The position numbers and the translations under genes are program-made. Below, piece after piece: positions 1-64,000 of a DNA stretch of 64,000 nt (position 1 is the stretch's first letter; each line of letters opens with the position of its first letter). The notes beneath the pieces were generated by a model that saw only the letters and a list, made by a program, of their open reading frames with translations, searched no databases and had not been told where the DNA came from. The stretch is from Chiloscyllium plagiosum (lineage: Eukaryota). The stretch covers positions 28,240,932 to 28,304,931 of the forward strand of contig NC_057726.1 of NCBI RefSeq assembly GCF_004010195.1, written 5' to 3'.

Positions 1-594
1 CTAGAATGCAAAAATGTTCCTCCGCAGTAGAACAGACAGTAAAATCAAACGAGTATAAATTCAACCACAATGAGTTCAAAGTCACATTCAACAATTCACA
101 ATTCTTTCTCATCACTCAGCTCAATTTGATGGCTCTTGCTTGACCACTAAATGATATAGCACTTTTGTTGAGAAGCTGCTTCCCCATCAAGAAATGCAAA
201 CATGCTTTCAAAACGAAAAGCTGCTAAACAGCAACAGAGATTTACAAACCTCTTCATCACCTATTTGGAAATGTCAAGTGGAATTTTCCCATTAAAAGTT
301 AAAGAGTTTTGTTCAGTAAGATTCATGGTGCCTGGGCTGCGTGGAATGAATGACTTGGTCAATGTTCTGCTCTATACCTCAATAATTGTGCAACTCGGCT
401 CCTGCTTGTCTTTCTCAGGCATTAACGTGTCTAGAAATATTGAGATGCTCTCCTCTGTCAGAATTTCCAGCCTTCCCTCCTCTGACACCATTTTTCAAGT
501 TCAGCTGTGCTCCACTTCAGGAACTGGCCCTCACCCTGTTATTATGGATGGTCAACATTTAGCAGATTGCTCAAAGATACTAAACCTCAATCCT

Positions 595-782
595 CATGTC
601 GCGATCTTGGTGGATGGGATGGAGAGTAGGGCAGTCTTTTTTCCTGCCAATCACCATAGAAGGCCATGCCACCAGAACAAGCCAGGCTGGGCACTAATTA
701 CAGCCATTGGTCAGTGCTGTGTCCTAAGTGAAGGCTCTGCTGGAAAAAGATCAATGATTTTCTGAGCTTCACAAGGGTAAGT
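595..782 (+). mobile_element. Degenerate Myb/SANT-like ORF exon, probably from a PIF/Harbinger transposon (related exon-2-like piece at about 3650-3765)
   Basis: AILVDGMESRAVFFP...W...VSAVS...CWKKINDFL followed by a GGTAAGT donor and CA-rich intron-like sequence. ELTAAEEQTLDL at about 3712-3750. Confidence 0.45.
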
Positions 783-3700
783 ATCAACTTCTTCTCTCAG
801 CTACCTCACACCTCACAGGGCCATCATTCACTCTCACTCTACCACTTACTCTCACTATGACTCACAAACTACAACACTCACTATAGTATGCATTATATCC
901 ACTTTTCTCATCATCTCAAACTCCTTATTCTGGCTTCCCTCTGTGCTTCCTACTCTCTCGCTGGGGTCACCTCACCACCTACCCTGCTCCTGCTTCACTG
1001 TTAACTGCTCTTCCATTCCCTTCCATCATGTCAATCCCTCCCTTTGTCCTATTCAGGGGAAAGCTGATCCACTCCTGAACCGATGTCTCCACAACACCCT
1101 GACTGTGTATGTCTGTAATCCCCGGATAAGTTATACTTGACTAGCAGTTGTACTTGTCTTTGGGCTGCAGGGACAAGGTCCCTGGGGTCTGATAGGATCA
1201 GGTGCCTGACTGACTGTGGCCAACCCTCTGAAATGGAATTATTCAAGTCCTGGACTGACTGATGGTACCCCTGACTGACTATAGTCTTAGTCAATCATAC
1301 TAAGGACTGCTCCCCCTTGAATTTCATACATGACCATTTAATTGAAACACGCATAAAATTCTGGCATATGCTACAGATCTAGTGTTAATATTGCACGGTA
1401 CCACTTAGCAATAGCTGACCCTCTATCTGACTGAAGAGATAGAAGGTCAGTAAAGAGCCTGTGCACTAAGAAAGCCCAATGCAATGAGTAGAAGCCCATA
1501 ACCCAGTGCTGAAGTTATTGAATATGCACTATGAAAGCAATGTGAAATTAAAGTAACCATGAGGTGGAGGTGCCAGTGTTGGACTGGGGTGGACAAAGTT
1601 AAAAATCAGGATTAGAGTGGTGCTGGGAAAGCACTGCAGGTCAGGCAGCATCCAAGGAGCAGGATTGTACTTCGAAAAATTGTACTTCCAAATAAACCTT
1701 TTGGACTATGACTGGTGTTGTGCGATTTTAAAATTAAAGTCACCATTTTCTTACTCTGACTGTAGGGCTGCTCTCTCATTGCAGAGACAGAGAGAGACAA
1801 GTGATGGTTTAACCTAAGGGTTACTATGCCTTAGGCAAGGGGAAAGCTTAAGGAGAGTCCTTCATGATGACTACAGCTAGTGTGGGAATTGAACCCAGCT
1901 GTTTGCATCTGCTGGATGGCTGATGCTAAGTACATAGATGATGGCAGCATCCATGTGAGCACTAAAGAGAGTGAGTGCTAAGAAGCCAAGATGCATCCTG
2001 TGCAGATGAAATGTGTGTATGTTTGTGTGTATATCACTGTGTGCAAGGCAAGCTGACAGAATCATGCAAGTCATAGATGTCCCTGAGTTCCCAAGTAAAG
2101 GGCTAAAGTGGTGTGCAGGTTGTTCTGAGAGCAGCCATGGTGTCAGGGTGAGGCTAGAGGTTTGCTGATGTTTACTTGTGTGGATTAAGGGTCAAGGAGG
2201 AGGTTGGCTGTGGGACAGGTTGGGATATTGTGCTGAGGAAACGATTACACAATGGCTAGGATAAGCATTCTGCGTATTGCAGCCAGCAGGCATCTGCTCT
2301 AGTTAACATGTCGGGAATTTGCGCACATAGTTTCTCTGGATGTGACAGATAAATAAAATAATTTGGGGCTTTAATGAAATTCAAATGCATAAAAATAAGG
2401 TAGCCACTGCTCAATGGTGAGATTCTGAAAACGCCATTTAAGGCTTGAGGAGACGATCGAGAAATTATTTCTTGACATTGAGATTCTGATTCTTTTCATT
2501 CTCACTGTATTTTCCTACCATTTTAGTCATTGCCCACACCACACTGGGGGAGGACTTCCTGCCCATCACTGTTTAAAGAATGTTTATGTCTACAATTGTA
2601 TTACAAATCACTTAGAGGTGGGGAAGTCATGCATGTACTTGTAAAGTCTTACATTGATTTTTGCATTCCAGTATAGAAATATAAACTCAATGGTAAATGT
2701 TGGCATAGGTTCCTATTGGCAAATCAACACAATGCTCTCTAAAAGTCATTGTAATTTTGAATAAGTGTGAATCAGTCAATTCAAGGCAAATTTCCTTAGC
2801 TGCTTTTGATCAGAAATGTGATGTCACAGAGTTGAAGGAAAATAAGACACTTACAGAGATTAATCTTGTTTCATTCTCTGTATTGGTATTCTTTAATGTG
2901 CCTTTGATTGGCACCACATCCATCACTTTTATCACTGACAGACAATGACAGACAGTGTGTATCATCTACAAGAGACACAGCAGTAACTTGTCCATACTGC
3001 TTAGACAGCAGCTTCCAAACTTGCAACTTCTACCACTTAGAAGAACCAGGACAGCGGATAGTTGAAGCTATCACATGCAAGTTCCACCCCAAATCGTACA
3101 CCATCCTGACTTGGAAATATTCTGCCACTCCTTCACAGTCACTGGGTCAATATCCTGAAACTCCCTTCTCAACAGCACTTTAAGTGTACCTATATCCATC
3201 ACTTCCAAGAGTGCGGCTAACCACGGTTTCCTCAGGGGTGAACAGGGATACATAATAAGTGCTGGTCTTGCCAGTAATGCCCACATCCTGTAAATGATGA
3301 AAAAACGAATTTGGTGCTATATTCATGAATCTAAAATCAAAATTATCATGATATAAACAGGGTAGAAATGTTGACTGCAAGATGTAGATGAATGTATCAT
3401 TCCAAGTGTACTCTACTTCCTCAAGCCTAATCCAGTCCATCATTCCTCACACAAACTTACCTTGCTGACTCACCCATCGTGCTCTGTCTATGCACTTTCT
3501 CACATCCCCATCTGCAATCCATTGCTGATCCTTACCCTCATCTTTTTGTCATGCCTCTTGCTCACGGTCATCCCAACAAATGCTCTCCATTCACTCATTC
3601 AACACATGCTATTACACACACCCCTAGATGATTTATCTTCCTCTTTGTTAGAGAGGAGAACACATCACAAAAGTGAGGCTGAAAACCAAAATATGGCTTT

Positions 3701-4046
3701 CTGGAGATGTAGGAATTGACAGCTGCAGAGGAGCAGACATTGGACCTATGCAGAATCGTGGTATGGAAGATTCTTCTGTGGTTTACTAAGGATGTTAAGG
3801 ACTGTATTGGATAAAGACACAACTGGTAAATAATATTGCAAAAAATAGCAGTAAAACCAGGGATTAGGAATATTTTCAAAACCAAAAAAGTGCAACCAAA
3901 ATGTTGATATAAAGAGAATAGATACTATTATCAGAGTAAATGAGTCAGGAATATAAAAGCTGATTATAATATCTTTCACAAGTATATGAAAAGTAAGATG
4001 CTTAATGTCCTTTAAAAGCAGAAAAAGAAACTATCAAAGAGGAATG

Positions 4047-4217
4047 GAGTAGAGTGGTGTTGGAAAAGCACAGCAGTTCAGGCAGCATCCGAGGAGCAGG
4101 AAAATCAGGAAAAGCAGGATTTTCCTGCTCCTTGAATGCTGCCTGAATTGCTGTGCTTTTCCAGCACCACTCTACTCCAGAATCTGGTTTCCAGCATCTC
4201 CAATCATTGTTTTTACC
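4047..4217. repeat. Short palindromic Penelope-derived element
   Basis: About 60-bp inverted arms (AGAGTGGTGTTGGAAAAGCACAGC... and ...GCTGTGCTTTTCCAGCACCACTCT). Confidence 0.75.
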
Positions 4218-6149
4218 TATCAAAGGGAATGACAAAATGGCAAAAAAAAGAAAAAAAAAATTGTGTCTGCTGTCACAAAAATCATTTACCAGAAAGAGAG
4301 GGTAATCATTGGGGTAATGAGAGTGATGAACATGGAGTATATAATATTAGCAAAGAAAAAAAGTACTGGAGAAACTTAGGGGACTAAAATCTGGTAAATC
4401 CTGACGATCAAACTGCGAACAATGTGGGTTTCTAATCAAAACCCAACTGCAGAGGAAATGGATGCACTGCTTATAACTTTCCAAAATCCTCTTAATTCCA
4501 GAACTGTACAGGATGTAGGTTAACAAATGTAACTCCATAATTCAGGAATGCAGAGAGGTTGAAAATTGTGAGCACAGGCTAGTTAGCCTGATAGAAGTTT
4601 TTGGAAAAATGCATTTTAACAATATAGAGACAAAGTCAATAATGACTTGATGAAAAGGAAAATGTTTATGACAAGTTCATTAGATTTTTTTGAGGATAGA
4701 ATTAATGGATTAGATAAAGGGGAACCAGCCAATGTGGTATATTTGGATTTCCATGAAGGCATTTAATAAAGTGCCGCACAAAAGATTAAAGCGCACAATA
4801 AATGTTTGCAGAGTTGCACGTAAGTTATTAGCATGGATAAAGAATTGGTTGAAGGAAAGAGTGTGGATAAATAGGCAATTTCAAGATGCCAGGCTGTAAA
4901 TAGTGGGAAAGCACAGAGATCAGTGCTGGGGCCCCATCTATTCACAACCTACTGGCCAAATCTTGTGGCAATGATGAGGGTCACAGCTTTCCGTGAGATC
5001 CAATGCGAGTCTTGCATTGCTTCATTTTGGAAAGGCCTACCACAGTGCCTTCCACTCAATCACTTGAAAGGCCAGCAATGGGCCTTTCCCAGGAATCAAA
5101 GAGCCCAGGACAGAAATCCCACCTTCTGAGAGTCAGAGGTCAGTAGCTGCAATGAGTGGCAATACCACTGTGGGTGTGATGATGCTCCTGGTACAACACC
5201 CACCTCAGGATGAAGACTGCTTCTCAATCCCTGGCTGGACATGATGATGGCGGATGGGTCTATTCAGAATGGGGGTCACAGGGGGAATGATCTTAGAAGC
5301 AAGGGCAGAAGGTGGTCTCAGCAAGCCACTCCCTTTTTTGATGCCCTCCTCCTCAATCGGCACTGAATTTGCATCTGGTTCTCCTCCAAATGGCAAGACT
5401 TCTCTACCACTGGGTTACTATCAAAGTACTGTAATTCTCATTCCAAGTTTTATTCCTCAGATGATATCAGAAGATTTAATTTATAAATAGCCAAGGCATT
5501 CTTTTCAATTATTTAATTAACTAGAAGCTCAACATTTGTTTCAAAATATTCTTTCACAAATTATTCCATCACATACCATGTTCACGGCAATACAGAATTA
5601 ATATTCGAATAACATAGATTTACTAAACTGATCTCAACAGAGAGAAACATTTCATGGATACCTTCACAATAATCAATGAGCAGCAGAAGAGAATGTGGAA
5701 TTATGTTAGAGCCATACATTTTACAGAGAAAACAGCATTGTAAGGTATTTAACAGCAGGCTGCAAAACACATAAATCAGTGCATCACCCCAGAACAGTTA
5801 CATACCTTAATTCTGAGCTTTTATAAAAGGCATTTAATTATTTCAGTCTGGGCTCAGTGTTCAGTCAGGAGGTCATGATTTCAAGTAATACTCCAATGAT
5901 TTGAATATGAAATGTAAACTGACACTTCTGCGCAGTACTGGCTATCATCTTCCAGATGGAATACTTGTTGCTGTATTCCTTCTCAATCTATGTTTAAATG
6001 GTGACAGGTAAAGAAAGAGAAACAGGTAAAAAGGCACAAATGCAAATAAACAGATAATCACGAGATGTACAGACACATTTCAAATAATTACCTTCTTGCG
6101 GTTGATTCAAAGCTTTATTGTTGCAGCTCAATCAGATGTTCAGTCATAA

Positions 6150-6338
6150 TCAACAAATCAATGTGGACTTCACCAGTTTCCTCATTTCCCCTTCCCCCAC
6201 CTCCACCTCTTACTTATCTCTCCACTCTGCAGGCACTCTGCCTCTATTCCTGATGAAGGGCTTTTGCCCGAAACGTCGATTTTCCTGCTCCTCGGATGCT
6301 GCCTGACCTGCTGTGCTTTTCCAGTACCACTCTAATCT
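6150..6338 (+). mobile_element. Penelope-like pseudo-LTR fragment
   Basis: Same terminal sequence as the 9.3, 19.0 and 61.4 kb copies. Confidence 0.75.
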
Positions 6339-8431
6339 ATAATCAATATATATACTGGGGCAATTAATAAAAATGAGAAATAATTCATACAAAATCAGCT
6401 AAATAAGTCAAAAAGCTGAGTATTATCTGTTTCACTGAACAAAATACATCATACCAAAGCACGTAAATTTTGAGTAACTTTTCCATTAGCATTATCTTTA
6501 AGAACACTGAGCTATGGTGTATTCAACAAGCATGATAAGCAAGTATACATCAGCTTTATTTCTGCTAAAACTTCAAACTGTTAAAGTTTTATTTCAAAAG
6601 ATATTTCTGGCACAATTCACCAAAGTAATTCCTGCATTTTATCATTTCTACAGTGAGCCAGTGGGTTATCTTTTTGAAAATTGGAATAAAATATACTTTT
6701 ATTATCTTGTATGCTCCATTGTAGGAGTACAGTGAAACGCTTTTACAATGTCTGCCTTCTTAAGGCGACATCTTAGGTGCAAGTACCTAGTTCCAGCAGA
6801 GAACTACAAATAATTGCATTACTCTACAGAATTGAAAAATAGACACCAGTCCAACAGTCATCCCTGTTCCGTTCCAAGCTCCAGTCTGCTCCATACCAGC
6901 ACTCAGCTGCTCCATGGCAAGTTCCAGGATTTCCTCCCCTGTGCCAGTGTCCACCTGGGACTCGCTGCGTGTGCACTATTCCAGGGCTTGCTGCTCCAGG
7001 GATTTGCTGCCAGTGCCCGCCGCTGGTCCAGGATTTGCCTCTGGTGCTAAGGAAGAAGAAGAAAAAAAGAGGAAAATAAAGAAAAAAGGAAGAAGAAGAA
7101 GACCAGGCAGAGCAGAGGAGCTCCTGCAGGAGTGTCCTACTCTGCAGCAATCTTGATCAAATTATTCATCATGTTGAATGTCTGCTGTATTTTTTCTGGA
7201 GTTTTCTTTTTAGCGTGGTTTTCATCATACCCCAAATTTAGAAATGCTTATTTTGAATATTGGTAGTTACAAAACATAAGGGGAATATTCTATGTGCAAA
7301 ATGTATGAAATCATAATCATATAATTTAAAAGTTTACAAATTTGTAACAAGATGCGCATAGGTAATATCAAACATACCTGCAATTAATATTATTTGCTAA
7401 GCTACAGATGATGCGATTGTTTATTTTAACCAACGTCTGTTCAGCTTTATCATAAGCTTCACTTACGTTGTTTAATTTCCCAGGGGATTAAATGTTTTTA
7501 CACTTAGTTGCCCTGCAGAAATAAGTACTTGTTCTTCCGATAAAGCAGATGATGTCTAAGAACAACCAAAAAGAATTCTAATCCAATGACATTGATTCAT
7601 ACTCCTGCACTTTGTTAAAACTAAAATCAGTATCAAATACAATTGAATTATCATTCAAAGCAAAAACAGAAATTGCTGGAGGAACTCAGCTGGTCTGGCA
7701 GCATCTATGGAGAGAAAGCAGAAACAATGTTTCGGATGCAGTGACCCTTTCCCAGAACTATTCAAAACTAGTTGTCCAAAGTGCTGCCTTGGAGAAAGTG
7801 GCTGAGATTTCAAATCCAAGTGACTCTTCTCCAGAACAGACTTGAAACATTAACGCTGTTTTCTCTCCACCAATACTGCCAGACCTGCTGAAGTCCTCCA
7901 GCAATTTCTGGTTTTGTTTGATTTTTCCAGCATCCACAGTTCTTTGTTTTAATGATTATTTATCCAGTGCAAAACATTTTCTGTTTTGTTTCTGTATTAT
8001 TGTGGCATTTAAATGTACTGGAAAGTCATAAATCAAAAAATCTTCTATTTATCTGTTTCAATTTAAGCATGGGCATTTTCATAGTTCATAAAAGAATTTA
8101 TTGATTCATGATTGAGCACCATCTCCACGATAACATTTTGATAAAAGGGAAAGGTGTGCCAGTATTTTGTTCAGAATGGGTTAACCGCAATGTTCAATGG
8201 ATCTTTGATTTTTTAAAAAAAATCTTATCAAAAGTATTTAAATTATCACTGAGAGATAATGGCATATATTATTTTGTGTCATGCACACATGTAAAGTAGC
8301 CTAGAATGAGGGCAAAAGATGGATCCATTATAATTCTAATAATATTGTATACATAAAAAGCAACTGAATATTGTAAAAATGCACTAAGGTACACATTATG
8401 TTTATTAAAGCACAGCTCAAATGCTAAGTCT

Positions 8432-8728
8432 GATTAGTTTAGATTCCCTGCAGTGTGGAAACAGGCCCTTCGGCCCAACAAGTCCACACCAACCCTCTGA
8501 AAAGCAACCCATTCCCCTACATTCACCCCTGACTAATGCACCTAACACTACAGGCAATTTAGCATTGCCAATTCACCTAACCTGCACTTCTTTTTTTGGA
8601 CTGTGGGAGGAAACCCACACAGACATGAGGAGAATGTGCAAACTCCACACAGACAGTTGCCTGAGGCGAGAATTGAACCTGGGTCCCTGGTGCTGTGAGG
8701 CAGCAGTGCTAACCACTGAGCCACCGTG
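8432..8728 (-). mobile_element. HE1-type tRNA-derived V-SINE
   Basis: tRNA-like head (GGTGGCTCAGTGGTTAGCACTGCTGCCTCAC...GGTTCAATTC), V-domain and a CR1-like tail. Confidence 0.85.
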
Positions 8729-8905
8729 TATAGTGCAGAAACAGTTCCAGCCATATTTGACCAATTCATTGTGTGTTGTCAATGAATTTTTTGCTAGTGG
8801 CATTTAACCTAATGTGAAAATTTTACCTGTTCTTTTCTGAAAGGCAACTAATCAACCTCCAGCTCTTAAAGACAACCTGTTCCTCTTAAAAGGGAGCTAC
8901 ACCCA

Positions 8906-9517
8906 ATGAAAGGCAAAACCTGTGCCCACACCTCCTCCCTCACCTCCATCCAAGGCCCCAAAGGAGCCTTCCACATCCATCAAAGCTTTAGCTGCACATC
9001 CACCAATATCATTTATTGTATCCGTTGCTCCCAATGCGGTCTCCTCTACATTGGGGAGACTGGACACCTCCTAGCAGAGCGCTTTAGGGAACATCTCTGG
9101 GACACCCGCACCAATCAATCACACCGCCCTGTGGCCCAACATTTCAACTCCCCCTCCCACTCTGCCGAGGACATGGAGGTCCTGGGCCTCCTTCACCGCC
9201 GCTCCCTCACCACCNNNNNNNNNNNNNNNNNNNNNNNNNNNNNNNNNNNNNNNNNNNNNNNNNNNNNNNNNNNNNNNNNNNNNNNNNNNNNNNNNNNNNN
9301 NNNNNNNNNNNNNNTCTATGCTACTTTCTCCCCAGCCCCACCCTCCTCTCATTTATCTCTGCACCCTACAGGCACTCTGCCTCTATTTCTAATGAAGGGC
9401 TTTTGCCCGAAACGTCGATATTCCTGCTTGTCGGATGCTGCCTGAAATGCTGTGCTTTTCCAGCACTACTCTAATCTAGAATCTGGTTTCCAGCTTCTGC
9501 AGTCATTGTTTTTACCT
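8906..9517 (+). mobile_element. Penelope-like element 3' part (GIY-YIG endonuclease fragment and pseudo-LTR), contains an assembly gap
   Basis: FSCTSTNIIYCIRCSQCGLLYIGETG...RFREH...PVAQHFN is a Penelope-type GIY-YIG domain, followed by the shared terminal repeat. Confidence 0.88.
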
Positions 9518-12500
9518 GGATATGTCTGTGTTAGAGTATATCAAGCCAAGAAAGGAAATCTGTTAACGTTGTGACCTGATTTCTGCCATATGCTACATTG
9601 CCCAGAAGCACAGACATCAGATTTCAAGGACCATGTTTATCTGTTCAAGAGAAAACCATGTTATATTCAAAACATTCAGGAGAAATGGTTCTGTTCATTC
9701 ATTTTCTGGAAGAAAAAGCATTATTTACTGGGAAGGAAGGAGAATGATTTTGATTTCAGCTCTAAGTCTGAAAATAAATTATGTTGCACAAAAGTCTCTT
9801 GCAATTACTAAGGTCTGAAACACATCTTCATTATGTTACAATCACATACTACAGCCAAAAAAAAGTTCTTTTTATATGTTTTTCTTTCTCTGTTCTTGGT
9901 CAGAAAGTTAGTAAGAGGTTCCATGATATTGATTTTAAACAAAAATCCAAAATATTCGAGAAAATGTTAAATTTGTTCTGGCATAGTGCACCTACATAAT
10001 ATAAAAAATATTTTATTTAGTCCTCGTCCCAAACTGATTTATCCGATGTATTTCATTACTAACTTATGTATTGTAACTAATTAGACTTTGCTGTACTTGT
10101 TCAAATACAATGTCAAGCAGGAGTGAAATAATGGTGTTCACTTAGACCTTGAAAAATATTAACTACAAAGATTGAGTGATCTTTGTTGTGTGGGTTTCCT
10201 ATCTCCTGATGTTAGTTTGCATCTGGTGTCAAGTCAGGCTGATCTCCAAATATTCAGCAAAGGTGATGTCATCAAGGAGTGTAAGCAGTCAATCATGTTG
10301 AAGTAGTCTCATAAACAGCAAATTAGGAAGTAAAATGTACTGATTATTTAACTTTATAATTAAAATGTTACAAAGAATAAAATAAATGATTGGAGCATAC
10401 ACATGAAATTCAGATAGTACGTGAAACATCATTAATATATATTTTAAGAAGTATTGTTTAACAACAACCTTTTTGATCATAATGGAGAATCCTGACATTC
10501 CACAAATACTGTATAAAGAAGACCTTATGCCTGAAACGTCGATCCTCCTGCTCCTCAGCTGCCTGACCTGCTGTGCTATTTCAACACCACACTCTCAACT
10601 TAATTACTCCTAAACATGCACTTGAAAAACTAAGAATTTTTATTACATTGTTAAAAACCAAATTGTGTCTCATTCAATCAGGTGTGAATTCTTCAAGGGT
10701 TTTTACAATGAGAGCAAGCGCAAAGGAGTCAAAGGTCACATCAGTTCAGCAATTTCTATTTGATTGTTGTCTGCAGAGACTTCAACAGTGCACCCTATGG
10801 GGAAATCTGCAATCACTGACAGCAAATATGTATTTCTACTTAACCACACATATGCTGAATCCAGCAGTTGCTTTCATGTCACTGGTATGAAGAAAGTGAA
10901 TTCTGACAATTTCCCACTTTTACCACCATAAAACAGATCTCATTATTTGGCAAAAAATTTGTAGTTTGTGAAAGTGGCAGATTCTGTGCACATGTAATTA
11001 CTCCAATGCATTTTTCTTACATTAGTCTCACATATTGGCTGGTAACCAGTAAAACACAGGCTTTAGCTGGATTGAGTAATTGATTTTTTTGCTTCATTCA
11101 GTTCTTTTCTAAATTATCCAGAAATCATATCTTAGAATGCGATGACTAGTCAGATATATGTGGATACAAAGCCAGTGATCAACAACTCACTGTTCTACTG
11201 ACGTTGCCCATTTACTAAGTGTCAGTAAATGATTTATTAAACTGTCCAGTTTAAATTGTGCATTTGCACTTTTAAAGCACAGCTAATATGGTTCTGCACA
11301 TTTTTAAAAACATTTCTAACAATTTTGTACCATTCTTCTCAAATGATGTGCAGAGAGATAAGTAATCAATCAGTTCACTGACATGAAATTTCCAGCTATC
11401 AGGCTAACTGGGCTTCAGACTGAGATCGGATGCTAAATTGGAAAGTTCTATTTTCCATCATGTGAAGTCCTCACATTTCTCAACTCCAAAACACTTTTCT
11501 CAATGTAGCTTCATCTTCAGCAGCAACATGAACAGCCAATATGCGGCAGAATAATAAATCTCCATTGATTTAATTATTGAGTTCCTAATAAGTAGGAATT
11601 TTATGGTGAACCATCTGTGTATTCAATGTTTTATTACAAATCTCAAATTTATATTGTGCAATTTCAGCAGATCTGTCAGAAATCCCAACCTGTGAAAAGG
11701 TAGAACTGGAAAAGAATGATTTTTATTGTTAAGAAACATTTTGAAGGAAGATTGGACCACTCTGTCCTCAGAACAGAAAAGGAGCAAAAAGTACAAACTT
11801 CCCAAAACTATCTTTACACCCCGTAGGGGTCTGAAATGTGCCTGACATCATTTTGAGTCAGACCATACACAAACCCCTCCAGCTATTTCCTAAAACAGGC
11901 ATTTTCTTTGTGTGTAAATGAGGTGCCTAATTCTTGTTTTGGACTTCTGCCAGCAAGTTATTAGGATTGCTCGGGTTCTTCAGTAGCCTAACCAGTGGCA
12001 CTAAACAAGATTGATTGAGATTCACCATCAACAAGTAAACCTTTTCAGTGTTCTTTTATATTAGCTGGTGCAGCACAACATTATTGTAGATGTTTTTAGC
12101 CTGTGCCAGTGCAATGTCTTAGTGCTGGATGGATTTTCATCACTAATTGAAAAAAAGATCTATCCAGTGGGCATCAGTCTCCCCACTGGACTTGAAATGT
12201 TAACTCTGTTTCTCTCTCTACAATGCCATTAGACCTGTCGCATTTCTCCCAAATTCTGTTAACCTGTTATCAACTGTTCTGAATCAGTGCTTTTCTTCAG
12301 AGTAAACTGCTTTTGCATTAGCCCCAACTAGGTCTTCTGTGAACTACTCAAAAGCTTTCCAATCCAAGGTTTGCATTAAGCAGAAATCAATTCTTGATTT
12401 TCCTTAACCACGAGCAAGCTAATGCCGTTCAGTGTTTGCTGTCTCTGTTCATAATACTCTCACAATATAAACAAGAGTACTATGGCTCCAGGAAGGCCTG

Positions 12501-15500
12501 GTTGTCTGCTGTCTGAAACATCCTGGTTCAAAACCAGCTCTGCAGGAATGTTCACCATTCCAAGCCAGTGCAATTGGAGCTGGTCCATCAGAAATCCCAA
12601 CCTGTGAGATGGTTCCATTCTCTCGGCAGTGATTAGAAACTGAGTACAGTAGAGACCCAGATTGTTTTTGTAGAGTCAAGACAGCAATCCTATTCCACCT
12701 GACTCTACAAAAGTACTTTAAGCCTTCTTACTAGGCTTCCCTTTCAGCCGGATTGAAAACTGCAGGAAATGCATGGCACACACTAACACTAATTTGTCTT
12801 AAAATGCCCAATCCACTTGTTTTCACACATTAAAGTACCTACCACCAGGCCCAAGTTCGCACTGTCTCTCTGTTGTGGGCACTGTCAGTGGGAATTGGTT
12901 AATATGTATTAATGAGTCCAGGAACAGGTAAGTGTTAGTGGTTTCCAGATGCAATTGGGAGGTGGGGCCTGAGGACATTAGGAGGGAAGGTGAAGGATCT
13001 TGTGAGAAACTGAAGATGACAGACAGAGCACACACTGAGTGCAGGCCTTATGGGAAGGTACCCAATGTAGAAAAGAAACCATTGAGGGGAGGCAGTGCCT
13101 TCCTACCTGAGGCATATGTAGGGTGACCTGTCAGGCATCTCTCCCTACCCTGCCCTGTAATTGATCCTGCCAGTATCAAGATCGAGCCAGGCAGGAAACT
13201 GCCTTAAAATGGTGATTAATTGTCCTCTTAAAGTCCTTAACTGGGGCCAATGCATGCCAGCTAGCTGTCTGTAAGTTTGGGGCTCGCGGTATGAGGGCCA
13301 TTTGGGGAATTTTATGGTCTCCCATTACGTGCAGGCATGGGCCCAGAACATTGAGCCCATAGCCCTGCAGGCTGGTGAGGATCTAATATTCCCGTCTCTG
13401 GCTATTGCCAAGATTCACAGTTTCTGTGAAACATTTGTACTCAGTATGAATTTAATTAATTTCTTCCAACCGAGCTGCTCCTCTCAGCTTTTCCCCTCAA
13501 GGCAAGTGAGTTCATCCGGAAGATTTTCTGAAGACTGATAGGGCTTATTAGATGTGGATGGATGGCTTCAAGTGCCAGTCACTCCTAGGACTCAAACTCT
13601 GATGATAGCAACACTTCACTTTTAAGCCACTGTATGTTTTGTTTTCCAGTAGAGTGACAAGAGTTCTAATTGGAACTACCCTTTAAGATTTACACCTGTG
13701 CCAAACCTTAGATGAGATAAAATTTGGATCACAGATAAGTGATGGATTTCTGGTAAATATCCACTGCACCCTGTCCAGTCCAATTACATGGTGAAGATTT
13801 TAAACCACAAAAAGAAGGCTTTGCAAGTGTTGGAAGCTCAGGATCAGACTGTTTTAAGTGCTTCAGTTCCACCAACCCGGACTGACTATATTCCCAAACT
13901 AAACTAGTCCCACCTGCGCACTTGGCCCATATCCCTCCAAATATTTCTTATTCATGTATTTATCCAATTGTCTTTTAAACATTATAACTGTACCCCATCC
14001 ACTACTTCCTCTGTAAGTTCGTTCCACACACGAATCACTCTGTCTAAAAACGCCACCGCGCGTGCCTTTTTTAATCTTTCTCCTCTCACCTTGAACATAT
14101 GCTCCCTAGTCTTGAAATCTCTTCTCCCATTCACCTTATCTTATAGCCCTTATGATTTAACAAACACCTATCAGGTCACCCCTCAAATTCCTATGCTCCA
14201 GTGAAAAAAGTCCCAGCCTCCTTTTTGAAATCCTTTCCGAACCCCCTCCAGTTTAATAATATCCTTTCCTATAACAGGGCGATTAGAACTGACAGTGCTA
14301 CTACTTATAGTCACAGGGACAGATAAGATTTAACAAGTATTAATGGATTGCGCTATAGATTGATGATGAAGGGGGGATGTTGGGTGGAGAAATAATCGAG
14401 AGAGGGGAAATATATGATGGCATTTTAAAATGATGAGAAGGAGAGGAAATAAGAGAAAAGGAACCAAGATGGACAAATAGATACATTGGGTGCCGAAAGG
14501 CAACAAGTATGTGCATGCCTTGGGAACAGAAACAATTCAGTTTCAATACTCTTAAAATAGACGATCTATAGCTCAGAATAATGTGTGAGATTGATAGCAA
14601 TATTTTGTGTATAATGTGGGTCACACTATTTCCCTGAAGTTCCCCAAACACCAGTCAGTAATCAAAAGATATTTCAAAACTGAGAGAGCATATTGTTCTC
14701 TAATTCTTGTTCTGAATCAATATCAGTTTGCCACCTTTGATCTCTCGTTGTTTTGAGATGAAACATGCTTGTAATGTAGGAAACAACAATTGCTGCAGAG
14801 CATGGTCCCATAAGCAGTGTGGAACAACTGTTTGCATCATGTTGTTGGACAAGGGATTAATATTGACCAGGAAATCCAATTCTTTTTAAAATACCACTGT
14901 GAGGTCTTTTACTTCTACTCAAAAAAGTGTAACCTTTCATCTGAAGTACATCACAATTGACAGTGCACCTTCCTCTCAGTAGTGCACTGCAGTGACAATC
15001 TAGAAGCACTCAAGTCTCTGAATTGAAAATTGAACCCATAACATTCTGACTCATGCTCAAGTATCACTGTTTATTCTGTGATAACGATCTCATTTCAATT
15101 TCTGGAAATCTGTGAAAAATAAGACTTGTTCTCCTGACATGGATATAGGTGTTGTTGACTTATCATGTAATTCTCCCACAATTCTTGCCAAGGATCTTAT
15201 TATTCAGGAATGAGATTCCCTGTAATTTTGAGCTCTTTAGTAATTTCTTTGTAATTTTTTTTCAAGAGTAAAGCTAAATGTAAAGGGCTCTTTGTATTCC
15301 TTTTAAGAGCAAGAAAGGTATTCTTGGATATTCTTCTCTAGACATTAGTTCTATTTCTGAAATGTATACTTGCTGTGCTGTGTATCTTTCATGTTGTTTC
15401 ATAATCTTGTTCTTGTTTCCAAAGAACCCTCCTTTATAATTGCATGTGAATACTGGTGTGATTTAATTACAAAGGAATTATATTCTAATATCAATGGTAA

Positions 15501-18500
15501 AATAATATTATGAAGTGAATTGGAACTTCTGTGCTTGAAGGTGAGGTTAGCAAACACAAAATGATAATCATACCATCATAGAGAATTGCAAGAAAATAAA
15601 TTTTATATTTTAGTGTTGGTTTTCAATTGTAAATGCATAGGCAGCATCATTCAATTTGTTGACTTTGTTCAATAACAAACAGTGTTAACCTTTCATCTTC
15701 TTCATTTTAAAATGCTATTATATTATGTATGCCCATATATTACCCAGTGCTGGTTTCCACAAGCCAAGTGACAATTAGCTATAGCAGCTGGGTTTTTGTC
15801 AGCATTTCCTACGTTCACAAGTTTTCTTTTGAATGACGAGCAGGCAATTTATTTTGCTTGTAAGCATGCAGCTTTATAATACTTAAAAAAATCCCTTAAA
15901 ATAATCATTTAATATATTTGAAATAGTATTAAACTATGTTAATTCTGCTGAGACTATGAAACTGGAGAGTGTAACTGTCTAAATGCACACTCACTGTTAG
16001 AAAATCATTGCTTTCTGAAATATCAGCAAAAGCTAAAGTATTTTCTGTACTGGATATTGCAAATGAATTCTACAGTATACCAGTGGCAAAAATAAATGAG
16101 CATTTTTGCAATAATATTGGGAAGTTATAGTTTGATTTGGATTGTGATCACAAAGGGGTTTCATAATGCATCCACTATTTCTCAGAATGGAACAAAATTC
16201 TGCAGCCAAAATGTTTGCTGCAATATGTAGATGACTTACTTTGACCCACTGAAACAACTGACGACTATGTTAAGTTACACAGTGAGGTGTTATCTTCGTT
16301 ATTGAAGGGGAAATTCAAAAGTTAACCTGAAGAAGGCTCAGGTGCTGCAGGATGAAGTGATTTTCATGGGAGTCTCAATATTACCACATAATTTGAGTCT
16401 AGGCAGACATAACGTAGAAGTCATTCAATAGTTGCCTTTGCCAGTATCCAAGCCTGTGCTTAACTTGTTTCTGTGATTGGTGTGTGATTGGTACTGCTTT
16501 ATATAGGGTTTTGCACAGATATTGGCACAAGATTTTGCAGACAACTGGCATCAAGTAAAGTATGTCTGTCGTGTCCTACAGTGGATAGAGAATTCTTATT
16601 TGATTTATAAATGGCATTTGTTAGCTTTCTTTTGTTGGTCTGCTATTTTACTTACATCATGGACCCACAAAATACCATCATCCATTCATCTCACCCTCCT
16701 TTAATTTTATTAATGAAACTGGGGACTGTTTGTAATTTCACAAAGGCTGAGTAGATGAACACTGGAATTATTTCACAGAGATTTGGATGTGACCCTATAT
16801 GATATTACCCTTCTTCTAGTAATAATGGAAAATGAGGGCCATCTCACAAGGATAGTTGTAGATTCCAGGAGGTTAAAAAGGCTGGTCAGATGGGCTGATC
16901 TAGGCAGGACAAGGAAGGCCAGGAAAATAATGATGAACGGTAGGAACCTGGAAAGCACCAAAGATCAGAAGGGCCTTGGTGTGCATGTCCAATCATCCCT
17001 TAAAGTAGTGGGACAAGCAGATAAAGTGATAAGGAAAAGACTTGGACACCTGTCTTTATTAACTGAGGCATAGATTTTAAGTGTAGGAGGGCAATGCTTA
17101 AAATGTATAAAACGTTGGCTGGTCCACAGCTAGAGTATTGCGTGCATTTCTGGAATCCTTTACCATTGATAGATTTTGAGCAAAATCCACTTCTTTAAGT
17201 TCCTACTCAATAAGCTTCTGATATTTAGAGTGATGGCTTGTTAAGGGAGTTTCTCAAAGGGTTTTTAGTGGCATTATTTGGCAGACTTTCAAGTTCAAGT
17301 CTTTGTCATTCTTCCCAGTTCATAGAATTGATGGCTTTTATGCATTGCAGCTATAAAAGAGGTGAATACTGTGAATACATGATCTGAGACCTATGCTATT
17401 AAAAATCCCTATTGATCTTCAGAAAGTAAATCCTTGATCCAATGTCTAATTTTCTTGACAAGTTTTGAAAGAGAGAAACATAGTTAATGTCATAGCAGAG
17501 AAGTGGAATAGTTCTCAGCACACTCAGGGAAACAATGCCATTGATATAGCAGCTAAGGAAGCAGCTGTATCCAGAGATTCATTTCTAGAGTTAAGTACCA
17601 TAACTCAGTCATTCAAAGATGAAACTGTAGCAATGGGTGTTCAATAGCTAAGCCTGCAGTGTGAGTAAAACCCATATCAAGTAGATATTTATTGGACTTT
17701 GGGTGCATTTTGTTCATGAACTTACATTATTTTCTATTGAAGGTTCTCTTTGTTCTTTAAGGTGTGAGCAAAAGGCAAATCAAAATCCAGTGGTGTGTTC
17801 CTTCTGAACTAGAGGATTAAATTTTTTGTTTATTTCATTCTCATCCAAATGTTGGTCATTATTCTGCTAAGATTCTCCAAGCAAAAGTTGCAACTTGTGT
17901 TGATGTGGAGGTGGTGGTGTTGGACTGGACTTGTGTTGACCTTAGATAAAGTATGGATGGCAATACTGCATAAGTGAGGACCCAAAGTGAAACCTGGCTT
18001 TATAGACCATAAGTTTTATTTTTGCAATTTGTTTACTAAGGTGGTCAGTTACATCTTCACAATGTACTTTCAACAACAGAACTTCAAAGTTTAATACTTT
18101 CAAAGGCAAAAACATACTACTTTACACTATACAAGAACTATTTGAAAGGTTTCATTAGACAGCAGAAATGACTCAATTTTTTTCCGCCCACAAAAACCAT
18201 ACAAATACCTGAACCTCAGTGAACTCACTCCTGCCTTCACTTTAGTTTTGTTGTTCAATTGGCATGCCTATACTTGGTTTCTGAAGCTTTGTTCTTGCCG
18301 ACTTGTAAACAGATGGGTTTATGATTCCCTCAGTTTTCTCTTTCTGGAGTTTTCGTTTAATTCATTCAGAATGTTTTCCCTAGCCTTGACTTTTCGGTGA
18401 CAGCTAAACTAATGGCACATTTTTGCTCTGATTGAATCTGCACACACTAACTGTTTCAAAGGACACCTTGTTGCTAGGCAACATCTTTTTCTCTACTACC

Positions 18501-18698
18501 CTCATTTCTAATGCACTGACTTATTCAATCAGCATAGATTTGCAAATGAAAAATGGTATTTGACAAATTGTTGTTATGTGAGTAAAAGGCATTGAAATAT
18601 TTGATCAGCCATGAAGATATTAAATAGTGGAACAGTCTTGACAGGCTGAATGGCCTATCCTATTTTCCCAAGTTCACCTCAACCTCTATTCCAAGGCT

Positions 18699-19172
18699 CT
18701 ATATCAGTGGTGCTGGAAGAGCACAGCAATTCAGGCAGCATCCAACAAGCAGTGAAATCGACGTTTCGGGCAAAAGCCCTTCATCAGGAATAAAGGCAGA
18801 GAGCCTGAAGCGTGGAGAGATAAGCTAGGGAGGGTGGGGGTGGGGAGAGAGTAGCATACTGCCCCGTGGCTCAACATTNNNNNNNNNNNNNNNNNNNNNN
18901 NNNNNNNNNNNNNNNNNNNNNNNNNNNNNNNNNNNNNNNNNNNNNNNNNNNNNNNNNNNNNNNNNNNNNNNNNNNNNNNNNNNNNNNNNNNCCGACCCCC
19001 ACCCTTCCCTAGCTTATCTCTTCACGCTTCAGGCTCTCTGCCTTTATTCCTGATGAAGGGCTTTTGCCCGAAACGTCGATTTCGCTGCTCGTTGGATGCT
19101 GCCTGAATTGCTGTGCTCTTCCAGCACCACTGATCCAGAATCTGGTTTCCAGCATCTGCAGTTATTGGTTTT
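18699..19172. mobile_element. Penelope-like element with inverted terminal repeats (gap inside)
   Basis: Inverted copies of the pseudo-LTR, flanked by the direct repeat ACCTCTATTCCAAGGCT (18682-18698 and 19173-19189). Confidence 0.85.
19045..19082 (+). ncRNA. Minimal hammerhead ribozyme motif in a Penelope pseudo-LTR (representative copy)
   Basis: CTGATGA-A-GGGC TTTT GCCC-GAAA-CGTC: hammerhead core, a 4-bp helix II and a palindromic ACGT helix III. Similar copies at about 6250 (+), 26184 (+) and 18760-18787 (-); variants at 9389, 56421 and 61483. Confidence 0.75.
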
Positions 19173-20112
19173 ACCTCTATTCCAAGGCTGTCAATCCTCA
19201 TTAAAAATACATATTTAGCAAAGTTCGGACATCCCATCATCATTCACAGAACAAATCTAAAATGAAAATTAAATTATGCCCTTTACATTTAACCCACACA
19301 ATATATTGATTGATTGATTGTCACATGAAACAAAGTACGGTGAAAAGCTTTGTTTACGAGCAGTACAGGCAGATCATAGTAAGCAAGGATGTCCAGATCA
19401 AAGTTAAGACAGAGACATGCAGGTTATATCGCACAGGGTGTGTATTAGATAGGATCAACATTAGCAAGTTCTGTGTATTTTAGAATCTAATTTTCCAGGC
19501 AGTAATAATAATATATCATGAACCTTCACAACAGGATGTAAATTCTAGATGCTAGATATTTGCCAGGGTTACAGGTAAACCCTACACTGAGTGGTAATAG
19601 AGCTTTCCTTAACTGTCAGGCAGCACCATAGTTTCCTTTGATGCATGACCAAATTGACTTTATAGTCCTATTATCACCATCATAATTAAATTTTACATAT
19701 GAACTTACAGTTATTGTCTAATCTATATAGAGCATTTCCTTGTCAGTCACATATTACATTTATGGCGACAAAGGTATTATTAAGTGATGTGTTGTGTAGT
19801 TGGGGACTTCACATATTGGCCAACTAGAACCAAGGTCTCACTTTACAAGGGATTTGTATTGTATTAGAAGAGTTGATGGAAATTCAGCAGAAGTTGCATA
19901 TATCATACCGTCCAGTCTTCCGGAATTGTTGAGTGTAGTAATAGAATGTTTAAGAATATGTTGTAAAAGTAATGTGTGACTAACTTCACTCACTTTTTTG
20001 ATCTACACCTCAGAACTACAGGTATGTCACATTGTCAGACTATGATGGAAGGTTAATAATTGGACATGGACTGGAACAACTCCTCCGACACAGCATTTGT
20101 GTAATTCTAAAT

Positions 20113-20880
20113 AGAGTCATAGAGATGTACAGCATGGAAACAGACACTTCGGTCCAACCCATCCATGCCAACCAGATATTCCAACCCAATCTAGTCCCAC
20201 CTGCCAGCACCCAGCCCATATCCCTCCAAACCCTTCCTATTCATATACCCATCCAAATGCCTATTAAATGTTGCAATTGTACCAGCTTCCACCACTTCCT
20301 CTGGCAGCTCATTCCATACACATGAAAAAGTTGCCCTTTAGGTCTCTTTTATAAGTTTCCCCTCTCACCCTAAACCTAAGCCCTCTAGTTCTGGACTCCC
20401 CGACCCCAGGAAAAATACTTTGCCTATTTACACTATCCAAGCCCCTCATAATTTTGTAAACCTCTATAAGGTCACCCCTCAGCCTCCGACGCTCCAGGAA
20501 AACAGCCCCAACCTGTTCAGCCTCTCCCTGTAGCTCAAATCCTCCAACCCTGGCAACATTCTTATAAATCTTTTCTGAATCCTTACAAGTTTCACAACAT
20601 CTTTCCGATAGGAAGGAGACCAGAATTGCATGCAATATTCCAACAGTGGCCTAACCAATGTCCTGTACAGCCGCAACATGACCTCCCAACTCTGACCAAT
20701 AAAGGAAAGCATACCAAACGCCTTCTTCACTATCCTATCTACCTGCGACTCCACTTTCAAGGAGCTATGAACCTGCACTCCAAGGTCTCTTTGTTCATTA
20801 TGTGTATATGTCCTGCTAAGATTTGCTTTCCCAAAATGCAGCACTTTGCATTTATCTGAATTAAACTCATCTGCCACTTC
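20113..20880 (-). mobile_element. CR1/HER1 LINE 3' fragment
   Basis: RDLGVQVHSSLKV...LYRTLVRPLLEYC...RLNRLGLFS plus CR1 tail. Confidence 0.9.
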
Positions 20881-22019
20881 TCTTATAGATTATATGTGGA
20901 AAGTTAATGAAAGCCTTAAATTTTATATATTGCAATTCTTATGAATGCATGGAAAACCTTGACCATAAAAGTGGGAGCACATTCAAAATTGATCTTGTAG
21001 ATTTATATTATGTTTAAAAAGATTAATTTTAACCTCCACCTGTCCCCAAAAAGACTTTCCCTCTCATCACAATGTTGTGACTTCATATCAATCCCAACGT
21101 TTTCACTGTTTAACAGTTTTTGATTCCCCCAACTGCATTAATTATCAATAAGGATTTTCAGGCAAGGTTGAGCTGAGGTCAAAGTGATATTATGTTCTCT
21201 GAATTAATAGAACCCATATTTTGATATAAAGGCAAAACCTTAATGCAAACAAAGTAAAATGTATGTGTTACACAGTTCAATTTATATTGTTTCCCTGAAG
21301 CATCTAAAATGGGGGAGAAAAGTTTCGATATCTGTGAGATTGTAAATGTAAGAATTATTCTTCAACTGCCATCCGGATGCAAACTCTTCTGGGAATGTGG
21401 TCCGGTATGTTGTTTTGGCCAGTCACCTCACAACTAAGAACTAGGTACCATTTGAGAGATGTGCTTCCCATCAATGCTTCCAGGAAGAGGGACAAACAGC
21501 AGACACATGCTTGATACTCCGGGCAATGAACTTTGGTTCTGGTCCCTAAATCAATCAGATCAGGGTTTTTGGATAAGTGCTGATCTTCGACAGAGAAGCT
21601 AACTTTTAGAGGGAATGCGTTGAGCCTGGATGAATTGTTAGGAACAGTCATGGTACACAAGCAAATAGAACAGTGGTTTCTTAACTGTGGTCCATTGACA
21701 CTTGGGGTTCTGTAAAGGGGGTCTGAGAACTACTGTGGAAGTGCCTACTGAACCCAGCTCGGAGTAATGTGTTGGTGATGTTGGTAGCGTATGATCAAGA
21801 GTACGTAAATAAACAGGGTAGAGGGGCAAGCTTAATGTGAGCTGTGAGGTAAGATCAGAGATGACCACCATATGTGCATTACAATATGGTCTTGTGTAGG
21901 GGTCACATGTGGAGAAGCACAAAGATCACCAGGTAGACCTAGAGTTTCTAAGGTGGCCAGCAGGTCAGTAAATCTCACAGTCTTTAAATATCTCTAAAGT
22001 ACTACATACTTAAATTAAA

Positions 22020-22477
22020 AATAAGAATGACAAGGTTGGAGTATTTCAGCTACAGAGAGAGGTTGAATAGGCTGTTTTCTCTGGAGCGTCAGAGACCGAG
22101 GGGTGACTTTTTGGAGGTTTATAAAATCATGAGGGGCATGGATAGGATAAATAGACAAAGTTTTTTCCCTGAGAGGGGGGAGTCCAGAACTAGAGGGCAT
22201 AGGTTTAGGGTGAGGGGGGAACAATATAAAAGAGACCTAAGGGGCAACTTTTTCACGGAGGGTGATATGTGCATGGAATGAGCTTCCAGAGGAAGTGGTG
22301 GAGGCTAGTACAATTGCAACACTTAAAAGGCATTTTGATGCATATATGAATAGGAAAGTTTCAGAGAGATATAGGTCCAGTGCTGGCAGGTGGAACTAGA
22401 TTGGGATATCTGGTCAGCGTGGACGAATTGGACTGAAGAGCCTGTTTCCATGCTGTACATCTCTATGATTCTATGAC
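22020..22477 (+). mobile_element. CR1/HER1 LINE 3' fragment
   Basis: SYRERLNRL..LEVYKIMRG..RTRGH plus a (CTATGATT)-like tail. Confidence 0.88.
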
Positions 22478-25404
22478 TAATGCCAAGTACATGTTCTTCA
22501 GGACACAATTTTCCTAACACAGATGGGGATAGCTTATTTTTTCTAATTTATTTGAAAAAGAAGCCTTCAACCAAAAATGTTTGAGAAACACTAAACAATA
22601 TAAAGTGGAAGCAATAGACACGGCAGTCAGGAATGAAAAAGGGAATGTGTCTGACAAGGACAGAAATGCACAAGAAAAACGTGATACCGGAAGTGGAGGC
22701 TTGCTTTACAAATAACCAAAGGAACATTTAATAAAGAACCTGAATTTCTAAGTGTGAAGAAATAAATTAAAGAACTGGAGCTATGTAGCCTACACTAATA
22801 TGTATTTTGTCTGTTCCTCGATTCAAGGAAAATGTTTACTCAGGGAGTCGTAATCTGGTTTTCATGTAACTGGCTAATTCTTGACCATCAGATCTTTGAG
22901 CCCACGAAGCAGGAGCCCATGATGGAGTGAGATCTAGACTGTAGCATTTGCTTCTTTCTCTTTCTTTTTCTGTCACCACTTTGCTTTATCAGATAGGCGT
23001 TTGGACTCAAAGTCGAGAGTATGGTGCTGGAAATGCACAGGTGGCCAGGCATCATCCGAGGAACAGGAGAATTGACATTTCAGGCATAAGCCCTTCATCA
23101 TTTCCAGCACCACACTCTTGACTCTGATCTCCAGCATCTGCAGTCCTCACTTTCTCCTGTTTGCTTTGAGATCCCTTTGCTCCTCTGAGCTTCCTAGTGT
23201 TTTGCCAATCATTTTGTGTCTTATTACTTCTTTTAAACTGCATCACCTCACACTTTTCAGTGATAAATTCTATCTGACACTGATCTGTTCAGTTGACTAT
23301 TCCATCAATATCCTCCAGTAAACTGAGATCACTTTTCTTATTGTAAACCACCCAGACAATCTTTATGTCATCACAAACTTACTTATCACTCCAATACATT
23401 TTCTTCTACATTGTTTATATGTACCATGAACAATAACTCTCCCAAAATTGATATCCTTGTCTTTTTTTACAACTTTTTTACAAGCTGGAGCAGTGCACTG
23501 TCACTCTAATCCACTACTCCACATAACATAAAAATACTCTTTCCAATTACCAGGATGACCAAATAAAATATCCTATCCAGATTTGGAGATGCCGGTGTCG
23601 GACTGGGGTGTACAAAGTTAAAAATATCACAACACCAGGTTATAGTCCAACATCAAATGAAGGAGCGAGGCTCCGAAAGCTAGTGTGCTTGCAATTAAAC
23701 CTGTTGGACTATAAGCTGGTGTTTTGTGATTTTTAACTATCCAATTAAGTTTTAAGTAAAAAGATCTACCAACCAGACTTTTAAAAAATAAATGCAATTA
23801 TTTCATTATCAAAACAAAAAATGTTAAATTAATATGCAATTTCTGTTTAACATACACAGTCAATAATATGGAAGTACAAATACTTATCCCTCTATCCACA
23901 ATATACACACTTTAGGAAAGGAGAGAAAATATTTTGTTGTTTGCATAGATTTATTTAACTTTACTTCTTCTTGTCATTTGCAACTGTTCTGTTAATTACA
24001 TTTTTATTTGTTCTTTTCCTTGCCAGTGCTTTTAGCAGATTTGGAAAGGGCTACTAGTGACTTGTTCAGTGAACATAGATTTTGCAGAACATCAATAATT
24101 TCCAACTTTTTTCCATGAATCAAAACAGTGTAACTAAAGAAGATTAGACAGTTTATCTGCAAACACATTTTTAATCACAGAGTAATCAATCTTTTAATTA
24201 ATTTAAACTATATGTATGGAATGAGCTGCCAGAGGAAGTGGTGGCGGCTAGTACAATTGCCACACTTAAGAGGCATTTGGACGGGTGTATGAATAGGAAG
24301 GGTTTGGAGAGATATGGGCCCGGTGCTGGCAGATGGGACTAGATTGAGTTGGGATGTCTGGTCAGCATGGACTGAAGGTCTGTTTCCGTGCTGTACATTT
24401 CTACAGCTCCATGACTCTGACTATGTGTTTCTCGTCCAGCTTGTGTTCGTCTTCCTCAGTGTCTGGGTAAAATCTTTGTATTGTGTTGATTCCACAAAAC
24501 AGGAACAGACTTGTAGACCTGGCTTATCTCGAGTATACAAATCTGCAGCACGTCTACAGAAATAGTTTCGAGTATTTACAACTGTCATGGATGTGAGGCT
24601 TTAGGAATTGGACTTGCAAGGTTCGAAGTACTCTCAAACAATAGTTTTCAATCCCATTTCTAATATCAACTTTATATGAACTGAAACAGCTTTTATCACC
24701 ATGGAGCTGGTTTTTGTAATGTTTTGAGACCAAACATTATAAAGCCTTTTCTTGTCTTGTACAGTCAGCTGCCTTCTCATTGCTGGAGCTGAAGACGACG
24801 GGTTCTTCAGAATCCTGTATTGACCTCGGCAGTTATCCCTGCTGGTGATATATGCGTTAGCTTGAAACTGTTTCATGGATGTCTATGACTGGGAACAGCT
24901 GGTTAAGTATCCCAGCCACTCGGCAAACGTGGACAATATGGCTTTTGGAATTTAAAATGAGTACTAGAACAACGGATCTCACTACAAATTAGTAATAGTT
25001 GGGAAAGAGTGCTTCTGTCTGATGAGCCTTTCCTTTGGAAGTAAAATATTTTGCGTAACTGGATATCATGAACAATTAATTTATTTTGGATCAAAAGCTC
25101 AAAGGAGTCAAGTATTCGCAATGACCTATTATGTAGCACATTGGGGAAAGCAAAAACTTTTGTTAGTAATTTTAAAAATTGCATAGGATCGAAATCATAA
25201 GAATATTTGCAGCACAGGAGGCAGCAATTTGGTCCATTGTGTTTGCACTAGCTCTTCAAATTAGCAACTCTCCTAATGCCATTCCTTGCGTTGTCCCTGT
25301 AACCTTACGCTTTGTTCACTTTCAGATAATGTAATTTGAGTTTTTGATCAAAAGTCTTTTGTCTGCAGAACCACCTATGGTTAACAAAAGTGGTCAAGGA
25401 GAAT

Positions 25405-25700
25405 ACGTGGCTCAATGGTTATCATTGCTGCCTCACAGCACCAGGGACCCGGGTTCGATTCCAGCCTCTGGCGCCTGTCAGTGGAGCTTGCACGTTCTCC
25501 CCGTGTCTGCGTGGGTTTCCTCCAGATGCTCTGGTTTCCTCCCACAGTCCAAAGATGTGCAGGCCAGGTGAATTGGTCATGCTAAATTGCCCATAGTGTT
25601 CGATGTATTAGGCAGAGGGAAATGGGTGGGTTACTCTCCGGAGGGTCGGTGTGGACTTGGTGGGCCGAAGGGCCTGTTGCCACACTGTCGGGAATCTAAT
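25405..25700 (+). mobile_element. HE1-type V-SINE
   Basis: A/B-box head, V-domain (GTGGAGCTTGCACGTTCTCCCCGTGTCTGCGTGGG) and tail. Confidence 0.85.
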
Positions 25701-26081
25701 TTTTTTAATAACAAAATAACTGTGTTTGAGGATTTATACGTAGTGTTGAAAAGCCTCCAGGTGTCAGCCTTGGTTCCCTGTAAGGTAGCATTCTCAACTC
25801 TAAGTTGGCAAATTGTGTTCAAAACCCCACACCATATATCTTGGGCATACAATTTCAACCAGCATTGAAGGGGTGCTGTTCAGATGGTCAGACAGCTTGT
25901 TTGTAATGCAGAGTAAAGGCAACAGCAAGGTTCAATTCCTGCACTGGCCGGGATTACTATGAATGATCCTCAATCTCTCCATTTGCTTCGAGTGTGGTGA
26001 CCCTCAGGTTAAACCACTGCCAGTCGTCCCCCTGTAATAAAAGGGCAATCCTGTGGTCTGGTAAGGCTACAGTGACTTCAC

Positions 26082-26271
26082 GCAGGAGAAAGTGAGGTCT
26101 GCAGATGCTGGAGATCAGAGCTGAAAATGTGTTGCTGGAAAAGCGCAGCAGGTCAGGCAGCATCCAGGGAACAGGAGAAATTCCTGAAGAAGGGCTTATG
26201 CCCGAAACGTCGATTCTCCTGCTCCCTGGATGCTGCCTGACCTGCTGCGCTTTTCCAGCAACACATTTTCA
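26082..26271. repeat. Palindromic Penelope-derived element upstream of COG8
   Basis: Inverted arms with 16-bp direct repeat GCTACAGTGACTTCAC (26066-26081 and 26272-26287). Confidence 0.8.
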
Positions 26272-26574
26272 GCTACAGTGACTTCACCTTTTGTTTTATT
26301 GAGGGGATGCAGCTCCGTCTCTGGGTGAGACATGAAATCAAAGCTCCCACCCAGGAGCATTGTGCTGAAGTGAAGAGGACTCTGTAAAACCCACCCAATA
26401 CCAGGCTATCAGGAGATGACCCACTGTGACTCTGCGCGACTTTACTGTTCGCAAACCGCGTGCTAATATCAATACACACCGTTTCCGCGGTGACATTCCG
26501 CAAACCCGAACATTTACTTGGAGCAGCAAGGAGCTGCCATTGACAGCGCCTCTATGTTGTTGTTGTTGCCGCCG

Positions 26575-26612
26575 CCGGAAGCGGAAGTGAGGCCGGTCAC
26601 CAAGATGGCGGC
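26575..26612 (+). promoter_or_regulatory. COG8 CpG-island promoter core: tandem ETS/GABPA sites and a YY1 motif overlapping the ATG
   Basis: gCCGGAAGCGGAAGTga followed by CAAGATGGCGGC, typical of TATA-less housekeeping promoters. Motif match only. Confidence 0.55.
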
Positions 26613-27147
26613 GCTGGGCATCGACGTGGAGGACGAGAGTATCCTGGCGTCGATTTTCCGGGATTGTTTCCCGGAGAACTGGAGGGAGAACGCGGATTTC
26701 ACGGTGTACCTGTCCGAGCTGAGCTCGTACGGAGTGGAGAAGCTGACCCGGGAGCCCGAGAGGCTGGCGGAGGACAGGGCCCAGATCCTGCAGCAGACCC
26801 AGCAGCTGGCCTTCTCCAACTACAAAACATTCATCAAAACGGCCGAGTGCACCAAGGAGATCTACCGAGACTTCGGCCTGGTCGAGAAGCACGTCTCCGC
26901 CCTCCTGGACAAGCTGCCCGGACTCAGCGAGAAATGCAGGCAGTTCATCCGAGAGACGGAGGAGACCGGCGCCAGCAGGAGGATGAACAGCCTGACCCTG
27001 AACCGCCACACCGAGATCCTGGAGATCCTGGAGATCCCTCAGCTCATGGACACCTGTGTCAGGAACGGCTACTACGAGGAGGCTCTCGAGCTGACCGCTT
27101 ACGTGAAGAGGCTGGAGAAGAAACACTCTTCCATACCCGTCATACAG
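26605..27147 (+). CDS. COG8: COG8 (conserved oligomeric Golgi complex subunit 8) coding exon 1
   Basis: ATG in caagATGgcg context. Translates MAALGIDVEDESILASIF...LAFSNYKTFI...LNRHTEILEILEIPQLMDTCVRNGYYEEALEL...SSIPVIQ (Dor1/COG8 family). 543 nt, donor CAG|GTATCA at 27147/27148, CpG-rich. Confidence 0.96.
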
Positions 27148-29151
27148 GTATCAAAACCAGGAAGGGCTGCAGAAACTCAATACAAGAACAGAAATGGCTG
27201 GAGAAACTCAGCAGGTCAAGCAGCATTCGTGGAGAGAAAACAAGCGTTAACGTTTTGCATCCAGTAAGCTGCCCTCAGAACTGGAATACAGAGGAACCTC
27301 CATTATCTGAATGAAATGGACAGGCACTGTTTCGTTTGGATAATTGATATATTCGGTTAATTGATTCAATGCTTTTCCTCTGGGGCTCAGAGTTTTCTGT
27401 TAATTCTGCTCCCCATTCAGGAGATGAGGCAGCAGCACACTGCGTACGAGTCCCCAACCCTGTCCAACCCCAACCCCTGCGTGCCTCTCCCCCCACTCCC
27501 AGGGGCAGCTGAATTGGACACCAACAACAAGGCAGCTGCTGCTGCTGCCTTATGGGGGGGTGAGTCTCCAAATAGCACACGCACACAGCGCCCCACACAC
27601 AACAGTTAATCGAGTTTCCTCTGTAATTCAGAATAGAAATTGCTGGAGAAACTCAGCTAGTCAGGCAGCACATCCGTGAAGAGAAGTCAGAGTTAATGTT
27701 TCAACCTTGATATGACTCCTCTTCAGAACTTCAGAACTAATTCTGAACTGGACTTCTGAAAGAGAGTTTTATTTCTCTCTCCACAGTTGCTGTCAGACCT
27801 GTTGAGTTTCTCCAGAACTTTCTGATTTCATTTCCAATTTGCAGTGCCCACGGTATGTTGACTGATACACATGTCACTACCCTTTGTGAATGTCTGTCTT
27901 CAGTATTAGCTATGAGTGAGAATTGGTTTTAAAGTGTTCTGAATGTTGCATAATTCTTCACAATATGACATAAGGTCTTTTTCCCAGAGTAGGGGAGTTC
28001 AAAACTAGAGGACATAGGTTTAAAGTGAGAGGGGAACGATTTGAAAGAGACATAAGGGGTAACTTTTTCATGTGGAGGGTGGTGTGTTTATGGAATGACC
28101 TGTCAGAGGAAGTGATGTGGGCTTGTATAATTACAGCATTTAAAAGGCACCTGGATGGGTACATGAATAGGAAGGGTTTGGAGAGGTGTGGGCCAAATGC
28201 TGGCAAATGAGACTACAGGTAGTTCTTCTATAATTCGATGGTTGTGTTCTTGTGCATCTCGACATTATTAGAAAAATTGTGCTTTGTCAACACTTTAAGC
28301 ACTGTTTCTAATGTACTTGCATTACAGCCAACACACGTTTTAAACGTTCACGCTTTAAAAAGTGTCAACAATTTGTCAATCACATTGCAATGAATTCACG
28401 TTAACGAAACGCGAGCTATAGCAGAATAACCTGTAGAATAATTTAGGAAATCTGGTCAGTATGGATGAAATTGACTGAAGGGTCTCTTTCTGTGTTGTAT
28501 AACTATCATTGTCTAAGTAGACACACAAAAGCAAATATTCTACTGCAGATATTGGAAATCTGAAGCAAAAGTGGAAAATGCCAGGAAGTTATTTAAAAAT
28601 TAATAAATAAGGCGTGGGCTAGCATTTCTTGCCAGTTGGCCTTGAGAAGATTGTGGTCAGCTTGAACTGCTGCAGTCCATTTATGTAGTTATATACACAG
28701 AGATGTTAAGGAGGAACTTCTAGGATTTTGAAACAACAGCGACATAGTTGGAAAGCACTATCTAAGGAACCTTGATGAATTTCTACAGTGCATTTTGTAA
28801 GTGGCTAACACTACTGCTATTGTGTGCAGTAATGGAGGGAGTGAATGTTTTCAGGATGTGTTGCCATTGTATTTATGTAATTAGCTCAGTTTTAGTCAAT
28901 GGTAAACCCCACACACACCCTCCCCCAAATGTTAGCAACATAGGATTCAGTGATGGTAATGGCATTGAATGTCAAGAACAATGGTTGGATTGTCTGTTTG
29001 GAGTGCTTGTGTGGCAAATGTTACAAATATGAATTGCTAGTTGCCACTTGTCAGCCCAAGCCTGGATATCGTCCAGGTCTTGCTTTGTATGGGCACAGAT
29101 TGTGTCAATATCTGACAAGTTGTAAATAGTGCTGAACATTATGCATTTGGT

Positions 29152-29494
29152 CGGCACGGTGGCACAGTGGTTAGCACTGCTGCCTCACAGCGCCAGAGAC
29201 CCGGGTTCAATTCCCGCTTCAGGCAACTGTCTGTGTGGAGTTTGCATATTCTCCCCGTGTCTGCTTGGGTTTCCTTCGGGTGCTCTGGTTTCCTCCCACA
29301 GTCCAAAAATGTGCAGGTTAGGTGAATTGGCCATGCTAAGTTGCCCGTAGTGTTAGGTGAAGGGGTCAATGTAGGGGAATGGGTTTGGGTGGGTTGTTCT
29401 TCGGAGGGTCGGTGTAGACTTGTTGGGCCGAAGGGCCTGTATCCACACTGTAAGTAATCTAATCTAATCTAATCTAATCTAATCTAATCTAATC
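29152..29494 (+). mobile_element. HE1-type V-SINE with (AATCT)n tail, in COG8 intron 1
   Basis: Full head, V-domain and a microsatellite tail. Confidence 0.88.
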
Positions 29495-29544
29495 AGCAAA
29501 CATCTCCGCTTTGGAGATATCTCCGCTTTGGAGATATCTCCGCT

Positions 29545-31060
29545 ATAGAAGATAGGAAAAGGAGTAGGCTGTTTGCCCCTTGACCGTGCTTTGATATTCA
29601 ATATGTTCATGGCTGATGGGCCAATGCAATACTCTGTTCCTATACCCTTTCGGCCTAAGAACTATATTTATCTCCTTGAAAACATTCAATTTTTGAGCCT
29701 CAACCACTTGCTGTAGTAAAGAATTACATAGGCTCACCACTGTCTAGATGAAGAAATTTCTCCTCCTCTCTGACCTAAGTTGCCAGCCCTGTATCCTCAG
29801 ACCATTACCGCCTGATTCTGGATTCCCCCGTCATTCAGACCATCTTTCCTGTGTTTATCCTTTCTAGTTATGCTAGAATTTTATAGGTTTCTATGAGATT
29901 CCCCCTCATCTTCTAAACTCCAGTGAATATAGTTGTAACCGATCCCAGGTCTTTCCGTTTGTTGGTCCTTCCATCCCAGAAATTGGTCTGGTAAACTTTC
30001 ATTGCATTCCTTCCACAGCCAGAACATCCTTCCTCACTTGAGGTCAAAATTCCGTACAAGACTCCAGGTGTGGTCTCACTGAGGCCAATGTATAATTGCA
30101 GCAAGACATCCCTACTCCTGTACTCAAGACATCTTATGAAATCCAACATAACAATCTACCTTCTTTACTGCCTGCTGCACCTGCATGCTTACTTTCAGCA
30201 ACTAGTTTACAAGGTCTTTCAGGTCTCTTTGCACCTCTCACTTTTTCCAATCTGTCACCATTCAAATAATCTGTCTTTCTGGTTTTGCAATCACATTTAT
30301 CCACATCTTATTATATCTACCATGCATTTGCACACTCTCACTCAACTGAAGCATCTCTGCATCCTCCTCACAGTTCATCGTCCCACCCAGCTTTGTGTCG
30401 TCATAGGGAGAGGCTGAACAGGCTGGGGCTGTTTTCCCTGGAGTGTCAGAGGCTGAGGGGTGACCTTATAGAGGTTTACAAAATTATGAGGGGCATGGTA
30501 AGGGTAAATAGGCAAAGACTTTTCCCTGGGTCGTGCAGTCCAGAACTAGAGGGCATAGGTTTAGGGTGAGAGGGGAAAGATATAAAAGAGACCTAAGGGG
30601 CAACATTTTCACAGAGGGTGGTACGGGTATGTAATGAACTGCCAGAGGAACTGGTGGAGGCTGTTACAATTGCAACATTTAAGAGGCATTTGGATGAGTA
30701 TATGAATGGGAAGGGTTTGGAGGGATATGGGCTGGGTGCTGGCAGGTGGGACTAGATTGGGTTGGTATATCTGTTCGGCATTGACGGGTTGGACTTGAAG
30801 GGTCTGTTTCCATGCTGTACATCTCTATGACTCTATATTACATTTAGTTCCCTCATCTAAATTGTTAAAAAAGATTTTTAATAGCTGGGGTCAAAGCACT
30901 GATTCCTGTGGCATCCCACTGACTGCCACTCAGACAATGGTCCATTTATTCCTACATTGTTTCCTGTCTGTCAGCTTGTCTGGTTCTCTACCCATGCCAG
31001 TATACTGCCTTCAATCCCATGCATTTCAGTTTTAGCTACTAACCTCTTATGTGTAGCCTT
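29545..31060 (-). mobile_element. Older CR1 LINE fragment with a younger HER1-type fragment (30403-30835, +) nested inside it, in COG8 intron 1
   Basis: LEYRSRDVLLQLY on the minus strand; the insert encodes RERLNRLGLFSLECQRLRGDLIEVYKIMRG. Confidence 0.75.
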
Positions 31061-31553
31061 ATGAAGGGAGGAAGGTCAATGATGAAGTAGCTGCAATGCA
31101 GGGTAGTGCCTAGGCTACTACCCTGAGGAATTCCTGCAGAGATGTCCTGGAGCTGGGATAGATAGATGACCAGAAACATCATCTTTTGTGCTCGGTCTAA
31201 CTCCAACCAGCAGAGTTTTCCCTTAATTTACATTGACTATAATTTTGTTACGGTTCTTTGATGCCATCCTTGGTCAAATGTGGCCTTGATGTGAATATTA
31301 ATGACAAGGCCATTGTTTGTTGCTCACCCCGAATTTTCCTTATTGTAATAATAGAAATAACTGAGTTGTAGCTGTAATTTTAAGTTTGTTTTAATGCAAC
31401 AAAAACGCTATCTAAAACTTACTCTTTATTCCACTAATTTTATATGTTTTGGTTTATCTTCTCATCTTTGCTTATGGGAAATATACATTTAGTTCTTTTT
31501 AATCTAAATCTCTGAAACATTTTAATGTATTGGCTATTATTTTTCTCATGCAG

Positions 31554-32372
31554 GGAATAGTGAATGAAGTGCGTTCTTCTGCTCAGTTGATGTTAAACCA
31601 GCTTATCCAACAGCTACGAACCAATATCCAACTTCCAGCGTGTCTACGGGTCATAGGCTATTTGAGAAGAATGGATGTATTCACTGAAGCTGAATTAAGA
31701 ATAAAGTTTCTTCAAGCTCGAGATGCCTGGTTGAAATCTATGCTTGCCTCCATAATGGACAGTGATCCTTACTTTCACGTAACTAAAACAATTGAGGCTT
31801 GCCGAGTCCATCTGTTTGATATTATCACTCAATATCGTGCTATTTTCTCTGATGAAGATCCTTTATTGCTTTCCAGTAATCACACTGTGAATGAAAGTGC
31901 TATTTTCCATGGCTGGGTGGTGCAAAAGGTTTCTGAATTTTTGCAGACTCTGGAATTGGATCTTCAGAAGGGTGTAGGTGGCCGCTTGGATTCATTGCTG
32001 GGCCAATGTATGTATTTTGGGCTTTCTTTTAGTCGTGTGGGAGTAGATTTTCGAGGTCAGCTTGCTCCTATGTTTCAAAAGGTTGCTATGAATACTTTTG
32101 AGAAAGCAATTCAGGATGCTGTGGAGAAGTTTCAGGAAGACATGAATCTGTACACATTAACCTCTGCCCCTCCAATATTAGGCAGCACGATCCCTGTGTC
32201 TCTACCAACTAATCAGCCAGGCACCCTACAACCTCCAATGGTACTTCTGGACTTTCCTCCGCTGGCATGTTTTCTAAATAACAATTTGGCAGCTTTTAAT
32301 GATCTTCGCCTCTGTTGTCCCATAGCACTTGCACAGGAGGTTACCACGTGCTTGGAAGATGCACTTGTGAAG
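31554..32372 (+). CDS. COG8: COG8 coding exon 2
   Basis: Acceptor ttttctcatgcag|GGA. GIVNEVRSSAQLMLNQLIQQLRTNIQLPACLRVIGYLRRMD...LDSLLGQCMYFGLSFSRVG...LLDFPPLACFLN...DALVK. 819 nt, donor AAG|GTATTT. Confidence 0.96.
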
Positions 32373-34603
32373 GTATTTTAACTATTGTTACCACACCATA
32401 ATTAAAGTATTTTAAAAACTTTAACGAAGCAACTTTAGGAATACACACAGCTGTGTTTTCTTACAGTTTAAATTCATTAAAGTACTAAATTCTCATTTCC
32501 TTTACAGTAATATTTGTTCCGCTACAACCTTCCAACACTTAACTATTTTCCTGGGCATATTTCATAAAAGGGGGAAAAAAAGGATGAGGCCAAATTTGTA
32601 CAATTTCTGCAAAAATATAACAATAATCACATAGTTTGAATTTTAGAGAGTACTGTATTCCCATATTTAAATTAGTGTTTGTTTATATAGCAATGCTGAT
32701 GATACATGGTATTCTAAGGATGGAAATAGCATTTCCAACTTAATATTATTGCCACAAGGGCATAGTTTGAAGTTTTTGAATCCACTATGTGCTGTTCATG
32801 TCTTGCTTTTCCAAGGCATTGCTTCTAAAATTTGTTACATCCTAAAAAGCCTCATAAAGAGAGTGGAAATGGGCAAGTATATGTCAGTTGACTTGACAGC
32901 TATTGAGTAAGACTGGAGCTTATTGTTATGACAGTCTTAACAATGCACTTAGGTCATAATATGACCTGGCAGAGTCATATGGTTTCACAAAAATTGTTGA
33001 CAAATGTATTTTTAAGGATGTAACTAGCAGCAAAAAGGGGAACCAGTAGCTGTAGTATACTTGGATTTCCAAGAGACATTCGATAAGGTGCCACCCAAAA
33101 AATTATGAAAGATGATGACTAATGGAGTTGAGAGAAATACACTAATTTGCATGAAGGATCAATTCAAAGAAAGCTGAAACTAGGGAGTTTGGAATTTGAA
33201 GTAAAATTTCAAAATTTGATAATTCTAAACTTGAAATATAGTTGATGTTGAGAATGATACCAATCGACTGTACAGAATATCAGAATGAGCCGTGAAGTTG
33301 CAGATGGATTTTAGTACGTAGAAATGAGAGTTGATGCAATTTTGGCAAAAGCAATATAGCCTGGAAGAGTAGTCCTAAAAGAGTGTTGGGACAGAGAGTC
33401 CTAGGGCTTAATTTGAATAGATGTTTTGAGGGTGGTGGGAGAGCAGTCAGTAAAGAGATTTTGGACTTCAGAAATTGAAGCAATGAGAGCAAAGGCTGGA
33501 AGTTACTCTGAGCCTGTTTAAAACCATGGTTAGTCCAAAGCTGGTGTATTGCATCCACATCCAGTCACTGTGCTTCAAGAAGGCTGTGAGGATCTTTGAG
33601 AGAGGTCAGAGGACATTTTCCAAAATGATTCTAGTGAGGAAGTATTTTAGCCAAAAGGTTATGTTAGACATAGAATTTTCTTTCCTTGGAGCGAAAGAGA
33701 TTGAAGGAGAGGTGTGCAAGATTTTGACAGCTTTAGATAAGGCAGACATTGAAAGATGTTCCCATTAGCTGAAGGTGTAAAGGCTAAGGGACATTCCTTT
33801 AATCTTTTGGACAAAATATGCAGGTGGATCTCAAGGAGAACATTTTATTTCAAGTGTTGCAATCTTGGTCAAGGCTAGTGACATTTTCCCTTTGAAAAAT
33901 GAAATCTAAAATCTGTCATTTATTGAAAAAAATGAAACCACAAGATTTCACTTAGAAAACAGAAGAATATTTACTATACGTAACTCAAACAAAACCAAGA
34001 CAAAATCCTGTCTTTGGTACCCCTGTATACTCCCAAACTCAGAATCGCTAAAGTTACAAAATGAATCAACAGGCAGAATACAGTTGATTGGTGTCCTTCC
34101 AATCAGGTTCAGTCTCGGAAGTTTTTGTTTCCAATTGTAGTTTATTTTTGTTGCCTGAGAAACTGAGTCAGTTCCTTTTCTGTATATGGTTTCTTTTTCA
34201 ATTTTCTTTTTCAGTTGGGAGTTCATTTCAAGATAAGTTACAAACTTTGACCACAGATTTCATCACAGTTGGGAGTGAGCTACGAGTTGCTCCCTATGAA
34301 AATGGTGGAGGCTGAGCCAATGACTGATTTAGATTTATGGGTAGTAATGGGAATAAATTTACCACTCGTAAGGAAATGGAACTAACTGCAGTGCTCTACA
34401 GAGCTCGCAAGAAATTGATAGACTGAAAGACCTCCTTCTGTCCCATAATAATTCTATGATCATTGGGGTTTTGTTGTTCAGTAGTTCTACTTGATAAATG
34501 AAGAATGATAATAGTGGCAACTCTGTCTTTCTTTATAGAAATGTTAAATGTTGAGCAAATTTTCAGAAAATGTATGATTTTCTAATTCAGATTTTCTTTG
34601 TAG

Positions 34604-34772
34604 GTTACAAAGTTAATTCTCATTTTTCATCGAGCAGAGGAAACTGCCTTCAGTGTGAAAGAACGGGAGCTGTTTCTCCAGTTCTGCATTACATTTACTG
34701 AAGATTTAGTGCCTTACCTGAATCGATGCTTGCAGGTTCTTTTTCCACCTGCACAAGTAGCGCAGATTCTAG
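34604..34772 (+). CDS. COG8: COG8 coding exon 3
   Basis: Acceptor ttttctttgtag|GTT. VTKLILIFHRAEETAFSVKERELFLQFCITFTEDLVPYLNRCLQVLFPPAQVAQIL+G. 169 nt, donor TAG|GTATGT. Confidence 0.94.
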
Positions 34773-34898
34773 GTATGTACTCAGCTACCAGTTACTTAGA
34801 AAATAATGTATTATTTTCTATTGGATGTTGAATAAACTTGATTGAACCACAGCTATATCTTTTGACTTAAAAATGTATGGCTTTTTTATGTTTCACAG

Positions 34899-35200
34899 GC
34901 ATTCCTCCTACTCAGCTTCATAAATATGGTTCCATTGGGTGCATTAACACAAGTGTTATTCTAGAAATGCTTGATTTTCTGCTACCAAGAAAGGAAATTA
35001 TAATTCCACCAAATAATTCCATCCAACTCTTGCCAGTGGAACATACCATAGACAGCTCTGGATTAGATATACTAAGTGAACAGTATCCACCAGCATCACC
35101 TTCATGTGTGCCAAATGTAACAATGGAGGAAATGAAACCATATCCCCTGTATGTGGATAGCCAGGCAACGGAAGATGACTCACTTCAAGCTGAACTGTAA
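34899..35200 (+). CDS. COG8: COG8 coding exon 4 (terminal)
   Basis: Acceptor tgtttcacag|GC after a 126-nt intron. GIPPTQLHKYGSIGCIN...EDDSLQAEL then TAA. Exon lengths sum to 1833 nt = 610 aa plus stop with consistent phases. Confidence 0.9.
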
Positions 35201-35741
35201 CATGTTTATAATTTAGCAAAGGCAGTTGTGTGTACATGGGATTCACATTATTTCCAAAAGTGGACTGAATTGCATAAATGCTTGATTTTCCCTATTAATA
35301 TTGAAAATGTAAATTATTTGGATTTAGTTGAATCTAAAATGTGGAACATATTGTAATTGAAAAAGACTTGACATAGTCAGCCAAGGTGAGATAAATGCTA
35401 CTGTTTGTTAGCACAGTTTGTTTATTTAAACTTGTTAATATTTCATGTTTTATTAACTGTTAATATAGTTTTCCCAAATATCTAATGTTTTGAAACGTCA
35501 AGAATTTTTAGTAGCTAGTATGAAAGAGAATTGAGGAAAGAACAAATGGTTGTTTCTTAACAATGATAGTTTTCAATACTGACACATTCTTGTTCTGTTT
35601 TATTTTGTTAAATTGTTGGCAAATCCATGTTAATATTTAATGCTGAGGCAACTACTTAAGGACTGAATTAGCGGCAAATACGTTTTGTTACAATACCCGA
35701 TTATTCCAAGTTTTACTTCAGGAATTAGAAAATCACTTTGC

Positions 35742-35747
35742 AATAAA
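35742..35747 (+). terminator. Candidate COG8 polyadenylation signal
   Basis: AATAAA about 540 nt downstream of the stop in AT-rich UTR-like sequence. Use of this site is unverified. Confidence 0.35.
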
Positions 35748-38601
35748 TTGACCTGACTTTATTTAATATCTTCTAAATATGGGATCATCATAAATCCTGC
35801 CTGTTTAAGGGACTTGGTGTTGAATCTTTTCATGGTAACATTTGAAAGGTAATATGTTTAAAGACTTTAATCACACTACTTACTTGGAAAGCTACTTTGA
35901 AATAGTTCTGTAAACCTAAAAGAGTTGTGGTGTTTGTGAAATCGGTGTGCTGGTTTTGTAAATAACCATTGTGAAACTTGCTAAATTGTATTAATCATTG
36001 TATACATTCTTTGTGAACTGTAAATAACAAATCTAAGGTGGAAAGTGTTGTAAAATTATTCCTGGGCTTCTAGATTTTTCTCATAAGGTGCCAATGGGTA
36101 AGATTAAATAATGTTTTAGGTCCTGTCCTCATGATTGGGAAAACCAGGTTAATTTACAAATAGCTAATGTTATTAATACTTGTTAATTGTTACTTGTCAA
36201 AAATCACTTCAAAGGTTAAATATTTTTGTACCATGTTAAAGGCTCAATAAATTTTGAACACCCAGTTGCACATAAGATTGCAACAGAGTTATCGCCCACG
36301 TCTCTGAGCCAGATGGTTCAGGTTTTGGCCCTGGTTCAAGACAAAGGAAACCCTAATGGCTGGGAAAGTTACATTCAGAATATGAACCACAGGTGGAGTA
36401 TAAATTTATACATCCTTCCAATATTTGCCAGAGATTCCTGGTTAAACATGTGATGAACAAAAAATTGGAATTTACTACCATAGCTCCAGGACTTTTCGAC
36501 TTAGAGGTTTAGCTACACAATTCTTTGAAGTTTGTATCACACACACGGTGGTTAAGAAGGTGTTTAGCATGCTTGCCTTCATTGCTCAGGTATCTTTTCC
36601 CTGGGTGGGGGGGGGGGGGAATTTCAACACTGGGGGATATTAAGGTGAAAGGAGAAAGATTTTAAAAAAGACCTGGAGCAATTTTTTTGAGTGGTTCAGG
36701 TGTGGAATGATCTTCCAGAGAAAATTGTGGATACAGGTACAGCTACAATATTTAAAAAACACTTATTCATGTACTTTTCTAAGAAATGTTTGGAGGGATA
36801 TGGGCCAAGTGCAGACATGTGGGACTAGTTTAGTTTGAGATTATGGTCAGCACGGACTGATTAGACTGAATAATTTGTTTTTGTGCTGTATGACTATAGT
36901 ATACTTATAAAAGTATGGTGCTGTAGCAACTGATTCCTTGGCGTTGGTTGCCTGGATGGAAGGTCAGTGTGCCAAACAGAGACACGCACAAGAATTCTTA
37001 GAAGCATGGCATTCTAACCGAAACTATCAACAAATGCATTGACTTGGATCCCATTTAGATTAGATTAGATTAGATTACAGTCTGGAAACAGGCCCTTCGG
37101 CCCTACAAGTCCACACCGACCCGCCGAAGCGAAACCCACTCATACCCCTACATTTACCCCTTACCTACAGGAAATGACATCACCAACCCAAGGAAACCCA
37201 AACATATAAATAAAAGCAGGAAATACCAGCAGTGCTTTGTCTGGAGACTCACTGAAGATGTTACCTAATATGGTGACAAAATATCTGAAAATGAACCTTT
37301 CAGCTGAGCAAGCAAACCTACATCCAGATTTTTAACATATGAAAGGAGTTGAGGTACTTAATTTTGAAAACTAGTTTGTACATTCAAAGGTACACTAATA
37401 ATTTTTGCCATCCCATGAAAAGTGACCCACAAATTGTAAGTGGGTTTGGTATAAATTAACATGCTGTATTTACCACCATCATAGCAATACTACTTTAACT
37501 TGGAATTGTGGTAATGTTACTACACTAGAAATCCATTGCTTTATGGTCATAGGTTCAAATATCACCCTAGTAAATGGAGGCATTAGAATTCAATAAAAAT
37601 AGGGACCATAAAACTTATTCTAGTAATGGGAACTATGAAACCACCAATTGTTGTAAAAGGCATCAGGCTCACTAAGTTCTTTATCCGAGGGAACTGGCAT
37701 CTTTACTAGAATTGACTCACACCCACTGCAATGTTGGTTGACTTTTAACTGTCCTCTGATGTAGCCTAGCAAACCACCCAGTTCAAGGAAGATTAGGGAT
37801 GGACTACATATGCTGGTTTTGAGGCATGCTGCAGTACATGAGATTGCTGTTTTCTGATATTACATTAAAGTGCATACTGAATTTTTGCAGCATTATGCAC
37901 AAAAATATTTGCTAATTAAAGCAGACATTAAAACAAACTCAGGCACATTATTTGTGCTTCCAAAAAGAATTAAATAAATTTAATTCAACATATTTCATAA
38001 ATGACTGTTGTGGCAATTATATTGTTAAGCATTATTTTCAAATACTTTTGCGAGAATTTTAATAATCAGAAAGAAGAGATCAACTTTGGAAATTACCAAA
38101 CAAATAAGCTTGTTTGGTGCTATGAATGCAGAATGAGATATATATAAAAGGGGAAACTTATAAAAACGAAGTTTGATGAAACAAAGCAAGGGAAAAAAAG
38201 TGAACTTAGTAAATTTGTTTATATTGAAGTTGCGTACACAGTAGATTTTAACCAAAGACAATCTGGCCTTAAAGCATTCCAGAGGAATATTTTTATACTA
38301 AATGAGGCAAGAGGCACATGTAGTTAAAAGGTATACAGTGTGAACTGGTAAACCATCTCCGTCTAGCAATATTAATATAAATATACTTTTGAAAGTAAAC
38401 ATTATACTTATGTAGGGTTACTGGTTCCAGAAAGTGTTTACAAGTGTTATATCCCTTCAGTGAGTACTGTTGATTTAAAAAAGTTCAACAATGAAAATCC
38501 TTTAACAACTTTTGTTGAATTTGCATTATACAAATAGTTTTATGATACAGTAACTGAAAACCCCATTATGCTCTAATTTTTCAGTAACTTAATTGGAATG
38601 A

Positions 38602-38871
38602 TTATTTCTTCTTAACAAACTTTTTTGAGACAGCATTTGGATTGATCCTCCTCCTCCCAGCTCCAATTCTGTTGTCGCGAATGTTTAAGTTAGCAGCTCT
38701 GCTGTAAATATCATTCTCCACAAAGGGAGAAATCCCAGCAATGTAATCTGGGTCAAAGACATTTGTCTTCTGTCTAGCCTTTTTGGATAGTCGTTGCTGA
38801 GGAAAGCTTTGATCTTCAGTCAAATGTGGATTATTGCCATGTTTCCCACCATGTGGTAATGGGAGAGAATA
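38602..38871 (-). CDS. NOB1: NOB1 exon 9 (terminal)
   Basis: cttatag|TAT. YSLPLPHGGKHGNNPHLTEDQSFPQQRLSKKARQKTNVFDPDYIAGISPFVENDIYSRAA...KKFVKKK then TAA. Total 1314 nt = 437 aa plus stop. Confidence 0.95.
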   Translation of the reverse strand, partial: YSLPLPHGGKHGNNPHLTEDQSFPQQRLSKKARQKTNVFDPDYIAGISPFVENDIYSRAANLNIRDNRIGAGRRRINPNAVSKKFVKKK

Positions 38872-39201
38872 CTATAAGACAAAAAAGAATTAACAGGATA
38901 TTTATGACATAAATGCATCTTACCAGACAAGATATTTGCAATTTAAAGAGGATCACATGAGATGAATAAGAATAGTTTTTTCCAGTGCAATTTCAGTAAT
39001 GATTTCACTAACATCTATGTTTCACTTTCAATTATATAAACTGCACCACCAACAAACAATCTTTGTAAGAGCATAAAGGGATGGAACAGAAGAAGTTTGT
39101 TACCATCACAAATTTGTGTCACATTCAATAATATAAATGTCAAGAAGCGACTAATTGGGTGTTTTGATGGTGGGTTTTTTAAAAAAAAAAGAGCAACCTA
39201 C

Positions 39202-39346
39202 CCTCAATCCTCGTGCATTCAACACTTTTGGGTTTTTTGAGAAATGCATGTGAATACTGCCATCTTCGCTTACAGTCACTGCAACCTTTTTCAGTGTCTT
39301 GTTACCACAGCTTGGGCAGAACATCTTGTTCATATTGGTTGTGGTC
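39202..39346 (-). CDS. NOB1: NOB1 exon 8
   Basis: ggccag|G. TTTNMNKMFCPSCGNKTLKKVAVTVSEDGSIHMHFSKNPKVLNARGLR contains the second CxxC. Donor AGG|GTAGGT, 145 nt. Confidence 0.95.
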
Positions 39347-39934
39347 CTGGCCAACCAGAGAAAAACATTTACACAATACTGGTTTCCAACAATCTTCATT
39401 GTGCTTTCTGATTTTGGGAGCATTTCAGCATCAGTCCACACCCCAAATTTCCGTCCACAAACCATTGATTTGGAAACACATAGAAGCGTCTCATATGATA
39501 ATAAAATAACATTCCTTAATTAATGTGAGATTCAAACTAAAGAACAACACTGATCCAGCGAGGATACATAGCAGGTACTTTCACTATCTTTACTCAGCAA
39601 CTACATGACATTGACTGTAGAGAGTGTCAGAGATTCAGAGAAAAAAACCTTTGACACACTTAAAAATCCATTAAACTACTGCAATTAATAATGGATTTGG
39701 GTTAAATTTAGTCGAAGATTGATTGGTACTTGGCATAGGAGATTTTCATTTGGAACACTATGTTGGAAGTGGGGTTGAGGGTTTATTCTATGCTTCTGGC
39801 TTGTGGAAGCTGTTCCATTTACCAAATGTCCTCAATTTTCCACATATCCTCTCAAAATGTTCAATTTCTTTATTAGTATGTATTACTTCAGCCGTTTCAC
39901 CATCTCCTGATTTCCAATTAAGCACTCATCTATA

Positions 39935-41375
39935 GTCACAAGTGAGGTGCCAGAAAACTGGAGATTGGCTAACATGGTGCCACTGTTTAAGAAGGGCAGT
40001 AAGGACAAGCCAGGGAACTATAGACTAGTGAGCCTGACGTCAGCAGTGGGCAAGTTTTTGGAGTGAATCCTGAGGGACAGGATGTACATGTATTTGGAAA
40101 GGCAAGGACTGATTAGGGATGGTCAACATGGCTTTGTGAATGGGAAATCATGACTCAAAGTTGACTGAGTTTTTTTGAAGAAGTAACAAAGAGGTTTGAT
40201 GAGGGCAGAGCAGTGCACGTGATCTTTATGGACTTCAGTAAGGCATTTATAAAGGTTCCCCATGGGAGACTGGTTAGCAAGGTTAAATCTCATGGAATAC
40301 AGGGAGAACTAACCATTTGGAGATAGAACTGGCTCAAAGGGTGGTGGTGGAGTGTTGCTTTTCAGACTGGAGCCCTGTGACCAGTGGAGTGCCACAAGGA
40401 TTGGTGCTGGGTCCATTACTTTTCATCATTTATATAAATGATTTGGATGTGAGTATAAGAGGTATAGGTAGTAAGTTTGCAGATGACACCACAATTGGAG
40501 GTGTAGTGGACAGTGAAGGTTACCTCAGATTACAACGGGATCTTGACCAAATTAGCCAATGGGCTGAGAAGTGGCAAATGGAGTTTAATTCAGATAAATG
40601 CAAAGTGCAGCATTTTAGGAAAGCAAATCTTACCATGATTTATTCACTTAATGTTAAGGTCCTAGGGAGTGTTGCTGAACAAAGAGACCTTGGAGTGCAG
40701 GTTCATAGCTCCTTGAAAGTGGAGTCACAGGTAGATAGGACAGTGAAGGCAGCACTTGGTATGCTTTCCTTTATTGGTCAGAGTATTGAGTACAGGAGTC
40801 GGGAGGTCATGTTACGGCTGTATAGGACATTGGTTAGGCCACTACTGGAATATTGTGTACAATTCTGGTCTCCTTCCTATCGGAAGGATGGTGTGGTGTG
40901 AAACTTGAAAGGGTTCAGAAAAGATTTTTACAAGAATGTTGCCAGGGTTGAGGATTTGAGCTGTCAGGTGAGGTTGAGTAGGCTGGGGCTGTTTTCCCTG
41001 GAGTGTCGGAGGTTAAGGGGGTGACCTTATAGAGGTTTATAAAATCATAAGGGGCATGGATAGGATAAATAGACAAAGTCTTTTCCCTGGGGTGGGGAGT
41101 CCAGAACTAGAGGGCATAGGTTTAGGGTGAGGGGGGAAAGATATAAAAGAGACCTAAGGGGCAATGTTTTCACGCAGAGGGTGGTACGTGTATTGAATGA
41201 GCTGCCAGAGGAGGTGGTGGAGGCTGGTACAATTGCAACATTTAAAATGCATCTGGATGGGTATATGAATAGGAAAGGTTTGGAGGGATATGGGCCAGGT
41301 GGGATTAGATTAGGTTGAGATATCTGGTCGAAGTTGGATAAAAGGGTCTGTTTCGATGTTGTATATCACTATGAC
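39935..41375 (+). mobile_element. CR1/HER1-type LINE, 5'-truncated RT region, in NOB1 intron 7
   Basis: SGVPQGLVLGPLLFIIYINDLD...SKFADDT...WQMEFN...LYRTLVRPLLEYCVQFWSP, followed by the CR1 3' end. Confidence 0.92.
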
Positions 41376-41661
41376 TTTCTGGACTATCTTCTCTTATCTA
41401 TATCTGCCCTTTTTTCAATATTATTCATCTGTAATATCTTCCAGTTAAGATAAAAGGTTCACATACATGACGTGAGCTCGGTTCTCCAAATGCTGGTCAA
41501 TCTGCTGACAGCTTCTGATTTCCAACTGCAGTTTGTGCATCTTTGGCAGTAGGACCCGCATTTATCCACTGAATTACCCTTGAGATACCCAAGTTTTGAT
41601 CATTGTGGTATAATTTCAGATTCTTGAAAAGCATTCCAATGTACATATGATCAATACTTAC

Positions 41662-41759
41662 TTGAAACACGCATGGCACCGCAAAATGTAGTTTCGTGCT
41701 TGTTTTATAAGCATTCCTTTTAAAGAAATCACATGGAGCCCCATCTGAATAAGGACATT
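41662..41759 (-). CDS. NOB1: NOB1 exon 7
   Basis: ttcttag|AAT. NVLIQMGLHVISLKGMLIKQARNYILRCHACF contains the first zinc-ribbon CxxC. Donor AA|GTAAGT, 98 nt. Confidence 0.95.
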
Positions 41760-42108
41760 CTAAGAAATAAACAAAGGACTTGTTTATTTAGCATAGCACG
41801 TTATAAGATAGGCAAAAGTGACGGCCAACATACCTTTAGATTAATATAGAGCACAAGTCAATTGTTTAAGTGTGCGGCTCCTTTAAGTTTTGTGTGCAAC
41901 TATCACAAATGGTAACTCAGAGGGGGTGGCTCTCATAGGGACTTTCCTGTTGCTGCAAAGTTTAGAAGGAATGTTGGCATTCCAATACTAAAATATATTT
42001 GTTCTAGTGATTTAGTAGACAGAAAACGCTGGCCAAGAAACCACAAAAAATAAAATGTGTAATAAAAATTTCAGTAATCACTATGTAAAATATGTGTACT
42101 TAGAATAC

Positions 42109-42726
42109 TGTGACGATGCTGTCACTTTTAAAAAGGGTTATTTTGTCCTAATATGTTTTTTTTGAAGAGAGGTTGTAAAGGCAGAGATGCCAAAGTGGCT
42201 AGGCACCAGTCTGAATTCATAGTTTTTTTTGTTAAAAAACACAGTTTAACAATGGAAGGGGAGCGGCCAGTTCTCCCAGTTCAGTTCCAGTTTTTTTTAG
42301 CTGTAGCAGTCACAAGACGTGAGAGTATCAGAACAGTTGCTAGCTTCCGTTAAAGATTCCTAAATGACCTTCTCTGAAATCTCTCTCATTGCTCCCTTCT
42401 GGATTGGACTCCTGTCTGTAAGAACCTGTGTTTGAATTTACCTTTTTGCCAAGGGGTGTGTTTATGGGATGTTATTATATTGGAGCAGTTAGTTAAGATG
42501 GTGTAGAGATCGGTTAAGTTTTCCAATAGTTGTTATTCTAAATTCCACTTTCTTTTGTTCATATTTCAACCATAATGTTTACATAAATTCGCTTTTGCTT
42601 AAAGCCAAGTGGTTTGACCAGTTGCATCACACTTTCAACACTTCATATCTACCTTTAAAATAAGAAAATGTTAGGGTCGAGGCTACCTTCTTAAAAATAC
42701 TGAGTGTTCTGGCCTGGTCCATAACA
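42109..42726. mobile_element. Solo LTR (probably Gypsy-type) in NOB1 intron 6
   Basis: TG...CA termini, 618 bp, flanked by a 4-bp target-site duplication ATAC (42105-42108 and 42727-42730). Confidence 0.75.
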
Positions 42727-43353
42727 ATACTAATGTAGTCACTGTATATCGGCACAAATTTCAATGTGGTAATCTTTCTTCATCATTGTCACCTTTAATA
42801 TCTCTACCCAAATCTTGAATTAATTTTATTTTTTTCCTTCAAATCAGCCATGATCTATTGAACGATGGAGCTGGTCACAGCCCACTACTGTTCCTAATTC
42901 ATATGGTCACATTTGACTCTAGTGGGCTTTACTGCCACCTCTACTATTATTTGATGTTGGTACATTCATCAGTTCAGTCATATAACATGGAAACAGACCC
43001 TTCAGTCTAACCTGATCAGACATCCTAAGCTGACCTAGACCCATTTGCTGTATTTGGCCCATAATCTTCTAAATCCTTCCTATTCATATACTCATCCAGA
43101 TGCCTTTTAAATGTTCTAATTGCACTAGCCTCCAACATTTTCTTTGGCAACTCATTCCATACACACAATCTCTATCCATGCCCCTCATGATTTTATAAGT
43201 CTCTCTGAGGACATCCCTCAGACTCAATGACAAGCTTAAAATTGTTTTACAATTTTGCAACGATAACAGAGTAACATGGAGGCTTTTTGGCACGAGCATA
43301 ACAATCAGGTTTTCTACTAAATAGAAACCTAAAGCAGGAAAAAAATCTATTAC

Positions 43354-43560
43354 CTGCATGGAAAAATCTGTAGTCATACAACCAACTTTGACATTTGCCG
43401 TCATCTCAGAGCAGCCCATATCTTGGCGGATTTGCTGAATATTACTGGGTGTTATCCACCCATCGTCATCATCTTTTTCATCATCTCCTTTACTTTCATA
43501 CGGTTCTTCTTGGCGTTGCTCAAGTGAAGTCCCACTTGAAGTACAGAAATTCTCTTTGTT
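43354..43560 (-). CDS. NOB1: NOB1 exon 6
   Basis: aatag|AAC. NKENF...DDEKDDDDGWITPSNIQQIRQDMG...VKVGCMTTDFSMQ. Donor CAG|GTAATA, 207 nt. Confidence 0.93.
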
Positions 43561-43795
43561 CTATTAAGCAATACAGATTAGCACACCAGTTACTGGTAAG
43601 CAAATTACATTCAAAATATCTAGATTTGTTTCTCACTTACTAAGGAGAGTCTAAATTGTATGCTACCATTAATTTATTTAAATAACACAATAAAACCAAA
43701 AGCTAAATACTGTTAAATTAAATGCTGAAAATGCTAAAATCGCTCAGTAGGTCAATGCTTCATATCAATGACTTGACATCAAACTACCAGCTTAC

Positions 43796-43981
43796 CAAAA
43801 AGTCTTGTAGATCTTCTTCGATGCTTGGTAGTGGATTTCTCCAATAATGAAAGGTACTGAATTCTGATGCATCAGCCACAGGCACTTCACTAGAATGTTT
43901 TGTTCTACTTGGAGGGCAAGCTTCCTCTGATCCTAAAGAAAGTGAACAATCTTCCTTTGGGCAATCTTGTTCTGAATGCTG
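43796..43981 (-). CDS. NOB1: NOB1 exon 5
   Basis: ttttatgcag|CAG (NAGNAG acceptor). QHSEQDCPKE...SEFSTFHYWRNPLPSIEEDLQDFL. Donor TTG|GTAAGC, 186 nt. Confidence 0.88.
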
Positions 43982-45211
43982 CTGCATAAAAATAATTTTC
44001 ATTGTATTCATGTAAACATGTAAGTAACAAAACTGCTGAAAACAAAAAAATTCTAAATCACTATTTTCAACACTGGGAAGAAGAAGTGATATAGGTTTGA
44101 CTGAATCAGCAAGTCAATGTAATTGCAACTGACTCAGATTCAAACAATTTCAGATTGAAACTAGAATGGATATGTTGACACTAGTAATACTACATTTTAG
44201 GTTGAAGTCTGTTTGCAGCAGCTAGCTGTTTTGATAAATTGACCAATCTTAAAATTCTATTTCTGCAATTTCTCCCTGCTCTTCAATGTCCTTTCCCCAT
44301 TCTGAATGAGGTAACTAATTTGAATTTAGCAGTCTATGGACAGTTTTGTTCCACAAATCCAGAGAGATTATTTGAATGTGGAGGCCATAGCAGTGAAATA
44401 GGTTTCTGTCTTCACTCATCTTTAAACATAGAAGGTCTTTGTATTCTGGTGCCAAACACATTAGCCCTGTTTGAAGAAGCTAACTCAGCATTTTCAGGCA
44501 ATCAAACCAAAGCCAGCTGGCCTGTGTGGTGGCTCTGTGTGTTACAATGGCAAGGGAGGTAGTTGTGAACTGCTTTATCACAAGAAATCCATAGATTAAT
44601 CTGAAATAACAATCTATTCTAAACAACAATTATTTTGACTCAGTATTACGTTTCTCTCAACTGCCAACTTTTTGTTGTCTTCCTCTTCATTTCTCTTTGC
44701 CTCAGTTTCCATTTCCAGCTTCCAATTTTAATTAATGAGTCTTTTTTTGCAACCAGTAGGGTCTCTGCCTCAGAGTCAGAAGTTCCAGGTTCAAGTCCCA
44801 CCCTAAGACTTGATGGTTAAGAAAAAGTGCATTTATAATGTGGACAAATGGACCGAGTAACAACTTGCAAAACCTTCTTACAAGAGATTCTCGGTCAGCT
44901 ACGTGACAGAAAGAACACTGGACCCTGAACTGTTGCAATTCATAGATCCATACAATGTAATTTTTATCTCGTGGTGCAGTGCTAGCTTGCCTAGCTCTGA
45001 GCCACCAAGCCTGGGTGCAAATCCCACCTGTTCCAAATGTGTATCATAACATGTCTGAACAGACTGTTTAGAAATATGTATTAAATGCAAACAAAGAACT
45101 GCAGATTTGTAATTATCAGAAACAAAAACAGAAATACCTAGAAATTCTCAGTTCTAAAGAAGGGTCTTGGATCTGGAACATTAACTGATTTCTCTCCAAA
45201 GATGCTGCCAG

Positions 45212-45990
45212 TCATACAGTCACAGAGATTTGCAGCACAGAAACAGACCCTTTAGTCCAAATCATCCGTGTCGATCAGATATCCTAACCTAAGCTAGACA
45301 TATTTGTCAGCACTTGGCCCAGATCTCTCGAAACCCTTCCTATTCATATGCCCATCCAGATGCCTTTTAAATGTTGTAATTGTACCAGCCTCCACCATTT
45401 CCTCTGGCAGCTCATTCCATACACACACCACCCGCTGCATAAAAAAGCTGTCCCTTAGGTCTCTTTTAGATCTTTCCCATCTCACCCTAAACCTATGCCC
45501 TCTAGTTCTGGACTCCCCCACCCATGGGAAAAGACCTTGTTTATTTAGCCTATCCATGTCCCTCATGATTTTATAAATCTCTATAAGGTCACCCCTCAGC
45601 CTCCAACACTCAAGGAAAAACATCCCTAACCTATTTAACCTCTCCCTACAGCTGAAATCCTCCAACTCCAGCAACATCCTTGTAAGTCTTCTTGAATCCT
45701 TTCAAGTTTCACAACATCCTTCCGATAAGAGAGGGAGACCAGAGTTGTACACAATATTCCAAAAGTGGCCTAACTAATGTTAGTTAGTTAGAGGCGCAAC
45801 ACGACTTCCCAACTCCTATATGCAAAAAAGGCAACTATACTAAACACCTTCTTCACTATCCAAACTAGCTGCGACTCCACTTTCAAGGAACTATGAACCT
45901 GTACTCCAAGATCTCTTTGTTCAGCAACACTTCCCAGGACCTTACCATTAAGTGTATAAGTCCTGCTCTGATGTGCCTTTCCAAAAGAAA
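45212..45990 (-). mobile_element. CR1/HER1 LINE 3' fragment, in NOB1 intron 4
   Basis: ORFs 45294-45677 and 45788-45994 match the CR1 ORF2 C-terminus. Confidence 0.9.
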
Positions 45991-46721
45991 GCATCTCACA
46001 TCACGCTGAGATTTCCAGCAATTTCTGCTTTTGTTTCATTTAAAAGTGTGTGCTGCCACAGCAACAACTCGGGTGAACAATTATACCACAGTGAGCAATA
46101 TTTAGTTAATAGCTTAGTTACACACATTCAATACTAATGAGCATACATCTCACTCAAAAACTGTAGAAACATGTATATGTGAAGAGGAGTGTGTTGATTG
46201 TTGGCAAACAAATTCCAATTGGTAGAATTTTTTAGTTCTTTTGAACAGAAAGACTTACATATACTGCACTTGTTTAAACTCAACAAACAGGGCTCAACCA
46301 TTCTCCGGTCTTTTTCTCATTTCTCTCATCTAATTAACATCTTGACCTATTTAATGTTTAAAAATGACTTGGTGTTTAACTGTCAATCAAATTCAGACTG
46401 ATGCACTTTCTTTGAAAACATCCCTTTAACGACTAGTCAATCAAATGAGCAAAGTCCATTTGCCAAACAATCAGCACTCCCTGCTCAGATAGTATGAATA
46501 CTGCTTCCTTGTTACACTGGTATTCTTGTGTATTGCCCTGATGGTTGTCAGATAAAAAAAACTTTGACAAAATCTGGTTTTTCTAGCAATACTCCGGTTC
46601 TTTCTTCACTGCTCTCTGGGAATTAGGAATACAGTATATACAAAACTGTCAACGGTAACTCCTAGAAATACAGTTCATAAATTCTTTACATGATTATAAA
46701 CTGTGCATTTTTTTTTTTTAC

Positions 46722-46793
46722 CTTAGATGGCAGATGAAAGCCTGCTATGTCGATCAGTGACTCTGGGTGTCTTAAAGTGGTACTCACTTCAAC
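46722..46793 (-). CDS. NOB1: NOB1 exon 4
   Basis: tggttag|GTT. VEVSTTLRHPESLIDIAGFHLPSK. Donor AAG|GTAAAA, 72 nt. Confidence 0.9.
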
Positions 46794-48652
46794 CTAACCA
46801 AATAAAGCAAGAACAAATTGGATTTTCAAGAATTACCAATTTTGTTTGTTCCACTGGCAAGTACATCTATTTGATGTTTCTGTTGCACAAAATATTGGAA
46901 GAGAGACATATTTTTAACCACTGTTATATCAACACAGTAATTCTCTTCAGATTTTTGAAAAGCAACATGTACCAAATGCACACAGGCATTGGTCAATGTG
47001 TACAAGAAACTTAAATCCATGTTTCTGTTTCACACCTTTGATTTTGGCCTTAATTTTAATTTTTTCAAGTTCATTAACGGTATGTGGGCATCATTGGCTA
47101 GGCCAGCTTTTAATGGCCTCCCCTAATTTCCCAGGTGGCAGTTAAGAATCAAGCACATTACTATGGGTTTTGGGTTACATGTAGGCTAGACCAGGTAAGG
47201 ATGCCAGATTTCCTTTGCTAAAGGCTTTAGTGAACCAGATAGGTTTTCCAACAATTAACAATGGCCATCATTTGTCTTTCAGAGTTTATTGAATTCAAAT
47301 TCCATCATTATCCATGGCAGGATTCGAACACGACAACCCAGACCATTACCTAGGTCTCTAGATTAACAGTCCAGCAATAATACCACTAGACCATTGCCTC
47401 CCAGCAACAGCTGGAGGAGAAACTTTTTAAAAATTGATTCTGCAAGCCTGTATGTTAGATTTCCACTTAAAATACTCAGCAAGGTTTATTGACTGAAGGA
47501 TTAAAGGCCCAACTGGACTTTTCCTGCTCATCATATTCATATTGGATATCATTTTTAGAATCTCAAAATCATTTGCTATATTCAAATATAGGCAACATAG
47601 CTTAGCATTCTGCTAAATCTATTTGTGTACCCAGTATATGCTCCTCAAAACAAGTATCAGCTGTACAAAATGAAACAGTTCTATCCTGTGCAATCTCAGC
47701 TGATGGTAATAAATCAAGTCCCAAAGTGAAACCTGGCCAGATAGATCATAAGTTAATTTTTTGTGGTCAGCTACTCTGGTGGCTAGTTAAGTGTATTCAC
47801 ACAAGGTTACATGAATGCGAAGAACACAAGATTATCACACACAGAAAAACAAAAGACAAAGCTATATATGACAGTTGAGAAAGATCTTAATAAAAAACAA
47901 CATATTTAAGATCTTTCTTAAGTTAAACAAAATATTTTTGAGAAACAGGTTGAAATTTATGCTTACAGATACTTAAATCCTCGAGAAATATCACGCTTAT
48001 CCAAACTCAAAATTCTCACTTAACAGGCTCTGTCTGATTCTCCTTCTTGGACTTTTGGGGTAACCTTACAATTTATTTCCAGTTCTGTCAGCCTGTTCTG
48101 ACAATTGGAAGACTTCTATGCAAATACTCACAGTTTCAAGGCACCCTGAACTATAAAACACTTTTGCTCGGATGACTGTTCTGCTAGGAAACTTAAACAG
48201 AACCTCTGATTCTTCTATTCTCAAGTCAAAAACTATAATTAGTGGCTCTGGGTCTGTTTTCTCCGCATGCAATAAATTTAGCAATGAAAACATTCCATAA
48301 CTTAATAGTATAGGTATTCTGCTAGGCACTTGCCTGAATACATGCTTACTTGGAATTGACATATTTAAGTTATGTTCCAAATGACTGACTTTTCTTTCAA
48401 AAAAGGAAAAGGCTCCGTTGAACTGAAGGCAAAAGCCATTTGCCTCTACCTTACAAATCCAAATTTCAAATATAACAACAGTATTTTATACATCTTTATC
48501 ACAGCAGTCATTTAAATGTACTACAATAAACTGCTCTATATTTTCCATAATATGGCTAAGTCTCTGCAGTCACTTTGTCTCAAATTGTTACTGGTCAGAT
48601 AGTAATACAGACAGCCCATCAGCAAGTAATCTTCACATGACAAACTACTTAC

Positions 48653-48786
48653 TTTTTGTGCAGGTTCTTTCTTCAAGTGGCCAATTCCCACAAATTCAGC
48701 TTCGAGCTGATATGTTAATGCCAGAACCTTAATGTCAGTTGCTGAGAGGCTGGGGTAATCTCCAGTTTTTTTGGAAAACTCAGTCA
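48653..48786 (-). CDS. NOB1: NOB1 exon 3
   Basis: cttcacag|TG. VTEFSKKTGDYPSLSATDIKVLALTYQLEAEFVGIGHLKKEPAQK. Donor AAA|GTAAGT, 134 nt. Confidence 0.95.
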
Positions 48787-50768
48787 CTGTGAAGACATTT
48801 TTTTAAACAAAAATTAAAATAATGTTTGAATCTTATGACCAAACTTGTGTTTGTACAATACATTTAACAAACTTAGGACTGCCCCTGATATAGTTGTATG
48901 TCAGCAAGTTCACCATTTGATCTCTATATAGCAAGGTTCCACAAACAGCAATGAGACTCTTTTGCTGACTTTGGTGCTCACAACCCTGGGAGAATTTCAT
49001 GTCTTTCACCAAATAGAAATTTGGGATTTTTAAGTTTTATTGAAGTAGTGATTCTCAAAGTGTATCTGTGAGCATCCTCCAGATGATCTCTAAAATGCGT
49101 CTAAAACATAATTCACTGAAATGCAATCCCAGGGCTGAACCCATATGAGATTGGGTCAAAATCCTGATTCCCATGTAACCAGATAGTTTCTCACATGTGC
49201 AATATGGCATTGTTAGTGTAAGATATGAGAATGGAGTTTTAAAAGCAATATTTACACTACTGTTACAATATGTAACTGAGAGATTGATTTTCTAACAGGT
49301 GGGGCTGAACATAAATAAAATGAACTAGCTGAATGTGGAGCCCAGAATAAGGCTGACGCTTTCCAGCTTGAATCCAGATATTAGCTCATTGGTATCTCAA
49401 AGGCAGTAGCATTCTGCCTGCTAATTCTGATGGAATTTTTTGTGTTGTCTATTAATGGCAAGTGGGCCTGTCCAGTGAATAGTCTGTGGGATCTTTTGCC
49501 TTCCTAAGTAATTCTCCACCAACCGGACACTGGCCTGTAGGGTTATGTGAAGCCACCTTCCAAGTAAGAGATTTGTCAGATTCTAGGTTGGATTACCCGA
49601 TGGGGAGAGACTGAGGAGGCTGGTCATATATCCTCAAGAGTTCAGGATAGGTAAAGGTGAACTCATTGAAATATACAAGATTCTTAGATGGCCCAAATGG
49701 GTCTGGGTGAATGCAAGAAGGATGCTTCCTGTGGCTGCGCACAGGGAGGAGGGGGTTCTCAGAATAAGGGATAAGTTATTTGGGACAAAGGTCAGGAAAA
49801 AATGCCTTCAATCAGAAGGTTCCCTTTGAAATTATCTGCCCCAAGAAGTTATAGAGGATCAGACATTGAGTACCAGTACGCCTAAAGATAGAAATTGATA
49901 AATTTCCTTATATTAAAAGATAACTGAGAATATGGAGATAGTGCAGGAAAATGGTGAGGCAAAATCAGAGTCTCAGTGAATGGGATAGCAGATTGAAAGG
50001 CCAAATGACCTACTTCTGCTCCTATTTAACTAAGTGCTTATTGGTTGGTTTTTGTATTGTTTTTAAGATTGATCAATTTCCATCTCGGGGAAGATGCTTC
50101 AAGTCCTAGCACTATCTGAACCAACAAACCTCTGCCACCAGATGCAGCCCTTCAATGCAAGTTCTGTTTCAATGACAAAGGGAGCTGCCTCAGATCAATA
50201 GTTAAGTGAGGCCTGTATCAGATGTTTGGTCTGCAAGACTGTCTTTAGTTTGGATTTGGAATACTGGTTGGTAACAGAACGAAGTCCAAATATTGATTCA
50301 GTGAGAAAAGGTGAGAATCTTTTAGTGAGAAGTGGTGAGTCTTTCATTGGGTTTTATCAGGACTAACAATGTCTCTATGATAGTGTGGGGTTAGTATCTA
50401 GTGATACATGGTGAAGACACGTAGCCAGACAAATTTTAAAAGGAACAATTTTATTTTCGGAATGGTCACTGAAGGGTGACTGGACCCAAAATGTTAATTC
50501 AGCTCTCTCTCCACAAATGCTGTCAGACCTGCTGAGTAATTCCATCAATTTCTTTCAGTGTTAATGAAGAACTACCTGCACTACATAATTCAAGAGTTTT
50601 CTTTCCTTCACTATAGAAATTAATTTTGCTAAAATCAAACAAAATAAGCAAAAACTTTAGCATGCATTTATAAAAGAAATGAAGGTTTTATCATTTATTT
50701 TACACAATAAAGCCCCCCGCCCCCTCCATATTTGGTGGGTGGTGGTGAGGGATGCTCAAACAACTCAC

Positions 50769-50901
50769 CATGTCGAATATATTCGGGGAATGGTTCCTTA
50801 AAATGCAGCTGATACGGCAAAACTGCCAGTCTTCGCTTAGTTTCTTTATCTCGTATTTCATTCACAACTTCCTTTAATGTGTAGATGTTTTTTCCAAATT
50901 C
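50769..50901 (-). CDS. NOB1: NOB1 exon 2
   Basis: tttag|GAA. EFGKNIYTLKEVVNEIRDKETKRRLAVLPYQLHFKEPFPEYIRH+G. Donor G|GTGAGT, 133 nt. Confidence 0.94.
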
Positions 50902-51068
50902 CTAAAGTCAATAAGATTAACATGTATAATGCAAAAAACTAGCAACTTGGTTAATTTTGTTTTCAAAATCAAACATTGTTCATTCAGCTCATGCTCAAAG
51001 GAAACAATTAAATGTCTTAAATCATTTTGCTTAACACTTCCTTCAAAATCTGAGAGCTTAGAATTCAG

Positions 51069-51528
51069 TGAGTTTTGAGAAGATTTGTAGCTCAGGTTGA
51101 GGTTCTGGATGTAGGTTTGCTCACTGAACTGGGAGGTTCATTTCCAGACGCTTTGTCACCCTACTAGGTAACATCTTCAGTGGGTCTCAGGCGAAGCAGC
51201 ATACATGATTCCTGCTTTCTATTTATATGTGTGGGCTTCTTTGGGTTGATGATGTTATTTCCTGTGGTGATATCATTTCCTGTTCTTTTTGTCAGGGTGA
51301 TGGTAGATGAGGTCTACCTCAATGTGTTTGTTGATAGAGTTCCAACCGGAACAGGAAATGACATAATCACAGGAAATGGCATCACCAACCCAAAGACACC
51401 TAAACATATAAATAGAAAGCAGGAATCATGTGCACTGCTTCGCCTGAGGCCCATTGAAGATGTTACCTAGTAGGGTGACGAAATGTCTGGAAATGAACCT
51501 CCCAGCTCAACGAGCAAACCTACATCCA
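51069..51528. repeat. Penelope-like (second family) inverted-repeat element in NOB1 intron 1
   Basis: About 180-bp inverted arms (about 51105-51286 vs 51349-51529), flanked by the near-direct repeat AGCTTAGAA(T/C)TCA. A related copy lies at about 37170-37327. Confidence 0.75.
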
Positions 51529-52969
51529 GCTTAGAACTCATTTCAAAATACCCTTTGTTGCAGATGAGTGGAGGGCAACATCAAGACAACTGATGACAGA
51601 TTGACATGAGGGATCTCTGCGAAGAGAAGGGTGCTCTCAATGTCCATCTCAACTCTTCTCCCTCAACTATTATCAAACACAAATGCATCTCTTTTGCTAT
51701 TTGTGCTACCTTGCTCTAAACAAATTAAATTCCACATTTGCTTAGGTGAACTTTTTCAAAGTTGCACATAGGACATGGCTAAATGCTTTACAATTGAAAC
51801 ATTTACAATTTTTTGCCAAAACATTTCTCCTTGACATTTTTTTTTAAGAAGATACTTGCTTTTTGTACCCCACCATCCCATTCTTGCATCCGTTTGTTTT
51901 TACTAAATTTCATGATTTATCACTATTTTGACATTTAGTTTAGAAAAACAGAATATTAGTTTTACTTGATTTCCAAGCAACAAGAAAGTTAAGGTAATAC
52001 TCAGCAGGTCACAGAGCATCTATGGAGTGAGACAAAGAACTAATATTTCACACTGATGATCTTCCACGTTCTGATGAAAAAGACATCAACTTGAAACATT
52101 TAGCTCCACTCTTTTCCATATAGATCCTGCCAGACTTGCTGAGTATTTACAATATTTTGCGTTAGGATGTCTTTTTCCATTTTATCCTTTCTTATTGGTA
52201 GAGAATGAATAAATCACTGGTGTAGTCTGAACACAAACAAATGAACAAACACTACTAGCATTCATGCATTTACTCTCAACTTAAGTCCCATGTCATGTTA
52301 GACAACTTCCAACAAATTACAATATTTCAAATACATTTGGAAATTATGCAGAATTAATGGATTAGTATTTTTTCACTCAAAATTGAGTTATGACTTCATA
52401 TCCTTCAAAAATCATGGTTTTGTTTTATTCATTCATGGGACGTGGGTGTCATTGGCTAGGCCAGTTTTTAATGCTTATCACCTGGTTACAATAGTGGTGA
52501 GCTGCTTTCTTGAACCATTGTAATTTTTAGGGCATCCAACACAGTGCCATTAGGAAAGAAATTCCAGGATTTTGACCTAATAGTGAAGGATTAAGAGTAC
52601 AGCTCCAAGTCAGGTAAGGTGCTCAGACGGTGGTGTTCCCCTGCATCTGCTACCTTTCTAGGTGGGAGAGATTGCAAATTTGGTAGGTGCTGTCAAAGGA
52701 GCCTTAGTGATAATTCCATATTGACATTCTACTCAGTAAACATCTGACTGTTCAGTAGTCTGATGACTAATTACATTGTATAATACCTAAACACTGAGTC
52801 TAGGATGAACTGATTTGCCAATTTTGAGTGCATGTCTGAAAACGCTATAAATTCCATCAGCATTTATAAGCAAATGGGAAAAGAAATGGTTTCATCTTAC
52901 AGTCTGAGTGACAACATTATGCTCGTCATGTATCGCAGCTTACAGCAGACAATGCAAGCTTCCAAATGT

Positions 52970-53968
52970 AGATTCATTGAATTGTACAGCACAGAAATAG
53001 ACCCTTTGGTCCAACTTGTTCATGCCAACCAGATATTCTAAATTAATCTACTCTCATTTGCCAGCATTTGGCTCATATCCCTCTCAACCCTTCCTATTCA
53101 TGTACCCATCCAGATGCCTTTTAAATGTTTTAATTTTACCAGTTTCCACCACTTCCTCTGGCAGCTCATTCCATACATATACCACACTATCAAAAAGTTG
53201 AACCTTGGGTTCCTTTTGTATCTTTCCTCTCTCATCTTAAATCTATGCCATCTAGTTTTGGACTCCCCTACCCTTTGGAAAAAGGCCTTGGCTACTCACT
53301 CTATCCATGCCCTTCATGATTTTATAAACCTTTAATGTGACCCCTCAGCTTCCTACGCTCCAAGGAAAATAGCCCCAGACTATTCAGCCTCTCCCTATAG
53401 CTCAAATCCTCTAACATCCTAGTCAAACTTTTCTGCACCCTTTCAGGTTTAATATCTTTCCTATAGGAGGGAGACCAGAATTGAATGCAATATTCCAGTA
53501 GTGGCCTAACCAATGACCTGTAGAGCTGCAAAATGACATCCTGTCTCCTATAGTCAATGCACTGACCAATAAGCTAAATGCCTTCTTCACTACCCTGAAA
53601 AATGTGTTGCTGGAAAAGCGCAGCTGGTCAGGCAGCATCCAAGGAGCAGGAGAATCGACGTTTCAGGCATAAGCCCTTCTTCAGGCTTATGCCCGAAACA
53701 TCGATTCTCCTGCTCCTTGGATGCTGCCTGACCTGCTGCGCTTTTCCAGCAACACATTTTTCAGCTCTGATCTCTAGCATCTGCAGTCCTCACTTTCACC
53801 TTCTTCACTACCCTGTCTACATTTGACTTTACCTTCAAGGAACTATGAGCCTGCACCCCAAGGTCTCTTTGTCTGGCAATACCTCCTAGGACCATACCAT
53901 TAGTATATAATTCCTTCCCGATTTGCCTTCCAAAGTACAACACCTCACATATATCCAAATGAAACTGC
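52970..53968 (-). mobile_element. CR1/HER1 LINE 3' fragment, in NOB1 intron 1
   Basis: LYRSLVRPLLEYCIQFWSP and RDLGVQAHSSLKV, split by a Penelope palindrome. Confidence 0.88.
53598..53798. repeat. Palindromic Penelope-derived element nested in a CR1 LINE
   Basis: Inverted arms with direct repeat CCTTCTTCACTACCCTG at 53581-53597 and 53799-53815. Confidence 0.8.
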
Positions 53969-55011
53969 AAACTTGTCAGAAGTCTAACTTTTAAAATGTG
54001 TCAGTTTTGTTTCTATTTCTTCATGCAAATCACAATCAATAGATTTATTATAGTAGCAAAATTAAAATGCTGTGCCCCACTTATTTGCATGTCATCCAGA
54101 TTTGAGAGACTAAGGGCTGCAGCCACATTAATCCATGAGTTTACTAGAAAGCAAGAGTGTGTGGACAGACTGGGACCAATTCTGATTCTCAGCTGAACCA
54201 TTTGCCAAAACTTGGTATCTAAGTCATTCAAATGACAAAATACCATTCATGAGGAAACAATTAGTCTGGCATCCAAACAATTGTACATCAGGTGAAGTCA
54301 GCATTATGTGAGAATAAAATTTGGACGTTAAATGAAAATTCATATTTCACACAAAATGAGGCAATGTAAAATTGAGCTAGAATAAAAATAAACTGTCAAT
54401 AACTTTATCTGAAGCCACCAGGTTACACATGTGGCAACAGAAGATTGAAAATAAATATCTTTTTCGATAAACTCTTTCATCTTATACCAGAATACTCTAA
54501 GGCACTTTTCAGCAATGGCTAATCAGTTGGATTCGGTAGCATGAACAGAACTAATAAATCAAAATCAGTAGTTTGGTTTGGAAAACTTTAAGATTAACAA
54601 TGGGCTGTCGCTTGTATCTGACACCGGGCTGAAGATTTATGAAACTCAGCCAAGTGTACAAGTGAACCGAATAAATTACACTCACATATAACTCCAGTAG
54701 TTAGAAAATCGTCACCTGTTTCATGGATCGTCAGAAAAGTACATGTTTCTCAAATCCTTTTCTTTTTGATTTTTTTACTGGCTTGCTCACGTTGCCTTAA
54801 TGTTAACGGTCACGTGTTTAGTAAGAAATTGCTACATTGAATGTTTCGGAACGTTCACAATTATGACGTAGCAAGATTCTAAACGAGAGATTGCAAAGGA
54901 CAGGAAGAGACTGAGCTCAGTCAGTGCACCCAGGACCTGAGAACATACACAAACAAAACTGCCGGTTTTTGTTACCCTATCCACAAAAGCCCTTAGACAT
55001 GGCTCACTGAC

Positions 55012-55080
55012 CTGGAGCGGCGCGTTCTTTAAAAAAGCCCCGGCATCCGCGACAACATGCTCCACTGTAGAGACCGCCAT
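55012..55080 (-). CDS. NOB1: NOB1 (PIN-domain 18S rRNA site-3 endonuclease) exon 1
   Basis: gaagATGGCG start. MAVSTVEHVVADAGAFLKNAPLQ contains the PIN first Asp motif. Donor CAG|GTCAGT, 69 nt. Confidence 0.93.
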
Positions 55081-56809
55081 CTTCCCTTCTAGCACTACCC
55101 AATCAACAGCAGCATTACTCAAACTATACTCTTGAATAAACTATTTGTTCATTGGTCAAAACAATAAGTCTAGGCAACCCAATAATTAAACATTGTCGTG
55201 TAGCTGTTTGTATTGGTGTTTGTTTTAAATGGACAAAAGTGGGGGTGTGGAATGAAATGTAACAAAAGAACGTAAACAGTATCCAAAAAGATTTATAAAT
55301 GGTTTTGGTGTCCAGGAAGTTTAATTGAAGACACAAAATATTGCTTAATGGATCAGAATTATAAATATATTTTGACAGCACATTTATTTATTTAAATCGG
55401 CATTAAATTCAGACCAAAAAGTTATTTTTCAACTCTTGGAAAACGCATTTGTGATTAGTGTAATAAAAACAGAAAAAAAGAAAAACAAACTCAAATCTGG
55501 CAGCATCTGCGCAGAAAATTAAAATTTTAAGTCGAGTTTCTTTCATTGGAATGGGGTAAAAATTGAGATGCAATAGTAAATACGAGAAAAGGAGACGATG
55601 GGAAAAAAGTACAAAGGCACATTCTGTGATCGTGGAAGGCAGGAGAGATTAAATGACAAAAGATTTCACGGTGCAAGGACAGTTAAGGAGGAGTAATGCT
55701 AATACTAAATTTTAAAAAAAAACAAGTGAATCAGTGCTTCCGGTGGAGAAAAGTGTTGGTGTATTAATAATTAAAAAGAATGGGTATCGCATCTGCTGCC
55801 AAAAAGAGCTATAGGAATGGGAGACGGTGTTGAGAGTGACTGAAGAATCTATCACTCTATTGCACAAGAAATGATTCCTTTGCAATGTTTAAAGTGAAGC
55901 AAAATATTCGTTTCCTGGTGGCACCTGGCATTTCGGACATCTCCTTGGTTGCCCACAATGTATTACGTTTCTAACTGTTTTCAGTTCTGATAGAAGATCA
56001 TCGGTCAGAAACGATATCTCTGCTTCCCTGTCCTTACCTCACTGAACACCCTTTCCGGTACCGGCCCAATTCTACAATGATCCTTAAATTAAACGAAAAC
56101 AAAATTCAGCGGATGCTGCAATTCTAAACTACAAAAGAAATTGCTGGAAAAAAACTCAGCAGATCAGGTAGCATAGAATAATAAAATCCCTACAGCTTGG
56201 AAACAGGCTCTTCGACCCAACAAGTTGAGGTTTGGAGCTGGGGTGGGTTGGGGAGGCTGGTGGGGTCCGCATTGGTGCCCTGGGGTTGGGGTGTTCTTCC
56301 TCCGGGCGTCGGGTGGTGGGGGAGCGGCGGTGGAGGAGACCCAGGACATATGCTACTTTCTGCCCACCCCCACCTTCTTCTTATTTATCTCTCCAACCTT
56401 CAGGCACTCTGCCTGTAGTCCTGATGGGGAGCTTTTGCCCGAAACGTCGATTTTCCTACTCCTCGGATGCTGCCTGAACTGCTGTGCTTTTCCAGCACCA
56501 CTCTAATCCAACAAGTTCATACCGACCCTCCGAAGAGACCTTCCCAGACCCATTCCCTCTACCCGATCTTCCAAGTATCTTGGAGAGGGAACAGGTTAAC
56601 TTGAAGTTCTGAAAAAGGGTAATTCCGGACTGTAAGCTCTGTTTCTCTTTTTTACAGATGCTACCAGAACTACTGATCTTCCCCAGTACTTTCTGCTTTT
56701 ATTCGCCTTCTTTTATTTGGGGATGGGGTGCAAAGGTTGTTTCCTCGAACAGTTCTAAGGGTTCTGTCACAGTCTGCAGTTTCCGAGCACTCCTCCCTCC
56801 CATGCAGAG

Positions 56810-57015
56810 GGGGCGCTGTAACTGGAGGACCGCTGTGACGGTTCGCAGGCGGACGCTTTGAGTGACGCCATCAGCCTGCGCTGTGGTGTTTGTCGCTGTA
56901 AAGTTTTTTTGCTGTTGAGTTTCTAATTTTCAGGTGAAAGGAAATATAAGACTCGTCGGAAAGGGAAAAGCCCATGAATTCGCGGAAGTTGCTGGAATCA
57001 GGATGAAATTTGCAG
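56810..57015 (+). promoter_or_regulatory. CpG-rich promoter or putative non-coding first exon divergent from NOB1 (possibly WWP2 by synteny)
   Basis: Local CpG cluster, TGACGCCA (CRE-like), CGGAAGT (ETS) and a candidate donor GCAG|GTAAAA at 57015/57016. NOB1 is head-to-head with WWP2 in human. No WWP2 coding sequence is in the window. Confidence 0.35.
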
Positions 57016-57434
57016 GTAAAAGAAAGAGTAGCTAAAGAATGGGATCTTCCAGCCTGTTTTGCTGAAGTTTAGAAACCTGTGGGAAGAATCCAGTTTCCTG
57101 CTGGGCCTGACAGTGGTTTTACTTTTAAATTTGAGAAATGCTGCTTTTCTTTAGTTAAGGTTAGGGGATAGTGGTTGATCATTCTTTCAGTATACTGCAT
57201 AAAGAAACTGGCTTGAGTGTTGTGATTTTTCTCTAAATGATGCTGACATCATTTAAAGGAGGTCCCCCAAGATGATCTCCTGATTACATTGTTTCTGGGC
57301 AAGCTGGACAGGGTAGTTTTGTATTGTAAAATCCAGGAAGGTACCATGCTTGATTTCTAATTTGTGCAAAACTGAATTGTTTGTAAGAGAGCACCATCAT
57401 TGGCCTTAGAACATGCAAGAGAAAATTTAGCCTG

Positions 57435-57644
57435 ATCTGCCTTTTTGATGGGGCATGCATATTGGTGACCTATGAGGACTGAATTTGAGGAAAAGCTAAC
57501 TGACATTTACAGTGTCGCGGGCCGAAGGGCCTGTTTCCTCACTGTAAGTAATCTAATCTAATCTGCCTTTTTGATGGGGCATGCATATTGGTGACCTATG
57601 AGGACTGAATTTGAGGAAAAGCTAACTGACATTTACAGTGTCGC
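57435..57644 (+). repeat. 84-bp perfect direct duplication flanking a 42-bp SINE tail
   Basis: 57435-57518 is identical to 57561-57644. The insert is GGGCCGAAGGGCCTGTTTCC...TAATCTAATCTA. Confidence 0.9.
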
Positions 57645-57726
57645 CTAACATGTTTGGCCACTTGTACCAGAGAATGACTGAGTGAATAGTGTGCACCGTA
57701 ACTTTGTCTTCAAAAACCTGACATTT

Positions 57727-58795
57727 AGAGTCATCGAGATATATAGCATGAAAACAGACCCGTTGGTCTGACTTGTCCATTTCGTCCACATATCCTAAAT
57801 AAATTGATCACTTCCATTTCCCAGTATTTGGTCTGTATCCCTCTAAACCCTTCCTATTCATATCACCTAACGAGATGCCTTTGTAAGAATTGAGCTGCAG
57901 AGAAAGTGTGAAGAATGGTACAATTGCAACATTTAAAAGGCATCTGGATGGGTATATGAATAGGAAGGGTTTACAGGGATATGGGTCAAGTGCTGACAAA
58001 TGGGACTAGATTAGATTAGGAAACCTGGTTGGCATGACATTGAGTCTAAATGTTGTAATTGTACCACCCTCCACCACCTCCTCTGGAAGCTCAGTGCATA
58101 CATACACCACCCTCTGTGTGAAAAAGTTGCCCTTGGGTCCATTTTAAATATTTCTCCTCTCAACTTTAAACCTATGACCTTTAGTTTTAGAGTTCCTCAT
58201 GCCAGGGGCAATACCTTGTCCATGCCCCTCATGATTTTATAAACCTCAATAAGGTCAGTTCTCAGCTTCTGACGCTCGAGGGAAGATAGTCTATTGAGCC
58301 TCTCCCTAAAGCCAAACCCCCCAACCCTGGCAACATCGTTGTAAATCTTTTCTGAACCCTTTCAAATTTCACAACATTATTCCTAAAGCAAGGAGACCAG
58401 GATTACATGCAGTATTCCAGTAGTGGCCTAACCAATGACCTCCCAAATCCCATACTCAGTGCACTGAGCAATAAAGGCAAGCATACCAAACACCACCTTC
58501 ACTATCCTATCCACTCCACTTACAAGGAACTCTGAACCCTCATTTCAAGGTCTTTGTTCAGCAATGCTCCCCAGGGCTTTCCCACTTAGTGTATAAAGTC
58601 TTGCCCTGATATGCCTTTCCAAAATGCAGCACCTCACATTTATCTAAATTAAACTTCATCTGCCACTCAGCCTATTGGCCCATCTGAACAAGGTCCTGTT
58701 GTGCTCTCAGGTAACCTTCTTCATTGTCCACTATACCTCCAATTTTGGTGTAATCTGCAAGCTTACTAACCATAACTCCTATTTTCTTATCCCAA
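57727..58795 (-). mobile_element. CR1/HER1 LINE fragment with an internal inverted segment
   Basis: Minus-strand CR1 3' end, with about 57916-58035 in plus orientation. Confidence 0.8.
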
Positions 58796-59584
58796 TTATT
58801 TGTAGGACAAGAATGAACAATGTGTCATATAATTTTGAAGTGGAATAATTGGAAAGTATAATTTAGAAAGCAACAACCATTTGTCTTGATTTTATCACGT
58901 ACAAGTTAGCACATTCAGATCTCTTAGGGCACGATAAAGTTCCAGAGCAATGGCTTTTTATCCTCCTCATCCGTTTATTTCTGCAATGTGTCAGGGTATC
59001 CTTGGTTATCTTCTGATTTTTCATCTACATGCTGCATCTTGATGGCTTCATCTGAAAATGTGCTTTAGTTTTCATATAAATGTTAACAATACTGAGCACT
59101 TAATCCATTTGCTCTGTTGGATTTGACACATTGCTTTTCCAATATCCATTTTAAATATTGAGAAGACCAATGTCATTATGTTTGGTACCTTGCACCAACT
59201 TCATCCCCTCTTGATTGTTAATATCTTATCATTCACAACCCTTTGGTTATATTTTAAACTTCAAGATGAGTTTCTGACCATGTATATGTTTCATCAAAAA
59301 GATTACGTACTTTTGTCTTTGTAACATCACCCATTTCCATCTCTGCTTCAGTTAATCTACTGTTTAGATATTCATCCTTACCTTTGTTACTGCTAGAGTT
59401 GTTTATTCAAATTGTCTCCTAGCTAACAGCCCTTGTTCCAACCTCAGCAAAACTCTGCAACTTATTTCCTAATACTGTTTTATGTTTTCACATCCATACA
59501 GTAACATTTAATTTTTAAACTCTAATCCTTGTTTTAATTATCATTGCAACCCCCACCCCCATTCTTATTTGTCAGCTGTGGATT

Positions 59585-60010
59585 ATCTGGTAGTGGACTC
59601 ATCTCTGAATCACAATGTTCTGGGCTAAAGTGCCATTCCAGTGCTTGAGCATGAAAACCTATGCTAACACTCCACTGCAGTACTGAGAGAACAATGCACA
59701 GTTGGAGATGCTGACTTTCAGATGAGATGTTAAACCAAGTCCCCCATTTGCTTTTTGTGTGAATGTGAAAGATCCCATGAACCTATTTCAAAGACATGGA
59801 GAGTTTTTCCTTTGTCCTGGTTAATATTTATCTCTGTCAAATTAGTGAAAAGCAGGTTATCAGGTGATTATCAAATTGGTGTCTGTAGGAGTTTGCTGAT
59901 TGCATACTGACTGTCATGTTTCCTACATTAAAACCATGTTTACACTTCAGTAAAGTACTTAATTGTCTGTCAAGTGCTTTGAAGATGCCGTACAAATGCA
60001 AATCTTTCAT
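59585..60010 (+). mobile_element. SacSINE1/DeuSINE-like element (another degraded copy at about 14700-15050, minus strand)
   Basis: Deu-domain-like GATGAGATGTTAAACCAAG...AAAGATCCCATG...CTATTTC...TGTCCTGGTTAATATTTAT. Confidence 0.6.
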
Positions 60011-60103
60011 TTCCATCCTGATAATTTCTACCAATCCTCTTAAGATCTTTTGCACATCCCTGAATTTAATTGCTCCAGCACTGATGGCCTATGCTTTCAG
60101 CTG

Positions 60104-61609
60104 GATTAGTGGTGCTGGAAGAGCACAGCAATTCAGGCAGCATCCGAGGACAGGCAAAATCGATGTTTCGGGCAAAAGCCCTTCATTAGGAATAAAGGCA
60201 GAGAGCCTGAAGCGTGGAGAGATAAGGTAGAGGAGGGNNNNNNNNNNNNNNNNNNNNNNNNNNNNNNNNNNNNNNNNNNNNNNNNNNNNNNNNNNNNNNN
60301 NNNNNNNNNNNNNNNNNNNNNNNNNNNNNNNNNNNNNNNNNNNNNNNNNNNNNNNNNNNNNNNNNNNNNNNNNNNNNNNNNNNNNNNNNNNNNNNNNNNN
60401 NNNNNNNNNNNNNNNNNNNNNNNNNNNNNNNNNNNNNNNNNNNNNNNNNNNNNNNNNNNNNNNNNNNNNNNNNNNNNNNNNNNNNNNNNNNNNNNNNNNN
60501 NNNNNNNNNNNNNNNNNNNNNNNNNNNNNNNNNNNNNNNNNNNNNNNNNNNNNNNNNNNNNNNNNNNNNNNNNNNNNNNNNNNNNNNNNNNNNNNNNNNN
60601 NNNNNNNNNNNNNNNNNNNNNNNNNNNNNNNNNNNNNNNNNNNNNNNNNNNNNNNNNNNNNNNNNNNNNNNNNNNNNNNNNNNNNNNNNNNNNNNNNNNN
60701 NNNNNNNNNNNNNNNNNNNNNNNNNNNNNNNNNNNNNNNNNNNNNNNNNNNNNNNNNNNNNNNNNNNNNNNNNNNNNNNNNNNNNNNNNNNNNNNNNNNN
60801 NNNNNNNNNNNNNNNNNNNNNNNNNNNNNNNNNNNNNNNNNNNNNNNNNNNNNNNNNNNNNNNNNNNNNNNNNNNNNNNNNNNNNNNNNNNNNNNNNNNN
60901 NNNNNNNNNNNNNNNNNNNNNNNNNNNNNNNNNNNNNNNNNNNNNNNNNNNNNNNNNATCCCAAAGCGTCCTTCCACATCGGTCAGCAATTTACCTGTAC
61001 CTCCACTAATGTCATTGACTGTATCCATTGCACCAATTGTGCTCTCCTATACATCGGAAGGCCGGACACCAACTTGCAGATTGTTTCAGAGAACATCTCT
61101 GGGATACCTGCACCAAACAGCCCCGTAGCTGAACACTTCAGCTCCCCCTCCCAATCTGCCGAGGACATACAGGTCCTGGGCCTCCTCCGTCGCAAAACCA
61201 TTACCACCCAACGCCTGGAAGAACAGTGACTCATATTCCGTCCTGGCACCATGTAACCACACAGGATTAACGTGGATTTCACTGGTTTCCTCATTTCCCC
61301 TCGCCCCATCATATCCCAGTCTAAAGCCTCCAACTCGGCACCACCATCTTGAACTGTTCATTGCCTTTCCCACCTATCCGCTCTATCCTCCTGTCGGACC
61401 TATCACCATTACCTCCACCTCCATCTGCCACTTATCCTCCCCTAGCTTATCTCTCCATGCTTCAGGCTCTCTGCCTTTATTCCTGATGAAGGGCTTTTGC
61501 CCGAAACATCGATTTTGCCTGTCCTCGGATGCTGCCTGAATTGCTGTGCTCTTCCAGCACCACTAATCCAGAATCTGGTTTCCAGCATCTGCAGTCATTG
61601 TTTTTACCT
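60104..61609 (+). mobile_element. Penelope-like element with inverted 5' pseudo-LTR and degenerate GIY-YIG (gap inside)
   Basis: FTCTSTNVIDCIHCTNCALLYIG fragment at about 60990-61060, inverted terminal repeats, and direct repeat CTATGCTTTCAGCTG at 60089-60103 and 61610-61624. Confidence 0.85.
60238..60957. other. Assembly gap (also 9215-9314 and 18879-18991)
   Basis: Runs of N, all three inside Penelope-like elements. Confidence 0.99.
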
Positions 61610-62111
61610 CTATGCTTTCAGCTGCCCAGGCCTTGGACTCTGGAATGTTAATTCTTGATCAGTAGGGTTAAGGAAAGTGGGCGTAAGAACAGTTGGATCA
61701 GTCATGATCCTATAGTGTTTCAGTGTAGGCTTGAGGTGTCAAACAGCCTACTTCTGTTTGTATTTCTTATGGTCTCATGGTAACCATATAACCATTGTCA
61801 ATTGTTGTCGAACTCATCTGGTTCACGAATGACCACCCACAAATGGGAGGAAGTTTGCTGTCCTTACCTTGTCTGGTCTAGATGTAATTCCTGACCCAAA
61901 AAAATGTGCTTGACTTCTAAGTGCCCTTTGAAGTGGCACAATTAGGGCTGAGCAACAAATGCCAGCGATGCCTATATTCCATGGAAGAAAAAAACTCCTT
62001 CTTCTCTCTCCCTCTTTTAAATGCTTTAAGATACTCCTGTTAACCTACTCTTCATCTGTTCTTAAATCTCTTATGTGACTGTGTTAGGTTCTTCTACTCT
62101 TCTTACATACT

Positions 62112-62484
62112 TGATGCAACTACAACACACCAACCTCTGAACAAGCAACCAAATTTATTAAGCACAGTACAGCACAAGCTTTCTGGAGGAACCTTTAACA
62201 CACACCTTGCAGAGCTACGGGGTTGTGGCAAAAGCTGTCCCTAAACAAAGGAACCAGTCTTTATACAAAACTCTCAACATCACAGTTAGGACTGCCCACA
62301 AGGCACCCCTCAGAAACAGTGTAATACAAATCATCCCTTAATGGTCAAATCTGTTGCATATTGTTTTTTCTAACTATAGGGGAGTAGTCAAATTCCAACT
62401 GTATATTGTTGTTATTGATTTCTGGATGAAAATGGCCATGTAAACTTCCCACATTCCGCCTGTAAGACGAAGACAAACCACTTT

Positions 62485-62518
<34 letters not shown>

Positions 62519-62582
62519 GGCATTCAATTTCTTGCAGATCCACAGAGCAATTTAACTCTTTAATATCTCATTCCCTTCTTTT
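62112..62582 (-). mobile_element. ERV polypurine tract and 3' LTR (about 459 bp, 62570-62112)
   Basis: On the minus strand: AAAAGAAGGGAA|TGAGAT start, TATAAA near 62260-62265, AATAAA near 62154-62159, and a ...TGCATCA end. Confidence 0.75.
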
Positions 62583-62601
62583 ATCATTCCATGATAACCA
62601 C

Positions 62602-62793
62602 CTAGTAGATGTGGGATGAGAAAGGCACTACCAATTTGTTCATAAGAATCTTATAGCCAGTACTTAAGCATGTTATTGACATAACAAAAATTACTAGTCC
62701 ACGCAGTAGATAGGATCCTCCTATGTGGGAAAAAAAGTTCACCAGTGAAGTTCTTAAATCCACCGTCCATAGTGACCACTCCATCCCCTCCAA
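62602..62793 (-). mobile_element. Probable env TM membrane-anchor and cytoplasmic-tail remnant of the ERV
   Basis: ...NFFSHIGGSYLLRGLVIFVMSITCLSTGYKILMNKLV...: a hydrophobic span ending just upstream of the polypurine tract. Based on position and composition only. Confidence 0.5.
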
Positions 62794-62923
62794 GTTGAGT
62801 AGAAACGAGCCAGTTATCCAAGATCTCCTTCAGGAAAGTCCAACTTGAAAATAAAGTTCAGTCGGCCCTTGCACACCACTCCACAGAGAAATCCGAATTC
62901 TTGGATAACGGAAGTTAAAGACT

Positions 62924-63246
62924 TCACAAAACTGACGAGACATTCATCCTTGCGGAGACTCTTCAGATCGAGGATACCAGCGCATCTGGCCATGTAGTGC
63001 AGCGGCTGCAGTAGCAGCAGGCTAGGTGAACGCAGCATTCTTTGCTGCTTCTGCTCCCACTCTGCTGTTAAGTGTAACAGCCAACTGGCTGTTGTGATGT
63101 TAGCTTGATCAGGAAGCCTTCATATTCCTTTAAATATCGAAAAGAAGGTAAAGCTGACGTGGTTTAATGTCCGTAGGAAGGCCACTGACAAAAAACAAAC
63201 AGACCTCCTCTTCACCGTTGTTAGCTTCTTCACTTTTCTTGCACAT
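62924..63246 (-). pseudogene. RBPMS2: Intronless, internally deleted RBPMS2-like cDNA copy embedded in the ERV
   Basis: With two frameshift corrections: MCKKSEEANNGEEEVCLFFVSGLPTDIKPRQLYLLF / KEYEGFLIKLTSQQPVG / VTLNSRVGAEAAKNA-AFT*PAATAAAALHGQMRWYPRSEESPQG*MSRQFC. Matches the RBPMS/RBPMS2 RRM and C-terminus from memory. The poly-Ala LHxQMRWYP tail favours RBPMS2 over RBPMS. Confidence 0.9.
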
Positions 63247-63279
63247 GACTGGGGAGCTGATTGAATCCATCGGATCAGG

Positions 63280-64000
63280 TTGTGGAGGGGTGGGCGGTGG
63301 TCCGAAGGCGTCCTTTACCTGTGAATGGAGAAACTCTTGAGACGATGCTAGCTGATGAAAGTATCTTTGGATTTCCTCTTCCATAATATTTAAGTCTACA
63401 TGGGTGGGTGGGTCTGCGTTTGCATCCCAAGGGGTCCTACTGGGTCAGCCATAAATTATTTTGGCTGCCAATAGCCCAGTGGTTGAGTGTGGAGTAATCT
63501 TCATGTGATACAGGGCTAAAGGCAAGACATTCAACCAGTTGAGGCCTGTTTCAGACATTAACTTAGTTAGTTTGGTTTTAAGAGTCCTGTTTGCTCTTTC
63601 CATATTCCTGCTGCCAGAGGGTGGTAAGCGCAATGGAATTGCTGCTGGATATGCAGCGTCTCACGTAGCTCTTTGTTGATTTTCCCTACAAAATGGGGGC
63701 CATTGTCTGAACTAAGCTGCCGAGGCACACCATACCTCAGTATGATCGCTGTCAGGAGTAATTTTACCACCGTTGAGACTTTATTATTAGTGATCAGAAA
63801 AGCTTCGATCCATCTACTAGATAAGTCAATAATAACAAGGCAATACAATGTATGCGTGGCAGTTCAATGAAATCAAGCTGGATACAATCGAATGCACCAC
63901 CTGACAAGGGTGTTCTCCCTGTTACGCACTGCATCCCTTGACTGGTAATGTTTTGCTGACATATTAAACATCATTTGACACGCTTTTGGGCTGCTTCAGC
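63280..64000 (-). mobile_element. ERV pol integrase (gamma/epsilon-like class I), degenerate and truncated by the window edge
   Basis: CLICQQ zinc finger, IQLDFIELP, YCLVIIDLSSRWIEAF, RYGVPRQLSSDNGPHF, HCAYHP, ERANRTLKTKLTK, WLNVLPLAL, TPHSTTGL, IIYG*PSRTPW. DDE integrase core with frameshifts and a TGA that is probably a decayed CGA. Confidence 0.93.

Follow-up and report, generated by a model that had tools for sequence, protein, structure and literature searches.

The last part of the stretch of shark DNA analysed here (the window, 64,000 nt, G000:C17:28240932-28304931; all window positions are counted within that stretch) was initially annotated as an endogenous retrovirus (ERV) carrying a spliced host RBPMS2 mRNA in place of the integrase C-terminus and most of env. 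The locus raises the question of whether a retrovirus took up a host mRNA and whether the hybrid then replicated. The answer is very probably yes. The locus is a decayed class I (gamma/epsilon-like) ERV in which spliced rbpms2 mRNA replaces those viral parts. The hybrid, present at hundreds of loci, likely goes back to one template-switch origin and likely spread through the proteins of env-bearing relatives.

The provirus and its captured rbpms2 sequence

The components were found on the minus strand in the order first described (integrase core, linker, RBPMS2-like sequence, env tail, purine tract, LTR) and were delimited as follows.

63380..64000, minus strand: decayed integrase, end of the N-terminal domain and catalytic core (Pfam rve, tblastn map, sequence)
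63293..63379, minus strand: integrase post-core linker, kept in nearly all cargo-bearing copies examined
63269..63292, minus strand: remnant of the 5' capture junction (comparison with long-form copies)
63035..63268, minus strand: captured rbpms2 mRNA, exons 1-4 (88-93% to host exons 1-4 on G000:C40)
62923..63034, minus strand: captured rbpms2 mRNA, last part of exon 6 plus exon 7, the C-terminal 37 codons (host-exon alignment, junction motif)
62713..62922, minus strand: captured 3' UTR of rbpms2, from the end of exon 7 and exon 8, as far as an 8-base microhomology with env
62583..62712, minus strand: env transmembrane and tail remnant, matching the 3' end of env-bearing relatives
62571..62582, minus strand: polypurine tract (sequence)
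62082..62570, minus strand: 3' LTR, type 1, TG...CA (TG start at 62570; AATAAA at 62159)

The integrase core was matched on the minus strand by Pfam rve (E 1.6e-14). The zinc finger annotated with it has its histidines just past 64000, outside the window. For the 3' LTR, TG...CA and AATAAA were recovered, and the end was moved from 62112 to 62082 because the 5' LTR beyond the window shows the same end. The TACT-type duplication predicted at 62108-62111 was therefore misplaced; at the true flanks of the provirus, two of four target-site bases agree. Extension past 64000 did recover the expected gag-pol and 5' LTR. Gag-pro-RT-RNase H, the primer site and the 5' LTR occupy 6.9 kb past the window end, to about 28311810 of G000:C17, and this part is interrupted by stops, frameshifts and later insertions. 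A profile search matched Pfam RNase_H in the provirus. The later repeat insertions lie at L031 oriented 1090-1290, 2600-3040 and 5975-6155; two of them are a short repeat also found at window 61400-61600 and one is a longer piece within gag.

The RT of a close relative was nearest to MLV among solved structures (E 3e-25, versus 2e-14 for foamy virus) and 57-73% identical to pol proteins labelled Mustelus, Amblyraja, Mobula, Scyliorhinus, Heptranchias and Leucoraja. The env of one relative matched Pfam TLV_coat, as a gamma-type env does. In these three respects the family resembles class I ERVs of cartilaginous fish. Judged by these protein matches, the provirus is a class I ERV, gamma- or epsilon-like.

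Several side observations were made on the locus. A run of about 30 G at 62486-62517, in U3 of the 3' LTR, is absent from the 5' LTR, and G-rich runs also occur in LTRs of other family copies. On the plus strand, two long exon-like frames (26494-27264 and 31503-32378) matched Pfam Dor1 (COG8-type; E 4.5e-53 and 7.5e-75); the provirus lies about 30 kb downstream of them, on the opposite strand. The skate protein P0122 ('zinc finger protein 271-like') contains an RT domain 67% identical to that of the provirus family and is probably a fused gene model.

The insert matched RBPMS/RBPMS2 entries of the PDB (E 2e-8 to 5e-7), and its closest full-length protein was shark RBPMS2 (P0002). The parent rbpms2 gene on G000:C40 spans 106 kb in eight exons, with canonical splice sites and an open frame of 194 codons. 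Positions 63268-62713 of the window align to seven of these exons (1-4, the end of 6, 7 and 8) at 80-93%. Five true exon junctions are crossed and, relative to the host gene, the insert is intronless, which bears out both the proposed identity and the spliced origin. It starts with 22 nt of 5' UTR, followed by the start codon at 63246 and the first half of the RRM (exons 1-4). A stretch of 252 nt, beginning within exon 4 and ending within exon 6, is missing; the junction (63035/63034) is in frame and the deletion ends share a 1-base homology. The frame contains two frameshifts and two stops. The segment 63246-62924 is intronless, as annotated, and does not hold the whole CDS. Its host 3' UTR measures about 210 nt instead of the estimated 100 nt. 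As stated earlier, neither a poly(A) nor a duplication flanks the insert.

The capture as a repeated family

Viral sequence was replaced by the insert and not merely interrupted, as had been proposed. Between the same anchors, 1.3-1.8 kb were found in six measured env-bearing relatives versus 0.6 kb in the window, and comparison with env-bearing relatives set the viral loss (integrase C-terminus and most of env) at 1.3-1.5 kb. A search with the integrase core gave 30 loci, of which 7 (6 elements) contained host sequence and 23 did not. Host sequence was absent from all 19 ten-kb relatives picked by integrase or RT similarity. Two cargo-free relatives (L133, L137) have large gag-pol deletions of their own, so the parent family also had non-autonomous offshoots; the integrase of L137 groups with form A and B copies (defined below).

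At the 3' capture junction, 8 bases are common to the host 3' UTR and env. At the 5' junction, a microhomology of 7 bases joins an RT piece to the host 5' UTR. Long-form copies carry about 186 extra bases at the site of 63269-63292, including the RT-derived piece and more host 5' UTR. Their order is linker, a short weakly gag-like piece, about 85 bases of RT, then host 5' UTR. The RT-derived filler scored 53-69 against shuffled maxima of 24-26 in three of six parsable copies. That the first filler piece derives from gag is only weakly indicated, its scores being clearly above shuffles in one of three. This anatomy matches template switching as described for LTR-mediated retroposition (Tan et al., 2016; PMC5131818), where microhomology at both junctions has a reported median of 6 bp.

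With the window insert as genome query, 587 candidates were obtained; of the best 40, which were scored, all 39 others were near full-length at 82-85%. The three sequence searches gave 587, 557 and 835 candidates. The junction motif of the 252-nt deletion (forms C and D) occurred 296 times in the genome (two mismatches allowed) and that of form D 334 times (three mismatches), with 0 for the controls; both counts are lower bounds at the divergence of the family. The long 5' junction query gave 33 long matches among 37. Identical junctions at several loci had been proposed as the sign of a replicating chimera, and shared junctions were found in abundance. The refuting outcome, a single copy within continuous virus, is absent: the hybrid is multi-copy, its junctions are common to the copies and viral sequence is replaced. 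The chimera lies between two LTRs and was re-transposed. Since the same virus-host hybrid occupies hundreds of loci, its spread was likely aided by intact relatives.

From 99 mapped copies, 7 duplicates were dropped, leaving 92 (12 A, 21 B, 1 C and 58 D); three further loci had no mappable host piece. The copies compared are thus about 100 of several hundred, chosen as best-scoring rather than at random. Form A is the full capture, form B lacks the C-terminus and form C has only the 252-nt deletion. Form D combines this deletion with a 186-nt 5' deletion; it is the shortest form, without the second half of the RRM, and includes the window copy. Form D outnumbers A and B together roughly ten to one. 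One common deletion of most of gag-pol was seen in most of 20 A/B loci read over 10 kb, and most of these also lack 648 nt of integrase. The tree of captured sequences is star-like and weakly supported, and a few copies cross groups; the order of events therefore rests mainly on the nested deletions. In 11 automatically parsed elements, target duplications agreed at 4/4 bases in two and at 3/4 in three; the automatic procedure misplaced some ends, and further four-base duplications were seen by eye.

In two form D frames, the match to Pfam RRM_1 extends over model positions 1-58 of 70. The complete RRM of a functional RBPMS2 paralogue is lacking from form D, in which part of the domain is missing. 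Three public 'RBPMS2-like' proteins labelled Chiloscyllium plagiosum (P0001, P0003, P0005) are gene models on copies of the element, made of linker plus deleted RBPMS2. In annotation they should be read as retroviral element copies rather than paralogues.

Most D copies lack gag-pol. Among the 58, LTR type 2 with a second internal region was found in 40 and LTR type 1 in 9; the remaining 9 were unassigned or partial. The second internal region is a non-coding 1.8-kb leader, and cargo was present at 29 of 30 loci found with it. No match was obtained when this region was compared with 25 retroviral proteins in seven copies. An Rfam search of three elements found nothing. The window element has a tRNA-Leu(CAA) primer site (1 mismatch in 20) and LTR type 2 elements have a tRNA-Ser(AGA) site. 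A search with the second LTR returned 2196 candidates. Thirty loci were examined: at 13 the LTR flanks the cargo family, and at the other 17 none of the internal probes matched; these 17 are probably solo LTRs, given this lack of match and the target duplications at several of them. No element combining LTR type 2 with coding genes was seen among the 30 loci. In some copies (L044 oriented 4840-6370, L225, L050), a tandem unit of about 57 bases in the second-type leader is expanded to more than 1 kb. Two D copies lying 450 kb apart on G000:C37 (L004/L034 and L005/L035) have many cassette changes in common (support 0.96) and different LTR types, a pattern that suggests gene conversion or a small recombinant sub-lineage.

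Origin of the window copy and fate of the captured frame

RNase H and the integrase core are retained in one of the 58 D copies, that of the window. No other RT-bearing locus carries cargo among those checked, which took in all but about five of the strong RT matches. The RNase H-integrase segment of the window falls in a clade with eight env-bearing parents (support 99/97), apart from A/B copies; an AU test did not reject the alternative of placing the window pol among forms A and B (p=0.109). Because it is the only D copy with an integrase core and its pol grouped with env-bearing helpers, the window copy is likely a helper-by-cargo recombinant. Intact and deleted integrase each occur with long and short cargo, so either recombination or repeated identical deletion is needed.

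The LTR pair of the window differs by 11% on a gap-free count; its pair distance of 0.122 is ordinary for the family. A first blast identity of 72% had raised the idea that the two LTRs belong to different elements; it was dropped on the gap-free value. Distances were measured for 32 LTR pairs, and the medians were 0.156 (13 A/B), 0.114 (4 D, type 1) and 0.139 (15 D, type 2). Contigs of run X14, which bears another species label, tile 63209-64000 at about 97% identity (about 2.5% differences) and bridge the core/linker point at 63379. Contigs of run X10 match 63694-64000 exactly. Under a third organism label, contigs reach every one of the 30 bins into which a D element was divided, and they cross the 252-nt junction. 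If the X14 copy is orthologous, the insertion would be about five times older than the split from that organism; orthology is taken from identity, because the flanks lie outside the comparison. No per-year shark rate was found in the literature consulted, and no absolute age is therefore given.

Other origins of this structure were weighed. Insertion of a LINE-made rbpms2 retrocopy into a provirus already in place would fit a genome in which LINEs are abundant, and LINEs are reported to drive most vertebrate retrocopies (10.64898/2026.06.26.734816). It is nevertheless extremely improbable: there is no poly(A), the 3' UTR is cut internally at the env homology, the 1.3-1.5 kb of virus are gone and RT-derived filler stands at the 5' junction. 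As a direct origin, LINE insertion was ruled out by this anatomy. An assembly error joining a parent provirus to a cargo element is given next to no weight either. It is true that the window copy is the sole example of its architecture among the copies examined and that no single aligned contig crosses the whole stretch. However, a 221-base contig of run X14 covers 63209-63430 with 9 differences and overlapping contigs of that run continue to 64000 at single-copy depth, while the nearest paralogues are only 83-86% alike. Misassembly, named earlier as an outcome that would refute the capture, was thus not seen, the integrase-core/linker point being bridged independently.

More weight, though still that of an unlikely explanation, goes to an exchange after insertion. 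In this account the family is real, and a helper provirus and a D copy gave rise to the full-length window copy through gene conversion or unequal exchange. The window flanks agree at only two of four bases, so such a proviral exchange may have occurred. The single D copy with an integrase core and the conversion suggested by the two copies on G000:C37 point the same way. Against it, the window LTR distance equals that of three other D copies of type 1 (0.106-0.121), and mosaic backbones are common in the family, as RNA-level recombination predicts. Recombination between helper and cargo genomes before insertion is preferred.

Copy-to-copy dN/dS was 0.96 (0.74-1.26) for form D, 0.75 (0.62-0.92) for A and B together and 0.84 for A, and neutral simulations gave 0.75-0.96. 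The copies drift neutrally. Host-to-copy values (0.42-0.66) cannot be credited to the virus because they include the constrained history of the host gene itself. The captured frame is unbroken in 0 of 12 form A copies and in 5 of 58 form D copies, the latter without half the RRM. Low dN/dS and intact full-length ORFs, as expected of a captured gene kept by selection, were not found.

The linker (63293-63379) contains two splice-acceptor-like sites, an AG at 63337-63336 specific to form D and a CAG/G near 63319. The former was present in 24 of 27 D copies versus 0 of 14 A/B/parent copies, and in a wider set in at least 44 of 54 versus 0-1 of 27. The leader ATG lies in the same frame as this acceptor. 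With the 186-nt deletion, an integrase-frame stop common to long-form copies is lost, and the 252-nt and 648-nt deletions are in frame. The public gene model P0003, on another copy, predicts a splice from the leader donor to the D-specific acceptor. Changes common to the D stem comprise 5 non-synonymous and 4 synonymous ones. That D-specific changes keep one spliced frame open gives a weak hint of past selection. One poly(A) run was sampled at 2%: 176 records aligned to a type 2 element, and in 17 of them a poly(A)-like end lay within the LTR, a signal that solo LTRs could produce. Contig joints of run X4 near the leader donor were too imprecise for splice calls.

It was considered whether the cargo is no passenger, the spliced form D frame (four leader codons, linker, half RRM and C-terminal tail) having aided germ-line spread. 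The acquired acceptor, the cleared stop, the in-frame deletions, the exact use of leader donor and D acceptor by P0003 and the ten-to-one excess of D would fit this, as would the reported role of the RBPMS2 C-terminus in directing granule localisation in zebrafish somatic cells (PMC6049948). However, three in-frame events have a chance of 1 in 27 and were noticed post hoc, and the D-stem changes are too few to show constraint. The deletion takes out the alpha2/beta4 loop, beta4 and the C-terminal loop, reported as required for RNA binding and dimer formation (PMC4783296), and germ-granule localisation is reported to require RNA binding (PMC6049948). The burst tracks the LTR switch, D with LTR type 1 amounting to only 9 of 58 copies, and few D frames are unbroken. 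A beneficial cargo is accordingly held to be quite unlikely. The fuller version is equally doubtful: a germ-granule gene cut to a half-RRM and C-terminal tail, whose leader-spliced mini-protein or RNA drove the burst, its cassette passing between two LTR families and then back to a full-length virus. Most likely the cargo is a passenger, and signals acting in cis (LTRs, primer site, leader, acceptor, purine tract), rather than RBPMS2 function, would best account for its spread.

The following history is proposed. The captured gene would at first have been full-length and shortened later. Several switches at short homologies would have brought in the whole CDS together with 77 nt of 5' UTR and about 215 nt of 3' UTR. 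Forms A and B, deleted for gag-pol, would then have spread (about 35 loci), and two more deletions would have produced form D. The main burst would have come after the D cassette had passed to the second LTR with its leader. The window copy would result from recombination, upstream of 63337, between a D cassette and a full-length helper genome.

Known captures and meaning

In acutely transforming retroviruses, host mRNA replaces viral genes, replication is helper-dependent and the host sequence lies behind the env splice acceptor. The shark element resembles viruses of the Hz4-FeSV type in all three respects. It differs in that the cargo encodes an RNA-binding protein and is not a growth gene, in being a germ-line fossil and in that no benefit to the virus is demonstrated. 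Hz4-FeSV (v-kit) is named as acutely transforming in a study of crocodilian ERVs (Chong et al., 2014; PMC4299795). That study describes CrocERV31 with nectin3 and CrocERV29 with KIT-ligand. On its account, these too are ancient ERV lineages with a captured host mRNA, the capture is older than a species split and a deletion derivative is known. The nearest known case, as far as that account goes, is CrocERV31, in which nectin3 replaces env in six copies, as rbpms2 does here. The crocodilian cases are reported with six and nine ORF-bearing copies and purifying selection, whereas the shark family shows hundreds of copies, neutral drift, nested deletions and a changed LTR and primer site.

LTR-mediated retroposition (PMC5131818), for which human HERV-K/FAM8A1 and mouse IAPEy cases are described, is similar in that internal ORFs are replaced, the insert lacks a poly(A) or duplication and later rounds proceed as non-autonomous elements. 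The features of such capture that were tested (intronless insert, replacement, microhomology, re-transposition) are present in the shark family. The cases described there are young or single loci; the shark capture has several hundred copies on two LTR backbones and likely went back onto a gag-pol genome. No description joining RBPMS2, an endogenous retrovirus and a shark was found in the main texts of the open-licence papers searched. A protein search with the linker alone gave one candidate, unscored, and no match in other species, a weak result since such copies are rarely annotated.

The reading of a shark ERV lineage that transduced a host RRM gene is backed by spliced origin, replacement, common junctions and high copy number. 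On the published accounts, the class of capture is already known (crocodilian nectin3, human FAM8A1). The shark family differs from these in its scale, in its nested intermediates, in having switched LTR and primer site and in the likely return to gag-pol. Had selection acted on the in-frame changes of form D, the family would be a case in which a retroelement adapted a germ-granule gene to its own spread. Captures described in those sources have a handful of copies each, and here hundreds likely derive from one event. The parent gene, env-bearing helpers, full-length capture, deletion intermediates and backbone switch are held in one genome, a well-preserved natural record of germ-line retroviral transduction in cartilaginous fish.
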